This document shows, piece by piece, positions 1 to 42,682 of a stretch of 42,682 bases of DNA. Each line of letters opens with the position of its first letter. Positions within the stretch are counted from its first letter, which is position 1. Location: the IMG/VR virus record IMGVR_UViG_2703718834_000012. The stretch is one strand, 5' to 3'. The stretch comes from a virus. Its lineage: Duplodnaviria > Heunggongvirae > Uroviricota > Caudoviricetes. The translations under genes were made by a program, and so were the position numbers. The notes under the pieces were generated by a model. That model worked only from the letters and a program-made list of their open reading frames with translations, searched no databases and was not told the DNA's origin.

Positions 1-549
1 TCAGCTAGCTGGAAACTTTTTATACAGAGTTGAGAGCCCTACTCCATACGTTTTTGATACGCTTTGTCGTGATTCACCGGTTGCCATCCGCTCCCCCATT
101 TCCCGCCATTGCTCATCCGTGAACTTAGGCCTGCGACCACCAACTCGCCCTTTTGCCCTGGCTACGGCCAGCCCTGCTAAGGTACGTTCGCTATTAAGAT
201 CAGATTCATATTGTGCTGCGGAAAGGATGTTACGAAAGTTATAGCGGCCGCTGGCTGTTTTGAGATCCACGCCATCGGTAATACTGCGGAAGTTGATACC
301 CTTTTCCTGTAACTGCTGGAACATCAACAGCGCATGCAGAACGTTGCGGCCTATCCTGTCCAGCTTCCAGACCACCAGTTCATCCCCCGGCTGCATAGTG
401 GCGATCAGCCGTTTTAGAACCGGCCGATTCGATTTCCTCCCGCTGGCATGCTCTTCAAAAATTTTCTCACAACCCGCTGACTTGAGCGCCGTTAGTTGCA
501 ATTCAGTATCCTGGTGGTTTGTTGATACTCGGGCATAACCGTAAATCAT
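1..549 (-). CDS. Serine recombinase / DNA invertase (Gin/Pin/Hin/Cin family)
   Basis: 182 aa from ATG at 547-549 with AGGAG RBS upstream; MIYGYARVSTNHQD... resolvase-type N-terminus and C-terminal HTH closely resemble Gin/Pin. Track ORF 1..732 is an in-frame upstream extension. Confidence 0.9.
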   Translation of the reverse strand: MIYGYARVSTNHQDTELQLTALKSAGCEKIFEEHASGRKSNRPVLKRLIATMQPGDELVVWKLDRIGRNVLHALLMFQQLQEKGINFRSITDGVDLKTASGRYNFRNILSAAQYESDLNSERTLAGLAVARAKGRVGGRRPKFTDEQWREMGERMATGESRQSVSKTYGVGLSTLYKKFPAS

Positions 550-620
550 GGGATTTCTCCTGTTATGAAAACAGGAGAAACGGCGAAGCATCACCAGATT
601 TTTGATGGTTATAAAAAAGG

Positions 621-635
621 TTGGTTTGGGAGAAG
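621..635. repeat. Inverted repeat, invertase-proximal crossover site of invertible tail-fibre segment
   Basis: ttggtttgggagaag at 621-635 is the exact reverse complement of 2447-2461; it sits at the codons VGLGEG of the silent fibre cassette. Confidence 0.7.
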
Positions 636-1078
636 GTGCTCCAGCTATTGGCGTTCCGTTCTTCTGGCCCTCCGCGGCAATGCCAAATACTGTAATCGAC
701 AGCTGGTCCGGTATGGTGTTTTTGAAGTTCAACGGGGCGAAATTTTCTGCCTCTGATTACCCTGTGCTGGCGAAAGTGTTTCCTTCGCTGGTATTACCTG
801 AAGCCCGCGGTGATTTCATTCGTATCTGGGATGACGGGCGAGGTGCAGATGGTGGTCGCGAATTATTAAGCTGGCAGGAAGCTACAAACTTTTCTCAGTT
901 TGCCGGGAATATAGGCGGAGGTGCGGGACACGCAATTAACTTTCATGATGGCATCGCCGGAAATCAGCCAGGATTTTCACGATTTAATTTCACCAGTAAC
1001 TCTGTGGGTGATGGTGTGAATTTTGTTGCTGTCAGACCGCGAAATATTGCATTTAACTTTCTGGTGAGGGCTAAATAA
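621..1078 (+). CDS. Silent alternative tail-fibre C-terminal cassette (expressed only after inversion)
   Basis: ORF 602..1078 has no RBS; its sequence becomes in-frame with the constant fibre N-terminus across the shared 15-bp repeat (KKVGLGEG vs TNLGLGEA); followed by a Tfa gene. Confidence 0.6.
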
Positions 1079-1671
1079 TGAAACCTGTTTTTGATAAAAA
1101 TGGGCTGGCTACAGTGCCGGGCGATATGCGTTGTTTTTATTATGATGCTGAAACATCTGAGTATACGGGCTGGTCTGATGAATATATTAATACTGGCGTA
1201 AGTATGCCCGCCTGTTCCACTGGTATTGACCCTGGCGAAAACATTCTGGGAAGAGTGGCAGTATTTACAGGTAAGGGATGGAGCCATGAAGAAGATCATC
1301 GCAATGAGACTGTTTACTCAATCGAAAATGGTGCTGCTGTTACAGTGGATTATATCGGTGCCATCAAAAACGGTTATGTCACGCTTTCACCGTTAACGCC
1401 ATATGATAAATGGGATGGTGAGAAATGGGTGACAGATACTGAGGCACAACACGGTGCCGCAGTAGAAGCGGCAGAAGCACAGCGCCAGTCACTGATTGAT
1501 GCTGCAATGGCTTCCATCAGTCTGATTCAGCTGAAATTACAGGCCGGGCGGAAGCTGACGCAGGCAGAAACAACCCGACTTAACGCCGTGCTGGATTACA
1601 TTGACGCGGTGACGGTAACAGATACCAGCACCGCGCCGGATGTCATCTGGCCTGAACTGCCGGAGGCGTAG
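1078..1671 (+). CDS. Tail fibre assembly protein (alternate copy)
   Basis: 197 aa; start overlaps the upstream stop (TAATG); C-terminal LDYIDAVTVTDTSTAPDVIWPELP motif typical of Tfa chaperones. Confidence 0.8.
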   Translation: MKPVFDKNGLATVPGDMRCFYYDAETSEYTGWSDEYINTGVSMPACSTGIDPGENILGRVAVFTGKGWSHEEDHRNETVYSIENGAAVTVDYIGAIKNGYVTLSPLTPYDKWDGEKWVTDTEAQHGAAVEAAEAQRQSLIDAAMASISLIQLKLQAGRKLTQAETTRLNAVLDYIDAVTVTDTSTAPDVIWPELPEA

Positions 1672-2083
1672 GCCATTCAATATCTGGAGCACTGGAAGTA
1701 TCGACCAGTTCCAGTGCGTCCAGATAATCCAGCCATAAATTATATTGCGCCAGTTCCTCACCTTTCAGACGACCAATAGCAGCCTTTCCTGGCCACTGCT
1801 TACTGTTAATATATTCATTAACTCGATTTATGAGTGCCTGTTTTTTTCGTTCCGCTTCTGACAGTTGTTCTTCATGAGTTAGCGGCGGTACGTCATCCCA
1901 TGCAGGATAGCCATCATCACCCGCAACTCTCACTTTCCCTGGAGGTGGGGACAGGTACTTAATAAATATATCCTCATCAACTTCAACTCCATTATGAGGC
2001 CATAACCCAGACTCCTTATACTGACTTTCCAGAGTAAATGGGTAAAACATATTAGTTTTTGCATCGTAAAGATATTTACTCAT
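1643..2083 (-). CDS. Tail fibre assembly protein (currently expressed copy)
   Basis: Start MSKYLYDAKTNMFYPF at ATG 2081-2083 with AGGAAGA RBS, directly after fibre stop; C-terminal LDYLDALELVDTSSAPDIEWP Tfa motif; 3' end overlaps the convergent Tfa gene. Confidence 0.8.
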   Translation of the reverse strand: MSKYLYDAKTNMFYPFTLESQYKESGLWPHNGVEVDEDIFIKYLSPPPGKVRVAGDDGYPAWDDVPPLTHEEQLSEAERKKQALINRVNEYINSKQWPGKAAIGRLKGEELAQYNLWLDYLDALELVDTSSAPDIEWPTPPAVQAR

Positions 2084-2084
2084 T

Positions 2085-2744
2085 TTATCTTCCTGTAGCA
2101 AACCAGCGGCAACCAGCGACAGTTGGAACATTGAAGGATGGATTTCCTTTATCAAGAGATCCCAGGTTCTCTGCTATGACATTTGAGTTAGTCAATTTAT
2201 AGAATTGCCATACTGACATTTTCCCTGCCACAGGAGCCTGGTCATGTTCATTAATAGAAATGACGGCTGTCGGAAATGGGATAGGAAAATTAATCAAAAC
2301 TTCATTTGTTGTGGCCTCAGTTAGCCCCCATTGTTCAATATAACCATCCGGGCTTCGTCTCCATCCCGTCGTTGTATCTCCCCCACACTCCCACGCTGAC
2401 ATATCAGGAATTTGGTTTTGCCCGTTACCCACATCCCGTTTTGCCGCTTCTCCCAAACCAAGGTTTGTGAGAGCCGTAGAAATCGCCGCTGCACCATCTG
2501 ATTTGATATCGGCAAATGGGTTTGCACGGCTCAGTGTGAGTTTTTGAATGGCTTTTAAAACCTGAGTCATATCGTTAATGTCGAGCGCCAATCCTGCTGA
2601 CTCTACGATATGCGCTAACTCTTCCTGCATGGCATTAAACGCTGCTGCCCGCAGCCTCGTTGCGGCAATACCACCAGCAACACTTCCATCAGTATATTTG
2701 CCATCCTGCGTTGCAGTGGCTTCGACTTGCCCGATTCGGAGCAT
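2085..2744 (-). CDS. Tail fibre protein (constant N-terminus outside, variable C-terminus inside the invertible segment)
   Basis: 219 aa with GAGGA RBS; follows the baseplate genes; the crossover repeat lies inside the coding sequence at 2447-2461. Confidence 0.75.
   Translation of the reverse strand: MLRIGQVEATATQDGKYTDGSVAGGIAATRLRAAAFNAMQEELAHIVESAGLALDINDMTQVLKAIQKLTLSRANPFADIKSDGAAAISTALTNLGLGEAAKRDVGNGQNQIPDMSAWECGGDTTTGWRRSPDGYIEQWGLTEATTNEVLINFPIPFPTAVISINEHDQAPVAGKMSVWQFYKLTNSNVIAENLGSLDKGNPSFNVPTVAGCRWFATGR
2447..2461. repeat. Inverted repeat, fibre-gene crossover site of invertible segment
   Basis: cttctcccaaaccaa, reverse complement of 621-635; part of an imperfect palindrome CTTCTCCCAAACC-AA-GGTTTGTGAGAG resembling gix/hix sites. 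Confidence 0.7.
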
Positions 2745-2795
2745 AGTTAATCCTCACTTAGTGTTAAGCGATAAAATCAGAGGGGGAAATATCAG

Positions 2796-3389
2796 TTATG
2801 AATAATTGAAAATGATGTTCAGATGGGATGGGGCAATTTTGTTGATTGAACACTCCAGTTGTTTATTGCCCCACGATGCGAGCGGATCTCCGCAGTAGGA
2901 CGCGCCAGCAAGCGAATACTTGATCGTTGTTTGTGGCGCATTTATCCGCCAGGTAAATGGCCACTCGTCACCGTTAAGCGCATCACCGCATACTGACATG
3001 CCACTCATAGCGGGCCGGAACTGTGTGATAGTGATGGTATAACCAAGAGCTGCAGCCACCCGGATGTAATAATCGCGGTTCAGGCCGCCGGTGCTGATTA
3101 ACTTTGCCACCACGGCGCGCTGGCGATCGCTGACGCCACCGGATTCACCAATCGCACAATCATCTGGTAACCCCAGAGAGCTTTCCCATTCTGACAACAT
3201 TACCGTCGCTGTAGGGGGAAAAGCACCAGTAATCAGGCTTTGCGCATCGTTGTCAGAACGCTGAAACGCGCTGCCCAGTGCCCGTAATACCGCAGCCTGT
3301 ACCGTTCTTTGCGACCGGGGCCACGCCCTGCCCGTCGGTAGCAGCGCACCAAGCGCACCGGCATAATCATTTTTTGAAAAGAGGCTCAT
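2796..3389 (-). CDS. Baseplate/tail protein, Mu gp48 / YmfQ (DUF2313)-like
   Basis: 197 aa; position between baseplate J-like gene and tail fibre; sequence resembles YmfQ-type proteins. Confidence 0.65.
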   Translation of the reverse strand: MSLFSKNDYAGALGALLPTGRAWPRSQRTVQAAVLRALGSAFQRSDNDAQSLITGAFPPTATVMLSEWESSLGLPDDCAIGESGGVSDRQRAVVAKLISTGGLNRDYYIRVAAALGYTITITQFRPAMSGMSVCGDALNGDEWPFTWRINAPQTTIKYSLAGASYCGDPLASWGNKQLECSINKIAPSHLNIIFNYS

Positions 3390-4528
3390 ACAAAATTCAC
3401 CCCGCCAAGCACCGGAATTTCGCCAACAGCAAAGGTGATATTGGCCGTCGGAGAGTTAAGAATATAGCCCGTCGTGCCGCTAACACCGCCGATACTCCCG
3501 TTAATATCAGAGAGGTAAACTTTCCCAGAACCATCAGGGTTAGCTTCATCAAAAAACAGCGCCGTCAGCGCGTCTTTTATCCCCTGAACTGTGGTGCTGT
3601 CGGCATTTTTGATCCCAGAGATTTCAATATTGATGACTTTCTTGATCGGGGAACATACGAAAACAATGGCAGTGTCTGTCTGCTGCGGATAGATGTGGTC
3701 GGCGACAGCGAGCTGGTCTCCGGTGGCTTTAACAGCCCCCCAGTCCTCAAGTTGGGATATTCCGTCGGTACCGACCGGAAACCCACCATTGTCATTCCGA
3801 TCACACATGATATACACGCCAACGGTCCCGGCCCCGTTCAGACGCCGCTTTACCCACGCGCGGGTGACGCCCGAAACCTCAAGCGCCCATTTTTTATAAT
3901 CGGCGTCGCTTCCACCCTGAGGCGGATTCTGCCATGCCAGCAAGCCACGACTGCGAAAATCCTCTTCCGTTTCAATATCGGCTCCGCCGGTCGCAGCGGA
4001 CAGTAACGTTACCTGTGGATCCACGCCAGCAATATTCGCGTCCAGGGTCATTATGGTCCCGGCATCAGCGTTACCGCGCGCGCCTCCACCCGTTACATCA
4101 CTGGTAATATCCGGCAGTATGGCCGTCACCGCGACGATACCAAATCCATCTGCCTGAATTTTAAGATCTGCATCCGTCCGGTACTGGTATCCGTCCCCGC
4201 GGTTAATGATCGAGCCAACAGGGATAATACAGTCAACACTGCCACTAGCCTGTACCGCAGGCGACTTCGCCGCTGCAGCTGGTTTTCTGAATACCTGCTT
4301 AAGGACCATCCACCCGGCGAGATACTCATCGGTAGAGGTAAACGGGTTTGTCTGCAGGGCAATATAGTCAAGGTAGGCGTAATGCAGATGCCCCATCCCC
4401 GCATCCATGTCAGCCAGTACCTTCAGGTTCGCGAAGCGCAGGAGCGCACCAACATCCTCAAGCTCCGCCTGCATAAATTTCCGGTTTCCGTCGCGGAGTT
4501 CGCTCAGCGTCGGTCGTTTAAACGGCAT
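3386..4528 (-). CDS. Baseplate J-like protein (Mu gp47-like)
   Basis: Trimmed to ATG 4526-4528 (MPFKRPTLSEL...) adjacent to upstream stop; size and position fit baseplate J. Confidence 0.7.
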   Translation of the reverse strand: MPFKRPTLSELRDGNRKFMQAELEDVGALLRFANLKVLADMDAGMGHLHYAYLDYIALQTNPFTSTDEYLAGWMVLKQVFRKPAAAAKSPAVQASGSVDCIIPVGSIINRGDGYQYRTDADLKIQADGFGIVAVTAILPDITSDVTGGGARGNADAGTIMTLDANIAGVDPQVTLLSAATGGADIETEEDFRSRGLLAWQNPPQGGSDADYKKWALEVSGVTRAWVKRRLNGAGTVGVYIMCDRNDNGGFPVGTDGISQLEDWGAVKATGDQLAVADHIYPQQTDTAIVFVCSPIKKVINIEISGIKNADSTTVQGIKDALTALFFDEANPDGSGKVYLSDINGSIGGVSGTTGYILNSPTANITFAVGEIPVLGGVNFV

Positions 4529-4529
4529 A

Positions 4530-4967
4530 TTAACGTTGCTCCCATATCCAGTAAAACCTGAATTCCTGCCAGTCCTTCCCCGGTGCCTGATAGCGGATAA
4601 TGAGATTGAGCCGGTCAGGCAGGACGATCCTTGCAACAGGAATAACCTCGCTGACAACGCCATCAACCTTTAACCAGTTGAGCGCTTCACTCGAGTATTC
4701 CTCCGCTTTTTTTGCTACATCCGGGGTCAGTTTTTTCCGCCGTAGCAGCCACAGCCGGGATCCCAGTTGGGATTCCTCCCCGGAATCCCCCCACCAGCCG
4801 CGGCGATCGCTATCCTCATAATCATCGTCAGCGCGCGCCAGCCTGTCGGTAAACAGGCTGTCCAGTATTGCAGTCTGTAAATCGTTCCCCGTGGTGAGTT
4901 CACCCAGCCCTTTCTGCCAGTCAGCAAACATCTCATCCACATTCCAGAATGAAGCGATGTCACTCAT
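4530..4967 (-). CDS. Baseplate protein (Mu gp46 / gpW-gp25-like)
   Basis: 145 aa; synteny within Mu-like baseplate block; start overlaps upstream gene. Confidence 0.6.
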   Translation of the reverse strand: MSDIASFWNVDEMFADWQKGLGELTTGNDLQTAILDSLFTDRLARADDDYEDSDRRGWWGDSGEESQLGSRLWLLRRKKLTPDVAKKAEEYSSEALNWLKVDGVVSEVIPVARIVLPDRLNLIIRYQAPGKDWQEFRFYWIWEQR

Positions 4968-5548
4968 GTCACCTGATCCTCTGTTTTTTGGCTGCGGATA
5001 TTGTCATTGCCACTCTGGGCATTTTTAACCACATGATCATGGTCATTATGTGCATCCCGCAGCTCTTTCAGTGTTCGGGTATTGGTTTCACAGTTATCAA
5101 CAATGTCACCCGTGCACCTCAGGATCGGGGTATTTGCAAGGATCCCCTGGCTGGCATTGATGGTCACGTTAGTGGCGTTATTGACCTCAACATTCTGGCC
5201 CTTTGCATCCAGGAAGATCCCCTTCTCCGTCAGGAGAATATTAAGGCCCCACTGGTTATACATGACCGTTTCGCCCGCTTTCAGGCCTGTATGACGGAAC
5301 CCCTGATGGTTGGACGCAATTACCACCGCGCTGGAACGATCACCGCCAATAAAAGCCAGAACCACGTCAGTCCCTGACGGCAGGCCGGATGAAAAGCCAA
5401 ATTCTGCCATCCGCGGAGCGCTGGCCACCTCCAGCGGAGTCTGGTACTGGATAGACTGCACCACCCCACCATCTTTCATAGCCGTGATCCGGCCAATCCC
5501 CAGCATGCCGGCGATCCTGGTCGCTGCATGTTTAAATAGTTGCTTCAT
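4964..5548 (-). CDS. Baseplate assembly/spike protein (Mu gp45-like)
   Basis: 194 aa; synteny; overlapping start/stop with neighbours. Confidence 0.6.
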   Translation of the reverse strand: MKQLFKHAATRIAGMLGIGRITAMKDGGVVQSIQYQTPLEVASAPRMAEFGFSSGLPSGTDVVLAFIGGDRSSAVVIASNHQGFRHTGLKAGETVMYNQWGLNILLTEKGIFLDAKGQNVEVNNATNVTINASQGILANTPILRCTGDIVDNCETNTRTLKELRDAHNDHDHVVKNAQSGNDNIRSQKTEDQVT

Positions 5549-6630
5549 GTATTGAATCCCGCCAGGTTCTGGTAGAAGGCATATGGCTGAACGGAGAATG
5601 CTTCAGGCGGCATCAGCGTCATGCGTGCATGGGTGCCGTAGTCATCGCGCATATAGGTGACTTCTGCCAGTAGCAATTCAGTCTTCGGCAACCGTAAGGT
5701 GGGAAGATCAACGGGGATCAATGTGTTTGGTTCCCACAGTTTCCCGTCTTTATCCCGCCAGGAATCGATGGTTACCGAGAGCTGTTTTGAACGTCCGTAC
5801 CGCCGGTTCATTTCCCAGTCGATCGCACTTTGTGCCTGTTGAGTAGCCATCAGGGTACTTTCCACAATCGATATATGTTTTCGGTACCGCATGCGGGCGG
5901 CCTCCGGATCTCTCGCCGTTGCCAGAGTCACAGCGTCATAGGCCGTATCAGGCGAATACCCTGCAATTGGAGAAACGCTCATTGATACACCGACATAATC
6001 TGAAAACCTGTCAGCCATCGATTTGCGGTAGTATGCCTGCTCGACATTTACCCCTTCGGCTATCCCACTTGCCGCACGACGTGTTCCCACCCGGGTCAGT
6101 AACAGGTTTCCATCGGGCTGATCGTAGTAAAGCAGAGCAGACCATCTGGCCACCCGATCGATGACTTCTTGCGGAGACTCACCCCAGTTCAGAGTGAACT
6201 GGGGTACCTTCACAAGTTCATCAACATCCGTGGTTACGGTGATGCCGTAGTAGGATGCCAGGCGAGAAGCAATTTCAAGCGCATTACTGGCATTGATGAC
6301 GTTGTTAGGCCACTCGGCTGAGCAATCCACCAGGTCCTGACATTTGCTCCTGCCCGTGGCGCGGACCTCATGGCGGGAGCGCGATAGTGCGGGTTCCCAG
6401 TCATCAACATATCCCGTCAGTGTCAGATCATCTCCGATACGAACTTCACAAGACATTCCCTCTTCAACGAGTTGACGATCTTCGTTGCCAGGGAAGTAAT
6501 CCATTAGCCCAAGATCGAAATCAGAGGGAAAACGCTCAATACCCCGCGTTACCCGGACAGAATCCCACCCCTCGATGATTTTGCCGTCGACCGTCAAAGA
6601 AACAACATCCAGATCGCTGTCTGCATTCAT
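5545..6630 (-). CDS. Tail/baseplate hub protein (Mu gp44 / P2 gpD-like)
   Basis: 361 aa; synteny downstream of DNA circulation protein. Confidence 0.6.
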   Translation of the reverse strand: MNADSDLDVVSLTVDGKIIEGWDSVRVTRGIERFPSDFDLGLMDYFPGNEDRQLVEEGMSCEVRIGDDLTLTGYVDDWEPALSRSRHEVRATGRSKCQDLVDCSAEWPNNVINASNALEIASRLASYYGITVTTDVDELVKVPQFTLNWGESPQEVIDRVARWSALLYYDQPDGNLLLTRVGTRRAASGIAEGVNVEQAYYRKSMADRFSDYVGVSMSVSPIAGYSPDTAYDAVTLATARDPEAARMRYRKHISIVESTLMATQQAQSAIDWEMNRRYGRSKQLSVTIDSWRDKDGKLWEPNTLIPVDLPTLRLPKTELLLAEVTYMRDDYGTHARMTLMPPEAFSVQPYAFYQNLAGFNT

Positions 6631-8033
6631 TGCCTCAGTACCTTCATGGTTGTCGGCATAAACGCCGGATGCGGTACGCGCGCTTCCTGTACCAGTTCAT
6701 CTGCACGGGTGGCATCCTGGTATAATCGGTTTGCCAGCGTCAGCGCCGGAAGCGGCTGAGCGGTAGTAACCTGCAGAAGCTCGCTCAGACCAGAAGCACG
6801 CTCACTCATCGTAGAAAGGAATGCCGATCTGACGGCGAGAAGCGCGTTATACATATCATCGTCCGCGCGGTCTCCAGCCAGAACCAGCGCCGTATCAAGT
6901 TGCACAGAAACTCGTTGAGTTAACTCTTCTGCCTCGTCTGTACTGGCTGGTCTGGAGTCCGCAGCGGCACTGGTCATGGCACCAGTACATAGCACAACAA
7001 TCAGCGTGTTCATGGTCGCCGAAATCGCTTTGCTGCTGTCGGACTGCTGGTACTCCGTGCTGATTGAATTAGCCAGTTTTTCCAGCGCTGTGATTCGGTC
7101 ATTAACGCTGCCGGCGCTGTTAAGAATTGCGTTTACCACGTCGGCGACGCCCTGGACAAACTCATCAGGTGTGTTGGAGCTGCTAAGCTGGCTCGACCTG
7201 TCGGTAACATTTTTCCGGTCCATTACCGACTGGGCTGTTACCTTGTCAGCCAGTGCTCTCTCATCATCCACATCAGCAACTGACGATTTGCCAGCAACAG
7301 CAGAGGAACTACCGCCCACAGAGCCTTTACTGTAACGTCCGTACCGGGTATTCCCGAACGTGGAGTTCAGGACATTGCTGAGATTCGTGACCTGACTGAT
7401 GGTGCTGTCAACCATGTTAGTCCAGAACGTGACCGTGCCTCTGATGGTGTTTATAGCCTGTGTGACACCGCGGATTTCACTCTTAACTCTGGCAATCGTG
7501 CTCAGCACAGCAGTGCTGACCAGTTTCAGATAGTTGGTTTTCACCGTGGCGCCTGCAACGGTACTGCCCGTGACAGCAAACACTTTAAGCCCTGATTCAA
7601 TTGCCATCAGGGTAAATTCAAATACTCGCCCGTTCTCCATCGAACCGGAAATACGCAAACCATTCTCAGGGATGGAAACCGTTAATTCGCCCAGTGTCGG
7701 ATGGACAAGCGTACCGCTACCTTTTTGTTCACAGGCTTCAATCAGTGACTGGCGCTGCGTGATAGCATCGCCGCCGCCGTAAACCTGGCTGTTCTGGATC
7801 AAGAAACCGCGAATAACAAATCGCCGTGTTGCCCGCCCGATATCCTCTATCCAGGCTGTATCACGGTAGGGATATTCATGTACCGCCTGGCGTCGGCCGT
7901 GGCTCCCTTCCTCAGCAACAATTGCAAATGGCACACCTCTGAATGAGCTGGGCCGTAACTGCCCCTGCCAGTCATCGCTGGTATCTCCCCCCAAAAGAGA
8001 AGTTATTGCGTCCTGGATAATTGACGGCATCAC
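6627..8033 (-). CDS. DNA circulation protein (Mu gp43/N-like)
   Basis: 468 aa with GGAGG RBS; position after tape measure gene in Mu-like order. Confidence 0.6.
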   Translation of the reverse strand: MMPSIIQDAITSLLGGDTSDDWQGQLRPSSFRGVPFAIVAEEGSHGRRQAVHEYPYRDTAWIEDIGRATRRFVIRGFLIQNSQVYGGGDAITQRQSLIEACEQKGSGTLVHPTLGELTVSIPENGLRISGSMENGRVFEFTLMAIESGLKVFAVTGSTVAGATVKTNYLKLVSTAVLSTIARVKSEIRGVTQAINTIRGTVTFWTNMVDSTISQVTNLSNVLNSTFGNTRYGRYSKGSVGGSSSAVAGKSSVADVDDERALADKVTAQSVMDRKNVTDRSSQLSSSNTPDEFVQGVADVVNAILNSAGSVNDRITALEKLANSISTEYQQSDSSKAISATMNTLIVVLCTGAMTSAAADSRPASTDEAEELTQRVSVQLDTALVLAGDRADDDMYNALLAVRSAFLSTMSERASGLSELLQVTTAQPLPALTLANRLYQDATRADELVQEARVPHPAFMPTTMKVLRQ

Positions 8034-8043
8034 GCCTCCGGAA

Positions 8044-8069
8044 ATAAAAAAACCGCCATGTCGGCGGTT
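8044..8069 (-). terminator. Intrinsic terminator-like hairpin inside tail operon
   Basis: Perfect 7-bp stem AACCGCC/GGCGGTT with a T7 run on the minus strand, immediately upstream of the gp43-like RBS. Confidence 0.5.
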
Positions 8070-8095
8070 TACATATGCACTGAAATGACTTATCT

Positions 8096-8342
8096 ATTTA
8101 TCGCTGGATCCATTACGGTCAAGAGATTCGGCGATCCTGTAAAGATGCTCAGTCGCCTTGAATGAGTTCATTAGGAACTCATAAAGCACACGTAAAAGCA
8201 ATGCACTTACCACCGATATCGTAATCGCCGTGAAATTCATTGAGACAACAGAAAAAACGAGGAAAATGCCAATTACCAGGTAAACAAGCGCAAAAACCTT
8301 TGGAGTCTAAATGGCTTTTGCTCCAAAAACTTTTTCATTCAT
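8096..8342 (-). pseudogene. Small two-TM membrane protein ORF interrupted by in-frame TAG
   Basis: ATG at 8340-8342 with strong AAGGAAGAAG RBS; 11 codons then TAG at 8307-8309; same frame continues 70 codons with two hydrophobic helices and an internal ATG at 8238-8240. Confidence 0.35.
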
Positions 8343-8373
8343 AACTTCTTCCTTAACGAAATGACGACAGTGA

Positions 8374-17096: not shown

Positions 17097-18730
17097 TTTT
17101 CCTCCGGATCGGTAATGGTCTGGCTCGCAAACTGGTCAGCCTGTGCCCAGCTCGGAAGCGGTAATCCGCGTTTAAGACATGACTCAATTTCTCTCTGGCG
17201 CTGATCAAGCACTTCTTCCCAGTCTTCACCGACGTTTTCACCCACCTCAATCTCGAGGGTGGAAAGTCCGGCATCCAGACCAAGAATGGCGCCTTTTTTC
17301 TCTGCAACCGGATCCACCCAGCCGCGCCCTGGCCCCATCCAGCGCGCGCGAGAATACGCGGCTCTGGCGTCAACAAAATCAGGTGCGCCTGCGGGCAGGG
17401 GTAAATCCTCATTGTCGTGAACTTCTTCAACAAAGGCGGTGAGAATGGGCTGAGCGAAGCCGGTAGAAAAATCGTCCCGGCGGCGAGTCAGTGTTTTCCA
17501 TGCCTCCAGCAACGAGGAGCGTGCAGAACTGTAGTTAACGTCAGACCAGTCCTGGGTGACCTGCTGTGGGGACAACCCTGTTCCTGAAGAAAAATTACGG
17601 AGAACAGCAGATTCGAAGACTTCAAAATTGCTGTAGGGCCGCGCCGCGTTAACCGTCGTGATTTTCTCACCAGGATAAAGAATGGGCATTCGGGCACCAT
17701 TCTGAAGTGTCAGACGCCGATCGTTATGGAACTCAACACGCCCGTCCTGATAAGTGCCTAACTCCGACTCGTCATAGGTCTCGCCCAGGGCAGACTGAAC
17801 CATCGCAGGGTCATAGGGTGACTCAATGTAAGCGGCGAATATGGCATTAAGAATTGCTGCCTCAAGCTCACTCTGGTCATACTTCACCAGCATTTTCAGA
17901 CGCTGAATAACCGGAGTCAGGATGCCGTTACCGCGGTGCTGCGCGCCACGCTCATGATCAAAATCGTGAACCACATGCGGGCGGCCCCAGTCAGTTTCAC
18001 GCGGGATACGCTGCCACGTCATGGTTTTAGCCCCGCTCCACCAGTCACCGATATGGGCCTCCCTGATGTGGTAAGCAACCGGCGCACCGTCCGCATCAAT
18101 TTCAACGCCACCACGGACATTTGGCATATCGAAATTCTGCTGAGGATTACTGAGGCGGTCAGGATCGACAATCTGTACCGTGGTGGCGTAACGCCCTCTT
18201 CCGGGACCAAGCCTGTCAGTTCTGTACTGGAGAATGGCCAGAGCATCCCCGTCAATAAGCTTGTGACGAAATCCCAGGCGCAACATCTGCGACACGGTGA
18301 GTTTTCGTTCAACATCACAATACCGGCCAGGATCGTTACTCCAGGTCCGCCAGTGCCCGTCCAGTGCTTTTCCGTACTCTTCCGCCCAGGACGCATCAAA
18401 CGCCTTGTTTCCGGTGATCATTCTGAGAACACGGTAATCGGGTTTCATGATGGGGCGGAAGTTGGCACCAACCGCATTATCCAGCAGACGTGTGACCGCA
18501 CCGTTTGCCCAGCCGTCATTACGGACCAGATCGCGTGCGCGGGACACGATGCGATCCCGGTAAATGTTAATTTCATTGTCCGGGGACCACAGCGCGGGTT
18601 GCCAGTTCGCCAGTTGATCGCTGAAAGAGTCAGCTGCGTCATAAGGTACGCGGCTACCCCCCACCAGCATAGAGGGACGCTGCTGTCGCAACGGCTGCCC
18701 ATCAGAGCCCAGTATCTGTACTTTATTCAT
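17093..18730 (-). CDS. Portal protein (lambda B family)
   Basis: 545 aa between head-tail connector W-like gene and protease. Confidence 0.85.
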   Translation of the reverse strand: MNKVQILGSDGQPLRQQRPSMLVGGSRVPYDAADSFSDQLANWQPALWSPDNEINIYRDRIVSRARDLVRNDGWANGAVTRLLDNAVGANFRPIMKPDYRVLRMITGNKAFDASWAEEYGKALDGHWRTWSNDPGRYCDVERKLTVSQMLRLGFRHKLIDGDALAILQYRTDRLGPGRGRYATTVQIVDPDRLSNPQQNFDMPNVRGGVEIDADGAPVAYHIREAHIGDWWSGAKTMTWQRIPRETDWGRPHVVHDFDHERGAQHRGNGILTPVIQRLKMLVKYDQSELEAAILNAIFAAYIESPYDPAMVQSALGETYDESELGTYQDGRVEFHNDRRLTLQNGARMPILYPGEKITTVNAARPYSNFEVFESAVLRNFSSGTGLSPQQVTQDWSDVNYSSARSSLLEAWKTLTRRRDDFSTGFAQPILTAFVEEVHDNEDLPLPAGAPDFVDARAAYSRARWMGPGRGWVDPVAEKKGAILGLDAGLSTLEIEVGENVGEDWEEVLDQRQREIESCLKRGLPLPSWAQADQFASQTITDPEEK

Positions 18731-18993
18731 CAGAATCTAAACCTCGCTGGTTTCCGGGGACGAGAGATAATCCCCAGTTGCGCCTGCAGAAGTTGAATCA
18801 GGGCCAGCAGATCAGCCAGGGTGCTTTGCTGATAGGACACTGATCGCGTCCCGTCTCCCTGCGTATAGGAAAACGAAACACCGTGGCTCCCGGTTGCTAA
18901 ATCAATGTACGCCTGCTGAGCTTTCGCAAGCGCATCCCTGAGCTGATCGTCAGTCATTGCGCCGGCAAGCAGGCTGGTGTTCCGGTTGAACAT
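18730..18993 (-). CDS. Head-tail connector protein (lambda gpW-like)
   Basis: 87 aa between terminase large subunit and portal. Confidence 0.6.
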   Translation of the reverse strand: MFNRNTSLLAGAMTDDQLRDALAKAQQAYIDLATGSHGVSFSYTQGDGTRSVSYQQSTLADLLALIQLLQAQLGIISRPRKPARFRF

Positions 18994-19001
18994 GATTTTC
19001 C

Positions 19002-21131
19002 TTATTTCGGCAGGAGTTGCGATATTCGCTTACGTTTGACCGGCGCTGGTTCTTCAATAACCGCACCCGGCAGCTCGTAATTGATTTTTTCTTCCTGTCC
19101 AACTGGCGCTGGCAGGAACTTATCCGGATCGGCTTCGAGGTTGGCGGCCCGGACGTTGAGTTTTAACCCCATATGTTTGAGACCGCACAGCGCGGCATAG
19201 CTGTAAACGAGGCAGTCAAGCGCTTCGTTAGCTCGTCCTGGTATTGCTTCCCAGATACTGTACCGCTGCCCGGAAATGACTTTGTAAACCAGTCGCTCCG
19301 CCAGCAGCTGATTGAAGTACCCGAGATCGCGATCGTCAGGAAAATGCATATAACCCGCAGCGGCGGCGCCAGGTTTGGGTGGCTCAAGATGCAGGCGACC
19401 GCGTATCACGTCTTTCGCTGAGTTAACCCCCAGAATGACAGGGCGGAAACTGGCTTTGCTTTTCGATGATGGTCGTTTGGTCGGCCAGACAGGATTGCGT
19501 TTGCCTCCCTGTGCAGACTCCCCCTTAATTGCCCAGACACGACGGCCAAGACGCTCTTTGGCGAATTCGTATACCTTCTGCGTATGGTGGCCGCCGGAGT
19601 CCATGCACGTTGCCATGATATTCAGGCCGCGCCCGTCACCACGTCGCCAGATCTGTTTCAGGTATGCATCCAGTCGCTTCCAGGGTTCTTCCGTCTCAAG
19701 GTCACCATAAATAACGTCATGCGCGACCGACCACGATTCTTCATCTCTCCCCCAGCCGGTGATCGTAATTTCGAAGCGATCGTCCTGGGTATCAACTCCA
19801 GCTGTTAACAATGCCACCCCGTCCGGAACGACGGCCGGAAATATTTCCCGGCGCGCCAGCAGAACATCAACAGGGAGCTGTTTCCCATGATTAGGTCGGT
19901 GCGGAAGCCCCATCTGGGTATTCCACCACGCCTGTTCCTTATCCGGATCGCCCTTCGCATCGATATATTTTTTCGCAATATCCGACGGCTTATCTTTTTG
20001 CCAGGGGCTGAAAAGCTTGGATGCCTGGTACCCCGCGTGGTGGTTATCGACTGCCTCCTTTCCACAGGAGGGGCAGATTGCGCGATAGACCGCATGCCGT
20101 TCCGACTCTGACCATTGCCAGACCTTTTCAACGCTGCCCTCGTCTGCCGCCCGCCAGGCAAGGTCATAATCCATCAGCGGTGAGTGCCGCTCCCCGCAGC
20201 ACTCAAATGGGCGCGTCTGATGCCATCGAATAGTGTGCAGAGCTCTGAGGCGCTGTCCTTCGGACCAGCCACTACCACAGCATTCGCAATAGAGCATCGC
20301 CGATTTAGTCAGGTGTTTATCTCCCTCTTTCGGCCACTGAACGTGTTTGAAAAAGTCGGGGAACTGGCGGTGGCCACAGTGCGGGCAAACCACAGATGCC
20401 CGGCGCTGATCGGAGTCGGCGTAGCTGTCAGCAATGCGGCTCTCATCCTCCACCGTCGGCGAACAGGCGCGTACAGACAGCCAGGTCAGGCCAAATGTCG
20501 CTGTACGCTCTTCGGCCAGCGCAATTGGATCGCCTTCGCGGGTTATCGGGTACTTGTCCACTTCATCCGCCAGCAGGACACGAATCGGACGACGCGCAAG
20601 GTTATCAGGGCTACCAGCACCCGCCAGCGCCAGAAATCCGCCAGTGAATGCCTTGTAAAGAATGGTTTCTTTCGAGCTTTTCTGTTTCGAATCACCGATG
20701 ATTTTACGCAGTACCGGCGTCACCCTTACCAGCGGGCTAATACGCTCTTTCGAAAACTGTTCAGCGGCTTCTTCTTTCGGCTGCAGCAGCAGTATCGGAC
20801 AAGGATCGAGGTGGGCAAAATAGCCAAAAAGGTTTTCCAGCAGTGCTGTCTTCATCAACTGGGTACAGCACATTACAGTGATGATATGAACCCCGGACTC
20901 CGTCGCGGCAAGCATCGGTCCGCGGGCAATTTCTACCGTCGATGTTTCCCAGTTTCCCGAAGTGCTCCCAGCCTCTTTTGCCAGCTTACGATAGTCATCT
21001 GCCCACTGCGGCACACTGATACGCGGCGGGGGTGTCCAGCCTTTGCGGACGCTTAATTCAAGACGCTCAATCTTCTGCCGGGTTAAACTCTGGCTCTCCG
21101 AGGACTGAGATGTGTTTGTGGACATGTTCAA
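19002..21131 (-). CDS. Terminase large subunit (lambda gpA family)
   Basis: 709 aa; GWGRDEESW and NEALDCLVYSYAAL segments match lambda A; overlaps small subunit 3' end. Confidence 0.9.
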   Translation of the reverse strand: MNMSTNTSQSSESQSLTRQKIERLELSVRKGWTPPPRISVPQWADDYRKLAKEAGSTSGNWETSTVEIARGPMLAATESGVHIITVMCCTQLMKTALLENLFGYFAHLDPCPILLLQPKEEAAEQFSKERISPLVRVTPVLRKIIGDSKQKSSKETILYKAFTGGFLALAGAGSPDNLARRPIRVLLADEVDKYPITREGDPIALAEERTATFGLTWLSVRACSPTVEDESRIADSYADSDQRRASVVCPHCGHRQFPDFFKHVQWPKEGDKHLTKSAMLYCECCGSGWSEGQRLRALHTIRWHQTRPFECCGERHSPLMDYDLAWRAADEGSVEKVWQWSESERHAVYRAICPSCGKEAVDNHHAGYQASKLFSPWQKDKPSDIAKKYIDAKGDPDKEQAWWNTQMGLPHRPNHGKQLPVDVLLARREIFPAVVPDGVALLTAGVDTQDDRFEITITGWGRDEESWSVAHDVIYGDLETEEPWKRLDAYLKQIWRRGDGRGLNIMATCMDSGGHHTQKVYEFAKERLGRRVWAIKGESAQGGKRNPVWPTKRPSSKSKASFRPVILGVNSAKDVIRGRLHLEPPKPGAAAAGYMHFPDDRDLGYFNQLLAERLVYKVISGQRYSIWEAIPGRANEALDCLVYSYAALCGLKHMGLKLNVRAANLEADPDKFLPAPVGQEEKINYELPGAVIEEPAPVKRKRISQLLPK

Positions 21132-21636
21132 TCAGCACCTCTGTCATCCTGTCCGCCGGTACATCCAGATCAGCAGCCATTAGCGGCGCCACCCTGGACG
21201 GCCAGTTAAGCCAGGCATCACGCTGTTGGCGAAAGGCGTTGAATAAAACCTCCTCGGCTGCTGTCAGCTCAATAAGCTGGCCGCTGTCTTTTTCATACTG
21301 CAGCTTTGCCTGCAGGGCCATGTAATTCTCGCGGATACGTCCCGCTTCCTCTCTCGAAAGATCTGCCCCTTCAGTGAGCATTATCTGGCGGACAGTTTTA
21401 TTGATTTCATCACCGTCATCATCGTTATCGCTAACGACGGGAGTTTTCTTTTTCTTCGCGTTCGAGGCGCGCGGGTCTTTGCCATCGCGGTTTTTCTTCA
21501 ATGCCGCATCGCTGGCCTCTACGTCAATCAGGTCTCCGTCCATCACAATGAAGCGCCCGGCTTTAATCCACCGGCCAATTGTTTTGCGATCCACACCTGA
21601 ATGTTGTGCGTACTGACTCTGGTTCATCGTGGTCAT
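21067..21636 (-). CDS. Terminase small subunit (lambda Nu1-like)
   Basis: 189 aa; N-terminal HTH resembling Nu1; adjacent to cos-like repeat array. Confidence 0.8.
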   Translation of the reverse strand: MTTMNQSQYAQHSGVDRKTIGRWIKAGRFIVMDGDLIDVEASDAALKKNRDGKDPRASNAKKKKTPVVSDNDDDGDEINKTVRQIMLTEGADLSREEAGRIRENYMALQAKLQYEKDSGQLIELTAAEEVLFNAFRQQRDAWLNWPSRVAPLMAADLDVPADRMTEVLIEHVHKHISVLGEPEFNPAED

Positions 21637-21784
21637 GGGACATCACCTGGGACATTTTCTGGGGTGGGACATTCGCCTGGGACATTTTTGCCATGTCCCA
21701 CCAGAATGTCCCACTGGAATAAACTGGAATAGCCAGAGCTGGCGAGGTGTCCGTAATGATCGCCAGAGGTGGGACATGGGACAC
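21637..21784. repeat. cosB-like array of GGGACA(T) heptamers (putative terminase-binding sites)
   Basis: At least 8 copies: direct at 21637, 21649, 21666, 21679, 21771, 21778; inverted ATGTCCC at 21693 and 21706; directly upstream of the small-subunit start. Confidence 0.55.
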
Positions 21785-21874
21785 AAATCTGAAAGTTGTA
21801 GCTAGGAAAACACCGCGGCGCGCAATGCCCGTGCCTTACAAAAGGCTCAGGAAGGACCCAAAACCCCTGGGGGG

Positions 21875-22516
21875 CTATCTGGCCGAGCTGATCGCCTCAG
21901 CAATCGCCTGGTGCAGCGCTGAGGGTAACAATGCGTTGACCATGGTGTTTGCCCTGTCCATATAGCCGAGCGTTGGTTTGACTGGAAGCGCGTCTCCAAA
22001 CCGAATGAGCAATTTTGGTGCAGGTTGCTTAATCTTGTCTCTGCGCGTGCCGTTCGGAGAACGTTTTGCCCGTTTCTTCCCTTTTTTGATTTTCGGCTTT
22101 TTTCTCTGCCACACGGCATTCACGCCACCAACGTCACCAATAAATACGTTTGGCTTTGCTTTGAGCTGAGAGAGCTTATTACGCGGCAGGTTGCCGTATT
22201 TATTAAGCTTTATGTCTTTCGGATTAAGCAAAGCACTACCATTAAGCTTGTGCTCTCCGCCGAACTCGAAGGGTTCAAGGTAGCCAGCAGCAGTATCACG
22301 AACAAACACCTTCGCACGAAGGCTGTTTTTCCTGGCACCAACTGACCCTACCGATTTAACTGTAAAAGGTGTTGGATTATCCAGATTCCGCTCAAATGCT
22401 GTTTTTTGGGCCGCTTCTATCTGGCGAACCACTTTAGTCATAGCCTGGGCAGTCGCAAACGGTATTTGCTTCTGCAGCTGTCTTAACTGACTGGAAAGGT
22501 CCTTAAGCGTTGCCAT
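21875..22516 (-). CDS. Hypothetical lysine-rich late protein
   Basis: 213 aa, AGGAGG RBS; KKPKIKKGKKRAKR basic tract; between lysis genes and cos. Confidence 0.5.
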   Translation of the reverse strand: MATLKDLSSQLRQLQKQIPFATAQAMTKVVRQIEAAQKTAFERNLDNPTPFTVKSVGSVGARKNSLRAKVFVRDTAAGYLEPFEFGGEHKLNGSALLNPKDIKLNKYGNLPRNKLSQLKAKPNVFIGDVGGVNAVWQRKKPKIKKGKKRAKRSPNGTRRDKIKQPAPKLLIRFGDALPVKPTLGYMDRANTMVNALLPSALHQAIAEAISSAR

Positions 22517-22572
22517 ATCATTGACCTCCTAGTTACAGTAATTAAGATCAGTTTGCTCATAAAGTTGACAAT

Positions 22573-22599
22573 AAAAAACCGCCCGTAGGCGGTTAGTCG
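22573..22599 (-). terminator. Rho-independent terminator
   Basis: Stem ACCGCC/GGCGGT with T-run on the minus strand, at the end of CDS 22593..22997. Confidence 0.55.
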
Positions 22600-22997
22600 A
22601 ACATTTTATCAAGTTGCTTAGCAAGAGCTCGGTTAAACAGCTCCTTCGAAACTGTCATCAGCGTGCCCATACTGGCATCTTTGAATCCGGTTTTTAATGT
22701 TGCCCAAACCTCTTTGTTACGGAGAGCATCCAAGAAGTCATGCCCCATCGCGGTCAATCGCAAGGGCATTACAGCCCAGTGAGTCATTCCGTCTAAAGAC
22801 TGAATAGCACCAAAGCCGGGCTCCCCATCACTCCTGATAATCAGCCCTCTATCCTCAAGCAAACGCATATGAAACACAAATGTGTCAGTTTCACAATTGA
22901 ACCCTAAATCATTTAATCGAATAATATCGGTATCAGGTGAATCCGATGCCTCGAAAGCCTCGAGCAAACCTTTAAGGTATTCTTGATCTATTTGCAT
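22593..22997 (-). CDS. Hypothetical late protein
   Basis: 134 aa ORF downstream of Rz; no recognisable motif. Confidence 0.5.
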   Translation of the reverse strand: MQIDQEYLKGLLEAFEASDSPDTDIIRLNDLGFNCETDTFVFHMRLLEDRGLIIRSDGEPGFGAIQSLDGMTHWAVMPLRLTAMGHDFLDALRNKEVWATLKTGFKDASMGTLMTVSKELFNRALAKQLDKMFD

Positions 22998-23029
22998 AAC
23001 CCCTCCGTATGTAAAAGGTTAATTTAACA

Positions 23030-23509
23030 TCAATTTAAGCACTGCTCTTTGATGTATTCCTGCAAATATCCAACCTGTTTCGTCACTGTGACGATTCGCT
23101 CTCTGAGGGTGAAATAATCCCGTTCAGCGGAGTCAGTAAGTCGGGGGCCGGTAACATCGCCCAGGCCGCCGGTGCTGGTCGCTCCGTTCGCGGGACATCT
23201 GGCGTTGACGTGCAGCCCACACTTGCCAGTGCGAACACAACGCTGCAAATCATCAAGCTGCTTTTTAGCATCAGCTAAGTCCTTCGTGTATTTGGCATCC
23301 AGCACCGCTGCATCACGCTGGCGGATCTGCATGTCTTTGATGGTGGCGTTCGCCTGGTTAAGATTCTTAATGGCTTTATCGCGCTGGTCTTTGTAGGTGA
23401 TGGCGTTGCCGCGGTAGTGGTTAATAGCCCAAGCCATGGAAACCATCAGGCATATAACGACAGCACAGATAATTGCTGTTAATCGGCTCACTAATCTAAC
23501 CCCCAACAC
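23030..23509 (-). CDS. Spanin, inner-membrane subunit (Rz-like)
   Basis: 159 aa, N-terminal TM helix then coiled-coil-like region; Rz1-like ORF embedded in +1 frame. Confidence 0.75.
23083..23271 (-). CDS. Spanin, outer-membrane lipoprotein subunit (Rz1-like)
   Basis: 62 aa wholly embedded in Rz; lipobox LASVGC; proline-rich mature part. Confidence 0.7.
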
Positions 23510-24027
23510 GCCAGCGCGCTTTCCTGGTCCCGTCTCTCAACCTGACCATAGCAGCCATTCTTCTGGCCTTTGGTTAGTCGGCAATCGCGGCCACCGTCTT
23601 TGATCCACCAGCGGATTGCTTCACATGCCCCTTTACGATCACCGGCGTTGATGCGTTTATAAAAGGTAGAAGGGAAGCATTTACCAGGACCAATGTTGTA
23701 CGGGCAGAATGAGGCAATCCCCGCTTTCTGCGGTTCGGTCAGTGGTACCTGGATATTGCGGTCGACCCAAGCCAGCGCCTTGTTCAGCTCGCTGGCGTTC
23801 ACCTGATTACATTTCTCTGGCGATAGCCTCATACCTGGGGTAACAGGCTTGCCGTCAACCGTGGTAGCTCCCCGGCAAATCGTCCAGATACCGCTGCCAT
23901 CTTTGTACGCTGTAAGGCTGTTTCCCTCTTTCTCATTCAGAAACTGATCGAGAATGACGGATGCTGGCGCACCAGCAAGTACCAACCCCAGAACAGCAGC
24001 ACTTAATTTTGCTCTGGATCCCATCAC
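23491..24027 (-). CDS. SAR endolysin (T4 lysozyme-like muramidase)
   Basis: 178 aa; Gly/Ala-rich signal-arrest-release N-terminus followed by E..D..T catalytic region, as in phage 21 R. Confidence 0.85.
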
Positions 24028-24326
24028 TCACCTTCCTTTTGTAATGCCTCAACGACCACGCTTGCAGCCGCAGGACGTTCGTGAAGGGGTTTATCACCAA
24101 CGCCTTTCAGGTAGTCATTAACCATTTTTGTTCGCTTCTCGTCCTCTCTACGCCTGCGGTGGGCATCCACGCGACCATTGACATAGGAGGCAAACGAGAT
24201 AAGCAGACCAGCGGCGCCAAAGAACATGAACACCATATCCTGAGTGGTAAAACCAATGGCTGACGCCAGAGCTGCTACCCACGCGAAGAACTGCGTGAAA
24301 ATGTTCCCTGAATCATTCATTTTCAT
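24024..24326 (-). CDS. Holin (probable pinholin, dual-start MKM)
   Basis: 100 aa, two TM helices, charged C-terminus; directly upstream of SAR endolysin. Confidence 0.7.
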   Translation of the reverse strand: MKMNDSGNIFTQFFAWVAALASAIGFTTQDMVFMFFGAAGLLISFASYVNGRVDAHRRRREDEKRTKMVNDYLKGVGDKPLHERPAAASVVVEALQKEGE

Positions 24327-24394
24327 GGTCTCTCACCTCGCTGTGTGCGGGTGTTATTGAGGTAATAAAAAAGGCCGCTTGAGCGACCTCACGT

Positions 24395-25447
24395 TTATTC
24401 CCCTGTTAACGCCCTTATTTCCTCCACCGTCTGGCTAAACCTGTCCTCCTCGAGTTCAACGCCGATAGCCTGGCGGCCAAGTTCCAGCGCGATTTTCACG
24501 GTCGAACCGGACCCCATAAAGAAATCAGCCACCACATCACCAGGCTTACTGCTGGCGTTGATGATCTGCCGCAACATGTCAGCGGGTTTTTCGCATGGGT
24601 GTTTACCTGGGTAAAACTGAACGGGTTTATGTGTCCAGACGTCGGTATAAGGAACGGATACGGAAACAGAGAAATGCCGCCGAAGCGATTTGTACTCTTC
24701 GAGCAGCTCTGAATACTTGCGATTTAACGAATGCCACATAGCCACCAGCTGGTGGTGTGGTGTTGCCAGTTCGCCGTTCTGGTGCTTTTCGATGGCTACC
24801 TGCGTGAAAAGGGACTGAAGATTCCGGTAGTCTAATTCATTCGGTAATTGCCACTGGCTACCGCTGAACCAGTGAGACACCATGTTCTTCTTTCCAGTCG
24901 CATCGGCTATTTGTTTTGAGGTTATGCCAAGCGCTTCACGTGCATCCCGGAAATAAGAAATTAGGGGAGTCATTACATGCTGCTTCAGCTCGCTTCCCTT
25001 CTCCGCGTAACCGTCGCTCTTTGGTTTATACGGCCCCTGGTAATGCTCAGCGAAGAGGATGCGCTCTGTTGCAGGGAAGTAAGAGCGCAGACTCTCTTTA
25101 TTACAGCCATTCCAGCGGCCCGACGGTTTAGCCCAGATGATGTGGTTCAGGACGTTGAACCGCTCACGCATCATGATCTCAATGTCTGCCGCCAGGCGGT
25201 GACCGGAGAAAAGATAAAGACTGCCAGCAGGTTTAAGCACTCGCCAGAATTGTGCGAGGCACATATCAAGCCAGCGAAGATAATCCTCATCCCCTTTCCA
25301 CTGATTGTCCCAGCCGTTGGGTTTCACTTTGAAGTACGGCGGATCCGTGACTATCAGGTCAATGGAGTTATCAGGGAGAGTGGCGATGTATTGCAGGCTA
25401 TCAGCGTTGACTAACTCGACACTGTTTATATTTACAGTATTTTTCAT
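24395..25447 (-). CDS. DNA methyltransferase, beta-class amino-MTase (N6-adenine or N4-cytosine)
   Basis: 350 aa; N-terminal catalytic DPPY motif (IVTDPPYF) and C-terminal SAM-binding FxGxG (DFFMGSGST). Confidence 0.85.
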   Translation of the reverse strand: MKNTVNINSVELVNADSLQYIATLPDNSIDLIVTDPPYFKVKPNGWDNQWKGDEDYLRWLDMCLAQFWRVLKPAGSLYLFSGHRLAADIEIMMRERFNVLNHIIWAKPSGRWNGCNKESLRSYFPATERILFAEHYQGPYKPKSDGYAEKGSELKQHVMTPLISYFRDAREALGITSKQIADATGKKNMVSHWFSGSQWQLPNELDYRNLQSLFTQVAIEKHQNGELATPHHQLVAMWHSLNRKYSELLEEYKSLRRHFSVSVSVPYTDVWTHKPVQFYPGKHPCEKPADMLRQIINASSKPGDVVADFFMGSGSTVKIALELGRQAIGVELEEDRFSQTVEEIRALTGE

Positions 25448-25616
25448 AGATCAATAAGCGTAACTCTGATAGGCTCTCTTTGCTTTTGCGCTAAAGCAAT
25501 GGGCCTTGGTTAGCTTGTGACCTGAAAGCATGAGCTGATGGCTGGTGGGTGCTCCAACATCCACCAGCCGCCCATTTTCACAGCAAAATACCTCCGAAAT
25601 GGAGGTGCGAAGGCAT

Positions 25617-25645
25617 AAAAAAACCCCGCTTAAGCGAGGTTATTT
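25617..25645 (-). terminator. Rho-independent terminator after accessory cassette
   Basis: Hairpin CCCCGC-TTAA-GCGAGG followed by a T7 run on the minus strand, 12 nt after the cassette stop. Confidence 0.55.
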
Positions 25646-25656
25646 CGAATAGATAA

Positions 25657-26061
25657 TCAAGCAGCAGGTTCGGATGGATAAACCTGCTCATACATCTGCT
25701 GAAGGGTGTCAATAGCTTTGTTAGCCATTATCAATATAGCTTCCGCATCAGCCTTACTTAAAGTTCTATCAAGCTCGTAATCTGCCCATTTACGTCGGGT
25801 ATGCAAATGTCTCAGCATTGTTCCCATAGAAATGAGTTTCATTTTTTCAAACGGCTCATTTCCTTTTAACCATGCATCATTTGTAAGATAGTCGCGAACA
25901 GCTTGGTGTGACGACTTGTTTGGGCATTTCTCAAGCTTATCAAGCGTTTCATGATAAACTCCATAATACGCTCGACCAATGGCGTTTCTGTAACCGATTT
26001 CATCGTTGTGAGAAATGCATTTACCAGCAAAAACAATAAAATCTTTCCCCGATACGCTCAT
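25657..26061 (-). CDS. Hypothetical protein, accessory cassette gene 2 (possible HEPN-like fold)
   Basis: 134 aa; ATG overlaps upstream stop (TGATG); RAYYGVYHE and RRKWADYE segments reminiscent of HEPN proteins; AT-rich. Confidence 0.55.
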   Translation of the reverse strand: MSVSGKDFIVFAGKCISHNDEIGYRNAIGRAYYGVYHETLDKLEKCPNKSSHQAVRDYLTNDAWLKGNEPFEKMKLISMGTMLRHLHTRRKWADYELDRTLSKADAEAILIMANKAIDTLQQMYEQVYPSEPAA

Positions 26062-26816
26062 CAGTAAATCCCTCTTTTTTCATCGCTTTGGAACCAGGAT
26101 GTAAAAGGGCTGTTCCGATAACTATCATCTGAGAGCAAAACCAACAGTTCCATGTTCATTTCAGCTAAAACCTGCGGATCAGCAGTTTGGGCTCTAACGA
26201 TGAATGCATTGTCATCATCTCCACCAAGATAATAGCTAACACTTGAACAGTTAATACCGCGCTTGTTCGCAATCTCTTCAGCTTGATCGCAAAGGGCTTC
26301 TAGTTCTCGAGAAGAAAGACGGGTAGCGTTTTTGAAATCAACAATCTGTTCAGCCATATAATTTCCCTGATTGATTATATCCTCTCGCTCTTGGCCATCA
26401 TAAAGAGCAGCCATTTTGAGGGAGAACTTTTTAACCAACTTGTCGTTGCCGATACAAAATGCAGCGTTTCTTGCTACAAGCCTCAGTTCATGTGAAGGGA
26501 AAAGCTCAACTATTCTAAACAACTCAACGCGATGCTCATAGTTATGAGCCGAACGAGAAAGATACGCCAAGTAGTTTTGTGCGATCGTTGGACTCCCAGA
26601 GCTCATCGCGTCTTTGAATAAACGTACTGCATCAGAGTGACGCCCGAGAGTTCCATTAAGCCATGCATACGCATGTGCGCGCTCACTTATTGGAAGTTTA
26701 GCAATGTCGTGCTCAATTTCCGCAATAGTGTCTGTATCCGGGACTTCTCCCTTCTGGAAGTAATCGAGGATTGTTGCAAGCAGTTCTTGTTCTTTTGACT
26801 CAGGCTGTCCTGACAT
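26061..26816 (-). CDS. Hypothetical protein, accessory cassette gene 1
   Basis: 251 aa; AT-rich codon usage unlike neighbouring phage genes; no signal peptide or known motif. Confidence 0.55.
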   Translation of the reverse strand: MSGQPESKEQELLATILDYFQKGEVPDTDTIAEIEHDIAKLPISERAHAYAWLNGTLGRHSDAVRLFKDAMSSGSPTIAQNYLAYLSRSAHNYEHRVELFRIVELFPSHELRLVARNAAFCIGNDKLVKKFSLKMAALYDGQEREDIINQGNYMAEQIVDFKNATRLSSRELEALCDQAEEIANKRGINCSSVSYYLGGDDDNAFIVRAQTADPQVLAEMNMELLVLLSDDSYRNSPFTSWFQSDEKRGIY

Positions 26817-27162
26817 AATTTTCCCGAAGAAAACTAAATTCTGTATGTTTTCAATAGCTTCACTGGATAGGTTTTTATATTGCTGTCATCAGTATTGAAG
26901 CTTTTACGGGATTGTACAGGACCATCAGCGTTCTACTTGTGCATAAGAATTTAATAAACCTACAGACTTATCCACAGAAAAAAGAGTTATCAACAAAAAA
27001 AGTTATTCACAACTTAACTAATAGCAAAATATTGTTGATAAGCTGTGCGTAATTATCATATCCATCAAACTTACGCACATTAGAGCCTTGTGTTGCCTAT
27101 CCATCGTTTTTTCCTATCAAAACGAAACGACATGCTTTTCTGCGATTAAAAAAGTATTCCGC

Positions 27163-27193
27163 AAAATTAAAAAACCCGCTCACTGGCGGGTTT
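27163..27193 (-). terminator. Strong rho-independent terminator downstream of Q-like gene (tR'-like)
   Basis: 8-bp stem 27172-27179/27186-27193 followed by TTTTTTAATTTT on the minus strand. Confidence 0.6.
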
Positions 27194-27226
27194 ATATACT
27201 GTTGGCACAATATCAAATTTACACGA

Positions 27227-27255
27227 AATATATGCTAATTAGTTCATTTTTGCAA
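27227..27255 (-). promoter_or_regulatory. Candidate late promoter (pR'-like)
   Basis: Minus strand TTGCAA-N17-TATATT straddling the Q stop codon, about 40-50 nt upstream of the terminator. Confidence 0.3.
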
Positions 27256-27928
27256 TACCTTGCTGATAGTTTGCTGCCTTTTGTTGTGAACGTGATCGCG
27301 AAACATGAAGTAGCGCCTTGGAGTCGAGTCCCTTATACAGGCTGATAATTACATTGTAATGTTCCACGTAATTTTGAGACCAGTTTGTTTTGTTAACTCC
27401 CACCAGCGCAGCCAGATCACCATATTGATAGACATCACGCCCAGCCAATTCAGCCTTCACATCCTGTGCCGCCAGCCAGATAAGCTGTCGCAACCGTTCG
27501 ACGGTCTTCTTCGCCACCTTCCTCCCGGCCAGATGCTCGCAAAATTTCGACCACGCCCACTGAGTAATCAGCACCTGATTATCCCAACTCACATTCTCGC
27601 TATAGTTCCATAGCAACCAGGCCTTCTGGTGTTCTTCGAGCGTCATCAGTGCGCGGCGCCACGATGCCGTTGAATACTCAACCGGTTGCACCAAGGGAAT
27701 ATGCGAACCCTTGGTATGCGACTGTTTGCCGGGAATCGGTGGGTTATCAAGCGTAATCATTTTCCCGGTCACTTCATCCAATATTCGAGGCTTCTTACGT
27801 TTAAACGTTCCCGTATCAAACTGCGCGTTCTCAAGCCACGCCATCAACTGCCCTTTCGTCGCACCACTTAAATCGGCGGTAGCCACCATCAGCTGCTGGC
27901 GCACGTATTCGAGGAATTGAGTGTTCAT
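27239..27928 (-). CDS. Putative late-gene antiterminator (Q-like)
   Basis: 229 aa; sits between RusA and the late operon; recalled resemblance to Q-family antiterminators. Confidence 0.5.
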   Translation of the reverse strand: MNTQFLEYVRQQLMVATADLSGATKGQLMAWLENAQFDTGTFKRKKPRILDEVTGKMITLDNPPIPGKQSHTKGSHIPLVQPVEYSTASWRRALMTLEEHQKAWLLWNYSENVSWDNQVLITQWAWSKFCEHLAGRKVAKKTVERLRQLIWLAAQDVKAELAGRDVYQYGDLAALVGVNKTNWSQNYVEHYNVIISLYKGLDSKALLHVSRSRSQQKAANYQQGIAKMN

Positions 27929-28058
27929 ACAGCACCGCCTATGGTTTTGATGTAATTTTTCAGTATCCGGTAGTCCGTTAGCACAGAGCCGGGAAAGTGG
28001 TATAAGCGAAGCCGCTGCCAGCGAACGCGGAGGTGATCGGAAAAACAGGATTCAAATG

Positions 28059-28421
28059 TCATACGGCCTCCAGCCCGGTGATTGTCAGTTCCAGCTTTCC
28101 ACCTTTGGTAACGGGCATCTTCACAACGCGATAATCAACGACCTGAGCATCGTCCAGCCAGAAACCTGCTTTGGTGAGTGCGTCAAAAGCGGCCTTTTGC
28201 AGATTATCCAGGTCACGGCGACGGCGATCCGGCATGTGGCACTCAATGCGGATTTTCACAGGCATAGTCAGACCGATATCCAGCATTGCGTTTTTAATGA
28301 TTCGGGCGACGTTATCGCGGTATGCCTGCCCTTCTGCGCTGATGTGCGTGCGCCCGCGATTATGGCGGTAGTAGCTGTTATTGCTCGGCGGCCAGGGCAA
28401 TGTGATGTTGTAAGTATTCAC
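28059..28421 (-). CDS. rusA: Holliday junction resolvase RusA
   Basis: GTG start at 28419-28421; [26 protein letters not shown]... nearly identical in pattern to E. coli RusA. Confidence 0.9.
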
Positions 28422-28708
28422 GCCTTGATTACCCCCTCTTTCAGCCAGATAACCTGCGTTCTCGCCATACCTTCCAGCGCGCATTCTTTAGCATACTCAG
28501 CATCGACAAAATGTGTACGGCGGTCGATCTCGTCGTGACAGGCAGAGCATGCAATGGTGGCAATCAGATCAGGCGGTTTGATTCCGGTGCCACATAACCC
28601 GGCCAGGCGAATGTGCGCCAGTACAGACGTTTCCGGGTTACCGTTGCAGACGCCGGGAATTCGAACCTGACAATCACGACCACGAGCCTCTTTGCGTAAA
28701 TTTGCCAT
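28418..28708 (-). CDS. ybcO: YbcO-like nin-region protein (DUF1364, putative nuclease)
   Basis: Start [26 protein letters not shown]...; Cys-rich; GTGA overlap with rusA. Confidence 0.7.
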
Positions 28709-28710
28709 GC

Positions 28711-28920
28711 TCACCCCCACGCCTTGCTTTGCCATACCCGGCTCGGGCGAGGCGCGTTGTCGCCTTCCGGCAATTGCGCGCTGACGGTCCAGGTGATGTT
28801 GTCGCGATTCAGGCTGCGCTCTGTCTTTACACCGCGCGCCCGGTATTTCTCCACCAGCTCGTCGGCCTGTTCGGTGGTGCATTCGTGATGGTGGAACCAG
28901 GAAAATTTCATCGCCATCAC
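28711..28920 (-). CDS. Small nin-region protein (NinE-like by position)
   Basis: 69 aa ORF between YbcN-like and YbcO-like genes. Confidence 0.4.
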   Translation of the reverse strand: MMAMKFSWFHHHECTTEQADELVEKYRARGVKTERSLNRDNITWTVSAQLPEGDNAPRPSRVWQSKAWG

Positions 28921-29516
28921 CCCGCAAAGCTCATCAGCTGGGCGGCGGCGTTTTCTGCCTCTTCACAACTGCGAAATGATCGGGAGAGTATCCATCGCCA
29001 CAGAACATCGAGCGCGGCTTTGTACAGCTGCTGGAACTCGGTTTCGTCCATGTTAGCGAAGGCAATACTGCGGGGATGTTTGCGAAGTGTTCCGTCAGGA
29101 AGCTGAATAGCGTCATAGTGACCAGACTCGACGATCACCCAGGCGCGATAAGCATCATAGGATTTGCAGATGCTGATGCTACCGGCGCGCTTATCGGCGA
29201 TGCGGTCCAGATATTGCTCGGCAGCATCCAGCAGTGCGCCTTCGTTTCCACCAAATGCCGCGAGGAATTTAGCATAACCATTTACGAGCTTACGCTCATT
29301 GCTGGATATCGCCCCTCCAGTAGGTTCCCAGTATTCAAACCCGAGATTCAGGAGCGCAAAAAAACGGCGATGGAATGCGGGATTCCTCACCTGGCGAAAT
29401 TCGGCTACCAGCACGGCGCCGAGTTTGATTTTTGATTGCAGAATATCGCTGGTCTCCGGCGTCGCGGGGATCAGGATTCCTGATGACTGCTTGATGAGTT
29501 GTAGTTCGTGCGCCAT
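28917..29516 (-). CDS. Nin-region protein (YbcN/DUF1367-like by position)
   Basis: 199 aa; first gene of the nin-like block. Confidence 0.45.
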   Translation of the reverse strand: MAHELQLIKQSSGILIPATPETSDILQSKIKLGAVLVAEFRQVRNPAFHRRFFALLNLGFEYWEPTGGAISSNERKLVNGYAKFLAAFGGNEGALLDAAEQYLDRIADKRAGSISICKSYDAYRAWVIVESGHYDAIQLPDGTLRKHPRSIAFANMDETEFQQLYKAALDVLWRWILSRSFRSCEEAENAAAQLMSFAG

Positions 29517-29550
29517 GGTTTCTCTCCGTGGCGCAGTAGGTTACGGTTGT

Positions 29551-29799
29551 TCAGACCGTTGATTTCATATTATCAGAAGGTTGGGTTACCCGGTAGCCGA
29601 GACGGTTAATAAACTGCATAAAACCATTAGGAGTAAAGACCTCTTCATCATCCAGCAAAGGCCGCATAGAAACCATGCCATTGACGCGATAAATTAGATG
29701 CCTGCCCGATGAAGGAAAGCTAAACACCACGCAGCCGTCAGACCTTCTTACAATGTCATACCAGTTGTCTTCTGACGTTTGCAAAGCTGAATCACTCAC
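29551..29799 (-). CDS. Hypothetical protein downstream of dinI homologue
   Basis: 82 aa, GTG start with AAGGGAGA RBS. Confidence 0.5.
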   Translation of the reverse strand: MSDSALQTSEDNWYDIVRRSDGCVVFSFPSSGRHLIYRVNGMVSMRPLLDDEEVFTPNGFMQFINRLGYRVTQPSDNMKSTV

Positions 29800-29916
29800 A
29801 TTTATGTTCTCCCTTCGAGCGACTAACAGACGCGATTAAAGATTGTCGGCAGCAGCATCAGAGGGTTACGCAAATTGCGGTATTCTGAAAAATGCGCGCC
29901 AGCCTTAAGCGCAATT

Positions 29917-30150
29917 CTAATAAAACCAGTCGTCAGCGCTTTCCCAGGTATCCTGGAGGATTGATTCAATTTTCTTTTTATCGTCCTTGTCACCACCAAA
30001 AACACTTAACCCATCGGCCCCGGCACGGCGGATTGTGAGCCTGCAATTGTCATAGTGATCATTCAGGCGCTTAAGCAGTTCTTTCTCCAGTGCTGGTACT
30101 GCGCCTTTAGGAAGTTCTTTCATGCGATCAATGGTTAATTCAACTTTCAT
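29917..30150 (-). CDS. dinI: DinI-family protein
   Basis: Start MKVELTIDRMKELPKGAV...; C-terminus ESILQDTWESADDWFY matches E. coli DinI. Confidence 0.85.
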   Translation of the reverse strand: MKVELTIDRMKELPKGAVPALEKELLKRLNDHYDNCRLTIRRAGADGLSVFGGDKDDKKKIESILQDTWESADDWFY

Positions 30151-30168
30151 AATGGCCCCCATTGCATT

Positions 30169-30188
30169 TACTGTGTTTTTATACAGTA
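30169..30188. promoter_or_regulatory. LexA (SOS) box
   Basis: TACTGTGTTTTTATACAGTA, a perfect CTGT-N8-ACAG palindrome, 19 nt upstream of the dinI-like start. Confidence 0.85.
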
Positions 30189-30258
30189 TACCTATGCGCG
30201 GAAATGATCAACGCTTTAAGAGCACAAATTGTTAATTTTCTGTCAGTAGTAAAAAAAG

Positions 30259-30278
30259 AAAACCCGCCGTAGCGGGTT
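30259..30278 (-). terminator. Terminator-like hairpin
   Basis: 7-bp stem AACCCGC/GCGGGTT followed by a T-rich run on the minus strand. Confidence 0.5.
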
Positions 30279-30296
30279 GAATTAGCGATGTTTTAT

Positions 30297-30420
30297 TACG
30301 CCGCTATTTGTTTCTGCTGACAAAGCTCCTGTAGGTTAGCCCTAACCAGCGCCTCAGCGAGCTGATGATTGGACAGCATTAACGCAATGGGTAATAGAAA
30401 CCACAGAATGCACGAAATGG
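30297..30420 (-). pseudogene. Relic of C5-cytosine methyltransferase 3' end (copy A, frameshifted)
   Basis: Encodes ...HCVNAV then, after a 1-nt shift, LAEALVRANLQELCQQKQIAA; about 89 percent identical over about 53 nt to copy B at 30899-30951. Confidence 0.5.
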
Positions 30421-30547
30421 CGGTGGTATTCGCCATCTGTGACAGGTTGAATATTGCTCGAATTGTATTGTTTGCACTTTAACGTTTCTGTTGTAGTGCC
30501 GGATGCATGCCACCGTATGTTCAGGACGATGGCATGCATATTATGGA

Positions 30548-30784
30548 TTACGATTTATCCATTCCCAGGGGATTAGGGTGAATTCCACTTACATGCCAGA
30601 ACGCATGCTCTCTATTCAACTGATTTCCCTTTGGTATCAGGAAGCCATACGTCCCAGATTTAAAAGTGGCATGAGCGCAGATTAGACTTTCTCCTTCAAA
30701 GCTATACTCAGTCCCTTCAGGGATTAGAGAGTCAGTCTTGATCAGGTGAACAGTTCCGTTGATAGGGATCATGTAATGGTGCAT
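30548..30784 (-). CDS. Hypothetical 78-aa protein between the two methyltransferase relics
   Basis: AGGAG RBS 6 nt upstream of ATG; imperfect hairpin overlaps the RBS. Confidence 0.5.
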   Translation of the reverse strand: MHHYMIPINGTVHLIKTDSLIPEGTEYSFEGESLICAHATFKSGTYGFLIPKGNQLNREHAFWHVSGIHPNPLGMDKS

Positions 30785-30923
30785 TTTAGGCTCCTCGTGT
30801 TGTGAAGAGCCTAATTATATCAGGTTTGAATCTACGTCATTGAAGTAGCAGGATTTGTTACACCATGTTCTGAAACTCGGACATTAAGCTGCGATCTCTT
30901 TCTGCTGACAAAGCTCCGGTAAA

Positions 30924-31124
30924 TTAGCCCTCACCAGTGCCTCGGCGAATGGCGGCGGAACTGCGTTGCCACAACGCGCAACCTGCTTGTCCTTCGCGTA
31001 CTTCTGCCCCCGATAGTCCTGATCGATGATGTACCACTCCGGGAAGCCCTGCCAGTTTGGCGTTGTTCAACCCTGGGTTGTTGCGCAGGGCTGCCAGCAC
31101 CTGCTCACGGATTGTTATGTTCAT
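30924..31124 (-). pseudogene. Relic of C5-cytosine methyltransferase C-terminus (copy B, truncated and frameshifted)
   Basis: Frame 2 encodes NWQGFPEWYIIDQDYRGQKYAKDKQVARCGNAVPPPFAEALVRANLPELCQQKEIAA, i.e. C5-MTase motifs IX-X (QGFP, GNAV); the catalytic N-terminus is absent. Confidence 0.6.
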
Positions 31125-31125
31125 G

Positions 31126-31815
31126 TCACACCATCCCGTTCGACTTGTTGCGGTTGTACTTGGCCAGCAGCAGCTGGATCGGCGTCGGCCCTTGCTCGGC
31201 AGCTGGTGCGGCAATAGCCCGGCGTACCGGCGGCACTGGCTTACCCTCGGTGACGCGCCTTTCCCACATGTCCAGCAGATCGCCTGCCTCGCGTGCCAGT
31301 TCACCATGCGTTAACTGGCGCTCGGTGCTGCGGTGGCGCAATTCTACGCAAATGTGGTACATGACCGGCTGCGACCATGGAAATTGCTCGCTGGAGATGA
31401 ATTCGAACGAGCGGTTACGCCAGTCCCAGTATTCGGCGATCACCTGGTCAACGTTGACGCCCAGCGCGCCGCCGCTCTGCTTGCACCAGGCGACGAACTG
31501 GCCCGGCGACGGCAGGAATGGGCGCTCCTGGCGGCGGGCAATGCGCATGCCGGCATCGACCTGAGCCATGGTGTGGATCCCGTTCTCCTGAAACGCCAGC
31601 AGCCACTGACGGCGGAATTCGTTCAGGTCTTCCTGGGTGCGGAAGTTCGCCATGCTGGCCGGGAACGCGGCGCGCAGCTCGTTGAACAGCTTGTTGAATA
31701 CCTGCGCCACCTGCTCGACCGGCGCGCACTCCTGGTACTGCTCTGGCAGGTTATGGGCCATGCGGCTCATCTGCTCGCGGTCGTGGTTACGCATCTGCTC
31801 TGCAAGAGATTTCAT
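31126..31815 (-). CDS. P: Replication protein P (helicase loader, lambda P-like)
   Basis: MKSLAEQMRNHDREQMSRMAHNLPEQY... parallels lambda P N-terminus, with RPFLPSPGQFVAWC conserved. Confidence 0.9.
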   Translation of the reverse strand: MKSLAEQMRNHDREQMSRMAHNLPEQYQECAPVEQVAQVFNKLFNELRAAFPASMANFRTQEDLNEFRRQWLLAFQENGIHTMAQVDAGMRIARRQERPFLPSPGQFVAWCKQSGGALGVNVDQVIAEYWDWRNRSFEFISSEQFPWSQPVMYHICVELRHRSTERQLTHGELAREAGDLLDMWERRVTEGKPVPPVRRAIAAPAAEQGPTPIQLLLAKYNRNKSNGMV

Positions 31816-32720
31816 CGGATCACCCCATAGGCCCAGTCAGTGTTGTTGAAGTCCAGATCTGGCTTGACAGCGCGCTGCTCACCTCCGGCGTTACGCTGCA
31901 TTGTCAGCTTGTCCCACTGCTTACGCAGGCTTTCGGGACTCAGGATGTTGGTCTGCCAGAAGTGGTGTTTGCTAGCCCAGTCATACAGCGCGCAGATGTC
32001 CTGGTGCGACCGGTTGTCTATCTGGCGCATCAGGCGAACAGTGTTAGACCAGGAGGTCATGTCCGGGGCTTTGCAGGTTGGGTTAATCAGCTTCACCCTG
32101 GAGGAAATCCACTTAGCTGTCTCGAGGTCTTCAGCAGAGCCCCACTTCGCACCGGATGGTGTGTAGACCGCAGCTTCAGGATGAGTTGATAAAAATTTCT
32201 TCAGACGTGCGTCAGAGGATTCGTCAGAATTCTCGGACGAAGATCTTTTAATACTGTTCTTGTTCTTGTATTGGGTGTCTACCGTTTTCGGGAAGGTTAT
32301 TCCTGATTTCGGGAAGGATTTTCCCGTTTTCGGGAATTTTCTTCCCGTTTCCGGTTTGTCTAAAATCCATGCTGAAAGGTCAGTGTTTACACCGACGATT
32401 TTCATCATGCCCTGCTTCTGTGAAAAGATGATTTTGCGTTCTGCGAGAGACTTAAGCGCGTCCGATACATGCGTATCGCTCAGGCCCGTAAGCTCGGCAA
32501 TAACCGTATTTGTCACGCGGTCCTGTTTCTTGTTCCAGCCGTAGGTAAGCCAGATCACCGCCTCAAAACATTGCCATTCCCGGCCTGACAGTCTCAGGCG
32601 AGGCTTAAGCTGTTGGATCTCGTTAGCGACCTTGGTATACCCGTTCGACAGGTCGGCCATACGACCTCCCGGTTGTTCGGTTTTATTTGGGAAATTGATT
32701 ATTTCAGCGGTGTTTGACAT
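31812..32720 (-). CDS. O: Replication initiator protein O (lambda O-like)
   Basis: Start MSNTAEIINFP (lambda O: MTNTAKILNF) with GGAGAA RBS; ori iterons inside the coding sequence. Confidence 0.9.
   Translation of the reverse strand: MSNTAEIINFPNKTEQPGGRMADLSNGYTKVANEIQQLKPRLRLSGREWQCFEAVIWLTYGWNKKQDRVTNTVIAELTGLSDTHVSDALKSLAERKIIFSQKQGMMKIVGVNTDLSAWILDKPETGRKFPKTGKSFPKSGITFPKTVDTQYKNKNSIKRSSSENSDESSDARLKKFLSTHPEAAVYTPSGAKWGSAEDLETAKWISSRVKLINPTCKAPDMTSWSNTVRLMRQIDNRSHQDICALYDWASKHHFWQTNILSPESLRKQWDKLTMQRNAGGEQRAVKPDLDFNNTDWAYGVIR
32281..32354. repeat. Origin of replication iterons (ori-lambda-like) within O
   Basis: Four about 18-bp repeats containing TTTCGGGAAGG/TTCCCGTTTTCGGGAA, with an AT-rich tract at 32240-32280 on the downstream side. 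Confidence 0.7.
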
Positions 32721-32804
32721 ACTGTTCTCCGCAATTACGCACTGTTTTTGCACCTGAAAGCCGTTGGTGTTCGAGCACCGCGGCTTTCGCCATTTTTGAA
32801 CCGG

Positions 32805-33344
32805 TCATATAGCCCCCAGCATAATCTGCACCATTTCCATCAACGGACCGGTTAACCCAGGGTCAACGCGATACATCTCCACGATCCCCTCGCTCAACTC
32901 TTTCAGCTTCTGATGACGTGGCGCATCCATTGCGACAGCAATCTTCGCTTCGCTGGTTTCCTTCTCCAGCCTTGCCAGACGAGCCATTACGTTGTCTTCT
33001 GGTAGCAGACGATTGCGGTATTCAATCGGCAGGACAGCGAGGATTGCCGGAGTCAGCTGGCGAACGTTTTCGCGGTACCGTTCGCTGTTGAAATGGTTAT
33101 CCAGAAAGCGGAAAAGCTTCTGACGCTGTCGGCTGAGGTCATCAGGGAAAGTGATCTCGTCTCCCCCTTGAGCCTGGTACTCTTCGATGATCAGAGCAGA
33201 AACGACATCCTGACCATCTACACCCGCCCACGCACGAACGGCATCGCGGATCTGGTCATGTTTATCTACCGAGACAGGTTGATTGCGATTTATCATCGCA
33301 GCCGTTTGATATCCGCTATTTTGATGAAGTGATAGTGACTGCAT
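32805..33344 (-). CDS. Regulatory protein in cII position (CII/YdaT-like, uncertain)
   Basis: 179 aa directly downstream of cro-like gene; assignment by position. Confidence 0.4.
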   Translation of the reverse strand: MQSLSLHQNSGYQTAAMINRNQPVSVDKHDQIRDAVRAWAGVDGQDVVSALIIEEYQAQGGDEITFPDDLSRQRQKLFRFLDNHFNSERYRENVRQLTPAILAVLPIEYRNRLLPEDNVMARLARLEKETSEAKIAVAMDAPRHQKLKELSEGIVEMYRVDPGLTGPLMEMVQIMLGAI

Positions 33345-33346
33345 GG

Positions 33347-33580
33347 TTATGCCCTCGCTTCCTGAGCCGGTAATCCATCCGTAGGGTTGAGGTACAAATC
33401 AGGGCGTAACTCATGTGGAGTTACACCTGTAGCATTGAAAATAGGAATGACACGGTTAGCCGGTACGAATCCATTGTCACGGTGACGCCAGTGACTGACC
33501 GTCATTGGGGATACATTGAGCTTTTCTGCTAAACGGGTTGCACCCCCTACGATGCATATTGCTTTATCAAGTGCTTTCAT
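33347..33580 (-). CDS. Cro-like HTH regulator
   Basis: Start MKALDKAICIVGGATRLAEKLNVSPMTVSHWRHR at ATG 33578-33580 with GGAG RBS; divergent from repressor. Confidence 0.7.
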   Translation of the reverse strand: MKALDKAICIVGGATRLAEKLNVSPMTVSHWRHRDNGFVPANRVIPIFNATGVTPHELRPDLYLNPTDGLPAQEARA

Positions 33581-33607
33581 ATTTGGCTCCAAGTAATAAC
33601 GAACCAA

Positions 33608-33653
33608 ATTAAACATTATGTTTATGTTCAAGTCAACATTATGAATGTTGAGG
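33608..33653. promoter_or_regulatory. Immunity-region operators with divergent pR/pRM-like promoters
   Basis: Palindromes TAAACATTATGTTTA (33610-33624) and AACATTATGAATGTT (33635-33649); minus-strand TTGACT-N17-TTTAAT and plus-strand TTGAGG-N16-TAGAAT overlap them. Confidence 0.55.
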
Positions 33654-33683
33654 CGATAAACTTTTAGTTTAGAATCTTGATAT

Positions 33684-34079
33684 ATGAGAAAAAACACACA
33701 CCAAACAGATAACCCGCAGGTTCGGCGGTTAAATGAAATCATCGAGAAGAAGCGCATATCCAAAGCGGATATAGCGAGAATCTGTGGTGTGAGCGCACAA
33801 TCAGTCAACAACTGGTTTGTCAGAGGAGCGATAGGAAAAAGCTCAGCAATAAAACTTGCCGATGCGCTAGGCGTAAGTCTTGAGTGGGTTCTAGGTCAGG
33901 ACGTGGATGCTAAGGACGGTTTGAGACACGACGAACGGAGACTGTTGGAACTCTATAATCAACTCCCAAACGAAGAAGAACAACAGAACATGTTGCGGAT
34001 CGTATCTCTACGGTTGAAAGAACTCGATGAACTGTACGCCAAGTACATGGGACGGCGGATTAAGGGGGATGGTGAGTAG
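33684..34079 (+). CDS. CI-like prophage repressor (short, HTH only)
   Basis: 131 aa; XRE-type HTH (ISKADIARICGVSAQSVNNWF); no LexA-like S24 autocleavage domain; apparently leaderless start. Confidence 0.8.
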   Translation: MRKNTHQTDNPQVRRLNEIIEKKRISKADIARICGVSAQSVNNWFVRGAIGKSSAIKLADALGVSLEWVLGQDVDAKDGLRHDERRLLELYNQLPNEEEQQNMLRIVSLRLKELDELYAKYMGRRIKGDGE

Positions 34080-34151
34080 CACGGTAGTTAAAAGCTACTT
34101 ACCCCTCAGATGTTTCTGTACCAATGGGATACATCTTAACGATATGCAAAA

Positions 34152-34180
34152 TTCACTTACCAGTTAATTATCATTATATT
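34152..34180 (+). promoter_or_regulatory. Candidate sigma70 promoter for immunity-region cassette
   Basis: TTCACT-N17-TATATT about 10 nt upstream of the cassette start. Confidence 0.35.
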
Positions 34181-34190
34181 GAGAGCTGAG

Positions 34191-34514
34191 ATGGGCGAAC
34201 AGGTTGAAGAAGAAAAAAGTCAGGAAAGTGTCAATACAACAGCATTGACGCTATCAATATCAAGACAAGAATTTCGAGATTATTTTCAACGCCTCGAAGA
34301 AAAACATGGCGAGATGGCCTGTCCGCTTTGTAAGCATACGCTTTGGGGAGTTCCTCCACGAGAAGATAGTCAAGACTATCCTGCAATAATTACCCTTCCT
34401 CTACCTCATTCAGCTGGCCGAGGTATATGGGCATTCCCTGTTATATGTGTAGAATGTGGTTTCATTGCCACATTTGCTGCTAACCGAGTATCACTAAAGG
34501 TTCGAGAGGGATAA
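34191..34514 (+). CDS. Hypothetical zinc-ribbon protein (cassette gene 1)
   Basis: 107 aa from ATG 34191 (track start at 34179 is TTG); CPLCKH...CVECG Cys pairs; AT-rich. Confidence 0.55.
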   Translation: MGEQVEEEKSQESVNTTALTLSISRQEFRDYFQRLEEKHGEMACPLCKHTLWGVPPREDSQDYPAIITLPLPHSAGRGIWAFPVICVECGFIATFAANRVSLKVREG

Positions 34515-34516
34515 CA

Positions 34517-34900
34517 GTGGCTGCAGTTTGCTTAGATCATCAATCAAGCTCAATTATTTCGATTGATCGGGTTGAAGTATTTGAGACCTTCCCAAAAATC
34601 GAAAATCATGTTGGCGATATTCCTTACACACTTGATGAATCCAGGATATTGTTGCTAAGGAACAGTGTTTCACATCCTGATAGCTGTGTTGGGCTGAAAG
34701 CATTTTCTGTCGCGCTAATAGTGATGCTAGGTGTTATAGTGTGGTTAACAGGAGGTAAGGTTATGTACTATATCCCTCTTTACGCAGCACTCATACCAGT
34801 AGCTTATTGGTTAGTTAAGATTGGATTTGCGTATTATGTAGTCAAAACACAAAAGTTACATGTTGACTCGAAATCGTTCTCGGGAAAAAATCATGGCTAA
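34517..34900 (+). CDS. Hypothetical membrane protein (cassette gene 2)
   Basis: 127 aa, GTG start with GAGAGGG RBS 2 nt after upstream stop; two predicted TM helices. Confidence 0.55.
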   Translation: MAAVCLDHQSSSIISIDRVEVFETFPKIENHVGDIPYTLDESRILLLRNSVSHPDSCVGLKAFSVALIVMLGVIVWLTGGKVMYYIPLYAALIPVAYWLVKIGFAYYVVKTQKLHVDSKSFSGKNHG

Positions 34901-35318
34901 CGATAACGTTAAAAATGTAGCTAAAAATGGACTACCTTTTCTAATTGTCTCCCTCATATGTGGTTATGCTACAGATGCTATTCCTATCTTCTTTCCTGAC
35001 GGTGAGTTTCGTGATTGGGCCTACAGATCTGTTCCTTTTCTGTCTTTGATTCTTCTTTTTGTAATCAAAACGTTAAAGGATTTTGGTGGAATGTCATTTA
35101 CAGGTCTGTTATTTACAATATGCTCAAGCCGAGAAAAGAAAAGGCTAAAGATCATTATGGATGACAATCACGCTAGTGATGCGACCATGCAAGCAGCAAA
35201 AAAACGTTATGACGAAATATTACAAAAAGAACTCGAGTTAAGCTCAAGGTTGCTGACCTACATTTCTCAGTGGTCGATCTTTAAGAAAGCACCGACCCCC
35301 CCATCATCTGTTGAATAA
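34893..35318 (+). CDS. Hypothetical membrane protein (cassette gene 3)
   Basis: Start MANDNVKN overlapping upstream stop by 8 nt; 2-3 hydrophobic helices then charged helical tail. Confidence 0.55.
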   Translation: MANDNVKNVAKNGLPFLIVSLICGYATDAIPIFFPDGEFRDWAYRSVPFLSLILLFVIKTLKDFGGMSFTGLLFTICSSREKKRLKIIMDDNHASDATMQAAKKRYDEILQKELELSSRLLTYISQWSIFKKAPTPPSSVE

Positions 35319-35324
35319 AGCAAT

Positions 35325-35351
35325 AACCCAGTTACCGAACTGGGTTTTTTA
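35325..35351 (+). terminator. Rho-independent terminator
   Basis: Perfect 8-bp stem ACCCAGTT/AACTGGGT, loop ACCG, then TTTTTTA. Confidence 0.7.
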
Positions 35352-35555
35352 TTGCCCTTTTCTCACCATAGCAGCCGCATCCCGCAATACCCACTTGTGA
35401 ATGACGTTTCCCACTACCCTGCGCTTAGCCTCTAGACTATCCACAATCGCATCGCGGCTGATCACAATCCCGTTAGCTATCAGACTGACAACTGCGCCAC
35501 CAATCTCCCCCGCAATAAACGCTGCGCGGTCTTCTTCCAGTTCGTCACGATCCAT
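35349..35555 (-). CDS. Hypothetical protein, divergent from pL operon
   Basis: 68 aa with GAGGGTGA RBS; non-repetitive sequence. Confidence 0.45.
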   Translation of the reverse strand: MDRDELEEDRAAFIAGEIGGAVVSLIANGIVISRDAIVDSLEAKRRVVGNVIHKWVLRDAAAMVRKGQ

Positions 35556-35667
35556 AACTCACCCTCATCGATTTTTTTATAACCACAAAATAGACCACAA
35601 AACATACTACTCGTGCCAACGAGCGCAACCAACTAAACTTTTTGTTTATATAAAAACACTCATTATG

Positions 35668-35696
35668 TTGACACGTAAATAAACATTGTGTTTAAT
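35668..35696 (+). promoter_or_regulatory. pL-like promoter with overlapping operator (OL)
   Basis: TTGACA-N17-TTTAAT; palindrome TAAACATTGTGTTTA (35680-35694) matches the OR1-type site 14/15. Confidence 0.55.
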
Positions 35697-35939
35697 TACT
35701 CCATCAACACAACCACCAAAGCAGGACGCCCACGAAGAAGCTGTCCGGGGCATACGAAGACCGGAATGAGGTGGTGAGATTAACGCGCAGTAGGTTTGAA
35801 ACGTTCCGCCAGCCTGGCGACAAGGGCAAAGCACAGAGTGAGCTTCGCGGTGGTGAATTGCAGAGTTAAAACGCTCAACCGTGAAGATCAGCGCCGCGGC
35901 ATCACCAGCGAAGTTCACTCAGAAAAACTGGAGAACATC

Positions 35940-36146
35940 ATGGTTCATCAGCACTACGGTACACAGACAGTAAACCGCGGCGCAGTTCAGCCGGGGATGC
36001 TCGTCAAACACAAAGACTCAACCTGGACGGCATCAGCTAACGCTCGCGGACGTTTGTATCTGCATCGCGGCGTAGAAATGACTTACACCAAGGATTTGCT
36101 GGTTGAAGTTTATCTGAACGGTCTGGGGCATGGACTCAGCCACTAG
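35940..36146 (+). CDS. Hypothetical protein, first pL-operon gene
   Basis: 68 aa from ATG 35940 with GGAG RBS; track ORF 35796 begins with TTG. Confidence 0.45.
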   Translation: MVHQHYGTQTVNRGAVQPGMLVKHKDSTWTASANARGRLYLHRGVEMTYTKDLLVEVYLNGLGHGLSH

Positions 36147-36157
36147 CGGAGGATGTC

Positions 36158-36319
36158 ATGTTAGACAAGAAATGCGGATATTGCGGCAAGCCGGTTAAAA
36201 CGGAGGAAGTAATCAAGAGCACCCTTCTCTATCGCAACGGCTCACAGCTGGCGCGCAAAGAAAAAGAGTATTGCTCCAAACGTTGCGCTTCGCACGACCA
36301 GATGGCTCACGAAGGCTAA
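36158..36319 (+). CDS. Small zinc-ribbon protein (53 aa, below ORF-track cutoff)
   Basis: GGAGG RBS 5 nt upstream; MLDKKCGYCGKP...YCSKRCASHDQMAHEG with two Cys pairs. Confidence 0.4.
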   Translation: MLDKKCGYCGKPVKTEEVIKSTLLYRNGSQLARKEKEYCSKRCASHDQMAHEG

Positions 36320-36458
36320 CGTAAAACCCGCGCAAGGCGGGATCTACGTCCGGTGGTACCGACCAAAGTTACACCGGAAACAACATTAAAACCAAAGTTA
36401 ACCCAATGGGCGCTATCAATGGTCCGGGGATTCTAACACCCAAAAATGAGGATCTCAC

Positions 36459-39400
36459 ATGGAATTCTTTAATGTGGTTAAAGCCACTCAGAAATCCGGA
36501 AAGCAAGATGCAGTGGTCTGGTTCACTGCTAAAACCGAGGCTCGCGCCAATCTGATGCTGGATGTTGCGCTGGAAGATGCAGGTATCGAAACAGGTCGGG
36601 GTAAGGACTACGCCAAACCGATTCGCACTGATTTCCCAGTTGTCGACGGCCTGCCGAAAGAAGGTGAAGTTGATTTTACCTGGTGTGATCGCTACGAGCT
36701 TCAGGACGATGGGCGCACCTGGCTGCCAAAAGCCGCTGGTGTGTCTACTGGTTCCGTTTACGCCCCCTACACACCTACTCCGACCGTAATCGTTGAAGAT
36801 GCGACTGCGTCCGAAATTGTCCCGGTTGAAAACCGTACTCCAGCGGTCCGCTTTGCCGTCCATCTGATGAACGATAAATACCAAACCCACGTCACTAAAG
36901 AGCAGCAGTTGGCTGCCAGCGAAATGTCACTGGATGAAGGCAATACATATCTCCATAGCCTGCTTGTGGCAAGGAACGATGTGCCCGCGACCGCCAAACT
37001 CAGCCTGAATGCTGAGTGGAAAATGATTCGGGCGGTTAAGGACATTTTCACACCAGACGAAGAGCACGAACCAAGATTGATCGCTGCATTCATGTCTGAC
37101 TGGGTGAACACCGATGCCGGTGACCGCAATCAACTGGTAGAAGACTGGCGCAGTGGTAAGTTGCAGTTGCTCAAAACTGAAACCAGCAACGCTGCTGACG
37201 TTACAACGGGTCAAGATCTCACTGTTGAGGACGGTATCCAGACCGACGAGAACGGCCGGGCAGAAGGTGGCGTCGTTGATGGTGAAGTCGATACCGAAGA
37301 GCAATCCCAGCAGACACAGCAACCGAACCTGATCGTTGTTGCCACCCTGCCATTCCGCCAGCGCGTACTGGCTCAGTTCATCGGTGATGGTGAATATCTC
37401 TATCACATCGACGCAGGGCAGAAAAATGAGATTGTCCGCCTTGAGATGGACACCGATGACGCGTACGTCCAGAACCTGCTGCTGGCAGCTGAGAATGTGG
37501 AAGCATTCAAAAAAGCCATTGAGCACGATATTCATAAAGTCGTGAATGCCGTTAAGAAAGTCTTCCCTGTCGATGGAAAAATCCCTGAACTCGCAACCTT
37601 AATCCAGTTTTTGAAATTGTGGTTCGCTACAGATCACATCGACCGCGGTATCCTCGTTCGCGAATGGGCCGCCGGTAATCGCATCAGTAGTGTGCAGCGT
37701 ACTGATTCCGGCACTAATGCCGACGGCGGTTACGTCACTGACCGTGGACCTGACGCACACCACACACTGGACACTCTCGATTTAGAGATTGCGTGTGCCC
37801 TTCTGCCTATGGACTTCAACCACTTCGAGATCCCGGGCAGCATTCTTCGTCGCGCTAAAGAAATCGTGACCAAAAAAGAAGAACCATGGAAATCATGGAG
37901 CAACATCCTGCGCAATCAGCCAGGCGTTCTGGGTGTTAACCGCACGGCTATTTTTAACCTGGTACGTATCGCACCGGAAAATATTCATTTAACTCCTGTC
38001 GCTCACCTGGAATTTGTTAACCAGACCATGACAGCCGCGTTCAATTCCGCGGTCGAGTTATTGCCGTTGCATGAGGCTGAACCCGCAGCACAGGAAATTC
38101 CCCAACCTGAAGGTAAGGAGTCTCCGCGCAAATCCTTCTGCACTCACGAAGAGAACCTGCAACGCGTGCGTGAAGAAGGAGCACGCCGCCGCGCAGAGGA
38201 AGCGGCAGCACAACCGCAGAAAGTCGAACAAGAACTGGTTAAAAATGTCGGCAACGGAATATTCGACGTTACGGCTTTGCTGCAGAACTCAGCAACTCAT
38301 GGCACGAAAAAGGCTACGGAGACCACCAGCAATGTGCAGGTTCAAGAAACTGTCAGTGATGAAAAACAAGCTGGTGATGAAGTACAGCCAGGCGAAAGCA
38401 GTCTGGAGTCTGGTGAAGAGTCAGATACCAGCCAGAAGGACGATGTAAACCAGAATACGGATTCTGTCGCCAAAAATAGCGATTCTGTAAGCCAAACCGA
38501 ACCAGTTGCAGCACAAACCGAGCCAGAAGCGCAATCTGACGAACCAGCTGTTGTTTATCCCGCTTATTTCGAGCCAGGCCGCTATGAAGGGCTGCCAAAC
38601 GAGGTTTACCACGCCGCCAACGGCATCAGCTCAACCCAGGTGAAAGATGCGCGCGTTTCGCTGATGTACTTCAATGCGCGCCACGTAGAGAAAACCATCG
38701 TCAAAGAGCGCTCAGCGGTGCTGGACATGGGCAACTTGGTGCATGCGCTGGCGTTGCAGCCTGAACTACTGGACGCAGAATTCAGCGTTGAACCGGTGAT
38801 CCCTGAAGGCGCATTCACAACGGCCGCGACCCTGCGCGCCTTTATCGATGAGCACAATGCCAGCCTGCCGGCGCTGCTGTCTGCCGACGACATCAAGGTG
38901 TTACTGGAAGAGTACAACGCCACCCTGCCGCCGCAGGTTCCGCTTGGCGCTAACCTGGAAGAAACGGCACAGAACTATATGGCGCTGCCAGCTGACTTCC
39001 AGCGTATTGATGGTGACCAGAAGCAGACGGCGACGGCAATGAAGGCATGCATTAAAGAGTACAACGCCACCCTGCCGCCGCCGGTTAAAACCAGCGGCAG
39101 CCGTGACGCGCTGCTGGAGCAGTTGGCAATCATCAACCCTGACCTTGTGGCTCAGGAAGCACAGAAACCGGCACCACTGAAAGTGTCCGGTACCAAAGCA
39201 GACATGATCCAGGCCGTAAAGGCAGTCAAACCAGATGCCGTATTTGCCGACGAACTGCTGGATGCCTGGCGCGATAACCCGGAAGGAAAAGTGCTGGTCA
39301 CCCGCCAGCAGCTGAGCACCGCGCTGAATATTCAAAAAGCGCTTCTGGCACACCCGACCGCCGGCATGCTGCTGACCCACCCTAGCCGAGCCGTTGAGGT

Positions 39401-39848
39401 GAGCTACTTTGGTTTTGACGAGGAGACGGGCTTGGAAGTTCGTGTGCGCCCTGACCTTGAGATCGACCTGGATGGCGTGCGTATAGGTGCAGACCTGAAA
39501 ACCATCAGCATGTGGAATGTTAAGCAGGAAAGCCTGCGCGCCAGGCTACACCGGGAAATTATTGAACGTGATTATCACCTGAGCGCGGCTATGTACTGCG
39601 AAACCGCAGCGCTGGATCAGTTCTTCTGGATTTTCGTCAACAAAGACGAGAACTACCACTGGATCGCCATCATCGAGGCATCCGCTGAACTACTGGAGCT
39701 GGGTATGCTCGAGTACCGCAAAGCGATGCGCAATATCGCAACCGGATTCGACACAGGTGAATGGCCAGCGCCAATCACTGCTGACTACACCGACGAACTG
39801 AACGACTTCGACCTGCGCCGCCTTGAAGCGCTGCGTACTCAGGCATAA
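36459..39848 (+). CDS. recE: Exonuclease VIII, RecE-like
   Basis: 1129 aa; N-terminal segments (TDFPVVDGLPKEGEVDFTWCDRYEL, GNRISSVQRTDSGTNADGG) parallel Rac RecE; C-terminal PD-(D/E)xK-like core. Confidence 0.85.
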   Translation: MEFFNVVKATQKSGKQDAVVWFTAKTEARANLMLDVALEDAGIETGRGKDYAKPIRTDFPVVDGLPKEGEVDFTWCDRYELQDDGRTWLPKAAGVSTGSVYAPYTPTPTVIVEDATASEIVPVENRTPAVRFAVHLMNDKYQTHVTKEQQLAASEMSLDEGNTYLHSLLVARNDVPATAKLSLNAEWKMIRAVKDIFTPDEEHEPRLIAAFMSDWVNTDAGDRNQLVEDWRSGKLQLLKTETSNAADVTTGQDLTVEDGIQTDENGRAEGGVVDGEVDTEEQSQQTQQPNLIVVATLPFRQRVLAQFIGDGEYLYHIDAGQKNEIVRLEMDTDDAYVQNLLLAAENVEAFKKAIEHDIHKVVNAVKKVFPVDGKIPELATLIQFLKLWFATDHIDRGILVREWAAGNRISSVQRTDSGTNADGGYVTDRGPDAHHTLDTLDLEIACALLPMDFNHFEIPGSILRRAKEIVTKKEEPWKSWSNILRNQPGVLGVNRTAIFNLVRIAPENIHLTPVAHLEFVNQTMTAAFNSAVELLPLHEAEPAAQEIPQPEGKESPRKSFCTHEENLQRVREEGARRRAEEAAAQPQKVEQELVKNVGNGIFDVTALLQNSATHGTKKATETTSNVQVQETVSDEKQAGDEVQPGESSLESGEESDTSQKDDVNQNTDSVAKNSDSVSQTEPVAAQTEPEAQSDEPAVVYPAYFEPGRYEGLPNEVYHAANGISSTQVKDARVSLMYFNARHVEKTIVKERSAVLDMGNLVHALALQPELLDAEFSVEPVIPEGAFTTAATLRAFIDEHNASLPALLSADDIKVLLEEYNATLPPQVPLGANLEETAQNYMALPADFQRIDGDQKQTATAMKACIKEYNATLPPPVKTSGSRDALLEQLAIINPDLVAQEAQKPAPLKVSGTKADMIQAVKAVKPDAVFADELLDAWRDNPEGKVLVTRQQLSTALNIQKALLAHPTAGMLLTHPSRAVEVSYFGFDEETGLEVRVRPDLEIDLDGVRIGADLKTISMWNVKQESLRARLHREIIERDYHLSAAMYCETAALDQFFWIFVNKDENYHWIAIIEASAELLELGMLEYRKAMRNIATGFDTGEWPAPITADYTDELNDFDLRRLEALRTQA

Positions 39849-39853
39849 GGGGA

Positions 39854-40972
39854 ATGATGATGGAAAACACGAATATCGTAACCGCTGAACAGCAGACTCC
39901 AAACACGATCTCAGCCAGCAATGCCATTTTCAACGTGCAGGCTTTAACCCAGCTTCAGTCTGTCGCCGGGTTGATGGCACAGGCAGCCGTAACGGTGCCT
40001 GAGCACCTCCGCGGCAATCCGGCAGACTGCATGGCCATCATCATGCAGGCGATGCAGTGGGGTATGAACCCTTACGCCGTGGCGCAAAAGACGCACCTGG
40101 TTAACGGTGTCCTGGGATACGAAGCGCAACTGGTTAATGCGGTGATCTCCAGCTCAAACGCCATCGTTGGCCGCTTTCACTATGAGTACGAGGGCGACTG
40201 GTCGAAATGTGCCAGCAGCCGCGAGATAACCGTTAAAAAGCCTGCGAAAGGTGGCGGGACGTACGACAAGAAAGAAATGGTACGCGGTTGGGAAAGTGCT
40301 GATGAACAAGGACTGTCGGTACGGGTAGGTGCCGTTATTCGCGGTGAAAGTGATATCACCTGGGGAGAGCCTGTTTTCCTCTCCAGCGTAATCACACGTA
40401 ATTCTCCACTTTGGGTATCAAACCCGAAACAGCAGATCGCTTATCTGGCACTCAAATACTGGGCGCGCCTATATTGCCCTGCAGTTGTTCTTGGTGTGTA
40501 CACCCCTGATGAGATTGAACAGCGCACAGAAAAAGAGATCAACCCAACGCCGCAACGCGTTAGCCTGGCTGATATCTCAGGTGACACCGTCACAACCACG
40601 CAAAGCGCACAGGAATCGTCGGTAAATGTCGACTCTCTTGCCGATGATTTCCGCGAACGCATCGAATCTGCTCAGGACGTGGATAGCGCCAAATCGCTGC
40701 GTGCCGACATTGAAACGGCGAAAGCTACGCTGGGATCCGCACTATTCACCGAGCTGAAAAACAAAGCCGTAAAGCGTTATTACCTAGTGGATGCACGCAA
40801 CAAGGTTGAGGAGGCTATTAAATCCCTGCCCCAGCCCGACGAGCCGCATGCAGCCGAACGGTTCGCTGAAGCCGAGCGCATGCTTGCATCTTCAAAGCGT
40901 CACTTAGGCGATGAACTGCACGATCAATTCAGCATCACCCTGGCGGATATGAAACCGGAATACGTGGCCTGA
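39854..40972 (+). CDS. recT: RecT/Red-beta family single-strand annealing protein
   Basis: 372 aa immediately downstream of recE; triple ATG start; sequence of RecT type. Confidence 0.75.
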   Translation: MMMENTNIVTAEQQTPNTISASNAIFNVQALTQLQSVAGLMAQAAVTVPEHLRGNPADCMAIIMQAMQWGMNPYAVAQKTHLVNGVLGYEAQLVNAVISSSNAIVGRFHYEYEGDWSKCASSREITVKKPAKGGGTYDKKEMVRGWESADEQGLSVRVGAVIRGESDITWGEPVFLSSVITRNSPLWVSNPKQQIAYLALKYWARLYCPAVVLGVYTPDEIEQRTEKEINPTPQRVSLADISGDTVTTTQSAQESSVNVDSLADDFRERIESAQDVDSAKSLRADIETAKATLGSALFTELKNKAVKRYYLVDARNKVEEAIKSLPQPDEPHAAERFAEAERMLASSKRHLGDELHDQFSITLADMKPEYVA

Positions 40973-41010
40973 CGAGACCGGGAGGGGTAACCCTCCCTCA
41001 AGGAGATTAT

Positions 41011-41253
41011 ATGCGACTGATCAATCGAGGAAGTAAGCAATCACCTTTAGCTCGCCAAGCATGCGACATCGCGCTGGCAGCTCACTTGCAAACATATGGC
41101 GACTATGGGCGAAGCAAGATGAAAGAGACTTATACGGTGAAGGTTGAAGGCGTGAAAGTCTGGGTGGAGGTGGTGAACCGAAAGGCGAGCTACGTGGCCA
41201 CAGCGATGACCGGCATGCGCCGTCTCCGCTCCCTGCCCGGGCAGGTTGGTTGA
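41011..41253 (+). CDS. Hypothetical protein
   Basis: 80 aa, AAGGAG RBS; preceded by perfect hairpin GGGAGGG-GTAA-CCCTCCC. Confidence 0.45.
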   Translation: MRLINRGSKQSPLARQACDIALAAHLQTYGDYGRSKMKETYTVKVEGVKVWVEVVNRKASYVATAMTGMRRLRSLPGQVG

Positions 41254-41294
41254 AAAAGATTTTGAATGGCCCGAACGGGCAACTGGAGAGAGCT

Positions 41295-41492
41295 ATGGAT
41301 GATATTTTGGTAACGTCAGACCTGACCAGTCGCTACAAAATTTCACGCAAAACCCTTTGGTCATGGCAAAGTGCAGACACAATGCCTCGGGGCTTCGTAT
41401 GCCCGTTCCCACCCCCTGACTGGCCCGGCAACCCTAACCGCTGGCGCTCTGAGTCAATCAAAGAGTGGGAGGATAAAAAGAAGATAAATTAA
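41295..41492 (+). CDS. Excisionase / AlpA-like HTH regulator
   Basis: 65 aa from ATG 41295 with GGAGAGAG RBS; convergent with integrase, stop codons overlap (TTAA). Confidence 0.6.
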
Positions 41493-42682
41493 CTGAAGGG
41501 CTCTCCGATGATCTCTTCAAGATGGCTCTGCCAAACGCGGAGCCAGTGTTTCTGATCATCGATATAGTCATGAAGGTTGTAATGCGCCATAACCCCCACC
41601 ATCTGATGCCCGAGCAGCTTTTCAATTACGTGCGGCGGGCAACCTAACTCAGAGAGATTTGTGGCTATCGTCCGCCTCATATCATGAAGCGACCACTCTG
41701 CCATACCTGTTCCATTCCAAATAGAACGGGCGTAATTGGATGCCACAGGTGAATGAACGGGCGAATCTTTGATCCCGCCATCAATTTTACGTTGTGAAGT
41801 CACCAGGTGATTGGTGTTTATTTTCTTGAGGTGATTTCTGACCAGGTTAACGGCGGCGTCTGAGAGTCCCCTTCTAATATGTACCCGAGTTTTATAACTG
41901 CCCGCAGGCACGACCCACTCATTATCATCCAATCGAAACCATGATCTCTCACTAAGTCGAATCTCAGCCGTACGGCATCCGGTAAGCATAATAAATTTCA
42001 CCAGGAAAACGGACTCTATCGACATATGGCTTTTCAACCACTGATAGATTTTGCGCAGATCGTCATCGTCCATCCTGCGAGTTCTCTTTTTAGGCTTTTG
42101 CCCGACATCAGATGGCAGTAATCCCTCGAGTGGGTTTGAGGCGATCACACTTCTGTTAACGCAGAACCTAAACGCCCGTTTGCACAGCGAAAGCATGTAA
42201 TGAGCCATCACCCTGCTTTCTATAGAATCGAAGACGTTGATCCAGTGCATTTTCGCTGTGTTATCGACTTTGACATTCTTCATCGGTTCGGCGATATGTT
42301 TCTCAAACACCTGGCGATAGTAATCGACTTTAACTAGCCCGTTAGCGATACAGTGCCTTTCAATCCAGTAATTGAACGCTTCGGCAACGGACATCGCTTC
42401 CTGTCGGGTCTGCTTATCCAGCTTCACCTGCTCTCGCGGATCCAGTCCCTCAGTTAACCAGTTTCTGAATTGTTGGCGACGCTCTCTTGCCTGGGTGATA
42501 CTCATTGCAGGATAATCACCAACATTGAGTTTTACCGCTTTACCGGCCCAGCGATACCGATAGAAAAATGATATTTTTCCGGCCTGGCTGATTCTGGCGT
42601 TGAGCCCGTGCGAATCAGAAATAATCTCGATATCATCTCTTTTCTTGCCGAGCGCCTTCCTGAGCTTTGTGTCGGTGATCAT
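41489..42682 (-). CDS. int: Tyrosine integrase (P4-like, with N-terminal DUF4102-type arm domain)
   Basis: 397 aa; start ATG is the last codon of the window; C-terminal HDMRRT...LGH...HY catalytic signature. Confidence 0.9.

Follow-up and report, generated by a model that had tools for sequence, protein, structure and literature searches.

The DNA analysed here, a stretch of 42,682 nucleotides referred to below as the window, carries on its minus strand what its sequence identifies as a close orthologue of the Gifsy-1 SOS switch, in this case located in an E. coli prophage. The system itself is not new: its mechanism and gene order were already published in 2011 (PMC3121763), together with the presence of the dinI-irsA region and of gfoR homologues in Escherichia prophages, and what is new here is an orthologue that had been left unannotated. 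Very probably the prophage has a Gifsy-1-type switch made of two modules, and the locus is the one that senses the SOS signal. In the operon orientation, between 28.9 and 30.3 kb, it is composed of a terminator, a LexA box, dinI, a spacer, a gfoA-like ORF and a DUF1367 gene, after which the YbcO, RusA and Q genes are found; each element listed in the initial annotation was found where it had been placed, on the minus strand. The features of the unit are:

30261..30278, minus strand: intrinsic terminator identified by a terminator scan, AACCCGCTACGGCGGGTT followed by TTCTTTTTTT
30184..30210, minus strand: putative PdinI promoter, with a -35 element TTGATC (30205-30210), a 15-nt spacer and a -10 element TATACT (30184-30189)
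30169..30188, minus strand: LexA (SOS) box, TACTGTGTTTTTATACAGTA, which reads TACTGTATAAAAACACAGTA in the operon orientation
29917..30150, minus strand: dinI homologue, 77 aa, matching Pfam DinI (PF06183) with E=3.8e-26 and 91.6 bits vs a cut-off of 24.2
29800..29916, minus strand: dinI-gfoA spacer, 117 nt, containing a weak hairpin and the Shine-Dalgarno sequence AAGGGAGAA
29895-29913, minus strand: hairpin after dinI, with a 6-bp stem and a 7-nt loop, flagged by the terminator scan
29551..29799, minus strand: gfoA orthologue, 82 aa, with a GTG start preceded by AAGGGAGAA
28917..29516, minus strand: DUF1367 gene, the unit's third gene, coding for 199 aa (Pfam DUF1367, 3.4e-92)

Across the locus, the window is 98.4% identical at the DNA level to coliphage mEp237 (NC_019704). 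Among 5426 complete E. coli genomes, 52 in all carry the locus, and in at least 44 the prophage locus is 100% identical.

The unit is opened by a strong terminator. The hairpin at 30261-30278 has an energy of -12.8 kcal/mol and a z of -4.83, with none of 200 shuffles being equally stable, and it is followed by a long T run; the alignment reveals the same hairpin upstream of PdinI in Gifsy-1, Gifsy-2 and the Citrobacter loci. Judging from the sequence, this terminator shields the SOS operon against early-right transcription arriving from upstream. In the Gifsy prophages, too, terminator-like palindromes precede the LexA box, which adjoins a dinI homologue and lies 1.3 kb downstream of the replication genes (PMC3121763). 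The putative PdinI promoter is located about 50 nt beyond the terminator, and its -10 element coincides in part with the promoter-proximal half of the LexA box. This assignment is derived from the sequence and from the alignment with Gifsy-1 and Gifsy-2, where the corresponding columns read TTGAAT-15 nt-TATACT; the -35/-10 pair was not called by a consensus promoter scanner, which requires a spacer of 16-18 nt, the one found here being of 15 nt. In the Gifsy-1 prophage of strain D23580, a SNP in the -10 element of PdinI abolishes induction, which is restored by its reversion (PMC5322425).

The initial annotation had placed a perfect SOS box 19 nt upstream of a DinI-family gene, and both parts of this claim hold. 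Nowhere else in the window is TACTGT-N8-ACAGTA matched exactly, and none of 100 dinucleotide shuffles contains such a match; when up to two mismatches to the LexA consensus are allowed, three matches are found in the window vs 0.76 expected. The bases lying between the box and the dinI ATG at 30150 are 18, corresponding to 19 in the counting used by the initial annotation. A distance of 19 bp between box and gene is also reported for the three dinI genes found in Gifsy-1, -2 and -3 (PMC8072944), whose expression nalidixic acid raises by a factor of 4.6 to 23 (PMC8072944). The dinI product, besides its Pfam match, is assigned to phrog_189, RecA filament binding protein DinI, and is 66% identical to its DinI counterparts in Gifsy-1 and -2. 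An in-frame ATG at 30162, chosen by the ORF lister, is probably not the start of the gene, because the homologues begin with MK/MR-V/I-EL and a GGGGG motif precedes the 30150 ATG by 7 nt.

Between dinI and the gfoA-like ORF, the spacer displays a mean column identity of 73% in the alignment, and its length is usually of 105-117 nt across the 19 loci analysed (about 116 nt in Gifsy-1). The window spacer is 83-89% identical to those of Gifsy-1 and Gifsy-2, while the corresponding value for dinI is 67-68%; compared to distant loci, the identity of the spacer is 62-68%, about equal to that of the flanking coding DNA and no higher. A scan detected no promoter-like site in the spacer (29800-29916). 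As for structured RNA, RNAalifold predicted 13 pairs with zero compensatory changes and the single-sequence z was +0.34, and no Rfam match to the spacer was obtained, either at the gathering score or at E values up to 1. A 60-aa ORF overlapping the spacer (29823-30005, minus strand) was rejected as a gene, its frame being broken by indels in the Enterobacter loci.

The hairpin at 29895-29913 had been described in the initial annotation as weak and as leaving the co-transcription of the two genes uncertain. The first statement stands: the hairpin is real, with an energy of -8.6 kcal/mol, a z of -0.71 vs shuffles and a T run that is separated from the stem. Conversely, the doubt on co-transcription is largely removed, since the same hairpin is kept in Gifsy-1 and Gifsy-2, where expression from PdinI was demonstrated genetically. 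Indeed, when the LexA box at dinI is replaced by PBAD, Gifsy induction becomes dependent on arabinose, and deletions of dinI leave induction unaffected (PMC3121763). Should the hairpin act instead as a working terminator, the 82-aa ORF would be expressed little or not at all and DinI would be the sole SOS product, as the flagging of 29895-29913 by the terminator scan and the succession of a 6-bp stem and CATTTTTCAG might suggest. This possibility is very unlikely: the stability of the hairpin is like that of shuffled sequences, in contrast with the z of -4.8 of the true terminator upstream; the Enterobacter and Siccibacter loci lack the hairpin; and in Gifsy-1 and Gifsy-2, which share it, induction is nevertheless driven by PBAD at dinI, abolished by the -10 SNP in PdinI and insensitive to the loss of dinI. 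Thus, co-transcription of dinI and of the gfoA-like gene is the best reading also for the window phage, by analogy with Gifsy-1 and Gifsy-2, because the weak hairpin is common to prophages with a PdinI-driven antirepressor and no promoter-like site was detected in the spacer. The spacer, with its conserved length and sequence, and the GTG/TTG start codon could form together a post-transcriptional throttle, acting through incomplete termination or through masking of the ribosome site, a tentative and rather doubtful idea; if true, the throttle would set the SOS level needed before the antirepressor exceeds the repressor, a threshold device that is undescribed in the Gifsy papers.

The designation of the 82-aa GTG-start ORF as a candidate antirepressor is supported by the comparison with Gifsy-1. 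In the Gifsy prophages induction is controlled by LexA through an operon formed by dinI, an antirepressor gene with a non-AUG start (gfoA, gfhA or gftA) and irsA (PMC3121763), and the minimal interval able to cause induction corresponds to the GUG-start ORF between dinI and irsA (PMC3121763). The antirepressors GftA, GfoA and GfhA accumulate after mitomycin C treatment, bind the repressors and displace them from operator DNA (PMC3121763); in particular, a pull-down with GfoR recovered GfoA, and in gel shift experiments GtgR came off operator DNA in the presence of GftA (PMC3121763). The three repressors, GtgR, GfoR and GfhR, are short and are not cleaved (PMC3121763).

The correspondence with these genes was established through the primers published in Table S1 of PMC3121763, which encode the termini of GfoA and GfoR. 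A search with the window repressor retrieved two Salmonella proteins (P0126 and P0141) of 131 aa, starting with MKEKTHQ and ending with EKYMKGRIRTRED, exactly the termini given by the gfoR primers. P0126 is encoded in a Gifsy-1 prophage adjoining rseC (locus L035), which exactly matches four published primers, namely gfoR 5', gfoR 3', PdinI and gfoA 5'; gfoA in this locus codes for 82 aa and has a TTG start. The 82-aa ORF of the window and the GfoA protein of this primer-verified locus have equal length and are identical at 75 of 82 positions, so that the candidate is 91% identical, at the sequence level, to an experimentally proven antirepressor.

For the published gfoA 3' tagging primer, no exact match was found in the viral contig scan. 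Primer le163 of the same Table S1 ends with ...TCTGATATA, while the Gifsy-1 genome (L035 5388-5440) reads ...TCTGATAATATG...; the one-base mismatch of le163 probably reflects either a typing error in the table or a tag that replaces, or precedes, the last six gfoA codons. A different combination was seen in a Gifsy-like prophage on a Salmonella contig (L036, MOCQ01000008.1; 5420-5641 and 10001-10396), which encodes an exact GfoR, but has GftA after dinI and is devoid of the DUF1367 gene; modules can thus be shuffled, and this GfoR-GftA pair may be mismatched.

The GfoA family is small: in a set of 1.84 billion clustered proteins it has 39 representatives when clustered at 50%, and its alignment contains 17 invariant columns over at least 30 species, in a fixed synteny. 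A non-ATG start, GTG or TTG, was called in all the 19 loci analysed. The 82-aa protein has no Pfam match; it belongs to phrog_340, of unknown function, and nothing was retrieved for it by a PDB sequence search or by a Foldseek search of the PDB with its AlphaFold model, which consists of four strands and one helix at moderate confidence (pLDDT 72). RefSeq/PGAP labels the gfoA orthologue as hypothetical in the 52 E. coli genomes and in mEp237. The DUF1367 gene begins 34 bases after the 82-aa ORF and occupies the position of the Gifsy "irsA homologue"; its product is 88% identical to STM1020/STM2620.

The second module, the immunity region, is located 3.9 kb upstream of the LexA box and comprises:

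33684..34079, plus strand: GfoR-family repressor, 131 aa, with Pfam matches to HTH_3 and Phage_CI_repr only
33578..33683, no strand assigned: operator/promoter region separating the repressor from cro and containing two palindromes, TAAACATTATGTTTA and TCAACATTATGAATGTTGA
33347..33577, minus strand: Cro-like gene of the YdaS family, divergent from the repressor (Pfam YdaS_toxin, 7.3e-16)
32805-33344, minus strand: CII-like gene of the YdaT family, after the Cro-like gene (Pfam YdaT_toxin, 1.9e-25)

The description of the CI-like repressor as a protein of 131 aa devoid of an S24 peptidase domain proved correct: it contains HTH domains only and ends 55-60 residues past the HTH. Neither the repressor nor any other ORF that was scanned individually in the 24.4-42.7 kb interval gave a Peptidase_S24 hit; this absence is based on the ORF-by-ORF scan, since the Pfam alignment scan of the whole window covers the best 25 of 52 families. 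The global identity with GfoR, which also has 131 aa, is 72.5% (74-75% local), and the HTH stretch ARICGVSAQSVNNWFVRG is identical in the two proteins; the operator region is about 80% identical to that of Gifsy-1 (14028-type), with both palindromes conserved. Given the identical HTH and the kept palindromes (window 33578-33740), the prophage may share its immunity specificity with the Salmonella Gifsy-1 of strain 14028.

On these comparisons, the 131-aa repressor is the presumed target of the antirepressor. GfoA also inactivates GfhR, which is only 66% similar to GfoR; the window repressor is thus a plausible target, being 73% identical to GfoR. The two proteins differ at 36 of 131 positions, and therefore we infer, rather than take as given, that the window variant of GfoA binds this repressor. 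A further alternative, in which the 82-aa ORF is non-functional and induction proceeds via RecA-stimulated cleavage of the repressor or via an unrelated protein, might appeal to the absence of a Pfam family and to the hypothetical label in RefSeq; it is hardly credible, in view of the conservation of the family, with its 17 invariant residues, its presence in at least 30 species and its fixed synteny, of the 91% identity with a proven antirepressor, and of a repressor without a peptidase domain whose counterpart GfoR was shown to be uncleaved (PMC3121763). The homology of both partners with GfoA and GfoR, together with the gene order, supports the earlier proposal that a Gifsy-type antirepressor, controlled by LexA, acts on a short repressor that cannot be cleaved.

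According to the preferred Gifsy-1-type reading, in the lysogen the host LexA bound to the 30169-30188 box would hold the operon of dinI, the gfoA-like gene and the DUF1367 gene in the off state, because the box overlaps the -10 element of the dinI promoter, and the upstream terminator would exclude other transcription. Following DNA damage, activated RecA would promote LexA self-cleavage and the operon would be read through the weak hairpin located after dinI; the GfoA orthologue would then be translated from its GTG codon and would bind the 131-aa repressor, encoded 3.9 kb away, which would leave its operators without being cleaved. The loss of the repressor would derepress the early operons, leading to lytic growth. 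In this scheme LexA binding, co-transcription, the contact between antirepressor and repressor and the release of the latter are modelled on the experiments performed with the Salmonella orthologues.

The distribution of the module was analysed by a comparative scan limited to one genome per species, with 8 kb fetched around each locus. A GfoA-like gene was found in 30 loci, from other Enterobacteriaceae species belonging to Citrobacter, Enterobacter, Raoultella, Siccibacter, Atlantibacter, Leclercia, Silvania and others; it is followed by DUF1367 in 26 of the 30 and preceded by dinI in 23. Upstream sequence was usable for 29 loci, and in 28 of these the GfoA-like gene is preceded by a LexA box, defined by no more than two mismatches and by an intact CTG/CAG. 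Five loci have no dinI (L024, L025, L027, L028 and L031, at about 7810-8005), and in these the LexA box is found 155-190 nt before the GTG start; in the dinI-less locus of Silvania confinis it reads TACTGTTTATATATACAGTA. The retention of the box in all five suggests that what is selected is the linkage of the antirepressor to a LexA box. This conserved link, the order of the parts, the orthology with GfoA and GfoR and the absence of a peptidase are all readable from the sequences themselves.

A GfoR-family repressor, 52-98% identical, was found in all the 13 loci in which an immunity region could be recognised within 8 kb and was not truncated by the end of the locus; the pairing of repressor and antirepressor thus covers these 13 loci, the repressor being out of view within 8 kb in about half of the related loci. 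The identities of the two proteins are uncorrelated across the loci, and no co-variation emerged, all the repressors seen belonging to one family. In three loci (L005, L013 and L023, upstream of position 7600) bacterial genes for ArsC, a TetR family protein, a PapD chaperone and EAL occur 2-5 kb upstream of the SOS unit, and these loci look like prophage remnants that keep an orphan antirepressor under SOS control.

These observations bear on another explanation, namely that the module of the window is a trans-acting or orphan antirepressor, aimed mainly at the repressor that a different resident prophage encodes, the phage's own repressor being insensitive or controlled in a different way. 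Gifsy antirepressors do act across heteroimmune prophages (PMC3121763); moreover, the three orphan modules lie beside bacterial genes with no immunity region seen, the identities of antirepressor and repressor do not track each other, and L036 pairs GfoR with GftA. However, a complete GfoR-family immunity region is present 3.9 kb away in the same prophage, GfoA tolerates divergence as large as that of GfhR, the window repressor being closer to GfoR than GfhR is, and an action in trans would supplement that in cis, not replace it. This explanation is accordingly considered quite unlikely, and the Gifsy-1-type switch acting on the resident repressor is retained as the preferred reading.

A second LexA-like box, TACTGTAAATATAAACAGTG, with one mismatch, is present at 25420-25439 on the minus strand, within codons 3-9 of an N6 DNA methylase gene (24395-25447) that lies upstream of the lysis genes. 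Its CTGT...CAG frame is kept in mEp460, in a Stx2a phage, in phiP27, in a Providencia phage and in a Klebsiella phage, and the N-terminal peptide varies among them. As far as the sequence tells, this could be a real LexA site, placing a further site under SOS control in the late region, or mere constraint on the protein sequence.

The value of these results lies in annotation, and the gain for biology is small. Antirepressors of the GfoA and GftA types are labelled as hypothetical proteins, and therefore the prophages carrying them seem to be without an SOS-sensing device. Also in PHROGs v4 both phrog_340, to which GfoA belongs, and phrog_4847, that of GftA (L002 2268-2489), are listed as having unknown function. 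For the E. coli prophage described here, which is found in about 1% of complete genomes, it is predicted that DNA-damaging antibiotics would induce it through LexA, that its induction could in principle be reversible, and that it may cross-talk with other prophages of the GfoR family, possibly including those with Gifsy-1-like immunity types.

Among known systems, the closest is the Gifsy-1 prophage of Salmonella Typhimurium ATCC14028, which shares with the window the terminator, the LexA box placed 19 bp before the ATG of dinI, dinI itself, the antirepressor gene with a non-AUG start, the DUF1367/irsA gene, and an HTH-only repressor of 131 aa transcribed divergently from a YdaS-type Cro. The two differ in the start codon of the antirepressor (TTG in Gifsy-1, GTG in the window) and in the interior of the LexA box, which is ATAAAAAC in the window vs GTTTATAT; in addition, the window has a CII-like gene of the YdaT type, lacks a parA-like gene beside the repressor, has a late region that is not Gifsy-like and derives from an E. 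coli host. Coliphage mEp237 has the same succession of genes, with gp48 as DinI, gp49 as the orthologue of GfoA, sharing 96% identity with the window ORF, and gp50 as the DUF1367 protein; it differs in having two tandem GfoR-family genes (gp39 and gp38), where the window has one, and a different Cro. Within the tandem pair (L001 10904-11783), the 155-aa protein starts with MEKVKHH, resembling the MTKVKHH start of GfhR, and the 130-aa protein is 73% identical to the window repressor. No functional work was found on gp49, which is annotated as hypothetical.

The GftA/GtgR pair of Gifsy-2 is similar to the window in operon position, in the spacer (83% identical), in the GUG start and in the mechanism, as revealed by gel shift; conversely, GtgR is a different type of repressor, which is unaffected by GfoA. 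BLASTP detected no similarity between GftA and the window ORF (E 0.94), while hhalign aligned GftA colinearly with the GfoA family over 59 columns, with a marginal E of 4e-4 and a probability of 34%; the two proteins belong to different PHROGs.

More distant parallels are Tum of phage 186, AntC of N15 and the Rem/DicA pair of Qin, all antirepressors acting on repressors that cannot be cleaved; Tum and AntC are also controlled by LexA. Tum is a fusion of an antirepressor and DinI, thus linking the same two functions, in a gene order that is reversed with respect to the window. In E. coli K-12 Rem relieves the repression exerted by DicA, and it was reached from GfoA by iterated searches (PMC10448788); in the comparison of Rem with the GfoA-family profile, hhalign detected no similarity (E 0.38, probability 0.2%). 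Neither a LexA box nor dinI is found upstream of rem in the Qin prophage of E. coli K-12. The rem gene (L038 4904-5050) is preceded by AACCCGCTTCGGCGGGTTTTT, a terminator sequence that is also found before PdinI in Gifsy-1, which suggests that the Qin rem locus is a decayed version of the same module.

What the first reader, a model, noticed from the sequence alone, without database searches (positions are those of the whole stretch)
30297..31124. Two diverged relics of a cytosine-methyltransferase 3' end bracketing a small gene
Immediately after P there is a frameshifted about 70-codon fragment encoding C5-MTase motifs IX-X (QGFP...GNAV...AEALVRANLPELCQQKEIAA), with no catalytic N-terminal domain. 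About 600 bp away is a second, more decayed copy of the same 3' end (about 89 percent identity over about 53 nt, different frame). Between the copies lies a 78-aa gene with a good RBS. This looks like repeated recombination at a dcm-like gene, leaving direct repeats around an inserted moron.
Basis: seen in the sequence. Interest (0 to 1): 0.5.

Follow-up and report, generated by a model that had tools for sequence, protein, structure and literature searches.

The report
Methylase gene relics flanking a prophage moron
Two dead leftovers of the tail end of a phage cytosine-methylase gene sit as diverged direct repeats around a small self-promoted gene in a lambda-like E. coli prophage, and related strains show the repeats have recombined and removed that gene; this is ordinary phage mosaicism, unusually well documented.

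Summary
The window is a lambdoid prophage about 99.8% identical to phage mEp237, with its early-right genes on the minus strand.

- **Copy A (30884-31051):** the last 55 codons of a large phage C5-methyltransferase, 50/55 identical to an intact 715-aa enzyme.
- **Copy B (30296-30360):** the last 20 codons of a different allele, with a decayed extension upstream. It is followed by a terminator, a LexA box and dinI.
- **Repeat:** the arms are 66 nt, 83% identical and 588 nt apart (E = 3.7e-15). They differ by 9 synonymous and 2 non-synonymous changes, so they come from two once-functional alleles, not a local duplication.
- **Copy A is not simply frameshifted:** a 718-bp deletion at a 9-bp microhomology fused ren codons 1-27 out of frame to it.
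- **The gene between (78 aa):** a real but very rare family with a conserved extended -10 promoter. Homologues lie next to an intact methylase and, elsewhere, near int/xis.
- **Recombination:** four E. coli genomes carry A/B hybrid relics without the gene, with two different crossover points.

Neither relic can encode a methylase. This is a mosaic joint plus a moron: known biology, low novelty.

The parts
31126..31815 (-). Replication gene P (context; upstream neighbour)
   Evidence: ORF list; annotated as replication protein P in mEp237 and in E. coli RefSeq records.
31044..31124 (-). Remnant of ren: codons 1-27 (MNITIREQVLAALRNNPGLNNAKLAGL). The ATG lies 1 nt after the P stop codon.
   Evidence: Identical to the start of mEp237 Ren. 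Full-length Ren matches phrog_142, Ren-like exclusion protein, at 1.8e-28.
31044..31052 (-). Deletion joint: 9-bp microhomology GCAGGGCTT, where 718 bp present in mEp237 are missing (rest of ren, a 65-aa gene and 79 codons of the methylase fragment).
   Evidence: blastn blocks window 33000-31044 = L001 701-2657 and window 31052-29000 = L001 3367-5419 overlap by 9 nt. The sequences are shown.
30924..31124 (-). 66-codon fusion ORF: ren codons 1-27 followed by 39 out-of-frame codons read across copy A. Probably a meaningless product.
   Evidence: Translation. Annotated by PGAP as hypothetical protein WP_001299077.1 in E. coli AR_0118.
30884..31051 (-). Copy A: last 55 codons plus stop of a large phage C5-cytosine methyltransferase (motifs IX QGFP and X GNAV). 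No start codon and no catalytic domain.
   Evidence: tblastn 50/55 identical to the Klebsiella phage 5 methylase, E = 2e-27. PF00145 profile positions 287-320 of 324 at 17.2 bits. The same stretch is annotated as an N-terminally incomplete DNA cytosine methyltransferase pseudogene in AR_0119 and M172-1.
30883..30948 (-). Direct-repeat arm A (66 nt)
   Evidence: the repeat finder family D1; blastn E = 3.7e-15.
30814..30840 (-). Promoter of the small gene: extended -10 TGATATAAT (30814-30822) and a -35-like ATGACG (30835-30840, 15-nt spacer).
   Evidence: Annotated as a promoter in mEp237. TGnTATAAT is invariant in four family members, including one whose intergenic region is otherwise unalignable. 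The generic promoter scan missed it because it requires a 16-18 nt spacer.
30787..30813 (-). 5' leader hairpin (10 bp) that pairs the Shine-Dalgarno sequence. Its 5' arm starts directly after the -10 hexamer.
   Evidence: RNA fold -15.5 kcal/mol, z = -5.8. Weaker equivalents occur in two of three homologous loci.
30548..30784 (-). 78-aa gene: small beta-rich protein of unknown function, and the cargo of the moron.
   Evidence: phrog_30079, unknown function. Only 2 clusters among 5.8 billion proteins, and four informative hits among 1.84 billion representatives. Conserved positions in homologues of 39-41% identity. AF2 model pLDDT 80.5 with no significant fold match.
30503..30539 (-). Inverted repeat (14-nt arms, 9-nt loop) just after the 78-aa gene. 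It has no U-tract and its role is unknown.
   Evidence: the repeat finder I1. Only partly conserved in L014.
30361..30430 (-). Decayed upstream extension of copy B. Motif X is still recognisable (CVNAV in another frame because of a 1-nt insertion).
   Evidence: Alignments with ET881, EC529 and L014. In L014 the same stretch reads in frame as THCANGIQSPLAEALV....
30295..30360 (-). Copy B / direct-repeat arm B: last 20 codons plus stop of a second methylase allele.
   Evidence: Nearly identical relics are annotated as N-terminally incomplete DNA methyltransferase pseudogenes in ET881 and MSB1_9D.
30296..30436 (-). 46-codon ORF running into copy B. Judged not to be a gene.
   Evidence: No Shine-Dalgarno sequence. 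The 55-nt segment holding its ATG is absent in L014. Homology to about 20 other E. coli prophages stops at 30360-30362. No family match.
30251..30278 (-). Intrinsic terminator directly after the copy B stop codon.
   Evidence: Terminator scan. The same stem-loop follows the intact methylase in Klebsiella phage 5.
30169..30188 (.). LexA box TACTGTGTTTTTATACAGTA in front of dinI
   Evidence: Pattern search: 0 mismatches, 0.03 matches expected by chance.
29917..30150 (-). dinI-family gene, the downstream module that carries copy B at its 5' edge.
   Evidence: PF06183 at 4.3e-26; PGAP annotates a DinI family protein.

Best explanation
The locus is a mosaic joint in the nin region of an mEp237-type lambdoid prophage. 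It holds remnants of two different alleles of a large (about 660-715 aa) phage C5-cytosine methyltransferase gene.

Allele A originally read methylase, then promoter, then the 78-aa gene. Allele B originally read methylase, then terminator, then LexA box and dinI. An illegitimate join placed the last roughly 45 codons of allele B, with its dinI module, behind the 78-aa gene. Allele A was then cut down from its 5' side, first to 134 codons (as in mEp237). In the window's lineage it was cut to 55 codons by a 718-bp deletion at the 9-bp microhomology GCAGGGCTT, which also destroyed ren.

Neither relic can make a methylase. What remains acts only as DNA: two 66-nt, 83%-identical direct repeats that serve as homology arms. 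Recombination between them, or with methylase alleles and relics in other phages, removes or exchanges the 588-bp unit holding the promoter and the 78-aa gene. The prophage's own RecT/RecE pair probably helps.

Shown: the anatomy, the deletion joint, the origin from two alleles, natural recombinants with two crossover points, and the gene's own conserved promoter motif.

Inferred: the order of events, the enzymes involved, and that the 78-aa gene is expressed from its own promoter.
For: 1. Identity of the relics. Copy A matches the intact methylase at 50/55 residues and copy B at 15/20. The intact relatives are PF00145 members (68 and 65 bits, cut-off 22) and align with a solved C5-methyltransferase (3g7u) over N-terminal, central and C-terminal (QGFP...GN.V) segments.

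2. Both native arrangements exist. An intact methylase followed by terminator and dinI is in Klebsiella phage 5. An intact 657-aa methylase is followed 78 nt later by a 40%-identical homologue of the 78-aa gene in the metagenomic prophage L008.

3. Deletion joint. The two alignment blocks against mEp237 overlap by 9 nt and 718 bp are missing. Only 1 of 5426 complete E. coli genomes keeps the undeleted form, while about 31 carry the window's form.

4. Two alleles. A and B differ by 9 synonymous and 2 non-synonymous changes over 20 codons (pS 0.64, pN 0.043; binomial p = 7e-5). The surrounding DNA is about 99-99.9% identical to its relatives.

5. Recombination at the relics.
- AR_0119, WEM25 and GPEC60-12-649 carry an A/B hybrid with the crossover in the longest identical block (19 nt). 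M172-1 carries a second hybrid with the crossover near the 5' end of the repeat. All four keep the ren-methylase deletion joint and lack the 78-aa unit, and the two hybrids compared over their flanks, AR_0119 and M172-1, are about 99% identical to the window there.
- About 20 further E. coli prophages share the dinI module, with homology ending at 30360-30362 and unrelated cargo upstream.
- MSB1_9D has a B-type relic joined to the promoter and a 41%-identical 78-aa homologue.
- Against L014, the promoter and gene are 92-95% identical (pS 0.08) but the flanking relic arms only 77-78%. This is the 'hit flanked by shoulders' signature that PMC2327257 describes for homeologous recombination.

6. 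The window encodes RecT (125 bits) and RecE. RecT/RecE pairs recombine 78%-identical substrates efficiently (PMC3945230).
Against: - The order of events is reconstructed from a handful of genomes.
- The hybrids could in principle be ancestral and the A-cassette-B form derived. That would require the 718-bp deletion to arise twice, or an extra exchange.
- The M172-1 crossover lies in only 5 identical bases, so it may reflect mismatch correction of a longer heteroduplex or exchange with a third phage rather than a simple second deletion.
- No expression data exist for the 78-aa gene, and the generic promoter scan found nothing in the region.
- The last 60 nt of the methylase survive in every relic seen. 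That could hint at some selected role that I could not test.
Confidence: 0.85

Rival explanations
1. In-situ duplication: a mobile cassette (promoter plus 78-aa gene) inserted into the 3' end of a single methylase gene and duplicated about 60-100 nt of target, and the two copies have since drifted apart.
For: The direct repeats bracket a unit that has its own promoter. The same promoter-gene unit occurs at another genome position near xis/int in L009.
Against: - The divergence between the arms is almost all synonymous (9 to 2, pS 0.64). That pattern needs long evolution inside functional genes and is far more divergence than the roughly 0.1-1% seen in the flanks.
- B-type relics occur without copy A or the cassette in other prophages.
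- The gene lies natively after an intact methylase with no second copy downstream in L008.
- There are no terminal inverted repeats and no transposase. The repeat is far longer than a target-site duplication.
Confidence: 0.05
2. Copy B is kept because it is functional: as the C-terminal part of a 46-aa hydrophobic peptide (30296-30436), as part of the dinI regulatory or terminator region, or as a small RNA.
For: - An ATG-started ORF with a hydrophobic stretch runs into copy B.
- The last 20 codons stay open and well conserved in all relics.
- The terminator follows immediately.
Against: - The ORF has no ribosome-binding site.
- Its ATG-bearing segment is missing in L014, and the frame differs there.
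- Homology to other prophages stops at the start of copy B.
- There is no Pfam or PHROG match.
- The only Rfam match is at chance level (17.8 bits against a cut-off of 49.5).
- Between the window and L014 the arm is only 78% identical, less than the neighbouring gene.
Confidence: 0.05
3. The relics are selected as recombination linkers (in the sense of the old modular-evolution 'linker' idea): they are conserved because they let phages swap the moron and the dinI module.
For: Crossovers and module boundaries fall repeatedly at the relics. The 3' 60 nt survive every truncation seen.
Against: - The survival of 3' ends is expected without selection if new cargo enters by illegitimate joins upstream while the downstream side is resolved by homology.
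- The arms decay, with an in-frame TAG in copy A of L014 and an indel in copy B of the window.
- There is no sign of conservation beyond what recent exchange gives.
Confidence: 0.05

Closest known systems
Phage mEp237 nin region (JQ182730.1, genes mEp237_043 to _048)
   Same: About 99.8% identical DNA. It has the same copy A tail, promoter, 78-aa gene, copy B, terminator and dinI. GenBank already labels the methylase piece as 'similar to C-terminus' and marks the promoter.
   Different: mEp237 keeps intact ren, a 65-aa gene and 134 methylase codons, whereas the window lacks 718 bp of this. Copy B is not annotated in mEp237.
Large phage C5-cytosine methyltransferases (PF00145), e.g. the 715-aa enzyme of Klebsiella phage 5 LV-2017 and the 657-aa enzyme of L008
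   Same: Copy A and copy B are homologous to their last 55 and 20 codons (motifs IX and X). The downstream neighbours (terminator plus dinI, or promoter plus small gene) are the same.
   Different: The window has no motif I, IV or VI region and no start codon, so nothing here can be an enzyme.
Morons of lambdoid phages (promoter-gene-terminator units present or absent between otherwise similar phages; Hendrix and colleagues, from my own knowledge)
   Same: The 78-aa gene has its own conserved extended -10 promoter. It is present or absent among near-identical prophages and occurs in two different genome regions.
   Different: No clear terminator of its own in the window. Expression in the lysogen and any benefit to the host are untested.
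Homeologous recombination 'hits with shoulders' in lambdoid mosaics (PMC2327257) and relaxed recombination by Rad52-like recombinases (PMC3945230)
   Same: A highly similar block (promoter plus gene, 92-95%) is flanked by moderately diverged arms (77-85%). Crossovers lie inside an 83%-identical 66-nt repeat, and RecT/RecE is present.
   Different: Here the two arms lie in one genome as direct repeats, so the same process also deletes the block. PMC3945230 notes that phage genomes usually lack internal repeats.

Membership tests
C5-cytosine DNA methyltransferase (PF00145), as a functional enzyme | C-terminal motifs IX (QxFP) and X (GNxV) alignable to family members | tested here: met
   Copy A is 50/55 identical to an intact family member. 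Alone it scores 17.2 bits, below the cut-off of 22. The 134-codon mEp237 version scores 30.2 bits. Copy B keeps only the last 20 codons plus a decayed motif X.
C5-cytosine DNA methyltransferase (PF00145), as a functional enzyme | N-terminal catalytic domain: AdoMet motif I (FxGxG), catalytic Cys motif IV, motif VI (ENV) | tested here: not met
   tblastn of the 715-aa enzyme against the whole window finds only the two tails. All other hits have E > 1.
C5-cytosine DNA methyltransferase (PF00145), as a functional enzyme | Complete reading frame with a start codon | tested here: not met
   Copy A is entered out of frame from the ren start codon. Copy B is preceded by a frame-shifted, decayed stretch.
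Moron (autonomous promoter-gene unit in a phage genome) | Own promoter | tested here: met
   At sequence level only. TGnTATAAT lies 29 nt before the ATG in the window and is invariant in four homologous loci. It is annotated as a promoter in mEp237. No transcript data.
Moron (autonomous promoter-gene unit in a phage genome) | Present or absent between otherwise near-identical phages, and found in different contexts | tested here: met
   Absent in AR_0119, WEM25, GPEC60-12-649 and M172-1; AR_0119 and M172-1, the two compared over their flanks, are about 99% identical to the window there. Located near xis/int in L009.
Moron (autonomous promoter-gene unit in a phage genome) | Own terminator | tested here: inconclusive
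   There is only a hairpin without a U-tract at 30503-30539. The first real terminator is after copy B. The MSB1_9D homologue does have a stem-loop with a T-run directly after it.
Moron (autonomous promoter-gene unit in a phage genome) | Expressed from the repressed prophage | not testable with these tools
   Needs RNA-seq or 5' RACE of a lysogen.
Transposable-element insertion with target-site duplication | Short identical direct repeats, terminal inverted repeats, transposase | tested here: not met
   The repeats are 66 nt and 17% diverged with a synonymous bias. There are no terminal inverted repeats and no transposase-like ORF between them.
Ren (phage exclusion protein, phrog_142) | Full-length (about 114 aa) winged-helix protein | tested here: not met
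   Only codons 1-27 remain, followed by 39 out-of-frame codons.

The most novel reading that the evidence does not exclude
The 78-aa protein may define a very rare, uncharacterised family of promoter-equipped phage morons that travels with large phage C5-methyltransferases. It would move between phages on methylase-relic homology arms and be expressed in the lysogen for a function such as exclusion, defence or control of methylation.

Its leader hairpin would hide the ribosome-binding site only on read-through early transcripts, because the hairpin's 5' arm lies upstream of the likely start site of its own promoter.
Probability: 0.25. Interest if true: 0.4.

Novelty: new member of a known kind. 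Interest (0 to 1): 0.2.

Why it matters
It matters little as a discovery. Gene remnants at module joints, morons and homeologous recombination are established features of lambdoid phages, and mEp237's GenBank record already flags the methylase fragment and the promoter.

Its value is as a clean natural series in sequenced E. coli:
- the undeleted form;
- the 718-bp microhomology deletion;
- two different repeat-mediated losses of the moron.

The series shows relic gene ends acting as portable homology arms.

It also flags annotation problems. RefSeq annotates the meaningless 66-aa ren-fusion ORF as a protein in AR_0118 but omits the conserved 78-aa gene.

Tried and rejected
- **Function of the 78-aa protein:** nothing significant in Pfam and no match in PADLOC. 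PHROGs gives only an unknown-function family.
- **Homologue search:** the word-indexed search found only two close clusters. The exhaustive HMMER search added two homologues of about 40% identity (P0004, P0005), one 142-aa protein with a 97%-identical match to residues 19-78 (P0003), and several long repetitive proteins judged spurious.
- **Known RNA family at 29700-31300:** only a chance-level match.
- **Generic sigma-70 scan:** no promoter found, because it requires a 16-18 nt spacer.
- **46-aa ORF as a gene:** rejected, because it has no ribosome-binding site and is not conserved.
- **Target-site duplication or in-situ duplication:** rejected on the synonymous bias.
- **Literature on mEp237:** the first search was swamped by DOI strings. 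The second found only passing mentions.
- **Technical note:** several loci (L004, L005, L007, L011, L013, L014) were never written to the script machine, so they were compared with DNA alignment instead.

Full report
**What the window is**

The region lies in the early-right (nin) part of a lambdoid prophage whose genes run on the minus strand here. The order is O (31812-32753), P (31126-31815), the finding, a dinI-family gene, a DUF1367/NinB-like gene, RusA and so on. The DNA is about 99.8% identical to coliphage mEp237 and 100% identical to prophages in several complete E. coli genomes.

**Checking the observation**

- On the minus strand, 31051-30887 encodes QGFPEWYIIDQDYRGQKYAKDKQVARCGNAVPPPFAEALVRANLPELCQQKEIAA, followed by a stop codon.
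- This is 50/55 identical to the C-terminus of the intact 715-aa methylase of Klebsiella phage 5 LV-2017 (E = 2e-27).
- That enzyme and a 657-aa metagenomic relative are clear PF00145 members (68 and 65 bits, cut-off 22). The Klebsiella enzyme aligns with the solved C5-methyltransferase 3g7u over N-terminal, central and C-terminal (QGFP...GN.V) segments.
- A second stretch, 30358-30299, encodes AEALVRANLQELCQQKQIAA, 15/20 identical to the same tail.
- At DNA level the two form a 66-nt direct repeat, 83% identical and 588 nt apart. The E-value is 3.7e-15 within the window, against 0.48 for the next best hit.
- The rest of the methylase is absent from the whole window.
- The 78-codon ORF between the copies (30548-30784) has a GAGGAG ribosome-binding site.

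Alignment with mEp237 gives two blocks that overlap by 9 nt (window 31052-31044, GCAGGGCTT) and skip 718 bp of the phage.

In mEp237 the order is P, ren (114 aa), a 65-aa gene, then a 134-codon methylase fragment already annotated as 'similar to C-terminus'. The window's lineage lost everything from ren codon 28 to methylase-fragment codon 79. The ren start codon now reads out of frame across copy A as a 66-codon ORF. The piece is therefore not a frameshifted methylase. It is a ren-methylase deletion fusion, and the methylase part is 55 codons long.

Among 5426 complete E. coli genomes, one (CUWW10) keeps the undeleted form and about 31 carry the deleted form.

**Where the two copies come from**

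Both native arrangements exist elsewhere:
- In Klebsiella phage 5 the intact methylase is followed directly by a stem-loop terminator and dinI. Copy B with its terminator aligns to exactly that junction.
- In the metagenomic prophage L008 an intact 657-aa methylase is followed, 78 nt later, by a 40%-identical homologue of the 78-aa gene.

Copies A and B differ at 11 positions in their last 20 codons, 9 of them synonymous (pS 0.64, pN 0.043; binomial p = 7e-5). The flanking DNA differs from its relatives by about 1% or less. That pattern requires long divergence inside functional genes. The copies are therefore tails of two different methylase alleles brought together by recombination. They are not a duplication made on the spot.

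Upstream of its last 20 codons copy B is decayed, with a 1-nt insertion and CVNAV in place of CGNAV. In the diverged relative L014 the same stretch still reads in frame.

**Evidence that the relics are recombination sites**

1. Four E. coli genomes (AR_0119, WEM25, GPEC60-12-649, M172-1) have P, the same ren-methylase deletion joint, a single hybrid relic and then the terminator and dinI. They lack the 78-aa unit.
   - Three share a crossover in the longest identical block of the repeat (19 nt, GGAGCTTTGTCAGCAGAAA).
   - M172-1 switches from A-type to B-type bases near the 5' end of the repeat.
   - Both flanks of AR_0119, and the near flanks of M172-1, are about 99% identical to the window.
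2. About 20 further genomes share the dinI module, with homology ending at 30360-30362, the start of copy B. Unrelated cargo lies upstream: an ImmA/IrrE-type gene in ET881, and hypothetical genes plus a tRNA in EC529.
3. MSB1_9D joins a B-type relic to the promoter and a 41%-identical homologue of the small gene, followed by a theta-subunit gene.
4. L014 carries the whole composite (relic A with an in-frame TAG, promoter, gene, relic B) but has a different module after B.
   - There the promoter and gene are 92-95% identical to the window (pS 0.08), while the relic arms are only 77-78% identical.
   - This is the 'hit flanked by shoulders' pattern proposed as the trace of homeologous recombination in lambdoid phages (PMC2327257).

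The window encodes RecT and RecE. Such pairs recombine 78%-identical substrates efficiently (PMC3945230).

**The small gene**

The 78-aa protein is real but rare:
- There are two close clusters among 5.8 billion proteins. The exhaustive search added two homologues of about 40% identity. A further 41%-identical homologue is encoded in MSB1_9D.
- The homologues share Y4, P7, K16, P22, G24, C36, H38, YG46-47 and a PNPL motif.
- All four loci compared keep an extended -10 promoter, TGnTATAAT, before the gene (29 nt upstream of the ATG in the window), even where the rest of the spacer is unalignable. mEp237's authors annotated this promoter.
- In L009 the same promoter-gene unit lies near xis/int with no methylase relic.

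These are the marks of a moron. Its function is unknown. There is no Pfam or PADLOC match and only an unknown-function PHROG. The AF2 model is five beta strands plus a helix (pLDDT 80.5) and has no significant structural neighbour.

**Alternatives considered**

- The 46-codon ORF running into copy B is not a gene. It has no ribosome-binding site, its start region is missing in L014, and homology in other prophages stops at copy B.
- No known RNA family is present.
- A transposon-type insertion does not fit the long, diverged, synonymously biased repeats.
- Selection for the relics as 'linkers' cannot be excluded. It is unnecessary, though, and fits poorly with their decay.

**Verdict**

The feature is a pair of methylase-gene relics at a mosaic joint around a moron. 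It is inert as coding sequence and active only as homology for recombination. This is known biology in a well-studied phage group, so interest is low. The natural series of variants is a tidy illustration, and the 78-aa family is a minor open question.

Noticed in passing
window 30169-30188 and 29917-30150 (-): A perfect LexA box (TACTGTGTTTTTATACAGTA) sits just upstream of the prophage dinI-family gene, so this gene is probably SOS-regulated (0.03 matches expected by chance).
   Followed up: partly
window 30924-31124 (-) and 30548-30784 (-); L010: In RefSeq E. coli AR_0118 the meaningless 66-aa ren-fusion ORF is annotated as hypothetical protein WP_001299077.1. The conserved 78-aa gene and both methylase relics are left unannotated.
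   Followed up: partly
window 30787-30813 (-): A strong leader hairpin (-15.5 kcal/mol, z = -5.8) pairs the Shine-Dalgarno sequence of the 78-aa gene. Its 5' arm starts right after the -10 hexamer, so it should form only on transcripts reading through from upstream, not on transcripts from the gene's own promoter. Weaker equivalents occur in MSB1_9D and L009 but not in L008.
   Followed up: partly
window 30503-30539: An inverted repeat with 14-nt arms and a 9-nt loop lies directly after the 78-aa gene and has no U-tract. It is only partly conserved in L014. Role unknown.
   Followed up: no
window 30548-30784 (-) versus L014 4001-4237: Close alleles of the 78-aa gene differ by 9 non-synonymous and 4 synonymous changes (pN/pS about 0.6). 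This is relaxed or diversifying evolution, although distant homologues keep a clear conserved core.
   Followed up: partly
window 24395-25447 (-) and 25420-25439: The prophage also carries an apparently intact 350-aa N6/N4-type DNA methyltransferase (DPPY motif). A LexA-like box (1 mismatch) overlaps its start.
   Followed up: no
window 36459-39848 (+) and 39854-40972 (+): A RecE-like exonuclease (1129 aa) and RecT (372 aa) are present. They are relevant as the likely catalysts of recombination between the diverged repeats.
   Followed up: partly
L008 about 4615-4634: In the metagenomic prophage with the intact methylase, a consensus LexA box (TACTGTATATAACAACAGTA) precedes a stretch with short DNA similarity to the window around the 82-aa phrog_340 gene (29551-29799). 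No dinI was called there.
   Followed up: no

What the first reader, a model, noticed from the sequence alone, without database searches (positions are those of the whole stretch)
33608..35696. Shared operator palindrome at both early promoters
The same 15-bp palindrome type occurs over the -10 of the cro promoter (TAAACATTATGTTTA) and over the -10 of the pL-like promoter 2 kb away (TAAACATTGTGTTTA, 14/15). A related site (AACATTATGAATGTT) overlaps the -35 elements in the cI-cro spacer. Both early promoters share a TTGAC(A/T)-N17-TTTAAT layout, which defines the immunity specificity of this phage.
Basis: seen in the sequence. Interest (0 to 1): 0.45.

Follow-up and report, generated by a model that had tools for sequence, protein, structure and literature searches.

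The report
Repressor operators of a Gifsy-like prophage
The repeated palindrome is real and is best read as the binding site of this E. coli prophage's lysogeny repressor, laid out as two three-site operators like those of phage lambda, so it is an ordinary switch whose DNA recognition sequence can now be stated.

Summary
The conserved element is TAAAC-N5-GTTTA. It occurs exactly four times in the 42.7-kb window, against about 0 expected: 33610 and 33657 flank the divergent cro/cI promoters, and 35634 and 35680 sit at the pL-like promoter. A weaker middle site lies 23 bp from each promoter-proximal site, at 33633-33647 and 35657-35671. That gives two tripartite operators with lambda-like spacing.

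In 16 related loci (215 kb), all 62 exact matches fall at these four positions. The arms stay constant while the central 5 bp vary. Heteroimmune relatives keep the same architecture, but their arms differ (for example TAAGC-N5-GCTTA) together with the recognition helices of both the CI-like and Cro-like proteins.

The repressor is a 131-aa protein with no cleavage domain, of the Gifsy GfoR/GfhR kind. The window also carries the expected LexA box, dinI and a small candidate antirepressor ORF.

No binding was measured; every functional statement is comparative inference. This is a new member of a known kind, of modest interest.

The parts
33610..33624 (.). O_R1, strong operator TAAACATTATGTTTA. 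It covers the spacer and the first 4 nt of the PR -10 hexamer.
   Evidence: Exact core match. Same position in all 16 loci. Top PWM score in the window.
33633..33647 (.). O_R2, inferred weak operator TCAACATTATGAATG. It lies 23 bp from O_R1 and 24 bp from O_R3. It overlaps the PR -35 element and abuts the PRM -35 element.
   Evidence: Best intermediate PWM position at offset +23 in 29 of 30 operator regions. In the per-locus PWM rerun it scores at the 99.94th percentile of the window. Middle sites of heteroimmune relatives match their own operator type at +23/24. Inferred, not shown.
33657..33671 (.). O_R3, strong operator TAAACTTTTAGTTTA. It overlaps the spacer and the first 2 nt of the PRM -10 hexamer.
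33608..33636 (-). PR-like promoter for cro/ydaT/replication genes: TTGACT (33636..33631), 17 nt, TTTAAT (33613..33608).
   Evidence: Read from the sequence. GTCAAC and GTTTAAT are invariant across the loci. Not listed by the consensus scan because the -10 hexamer lacks A at position 2.
33648..33675 (+). PRM-like promoter for the repressor gene: TTGAGG, 16 nt, TAGAAT. The ATG lies 8 nt after the -10 hexamer, so the mRNA is leaderless or nearly so.
   Evidence: Promoter scan. TTGaG and gAAT are conserved. In relatives the arrangement is TAGAAT, 6 nt, ATG. No Shine-Dalgarno sequence upstream.
33684..34079 (+). CI-like immunity repressor, 131 aa. It has an N-terminal 5-helix HTH domain and a C-terminal helical domain, and no S24 autocleavage domain.
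   Evidence: Pfam HTH_3 and Phage_CI_repr. PHROG transcriptional regulator/repressor families. AlphaFold2 model with pLDDT 84.7. The N-terminal domain superposes on 434 and P22 c2 repressor DNA-binding domains at 2.1-2.5 A rmsd, though no Foldseek match reached E <= 0.001. 74% identical to the Salmonella Gifsy-type repressor P0105.
33347..33580 (-). Cro-like protein, 77 aa, of the YdaS / all-alpha Cro family. Probably the second protein that binds the same operators.
   Evidence: Pfam YdaS_toxin 7.6e-16 and P22_Cro. Match to PDB 3bd1 Cro protein. Its recognition helix changes with immunity type.
32805..33344 (-). YdaT / CII-like regulator, 179 aa. Part of the immunity module; not shown to bind these sites.
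   Evidence: Pfam YdaT_toxin. PHROG CII-like activator 1e-57. Match to PDB 8bt1.
34191..35318 (+). Three accessory ORFs co-oriented with the repressor gene, in the position of lambda rexAB. Function unknown.
   Evidence: ORF list. No informative family match. This segment is replaced by other genes in relatives, and the O_R1-O_L1 distance ranges from 701 to 2908 bp.
35325..35346 (.). Bidirectional intrinsic-terminator-like hairpin ending the repressor operon.
   Evidence: Terminator scan, reported on both strands.
35634..35648 (.). O_L3, strong operator TAAACTTTTTGTTTA, upstream of the pL -35 element.
   Evidence: (families D5 and I7).
35657..35671 (.). O_L2, inferred weak operator. It reads TCAACATAATGAGTG on the minus strand and overlaps the pL -35 element.
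   Evidence: Offset +23 from O_L1 in all 15 loci scored. Scores at the 99.95th percentile of the window.
35680..35694 (.). O_L1, strong operator TAAACATTGTGTTTA, over the spacer and -10 hexamer of pL.
35668..35696 (+). pL-like promoter: TTGACA, 17 nt, TTTAAT. It reads into kil, small ORFs and recE.
   Evidence: Read from the sequence. The leader immediately downstream (35688-35800) is 94% identical to the same position in the functional phage mEp237. Kil family match.
29551..30189 (-). Candidate induction module. It contains a LexA box TACTGTGTTTTTATACAGTA (30170-30189), a dinI homologue (29917..30162) and an 82-aa GTG-start ORF (29551..29799). The ORF sits where the Gifsy antirepressor gene lies, and a DUF1367 gene follows it.
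   Evidence: The layout matches the description of Gifsy prophages in PMC3121763. The 82-aa ORF is 91% identical to the ORF at the same position in the Salmonella prophage L022.

Best explanation
The palindromes are the operators of the prophage's lysis/lysogeny switch. The recognition unit is a 15-bp dyad, TAAAC-N5-GTTTA, read by a dimer of the 131-aa CI-like HTH repressor. The YdaS-family Cro encoded on the other side of the divergent promoters most probably reads it too.

Each control region is tripartite: a strong O1, a weak O2 23 bp away, and a strong O3 a further 23-24 bp away.

- Repressor at O_R1 and O_L1 covers the spacer and -10 hexamer of PR and pL. This shuts off cro/ydaT/replication genes in one direction and kil/recE in the other.
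- O_R2 abuts the -35 element of the repressor's own near-leaderless promoter, as lambda O_R2 does.
- O_R3 overlaps that promoter's -10 hexamer. It would give negative autoregulation, or shut-off by Cro.

The repressor has no cleavage domain. Induction should therefore go through the LexA-controlled dinI/antirepressor operon at 29551-30189, as in Salmonella Gifsy prophages.

What is shown: the sites, their non-random occurrence, their conservation, their covariation with the recognition helices, and the gene content. What is inferred: which protein binds which site, the order of occupancy, cooperativity, any O_L-O_R looping, the exact transcription starts, and the antirepressor function.
For: - Exactly four core sites in the window and none in shuffles. 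They are also the four top PWM scores, 18-23 bits against 4 bits or less elsewhere.
- In 16 loci totalling 215,408 bases, all 62 exact matches lie at the four operator positions and none elsewhere. The arms are invariant, the centre and spacers vary, and the O1-O3 spacing is fixed at 47 and 46 bp. The O_R-O_L distance meanwhile ranges from 701 to 2908 bp.
- The repressor's helix-turn-helix (ARICGVSAQSVNNWFVRG) is nearly invariant across homologues of 72-95% identity.
- Relatives with other helices have other arms in the same 2+1+2+1 layout. SW-37 and SEN34 have TAAGC-N5-GCTTA, mEp237 gp39 and ST846phi9.2 have TAAAGC..TTTA, and PHB10 has TAAACC-N3-GATTTA.
- The Cro recognition helix changes in step with the operator type.
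- The repressor's DNA-binding domain resembles those of 434 and P22 c2 repressors, though the Foldseek E-values are weak.
- The LexA box, dinI and 82-aa ORF layout matches Gifsy.
Against: - No binding, footprint or transcription-start data exist for this sequence. None were found in the searchable literature either.
- The -10 hexamer TTTAAT lacks the normally critical A at position 2, and the consensus scan did not call it.
- O2 is weak. It matches 6-7 of 10 arm positions, and its left arm coincides with the -35 TTGAC, so part of its conservation could be promoter constraint alone.
- In mEp237 and ST846phi9.2 a middle site is not clearly detectable.
- Assigning the sites to CI rather than Cro alone rests on analogy with lambda.
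Confidence: 0.8

Rival explanations
1. The similarity between the two regions is only a legacy of promoter duplication or recombination. On this view PR and pL share ancestry, and the palindromes have no protein-binding role.
For: The whole 43-nt block is an 81% inverted repeat, not just the palindrome. The -35 and -10 elements lie inside it.
Against: - O_R3 and O_L3 lie outside that 43-nt block and are still exact core matches.
- Across 16 loci the arms are invariant while the neighbouring spacers and the 5-bp centres drift.
- O_L3 has no evident promoter element to preserve it.
- The arms change together with the HTH helices in heteroimmune relatives.
Confidence: 0.04
2. The dyads are bound by only one of the two regulators. 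For example, the YdaS-like Cro alone might bind them, or the CI-like protein alone, with the other regulator using different or only partly overlapping sequences. This was left open for PaaR2 and YdaS in prophage CP-933P.
For: In CP-933P two overlapping repeat classes were seen, and the precise sites of each protein were not resolved (PMC8630535). In Rac, YdaS did not repress racR (PMC9638921). O1-type and O3-type sites here differ consistently in their inner bases: TAAACA..TGTTTA against TAAAC(T/A)TTT(A/G)GTTTA.
Against: Both the CI-like and the Cro-like recognition helices are conserved within the TAAAC group and change in heteroimmune relatives. That is what is expected if both proteins read the same arms. 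No second conserved repeat class was found in the intergenic region.
Confidence: 0.12
3. That is one operator per promoter, TAAACAT-N-ATGTTTA, plus a genuine third palindromic operator AACAT-N5-ATGTT centred on 33642.
For: All three sequences exist as described. The middle palindrome has perfect 5+5 arms in the window.
Against: - Two further exact core sites exist, at 33657 and 35634.
- The inner bases of the 7+7 palindrome vary among relatives: ATTAT, ATAAT, ATATT, AAAAT, ACAAA.
- The AACAT/ATGTT symmetry is lost without compensation in relatives. Examples are AACTTTTTGAGTGTT and AACATTTTGAATATT.
- Its arms do not match the conserved arms. The register 2 bp to the left scores best in 29 of 30 regions.
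Confidence: 0.04

Closest known systems
Phage lambda O_R/O_L with CI and Cro (established textbook knowledge; also summarised in PMC8630535)
   Same: - Divergent PR/PRM with three dyad sites, and the same site type repeated three times at PL on the far side of the cI operon.
- Outer-site spacing of 47 bp at O_R. Lambda has 24 + 23 bp; here it is 23 + 24 bp.
- O1 lies over the -10 hexamer of the lytic promoter, O2 next to the PRM -35 element, and O3 over PRM.
- The repressor mRNA is leaderless or nearly so.
- Accessory genes and a terminator lie between cI and O_L.
   Different: - The dyad is 15 bp, TAAAC-N5-GTTTA, not the 17-bp lambda operator.
- The repressor is 131 aa with no S24 cleavage domain.
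- Cro is an all-alpha YdaS-type protein.
- CII is replaced by a YdaT-type protein.
- Cooperativity and looping have not been tested here.
Salmonella Gifsy-1/Gifsy-3 repressors GfoR/GfhR with LexA-controlled antirepressors GfoA/GfhA (Lemire et al. 2011, PMC3121763)
   Same: - A short, non-cleavable CI-like repressor.
- The Salmonella homologue P0105 is 74% identical with the same HTH. Like gfoR and gfhR it is followed by a parA-like gene, and it has the same four operator sites.
- A LexA box, dinI, a small GTG-start ORF and an irsA-position DUF1367 gene lie downstream of the replication genes.
- RecE/RecT-type left operon.
   Different: - The host here is E. coli.
- The genes following the repressor differ, with no parA-like gene.
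- The paper does not give operator sequences for GfoR or GfhR in its text.
- Identity of P0105 with GfoR was inferred from gene context and from annotation notes in mEp237. It was not checked against the ATCC14028 sequence.
CP-933P PaaR2 / YdaS / YdaT switch of E. coli O157:H7 (Jurenas et al. 2021, PMC8630535)
   Same: - Same gene order: repressor, then divergent ydaS and ydaT.
- Leaderless repressor gene.
- Repeated sites at PR/PRM and again at a PL-like promoter.
- Both the repressor and YdaS footprint over the intergenic region and repress PR and PL.
   Different: - PaaR2 is not detectably homologous to this repressor (BLASTP E = 3.5).
[quoted passage not shown]
- A paaA2-parE2 toxin-antitoxin pair follows the repressor gene there.
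Rac prophage RacR / YdaS / YdaT (PMC9638921, PMC5700373)
   Same: A short repressor divergent from ydaS-ydaT, three inverted repeats in the intergenic region, and a RecE-type prophage.
   Different: RacR sites are (T/A)TAGGC-N3-GCCTA(T/A), and O3 overlaps the racR start codon. Homology between RacR and this protein was not tested here. NCBIfam gives only a sub-threshold DicA-family match, 28 bits against a cutoff of 101.

Membership tests
Lambda-type tripartite operator switch (O_R/O_L) | Divergent lytic and repressor promoters sharing a short intergenic region with multiple copies of one dyad site | tested here: met
   PR, PRM and three sites lie within 33608-33675.
Lambda-type tripartite operator switch (O_R/O_L) | The same dyad type is repeated at the second early promoter, beyond the repressor operon | tested here: met
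   Sites at 35634, 35657 and 35680 with pL at 35668-35696. Conserved in 16 loci.
Lambda-type tripartite operator switch (O_R/O_L) | Operator sequence covaries with the repressor and Cro recognition helices, giving immunity specificity | tested here: met
   At least four operator types with matching helix types.
Lambda-type tripartite operator switch (O_R/O_L) | Repressor and Cro physically bind these sites with opposite order of preference, with cooperative O1-O2 binding and O_L-O_R looping | not testable with these tools
   This needs EMSA, footprinting and reporter assays.
Gifsy-type non-cleavable repressor / LexA-controlled antirepressor system (PMC3121763) | A short CI-like repressor that lacks the LexA/S24-type autocleavage domain | tested here: met
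   131 aa with only HTH families detected. The model shows an HTH domain plus two C-terminal helices.
Gifsy-type non-cleavable repressor / LexA-controlled antirepressor system (PMC3121763) | A LexA box followed by a dinI homologue, a small antirepressor ORF with a non-canonical start, and an irsA homologue, all downstream of the replication genes and preceded by a terminator-like hairpin | tested here: met
   LexA box 30170-30189, dinI 29917..30162, 82-aa GTG-start ORF 29551..29799 and DUF1367 28917..29516. Equivalence of DUF1367 with irsA is assumed from position.
Gifsy-type non-cleavable repressor / LexA-controlled antirepressor system (PMC3121763) | Sequence homology of the repressor to GfoR/GfhR | tested here: inconclusive
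   74% identity to the Salmonella repressor P0105, which is followed by a parA-like gene. 60% identity to mEp237 gp39, which is annotated as similar to a 14028S regulator. The GfoR and GfhR sequences themselves were not available for comparison.
Gifsy-type non-cleavable repressor / LexA-controlled antirepressor system (PMC3121763) | The antirepressor binds the repressor and releases it from DNA, and induction depends on LexA | not testable with these tools
   This needs experiments.
CP-933P PaaR2-type switch | The repressor is homologous to PaaR2 and the operators have GTTTAGTAA half-sites | tested here: not met
   BLASTP E = 3.5 against PaaR2. The CP-933P intergenic sequence differs.

The most novel reading that the evidence does not exclude
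TAAAC-N5-GTTTA may be the shared immunity specificity of a very widespread group of enterobacterial Gifsy-like prophages. The exact repressor sequence is on 692 contigs, and the Salmonella 74% homologue is on over 1000. Other phages may exploit this.

Phage mEp237 carries a second repressor gene, gp38, behind its own repressor. Gp38 has this window's recognition helix, yet the 44-kb mEp237 genome contains no TAAAC-N5-GTTTA site at all. Gp38 would then be an orphan, 'borrowed' immunity gene. It would let an mEp237 lysogen repress incoming phages of this window's immunity type. SEN34 has the same tandem arrangement.
Probability: 0.3. Interest if true: 0.6.

Novelty: new member of a known kind. 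Interest (0 to 1): 0.3.

Why it matters
It gives a concrete, testable recognition sequence and site map for an immunity group that is common in E. coli, Salmonella, Klebsiella, Citrobacter and Enterobacter prophages. That group probably includes a Gifsy-1-type repressor, whose operators I could not find in the searchable literature.

The family comparison gives a small set of paired examples, each linking a recognition helix to an operator arm. These pairs could be used to predict homo- or heteroimmunity among Gifsy-like prophages from sequence alone, and to design specificity-swap experiments.

It does not change how phage switches are understood.

Tried and rejected
- **YdaT site.** I searched the window for the CP-933P YdaT site TTGATT-N6-AATCAA. 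There were 4 hits with 2 mismatches against 2.65 expected, so nothing significant.
- **PaaR2 homology.** Rejected.
- **Solved structures.** A sequence search of solved structures with the repressor found nothing.
- **Fold search.** Only generic HTH_XRE domains came back, none at E <= 0.001.
- **Rfam.** A scan of the whole window found nothing.
- **Promoter scan.** The consensus scan did not list PR or pL because of its rule requiring A at position 2 of the -10 hexamer. I kept the promoter calls on the grounds of position and conservation, and flag this weakness.
- **Literature.** A search for 'mEp237' hit only unrelated DOIs. A search for the exact operator strings returned no paper. Table S1 of PMC8630535, which lists promoter sequences, is not held as text.
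I considered it as a true symmetric operator and rejected that register.
- **O_L3 and a divergent promoter.** I considered that O_L3 might control a divergent promoter for the 68-aa ORF. A TTGGTT-N17-TAGTAT match exists on the minus strand, but the same bases also form a terminator-like hairpin. This is left open.
Full report
**Context**

The window is an E. coli lambdoid prophage of the Rac/Gifsy type. The 2.5-kb region is 99.8-100% identical over at least 94% of its length in only 5 of 5,426 complete E. coli genomes. It appears as mosaic fragments in about 40 more.

The gene order around the finding is as follows.
- O- and P-like replication genes on the minus strand.
- A YdaT/CII-like gene, 32805..33344, minus strand.
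- A YdaS-family Cro-like gene, 33347..33580, minus strand.
- A 103-bp intergenic region.
- A 131-aa CI-like HTH gene, 33684..34079, plus strand.
- Three unknown ORFs running to 35318.
- A bidirectional terminator-like hairpin at 35325-35346.
- A 68-aa ORF on the minus strand.
- The second promoter region, which reads on the plus strand into kil, small ORFs and a 1129-aa RecE.

This is the lambda layout: PRM-cI-rex-terminator-O_L/PL on one side and PR-cro-cII-O-P on the other.

**Checking the observation**

- TAAACATTATGTTTA is at 33610-33624.
- TAAACATTGTGTTTA is at 35680-35694.
- AACATTATGAATGTT is at 33635-33649.
- TTGACT-N17-TTTAAT lies on the minus strand at 33636..33608.
- TTGACA-N17-TTTAAT lies on the plus strand at 35668-35696.

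The repeat finder returns the whole 43-nt block as an 81% inverted repeat spanning 2 kb. A search with up to three mismatches found 7 matches against 0.91 expected. It also exposed two more sites, at 33657 and 35634.

Reducing the pattern to what the four share, TAAAC-N5-GTTTA, gives exactly four matches in 42,682 bases. None occurred in any of 100 shuffles. The four form two pairs: 33610/33657, 47 bp apart, and 35634/35680, 46 bp apart.

**Conservation**

The repressor has hundreds of homologues in Enterobacteriaceae. The exact protein sequence is on 692 contigs. I gathered 16 loci carrying homologues of 72-99% identity.
- The window itself.
- Klebsiella phage ST974-OXA48phi18.2.
- Thirteen genomes of Citrobacter, Raoultella, Siccibacter, Silvania, Enterobacter, Kluyvera, Leclercia and others.
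- A Salmonella Gifsy-like prophage.

In these 215,408 bases there are 62 exact matches to the core. All 62 lie at the four homologous positions. The two positions without an exact match are degenerate O_L3 sites in two of the loci.

The O1-O3 spacing is always 47 bp at O_R and 46 bp at O_L. The O_R-to-O_L distance varies from 701 to 2908 bp, because the accessory genes are swapped.

Column conservation shows several invariant blocks: ATTAAAC and GTTTA at O1, GTCAAC at the -35 element, a central TGA, TTGaG (the PRM -35 element, at O_R only), TAAAC and GTTTA at O3, and gAAT. The 5-bp centres and the inter-site spacers drift.

**The middle site**

A position weight matrix was built from the strong sites. 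It places the best intermediate match at exactly +23 from O1 in 29 of 30 operator regions. In the window these are TCAACATTATGAATG (33633-33647) and, on the minus strand, TCAACATAATGAGTG (35657-35671). Both score at about the 99.95th percentile of the window.

The left arm, TCAAC, coincides with the -35 TTGAC, so its conservation alone is not informative. Two other observations carry more weight.
- The conserved TGA(A/G)T of the right half is present at O_L as well. No PRM -35 element exists there to explain it.
- In heteroimmune relatives the best middle match again falls at +23/24 and resembles their own operator. SEN34 and SW-37, whose strong sites are TAAGC-N5-GCTTA, have CAAGTCCCAGGCGAA and CAAG(T/C)-N5-GCGAA. 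PHB10 has CAAACCATAACTTTA.

I therefore read it as a weak O2. mEp237 and ST846phi9.2 give no clear middle site, so this step is inferred. I put it at about 70%.

Its symmetry is broken without compensation in relatives, for example AACTTTTTGAGTGTT and AACATTTTGAATATT.

**Covariation with the proteins**

Within the TAAAC group the repressor's HTH segment, ARICGVSAQSVNNWFVRG, is almost invariant, although overall identity falls to 72%.

Relatives at 45-67% identity keep a highly similar C-terminal half but have other helices. Their operators have the same architecture with different arms.
- GITPQSVNGWFKKG goes with TAAGC-N5-GCTTA (SW-37; primary repressor of SEN34).
- GVSKQAVS(G/S)WFKTG goes with TAAAGC...TTTA (ST846phi9.2; mEp237 gp39).
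- GVTPQAVNGWFKKG goes with TAAACC-N3-GATTTA (PHB10).

The Cro-like proteins behave in the same way. All TAAAC-group Cros have ...M(T/N)(V/I)SHW(R/K)..., while the heteroimmune ones have SNWK, SRWK, SFWR or SQWK.

The mosaic joint with mEp237 lies immediately after the pL -10 hexamer. From 35688 onward the leader is 94% identical.

**Mechanism proposed**

A repressor dimer reads the two TAAAC arms across a non-contacted, A/T-rich centre. The model of the protein has pLDDT 84.7. It shows a five-helix HTH domain that superposes on the 434 and P22 c2 repressor DNA-binding domains at 2.1-2.5 A, although no Foldseek match reached E <= 0.001. Two C-terminal helices follow, which could mediate dimerisation.
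- O_R1 and O_L1 cover the spacer and four bases of the -10 hexamer of PR and pL, so occupancy blocks RNA polymerase.
- O_R2 is centred about 44 bp upstream of the predicted PRM start. That is the position from which lambda CI activates PRM.
- O_R3 overlaps the PRM -10 hexamer, TAGAAT at 33670-33675. This suits autorepression, or shut-off of the repressor gene by Cro.

The repressor gene has no Shine-Dalgarno sequence. Its ATG lies 8 nt after the -10 hexamer here and 6 nt after it in relatives, so the mRNA is probably leaderless. This was shown experimentally for lambda cI and for paaR2 of CP-933P (PMC8630535).

All of this paragraph is inference from geometry and analogy.

**Induction**

The repressor lacks a cleavage domain. 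The window contains a near-consensus LexA box, TACTGTGTTTTTATACAGTA, at 30170-30189. It lies just upstream of a dinI homologue. An 82-aa GTG-start ORF and a DUF1367 gene follow.

Lemire et al. describe exactly this arrangement for Gifsy prophages. There the small non-canonical-start ORF between dinI and irsA encodes the antirepressor that strips the non-cleavable repressor from DNA (PMC3121763).

The 82-aa ORF is 91% identical to the ORF at the same position in the Salmonella prophage that has the same operators. The Salmonella repressor P0105 is followed by a parA-like gene, as gfoR and gfhR are. I think it is GfoR or a close relative, but I could not verify this against the published sequence.

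**Comparison with known systems**

The switch works like lambda O_R/O_L. By gene content it belongs with the Gifsy GfoR/GfhR-type systems.

It is analogous to the CP-933P PaaR2/YdaS/YdaT switch but not homologous to it. PaaR2 shows no sequence similarity, and its repeats differ. RacR sites are also different.

I found no publication giving these operator sequences. Figures and papers outside the searchable library were not covered.

**Weak points**
- There are no binding data.
- The -10 hexamer TTTAAT lacks the usual A at position 2, so the consensus scan did not call PR or pL. Heteroimmune relatives have TTTACT or CTTAAT at the same place. The GTTTAAT block is invariant in the TAAAC group while the next base varies. 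That favours this hexamer, but the transcription starts need mapping.
- O2 remains inferred.

**Verdict**

This is a real, well-conserved and correctly interpreted operator system. It is a new member of a known kind, of modest interest.

Noticed in passing
L016 3014-3893 and L026 (phage mEp237, whole genome); L017 3090-3902 (phage SEN34): Both phages carry two tandem paralogous short CI-like genes after PRM. mEp237 gp38 is 72.5% identical to the window's repressor and has the same recognition helix, SQSVNNWFVRG. Yet the 44,375-bp mEp237 genome has no TAAAC-N5-GTTTA site, even allowing one mismatch. mEp237's own operators, TAAAGC..TTTA, match gp39. Gp38 looks like an orphan repressor that could give immunity against phages of this window's type.
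   Followed up: partly
window 29551-30280: A LexA box (30170-30189), a dinI homologue, an 82-aa GTG-start ORF (phrog_340, function unknown) and a DUF1367 gene, preceded by a terminator-like hairpin near 30258-30280. This is the layout of the Gifsy antirepressor operon. The 82-aa ORF is 91% identical to its Salmonella counterpart.
   Followed up: partly
window 35349-35633: A conserved 68-aa ORF (phrog_3975, full-length match, function unknown) lies on the minus strand, divergent from pL. A possible TTGGTT-N17-TAGTAT promoter (35632..35604) sits right next to O_L3. The same bases also form a terminator-like hairpin (35624..35609). O_L might therefore control a second divergent gene.
   Followed up: no
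window 25422-25437: A second good LexA-box-like sequence, CTGTTTATATTTACAG, overlaps the start of a 350-aa ORF (24395..25447, minus strand) whose sequence looks like a DNA methyltransferase. I ran no family search on this ORF.
   Followed up: no
window 35688-35800; L016 6006-6119: The pL leader immediately downstream of the -10 hexamer is 94% identical to that of the heteroimmune phage mEp237. It is 88% identical to those of SEN34 and SW-37. The mosaic junction therefore falls exactly at the edge of O_L1. Nothing in Rfam matches this conserved leader.
   Followed up: partly
window 34191-35318: Three ORFs of unknown function occupy the rexAB-like slot behind the repressor gene. Two of them have hydrophobic stretches, judged by eye from the translations. 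Relatives carry entirely different cargo in this slot, such as parA-like genes, HicAB or IS1. This points to a hotspot for accessory or defence genes.
   Followed up: no

What the first reader, a model, noticed from the sequence alone, without database searches (positions are those of the whole stretch)
34152..35351. Three-gene zinc-ribbon plus membrane-protein operon beside cI (rexAB position): candidate lysogen-expressed exclusion or abortive-infection system
Directly downstream of the repressor and co-oriented with it are three tightly coupled genes: a 107-aa protein with two Cys pairs, and two small membrane proteins with 2-3 TM helices each. The block is markedly AT-rich, has a promoter-like TTCACT-N17-TATATT of its own, and ends in a strong terminator. 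In lambda this slot holds rexA/rexB, but these proteins are smaller and do not resemble Rex, so this may be an undescribed module.
Basis: inference. Interest (0 to 1): 0.75.

Follow-up and report, generated by a model that had tools for sequence, protein, structure and literature searches.

The report
Uncharacterised three-gene cargo cassette behind prophage repressor
Right after the repressor gene of a Rac-like E. coli prophage sits a rare, conserved cassette of one zinc-ribbon protein and two small membrane proteins with no known relatives; its position and its behaviour as swappable cargo make it a good but untested candidate for a new prophage-encoded phage-exclusion system.

Summary
Three tightly coupled genes follow the repressor gene: A 34191-34514 (107 aa, four invariant Cys), B 34517-34900 (127 aa, 2 TM) and C 34893-35318 (141 aa, 2-3 TM). 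The block is AT-rich (39.6% GC against 51.1%) and ends in a strong hairpin terminator.

All three genes are under purifying selection. They occurred together and in the same order in every homologous locus I fetched, directly 3' of either a short RacR/DicA-like or a cI/S24-type repressor.

Read-through from the repressor promoter is more likely.

The slot is a cargo hotspot. One repressor allele, found in 12 of 5426 E. coli genomes, is followed by at least four different cassettes.

A belongs to a wider family of about 100-aa proteins, which heads three cassette types behind cI:
- two membrane proteins;
- one single-pass coiled-coil protein carrying the same [IVL]EN[HQR]xG motif as B;
- two soluble proteins.

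Pfam, NCBIfam, PADLOC, PDB sequence searches and fold searches found no known family.

My best reading is a lysogen-expressed, Rex-like exclusion or abortive-infection module with a cytoplasmic adaptor and a membrane effector. The function is inferred, not shown.

The parts
33610..33675 (+). OR-like operator cluster, plus a PRM-like promoter candidate (TTGAGG-N16-TAGAAT, 33648-33675) that ends 8 nt before the repressor ATG
   Evidence: The operator-like motif clusters here and at 35634-35694: 19 matches against 10.1 expected, reached by 0 of 100 shuffles. Its function as a promoter is inferred by analogy with lambda PRM.
33684..34079 (+). Prophage repressor: a 131-aa HTH protein of the RacR/DicA type, with no S24 peptidase domain
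   Evidence: Pfam HTH_3 (3e-8) and Phage_CI_repr (1.6e-5). phrog_8 transcriptional regulator. Weak DicA match in NCBIfam. Divergent from YdaS- and YdaT-like genes.
34080..34190 (+). Cassette-specific leader.
   Evidence: No + strand terminator was found. The fold is not significant, z = -1.4. Homology with sister prophages that carry other cargo stops at the repressor stop codon. Only about 25 nt before the ATG of A is conserved across contexts.
34191..34514 (+). Gene A: 107-aa acidic (pI 5.3) cytoplasmic zinc-ribbon protein, C44/C47/C86/C89
   Evidence: AF2 pLDDT 71.7, with two N-terminal helices and a beta-sheet. Four invariant Cys. Family of 46 representative clusters. phrog_4293 at E = 3.7e-7.
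34517..34900 (+). Gene B: 127-aa inner-membrane protein. About 57 N-terminal residues carry the invariant PKIENHVGDIPY motif, followed by a TM hairpin with the invariant GGKVMYYIPLY turn and a Lys-rich tail.
   Evidence: In about 980,000 six-frame residues of the fetched loci, the motif occurs only in the gene after A. hhalign aligns the motif to the type II partner at P = 0.0015.
34893..35318 (+). Gene C: 141-aa membrane protein with 2 clear TM segments and a short third hydrophobic segment, a conserved loop PxGEFRDWAYR, and a basic helical C-terminal domain of about 65 aa
   Evidence: It overlaps B by 8 nt. All 15 loci found with the C profile also carry A and B.
35325..35351 (.). Bidirectional intrinsic terminator: a 9-bp stem with a 4-nt loop and T-runs on both sides. 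It closes the cassette.
   Evidence: z = -4.7. Each alternative cassette in this slot brings its own hairpin, and the flank homology resumes at the T-run.
35634..35696 (+). OL-like operators and a PL-like promoter (TTGACA 35668-35673, N17, TTTAAT 35691-35696). This is the right border of the immunity region and not part of the cassette.
   Evidence: and the sequence. Function is inferred.

Best explanation
The block is a self-contained accessory (moron) cassette. It consists of a leader with a ribosome-binding site, genes A, B and C, and a terminator. It sits in the hypervariable cargo slot between the repressor gene and OL/PL of a Rac-like lambdoid prophage.

Expression. It is most likely transcribed in the lysogen by read-through from the repressor's PRM-like promoter, and the three genes are translationally coupled.

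Proposed mechanism (inferred):
- A is a cytoplasmic zinc-ribbon adaptor or sensor. It docks on the conserved [IVL]EN[HQR]xG motif in the cytoplasmic N-terminal tail of B.
- B (2 TM) and C (2-3 TM) form a small inner-membrane complex. Its most conserved stretches are the turn between B's two TM helices and the TM1-TM2 loop of C; under the N-in topology I infer from charge distribution, both face the periplasm.
- On superinfection the complex either blocks genome entry or is switched by A into a membrane-damaging state. This would be Rex-like exclusion or abortive infection.

Shown: the gene structure, purifying selection, strict A-B-C co-occurrence, mobility among unrelated repressors, the cargo-hotspot nature of the slot, and the absence of known homologues.

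Inferred: lysogenic co-transcription, A-B binding, the topology, and the anti-phage function.
For: Cassette behaviour. A, B and C occur together and in the same order in every locus fetched. They lie directly 3' of RacR/DicA-type repressors (window, L005, L014, L016, PHB10, L040) and of cI-S24 repressors (L004, L006, L007, L043-45).

Selection and coupling. Purifying selection is strong. Gene junctions are tight and conserved.

Expression. There is no terminator between the repressor and A, and a conserved terminator follows C.

Cargo slot. One repressor allele carries at least four different cargoes, and the breakpoints lie at the repressor stop codon and in the terminator. Two of the alternative cargoes are also a small soluble protein plus a membrane-anchored protein, and another contains the HicAB toxin-antitoxin pair.

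Literature. The cI-N interval is a known mosaic hotspot that holds the abortive-infection systems RexAB and BstA, both expressed with the repressor (PMC8585504). RexA is a soluble protein and RexB a 4-TM protein, and both are transcribed from PRM (PMC11077077).

Modularity. The A family heads three cassette types with different downstream partners. This one-constant, one-swappable arrangement is typical of defence systems.

Shared motif. B and the type II single-pass partners share the IEN motif at the same position.

Distribution. The cassette is rare and patchy: 5 of 5426 E. coli genomes, and none of 185,579 species-representative genomes.
Against: - There is no experimental or transcript evidence for expression or for any phenotype.
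- Nothing matched a defence model in PADLOC.
- 'Guilt by location' is weak evidence. Morons in this slot can have other roles.
- The A-B interaction rests on a short motif with a modest hhalign score (P = 0.0015, probability 16%). The motif regex was also defined after I had seen the data.
- The AF2 model of B is poor (pLDDT 55). C was not modelled, and no complex could be modelled.
- Type III cassettes have soluble partners, so the membrane is not essential to what A does.
- TM topology comes only from hydropathy and charge bias.
Confidence: 0.45

Rival explanations
1. Toxin-antitoxin-like addiction or stabilisation module. B and/or C are small membrane toxins. The acidic protein A, encoded first and translationally coupled to them, neutralises them. 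The selected function would be prophage retention rather than phage exclusion, although the two overlap mechanistically with abortive infection.
For: The gene order and charge pattern resemble type II toxin-antitoxin operons: A has pI 5.3, and B and C have pI 7.8 and 8.9. The genes are tightly coupled. A HicAB toxin-antitoxin pair occupies the same slot behind the same repressor in strain WEM25. Zinc-ribbon proteins such as MqsA appear among the weak fold matches.
Against: No toxin-antitoxin family matched in Pfam, NCBIfam or PADLOC. The fold matches are not significant. A shows no DNA-binding domain for autoregulation. Three components, including two membrane proteins, is not typical of toxin-antitoxin systems.
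Confidence: 0.15
2. Lysogenic-conversion cargo unrelated to phages. A small membrane complex would alter envelope physiology in the lysogen, for example stress or antimicrobial tolerance, transport or colonisation, with A as its cytoplasmic regulator.
For: Prophage morons expressed in lysogens often serve host fitness or virulence; this is general knowledge, and bstA itself was first linked to virulence phenotypes (PMC8585504). Conserved stretches in B's inter-helix turn and C's TM1-TM2 loop, periplasm-facing in my inferred topology, could bind a host envelope component. Sources are clinical, animal and water isolates of several Enterobacteriaceae.
Against: No similarity to any transporter, resistance or virulence family. 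The constant A protein also pairs with soluble partners in type III cassettes, which fits an intracellular sensing role better than an envelope function. The cassette is very rare in E. coli.
Confidence: 0.2
3. Modulator of the prophage's own lysis-lysogeny switch or induction, like the second role of RexA. A would act on the repressor, the Cro-like protein or the operators, and B and C would tether or antagonise it at the membrane.
For: A-family genes sit directly after the repressor gene in almost every locus. RexA biases the lambda switch and RexB antagonises it (PMC11077077). Zinc ribbons often bind nucleic acids, and the weak fold neighbours are TFIIS, NrdR and Rpb9 ribbons.
Against: The same cassette serves unrelated repressor families (short HTH and cI-S24) with unrelated operators. 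That argues against a specific partner in the switch. Sister prophages with the identical repressor lack it and carry other cargo. A Pseudomonas member is not next to a repressor gene.
Confidence: 0.1
4. Chance ORFs or decaying remnants with no function.
For: No family has any annotation. The region is AT-rich, which tends to produce long ORFs.
Against: The proteins are conserved at 34-76% identity across genera while synonymous sites are saturated, with dN/dS at most 0.22. Cys residues and motifs are invariant. Order and coupling are conserved.
Confidence: 0.02

Closest known systems
Lambda RexA/RexB exclusion system
   Same: Both occupy the same slot, directly 3' of the repressor gene, co-oriented with it, and before OL/PL. 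Both probably share the repressor's maintenance promoter. Both combine a soluble cytoplasmic component with a small polytopic inner-membrane component: RexB has 4 TM, and B plus C have 4-5 TM in total. Both are AT-rich cargo (PMC11077077).
   Different: No sequence similarity to RexA or RexB (no Pfam match at E <= 1). A is a 107-aa zinc ribbon, whereas RexA is a 31-kDa DNA-binding dimer. The membrane part is split into two proteins. There are three genes rather than two. No phenotype is known.
Mycobacteriophage Butters gp30/gp31 (and similar prophage defence pairs in cluster N phages)
   Same: A prophage-expressed pair of a cytoplasmic protein and a transmembrane protein that interact and defend against heterotypic phages (PMC7542560). 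This is the same logic I propose for A with B and C.
   Different: Unrelated sequences, and an actinobacterial host. I did not make a direct sequence comparison, and Pfam and PADLOC showed no shared family.
BstA of Salmonella prophage BTP1
   Same: [quoted passage not shown] It mediates abortive infection (PMC8585504).
   Different: BstA is a single large soluble protein that acts at sites of phage DNA replication. PADLOC (v2.0.0, 2023) gave no significant match for A, B or C.
phrog_4293 (phage proteins of unknown function)
   Same: A matches at E = 3.7e-7, and its Yersinia phage homologue at 6e-7. This is the only database family to which any of the three proteins belongs.
   Different: The family has no annotated function, so membership explains nothing about the mechanism.
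SieB (P22, lambda, Rac) and other small membrane superinfection-exclusion proteins
   Same: Small inner-membrane proteins, encoded in or near lambdoid immunity or early-left regions, that abort or exclude superinfecting phages (my own knowledge).
   Different: Neither B nor C matched the Pfam SieB family. SieB acts as a single protein with no zinc-ribbon partner.

Membership tests
Lambda RexAB | Located directly 3' of the repressor gene, co-oriented with it, between the repressor and OL/PL | tested here: met
   Repressor 33684-34079, A-B-C 34191-35318, OL/PL-like sites 35634-35696.
Lambda RexAB | A RexA homologue (soluble DNA-binding protein of about 279 aa) | tested here: not met
   Pfam scan at E <= 1 gave no RexA family match for A, B or C. 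There was no PDB sequence match, and RexA has a solved structure (PMC11077077).
Lambda RexAB | A RexB homologue (four-TM protein of about 144 aa) | tested here: not met
   No RexB family match. B has 2 TM and C has 2-3 TM.
Lambda RexAB | Co-transcribed with cI from PRM in the lysogen | not testable with these tools
   The sequence is consistent with it: no terminator between the repressor and A, and a terminator after C. No transcript data are available.
Lambda RexAB | Excludes T4 rII and other phages, with loss of membrane potential | not testable with these tools
   Needs plating and membrane-potential assays.
Known anti-phage defence systems (PADLOC-DB v2.0.0, 2023) | A significant match of any component to a defence-system model | tested here: not met
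   No family matched A, B or C at E <= 1. Partners from distant cassettes gave only one coiled-coil-level match, PDC-M14B at 6e-5.
Type II toxin-antitoxin systems (HicAB, MqsRA and others) | Homology of one component to a known toxin or antitoxin family | tested here: not met
   No match in Pfam, NCBIfam or PADLOC. MqsA appears only as a non-significant fold neighbour, E = 0.3.
SieB superinfection exclusion | Match to the Pfam SieB family | tested here: not met
   Not among the Pfam matches at E <= 1 for B or C.
phrog_4293 | A significant HMM match | tested here: met
   A matches at E = 3.7e-7 and Yersinia phage A' at E = 6e-7 over the full length. The family's function is unknown.
Zinc-ribbon fold (generic) | Two CxxC knuckles on beta-hairpins, with the Cys ligands invariant | tested here: met
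   C44/C47/C86/C89 are the only invariant columns in 38 homologues. AF2 places the second CxxC between two strands (78-86 and 92-96) and models the first in an unstructured segment. Weak fold neighbours are the TFIIS, Rpb9 and NrdR ribbons. Metal binding itself was not tested.

The most novel reading that the evidence does not exclude
The roughly 100-aa four-Cys protein A may define a previously unrecognised, modular family of prophage immunity-region systems. In this reading A is a constant zinc-ribbon sensor or adaptor encoded immediately after the repressor gene. It is coupled to interchangeable effectors of three kinds: a two-protein membrane complex (this window), a single-pass coiled-coil membrane protein that shares the [IVL]EN[HQR]xG docking motif, or a pair of soluble proteins. 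The whole would be a new class of lysogen-expressed anti-phage defence in Enterobacteriaceae, Yersinia and Pseudomonas phages.
Probability: 0.35. Interest if true: 0.7.

Novelty: new variant of a known kind. Interest (0 to 1): 0.55.

Why it matters
The cI-N (rex) slot of lambdoid prophages is a recognised store of lysogen-expressed defence genes, but few of its cargoes have been characterised. This cassette has a clean definition: exact boundaries, three selected genes and no known homologues. It is small enough (1.27 kb) to clone and test directly.

If it excludes phages, it would add a new protein family to the defence repertoire. Through the A family and its three effector types, it would also give a tractable case of one sensor or adaptor with swappable effectors.

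Natural isogenic controls exist, because sister prophages carry the same repressor with other cargo.

If it has no phage phenotype, it is still a conserved membrane module of unknown role, expressed from clinically relevant E. coli, Klebsiella and Enterobacter prophages.

Tried and rejected
Searches that found no informative match for A, B or C:
- Pfam, PADLOC, PHROGs and NCBIfam gave nothing apart from phrog_4293 for A.
- PDB sequence-profile searches found nothing.
- The AF2 model of B was too poor to search with (pLDDT 55).
- Two scans of one genome per species (185,579 species) found no relative.
- Megablast against 50,697 phage records found nothing. tblastn found only phage PHB10 and Yersinia phage vB_YenM_30.14.
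- Rfam found no RNA family in 33300-36200.
- Literature searches by protein accession found nothing. HepS (PMC13043305) is an unrelated HEPN protein.

Ideas I rejected:
- The longer ORF starts at 34179 and 34860.
- The resemblance of 'FPKIEE' in the second gene of the Yersinia phage type III cassette to B's motif. It is absent from the L029 and L030 orthologues, so it is probably chance.
- The match of the A profile to a 751-aa cystatin-repeat protein (P0051), which I treated as spurious.
- Homology between C and the type II partner (hhalign E = 0.35).
- The 68-aa reverse gene at 35349-35555 as a part of the cassette. It belongs to the conserved flank.
Full report
CONTEXT

The window is a lambdoid prophage of E. 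coli, and its right-hand third is organised like Rac. Reading leftwards on the minus strand are a YdaS/Cro-like gene (33347-33580), a YdaT-like gene (32805-33344) and the replication genes O and P. Reading rightwards on the plus strand are a 131-aa HTH repressor (33684-34079), the block in question, and then a YdaE-like gene, RecE (36459-39848), RecT and the integrase.

Operator-like sites with AACAT/ATGTT half-sites cluster in two places: between the Cro-like and repressor genes (33610-33671), and at 35634-35694. The second cluster overlaps a TTGACA-N17-TTTAAT site that points rightwards. There are 19 matches against 10.1 expected, a count reached by 0 of 100 shuffles (sequence).

The block therefore lies inside the immunity region, between the repressor gene and OL/PL. 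This is the position of rexA-rexB in lambda (PMC11077077).

THE OBSERVATION

The three genes exist as described, and NCBI's PGAP pipeline calls them identically in near-identical prophages.

| Gene | Coordinates | Product |
|---|---|---|
| A | 34191-34514 | 107 aa, pI 5.3, CPLC and CVEC |
| B | 34517-34900 | 127 aa, GTG start |
| C | 34893-35318 | 141 aa |

- Coupling: the A stop and the B start are 2 nt apart, and B and C overlap by 8 nt.
- Start codons: conserved N-termini of homologues support these starts rather than the longer ORFs.
- Membrane segments: hydropathy gives B one long hydrophobic span (55-109), which AlphaFold2 resolves into helices 58-77 and 82-112. C has spans at 14-35 and 43-67, plus a short third segment.
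- Composition: the block is 39.6% GC against 51.1% for the window.
- Terminator: the hairpin at 35325-35346 with flanking T-runs is strong, at -16.2 kcal/mol, z = -4.7, with 0 of 200 shuffles as stable.
- Coding status: against homologues of 48-76% identity, pN is 0.12-0.33 while pS is 0.59-0.84, so synonymous sites are saturated. dN/dS is at most 0.22 where it can be computed. These are real protein-coding genes.

The one element that does not hold up is the promoter at 34152-34180:
- It matches 9 of 12 consensus positions, and such sites are about as common in shuffled sequence (8 found, 5.3 +/- 1.8 expected).
- The region upstream of A is not conserved between contexts, apart from about 25 nt that carry the ribosome-binding site. 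In two contexts the whole spacer is only 49 and 83 nt.
- A transcript starting about 7 nt after its -10 element would exclude the GAGAG ribosome-binding site of A.
- There is no intrinsic terminator between the repressor and A, and the spacer does not fold significantly.

A PRM-like site, TTGAGG-N16-TAGAAT, ends 8 nt before the repressor ATG. Read-through from the repressor promoter, as for lambda cI-rexA-rexB, is the simplest reading. This is an inference, because no transcript data exist.

A MOBILE, SELF-CONTAINED CASSETTE

The three protein families are tiny. Among 5.8 billion clustered proteins, A has 6 clusters, B has 13 and C has 17. All come from Enterobacteriaceae: E. coli, Klebsiella, Kluyvera, Enterobacter and Cedecea.

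The DNA is present in 5 of 5426 complete E. coli genomes and in no phage record at the nucleotide level. Two scans of one genome per species (185,579 species) found nothing.

In every locus I fetched, A, B and C occur together, in that order, and tightly coupled. All 15 loci found with the C profile also carry A and B.

The cassette always follows a prophage repressor gene directly, but the repressors are of two unrelated designs:
- short RacR/DicA-like HTH proteins (window, L005, L014, L016, phage PHB10, L040);
- cI-type HTH plus S24 peptidase proteins (L004, L006, L007, and the Yersinia loci L043-45, where A, B and C are only 42%, 34% and 50% identical to the window's).

A hairpin terminator follows C in every case.

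THE SLOT IS A CARGO HOTSPOT

The window's own repressor allele, at 98% nucleotide identity or more, occurs in 12 of 5426 genomes. In the sister prophages the homology stops at the repressor's stop codon and resumes in the T-run of the terminator. The cargo in between differs:
- E. coli ES8: a 149-aa soluble protein plus a 136-aa coiled-coil protein with a C-terminal membrane anchor;
- WEM25: YoaK, HicA/HicB and a 141-aa protein;
- 2022CK-00450: a 101-aa protein plus a 217-aa coiled-coil/TM protein.

Each cargo is AT-rich and brings its own terminator hairpin.

This matches what the literature says about the cI-N interval. It is a hotspot of mosaic diversity that houses RexAB in lambda and the abortive-infection protein BstA in BTP1, and both are presumed to share the strong lysogenic repressor promoter (PMC8585504).

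WHAT THE PROTEINS ARE

Nothing known.
- Pfam, NCBIfam and PADLOC give no significant match for A, B or C.
- PDB sequence-profile searches give none.
- Only A matches a PHROG, phrog_4293, whose function is unknown (E = 3.7e-7).
- The model of B is poor outside the TM hairpin.

A WIDER FAMILY AROUND A

A full HMM search of 1.84 billion representative proteins found 46 clusters related to A (15 at E <= 1e-10). Nearly all are 85-117 aa long, and they include proteins from Yersinia and Pseudomonas. In an alignment of 38 of them, the only invariant columns are the four cysteines.

I recovered the genomic context for several of these homologues. Again the gene sits directly after a cI-type repressor, but its downstream partners differ.

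- Type I is A+B+C, as in the window.
- Type II (L020-L022, L024, L025) is A followed, with a 4-nt overlap, by one protein of 157-163 aa. That protein has an N-terminal soluble part, a single TM and a long coiled coil. A Pseudomonas member, L023, has the same pair but no adjacent repressor.
- Type III (Yersinia phage vB_YenM_30.14, L029, L030) is A followed by two overlapping soluble proteins, the second in phrog_5954, and then the N antiterminator.

Type I B proteins and type II partners share a short motif, [IVL]EN[HQR]xG[DESN]xx[YF], about 20-40 residues before the first TM:
- window B: PKIENHVGDIPY;
- Yersinia B: PVENQNGECLY;
- type II partners: KIENQDGSVMF, RLENRQGDIMY and RIENHDGNKIY.

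Profile-profile alignment picks out exactly this stretch (P = 0.0015). A regex for the motif hits only these genes in about 980,000 six-frame residues of all fetched loci. The regex was written after I had seen the data, so I treat this as suggestive rather than conclusive.

A motif kept in the protein encoded next to A, across partners that are otherwise unalignable, is what a docking site for A would look like.

MECHANISM PROPOSED

The shown and the inferred steps are kept apart here.

Shown:
- a selected, translationally coupled three-gene cassette with its own terminator;
- its mobility among immunity regions;
- the cargo-hotspot nature of the slot;
- a constant zinc-ribbon component with variable partners.

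Inferred:
1. The cassette is expressed in the lysogen with the repressor.
2. A is cytoplasmic. It has no signal sequence and has Zn-binding cysteines. It binds the IEN motif in B's N-terminal tail, which is cytoplasmic by the positive-inside rule, since B's C-terminal tail carries four Lys.
3. B and C form a 4-5-helix inner-membrane complex. The most conserved stretches are B's GGKVMYYIPLY turn and C's PxGEFRDWAYR loop, both predicted to face the periplasm.
4. On superinfection the complex either blocks genome entry or is switched by A into a membrane-damaging state.

This is Rex-like logic carried out with unrelated parts. The arrangement of one constant component with swappable partners, the rarity and patchiness of the cassette, its AT-richness and its location all fit an anti-phage role. 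None of them proves it. I put this reading at about 0.45.

RIVALS

- A toxin-antitoxin-like addiction module: an acidic A encoded first, basic membrane proteins after it, and HicAB in the same slot. I put it at about 0.15. It overlaps mechanistically with abortive infection.
- A lysogenic-conversion function unrelated to phages, at about 0.2.
- A RexA-like modulator of the prophage's own switch, at about 0.1. The use of unrelated repressor families, and sister prophages with the same repressor but other cargo, weaken this.
- Chance ORFs are excluded.

COMPARISON AND NOVELTY

The cassette works like RexAB in position and architecture. It is not a member of that family, because the RexA and RexB homology tests fail. 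The same holds for SieB, BstA, known toxin-antitoxin families and everything in PADLOC.

It is best described as a new variant of a known kind: an unrelated protein set filling the role of lysogen-expressed cargo in the cI-N slot. Accession-based and keyword literature searches found no description of it.

VERDICT

Interest is moderate to good. The cassette is cleanly delimited, conserved and completely unannotated, and it sits in a proven defence hotspot. The new finding is that its zinc-ribbon gene heads three different cassette types. Many such candidates exist, however, and the function here rests on inference alone.

Noticed in passing
window 35349-35555 (-): A 68-aa ORF (phrog_3975, E = 1e-34, function unknown) is convergent with gene C and shares the bidirectional terminator. 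It belongs to the conserved right flank and not to the cassette. The same gene follows a different cargo in E. coli ES8, and a different 64-aa reverse gene takes its place in WEM25 and 2022CK-00450. In L005 a DUF2767 protein sits at this position.
   Followed up: partly
window 33610-33675 and 35634-35696: Two clusters of operator-like sites with AACAT/ATGTT half-sites look like OR and OL triplets. A PRM-like promoter ends 8 nt before the repressor ATG, so the repressor mRNA would be nearly leaderless, as in lambda. A PL-like TTGACA-N17-TTTAAT site overlaps the right-hand cluster.
   Followed up: partly
L026 1714-2576; L027 4279-5668; L028 4274-5238 (E. coli ES8, WEM25, 2022CK-00450): Three alternative cargoes sit behind the same repressor allele. 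Two are pairs of a small soluble protein with a coiled-coil membrane-anchored protein, with no known family. One is YoaK + HicAB + a 141-aa unknown protein. All are AT-rich and each has its own terminator. They are further untested candidates from the same hotspot.
   Followed up: partly
L019 4980-5979 (Yersinia phage vB_YenM_30.14); L029 3483-4446; L030 3393-4356: This is the type III cassette, lying between cI and N. It consists of an A-family zinc-ribbon gene followed by two overlapping soluble proteins of 90-103 aa and 124-135 aa. The second is in phrog_5954 and has a conserved WHYHIG...HY motif. It has no Pfam, NCBIfam or PADLOC match.
   Followed up: partly
L001 (E. coli B18271, NZ_CP144710.1) 4877-5678: In two of the five E. 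coli genomes that carry the cassette, the prophage is truncated. The YdaS/Cro-like gene abuts a partial baseplate J gene, and RecE is frameshifted. The repressor and A-B-C are nevertheless 100% intact. This fits retention of the lysogen-expressed part of a decaying prophage.
   Followed up: no
L002 10422-11345 (E. coli TUM9803 prophage): A SIR2-family protein gene lies between the lysis genes and the small terminase subunit gene in a sister prophage that carries the cassette. It may be a second defence-type moron. I did not check whether it is present in the window.
   Followed up: no
[not shown]
   Followed up: no
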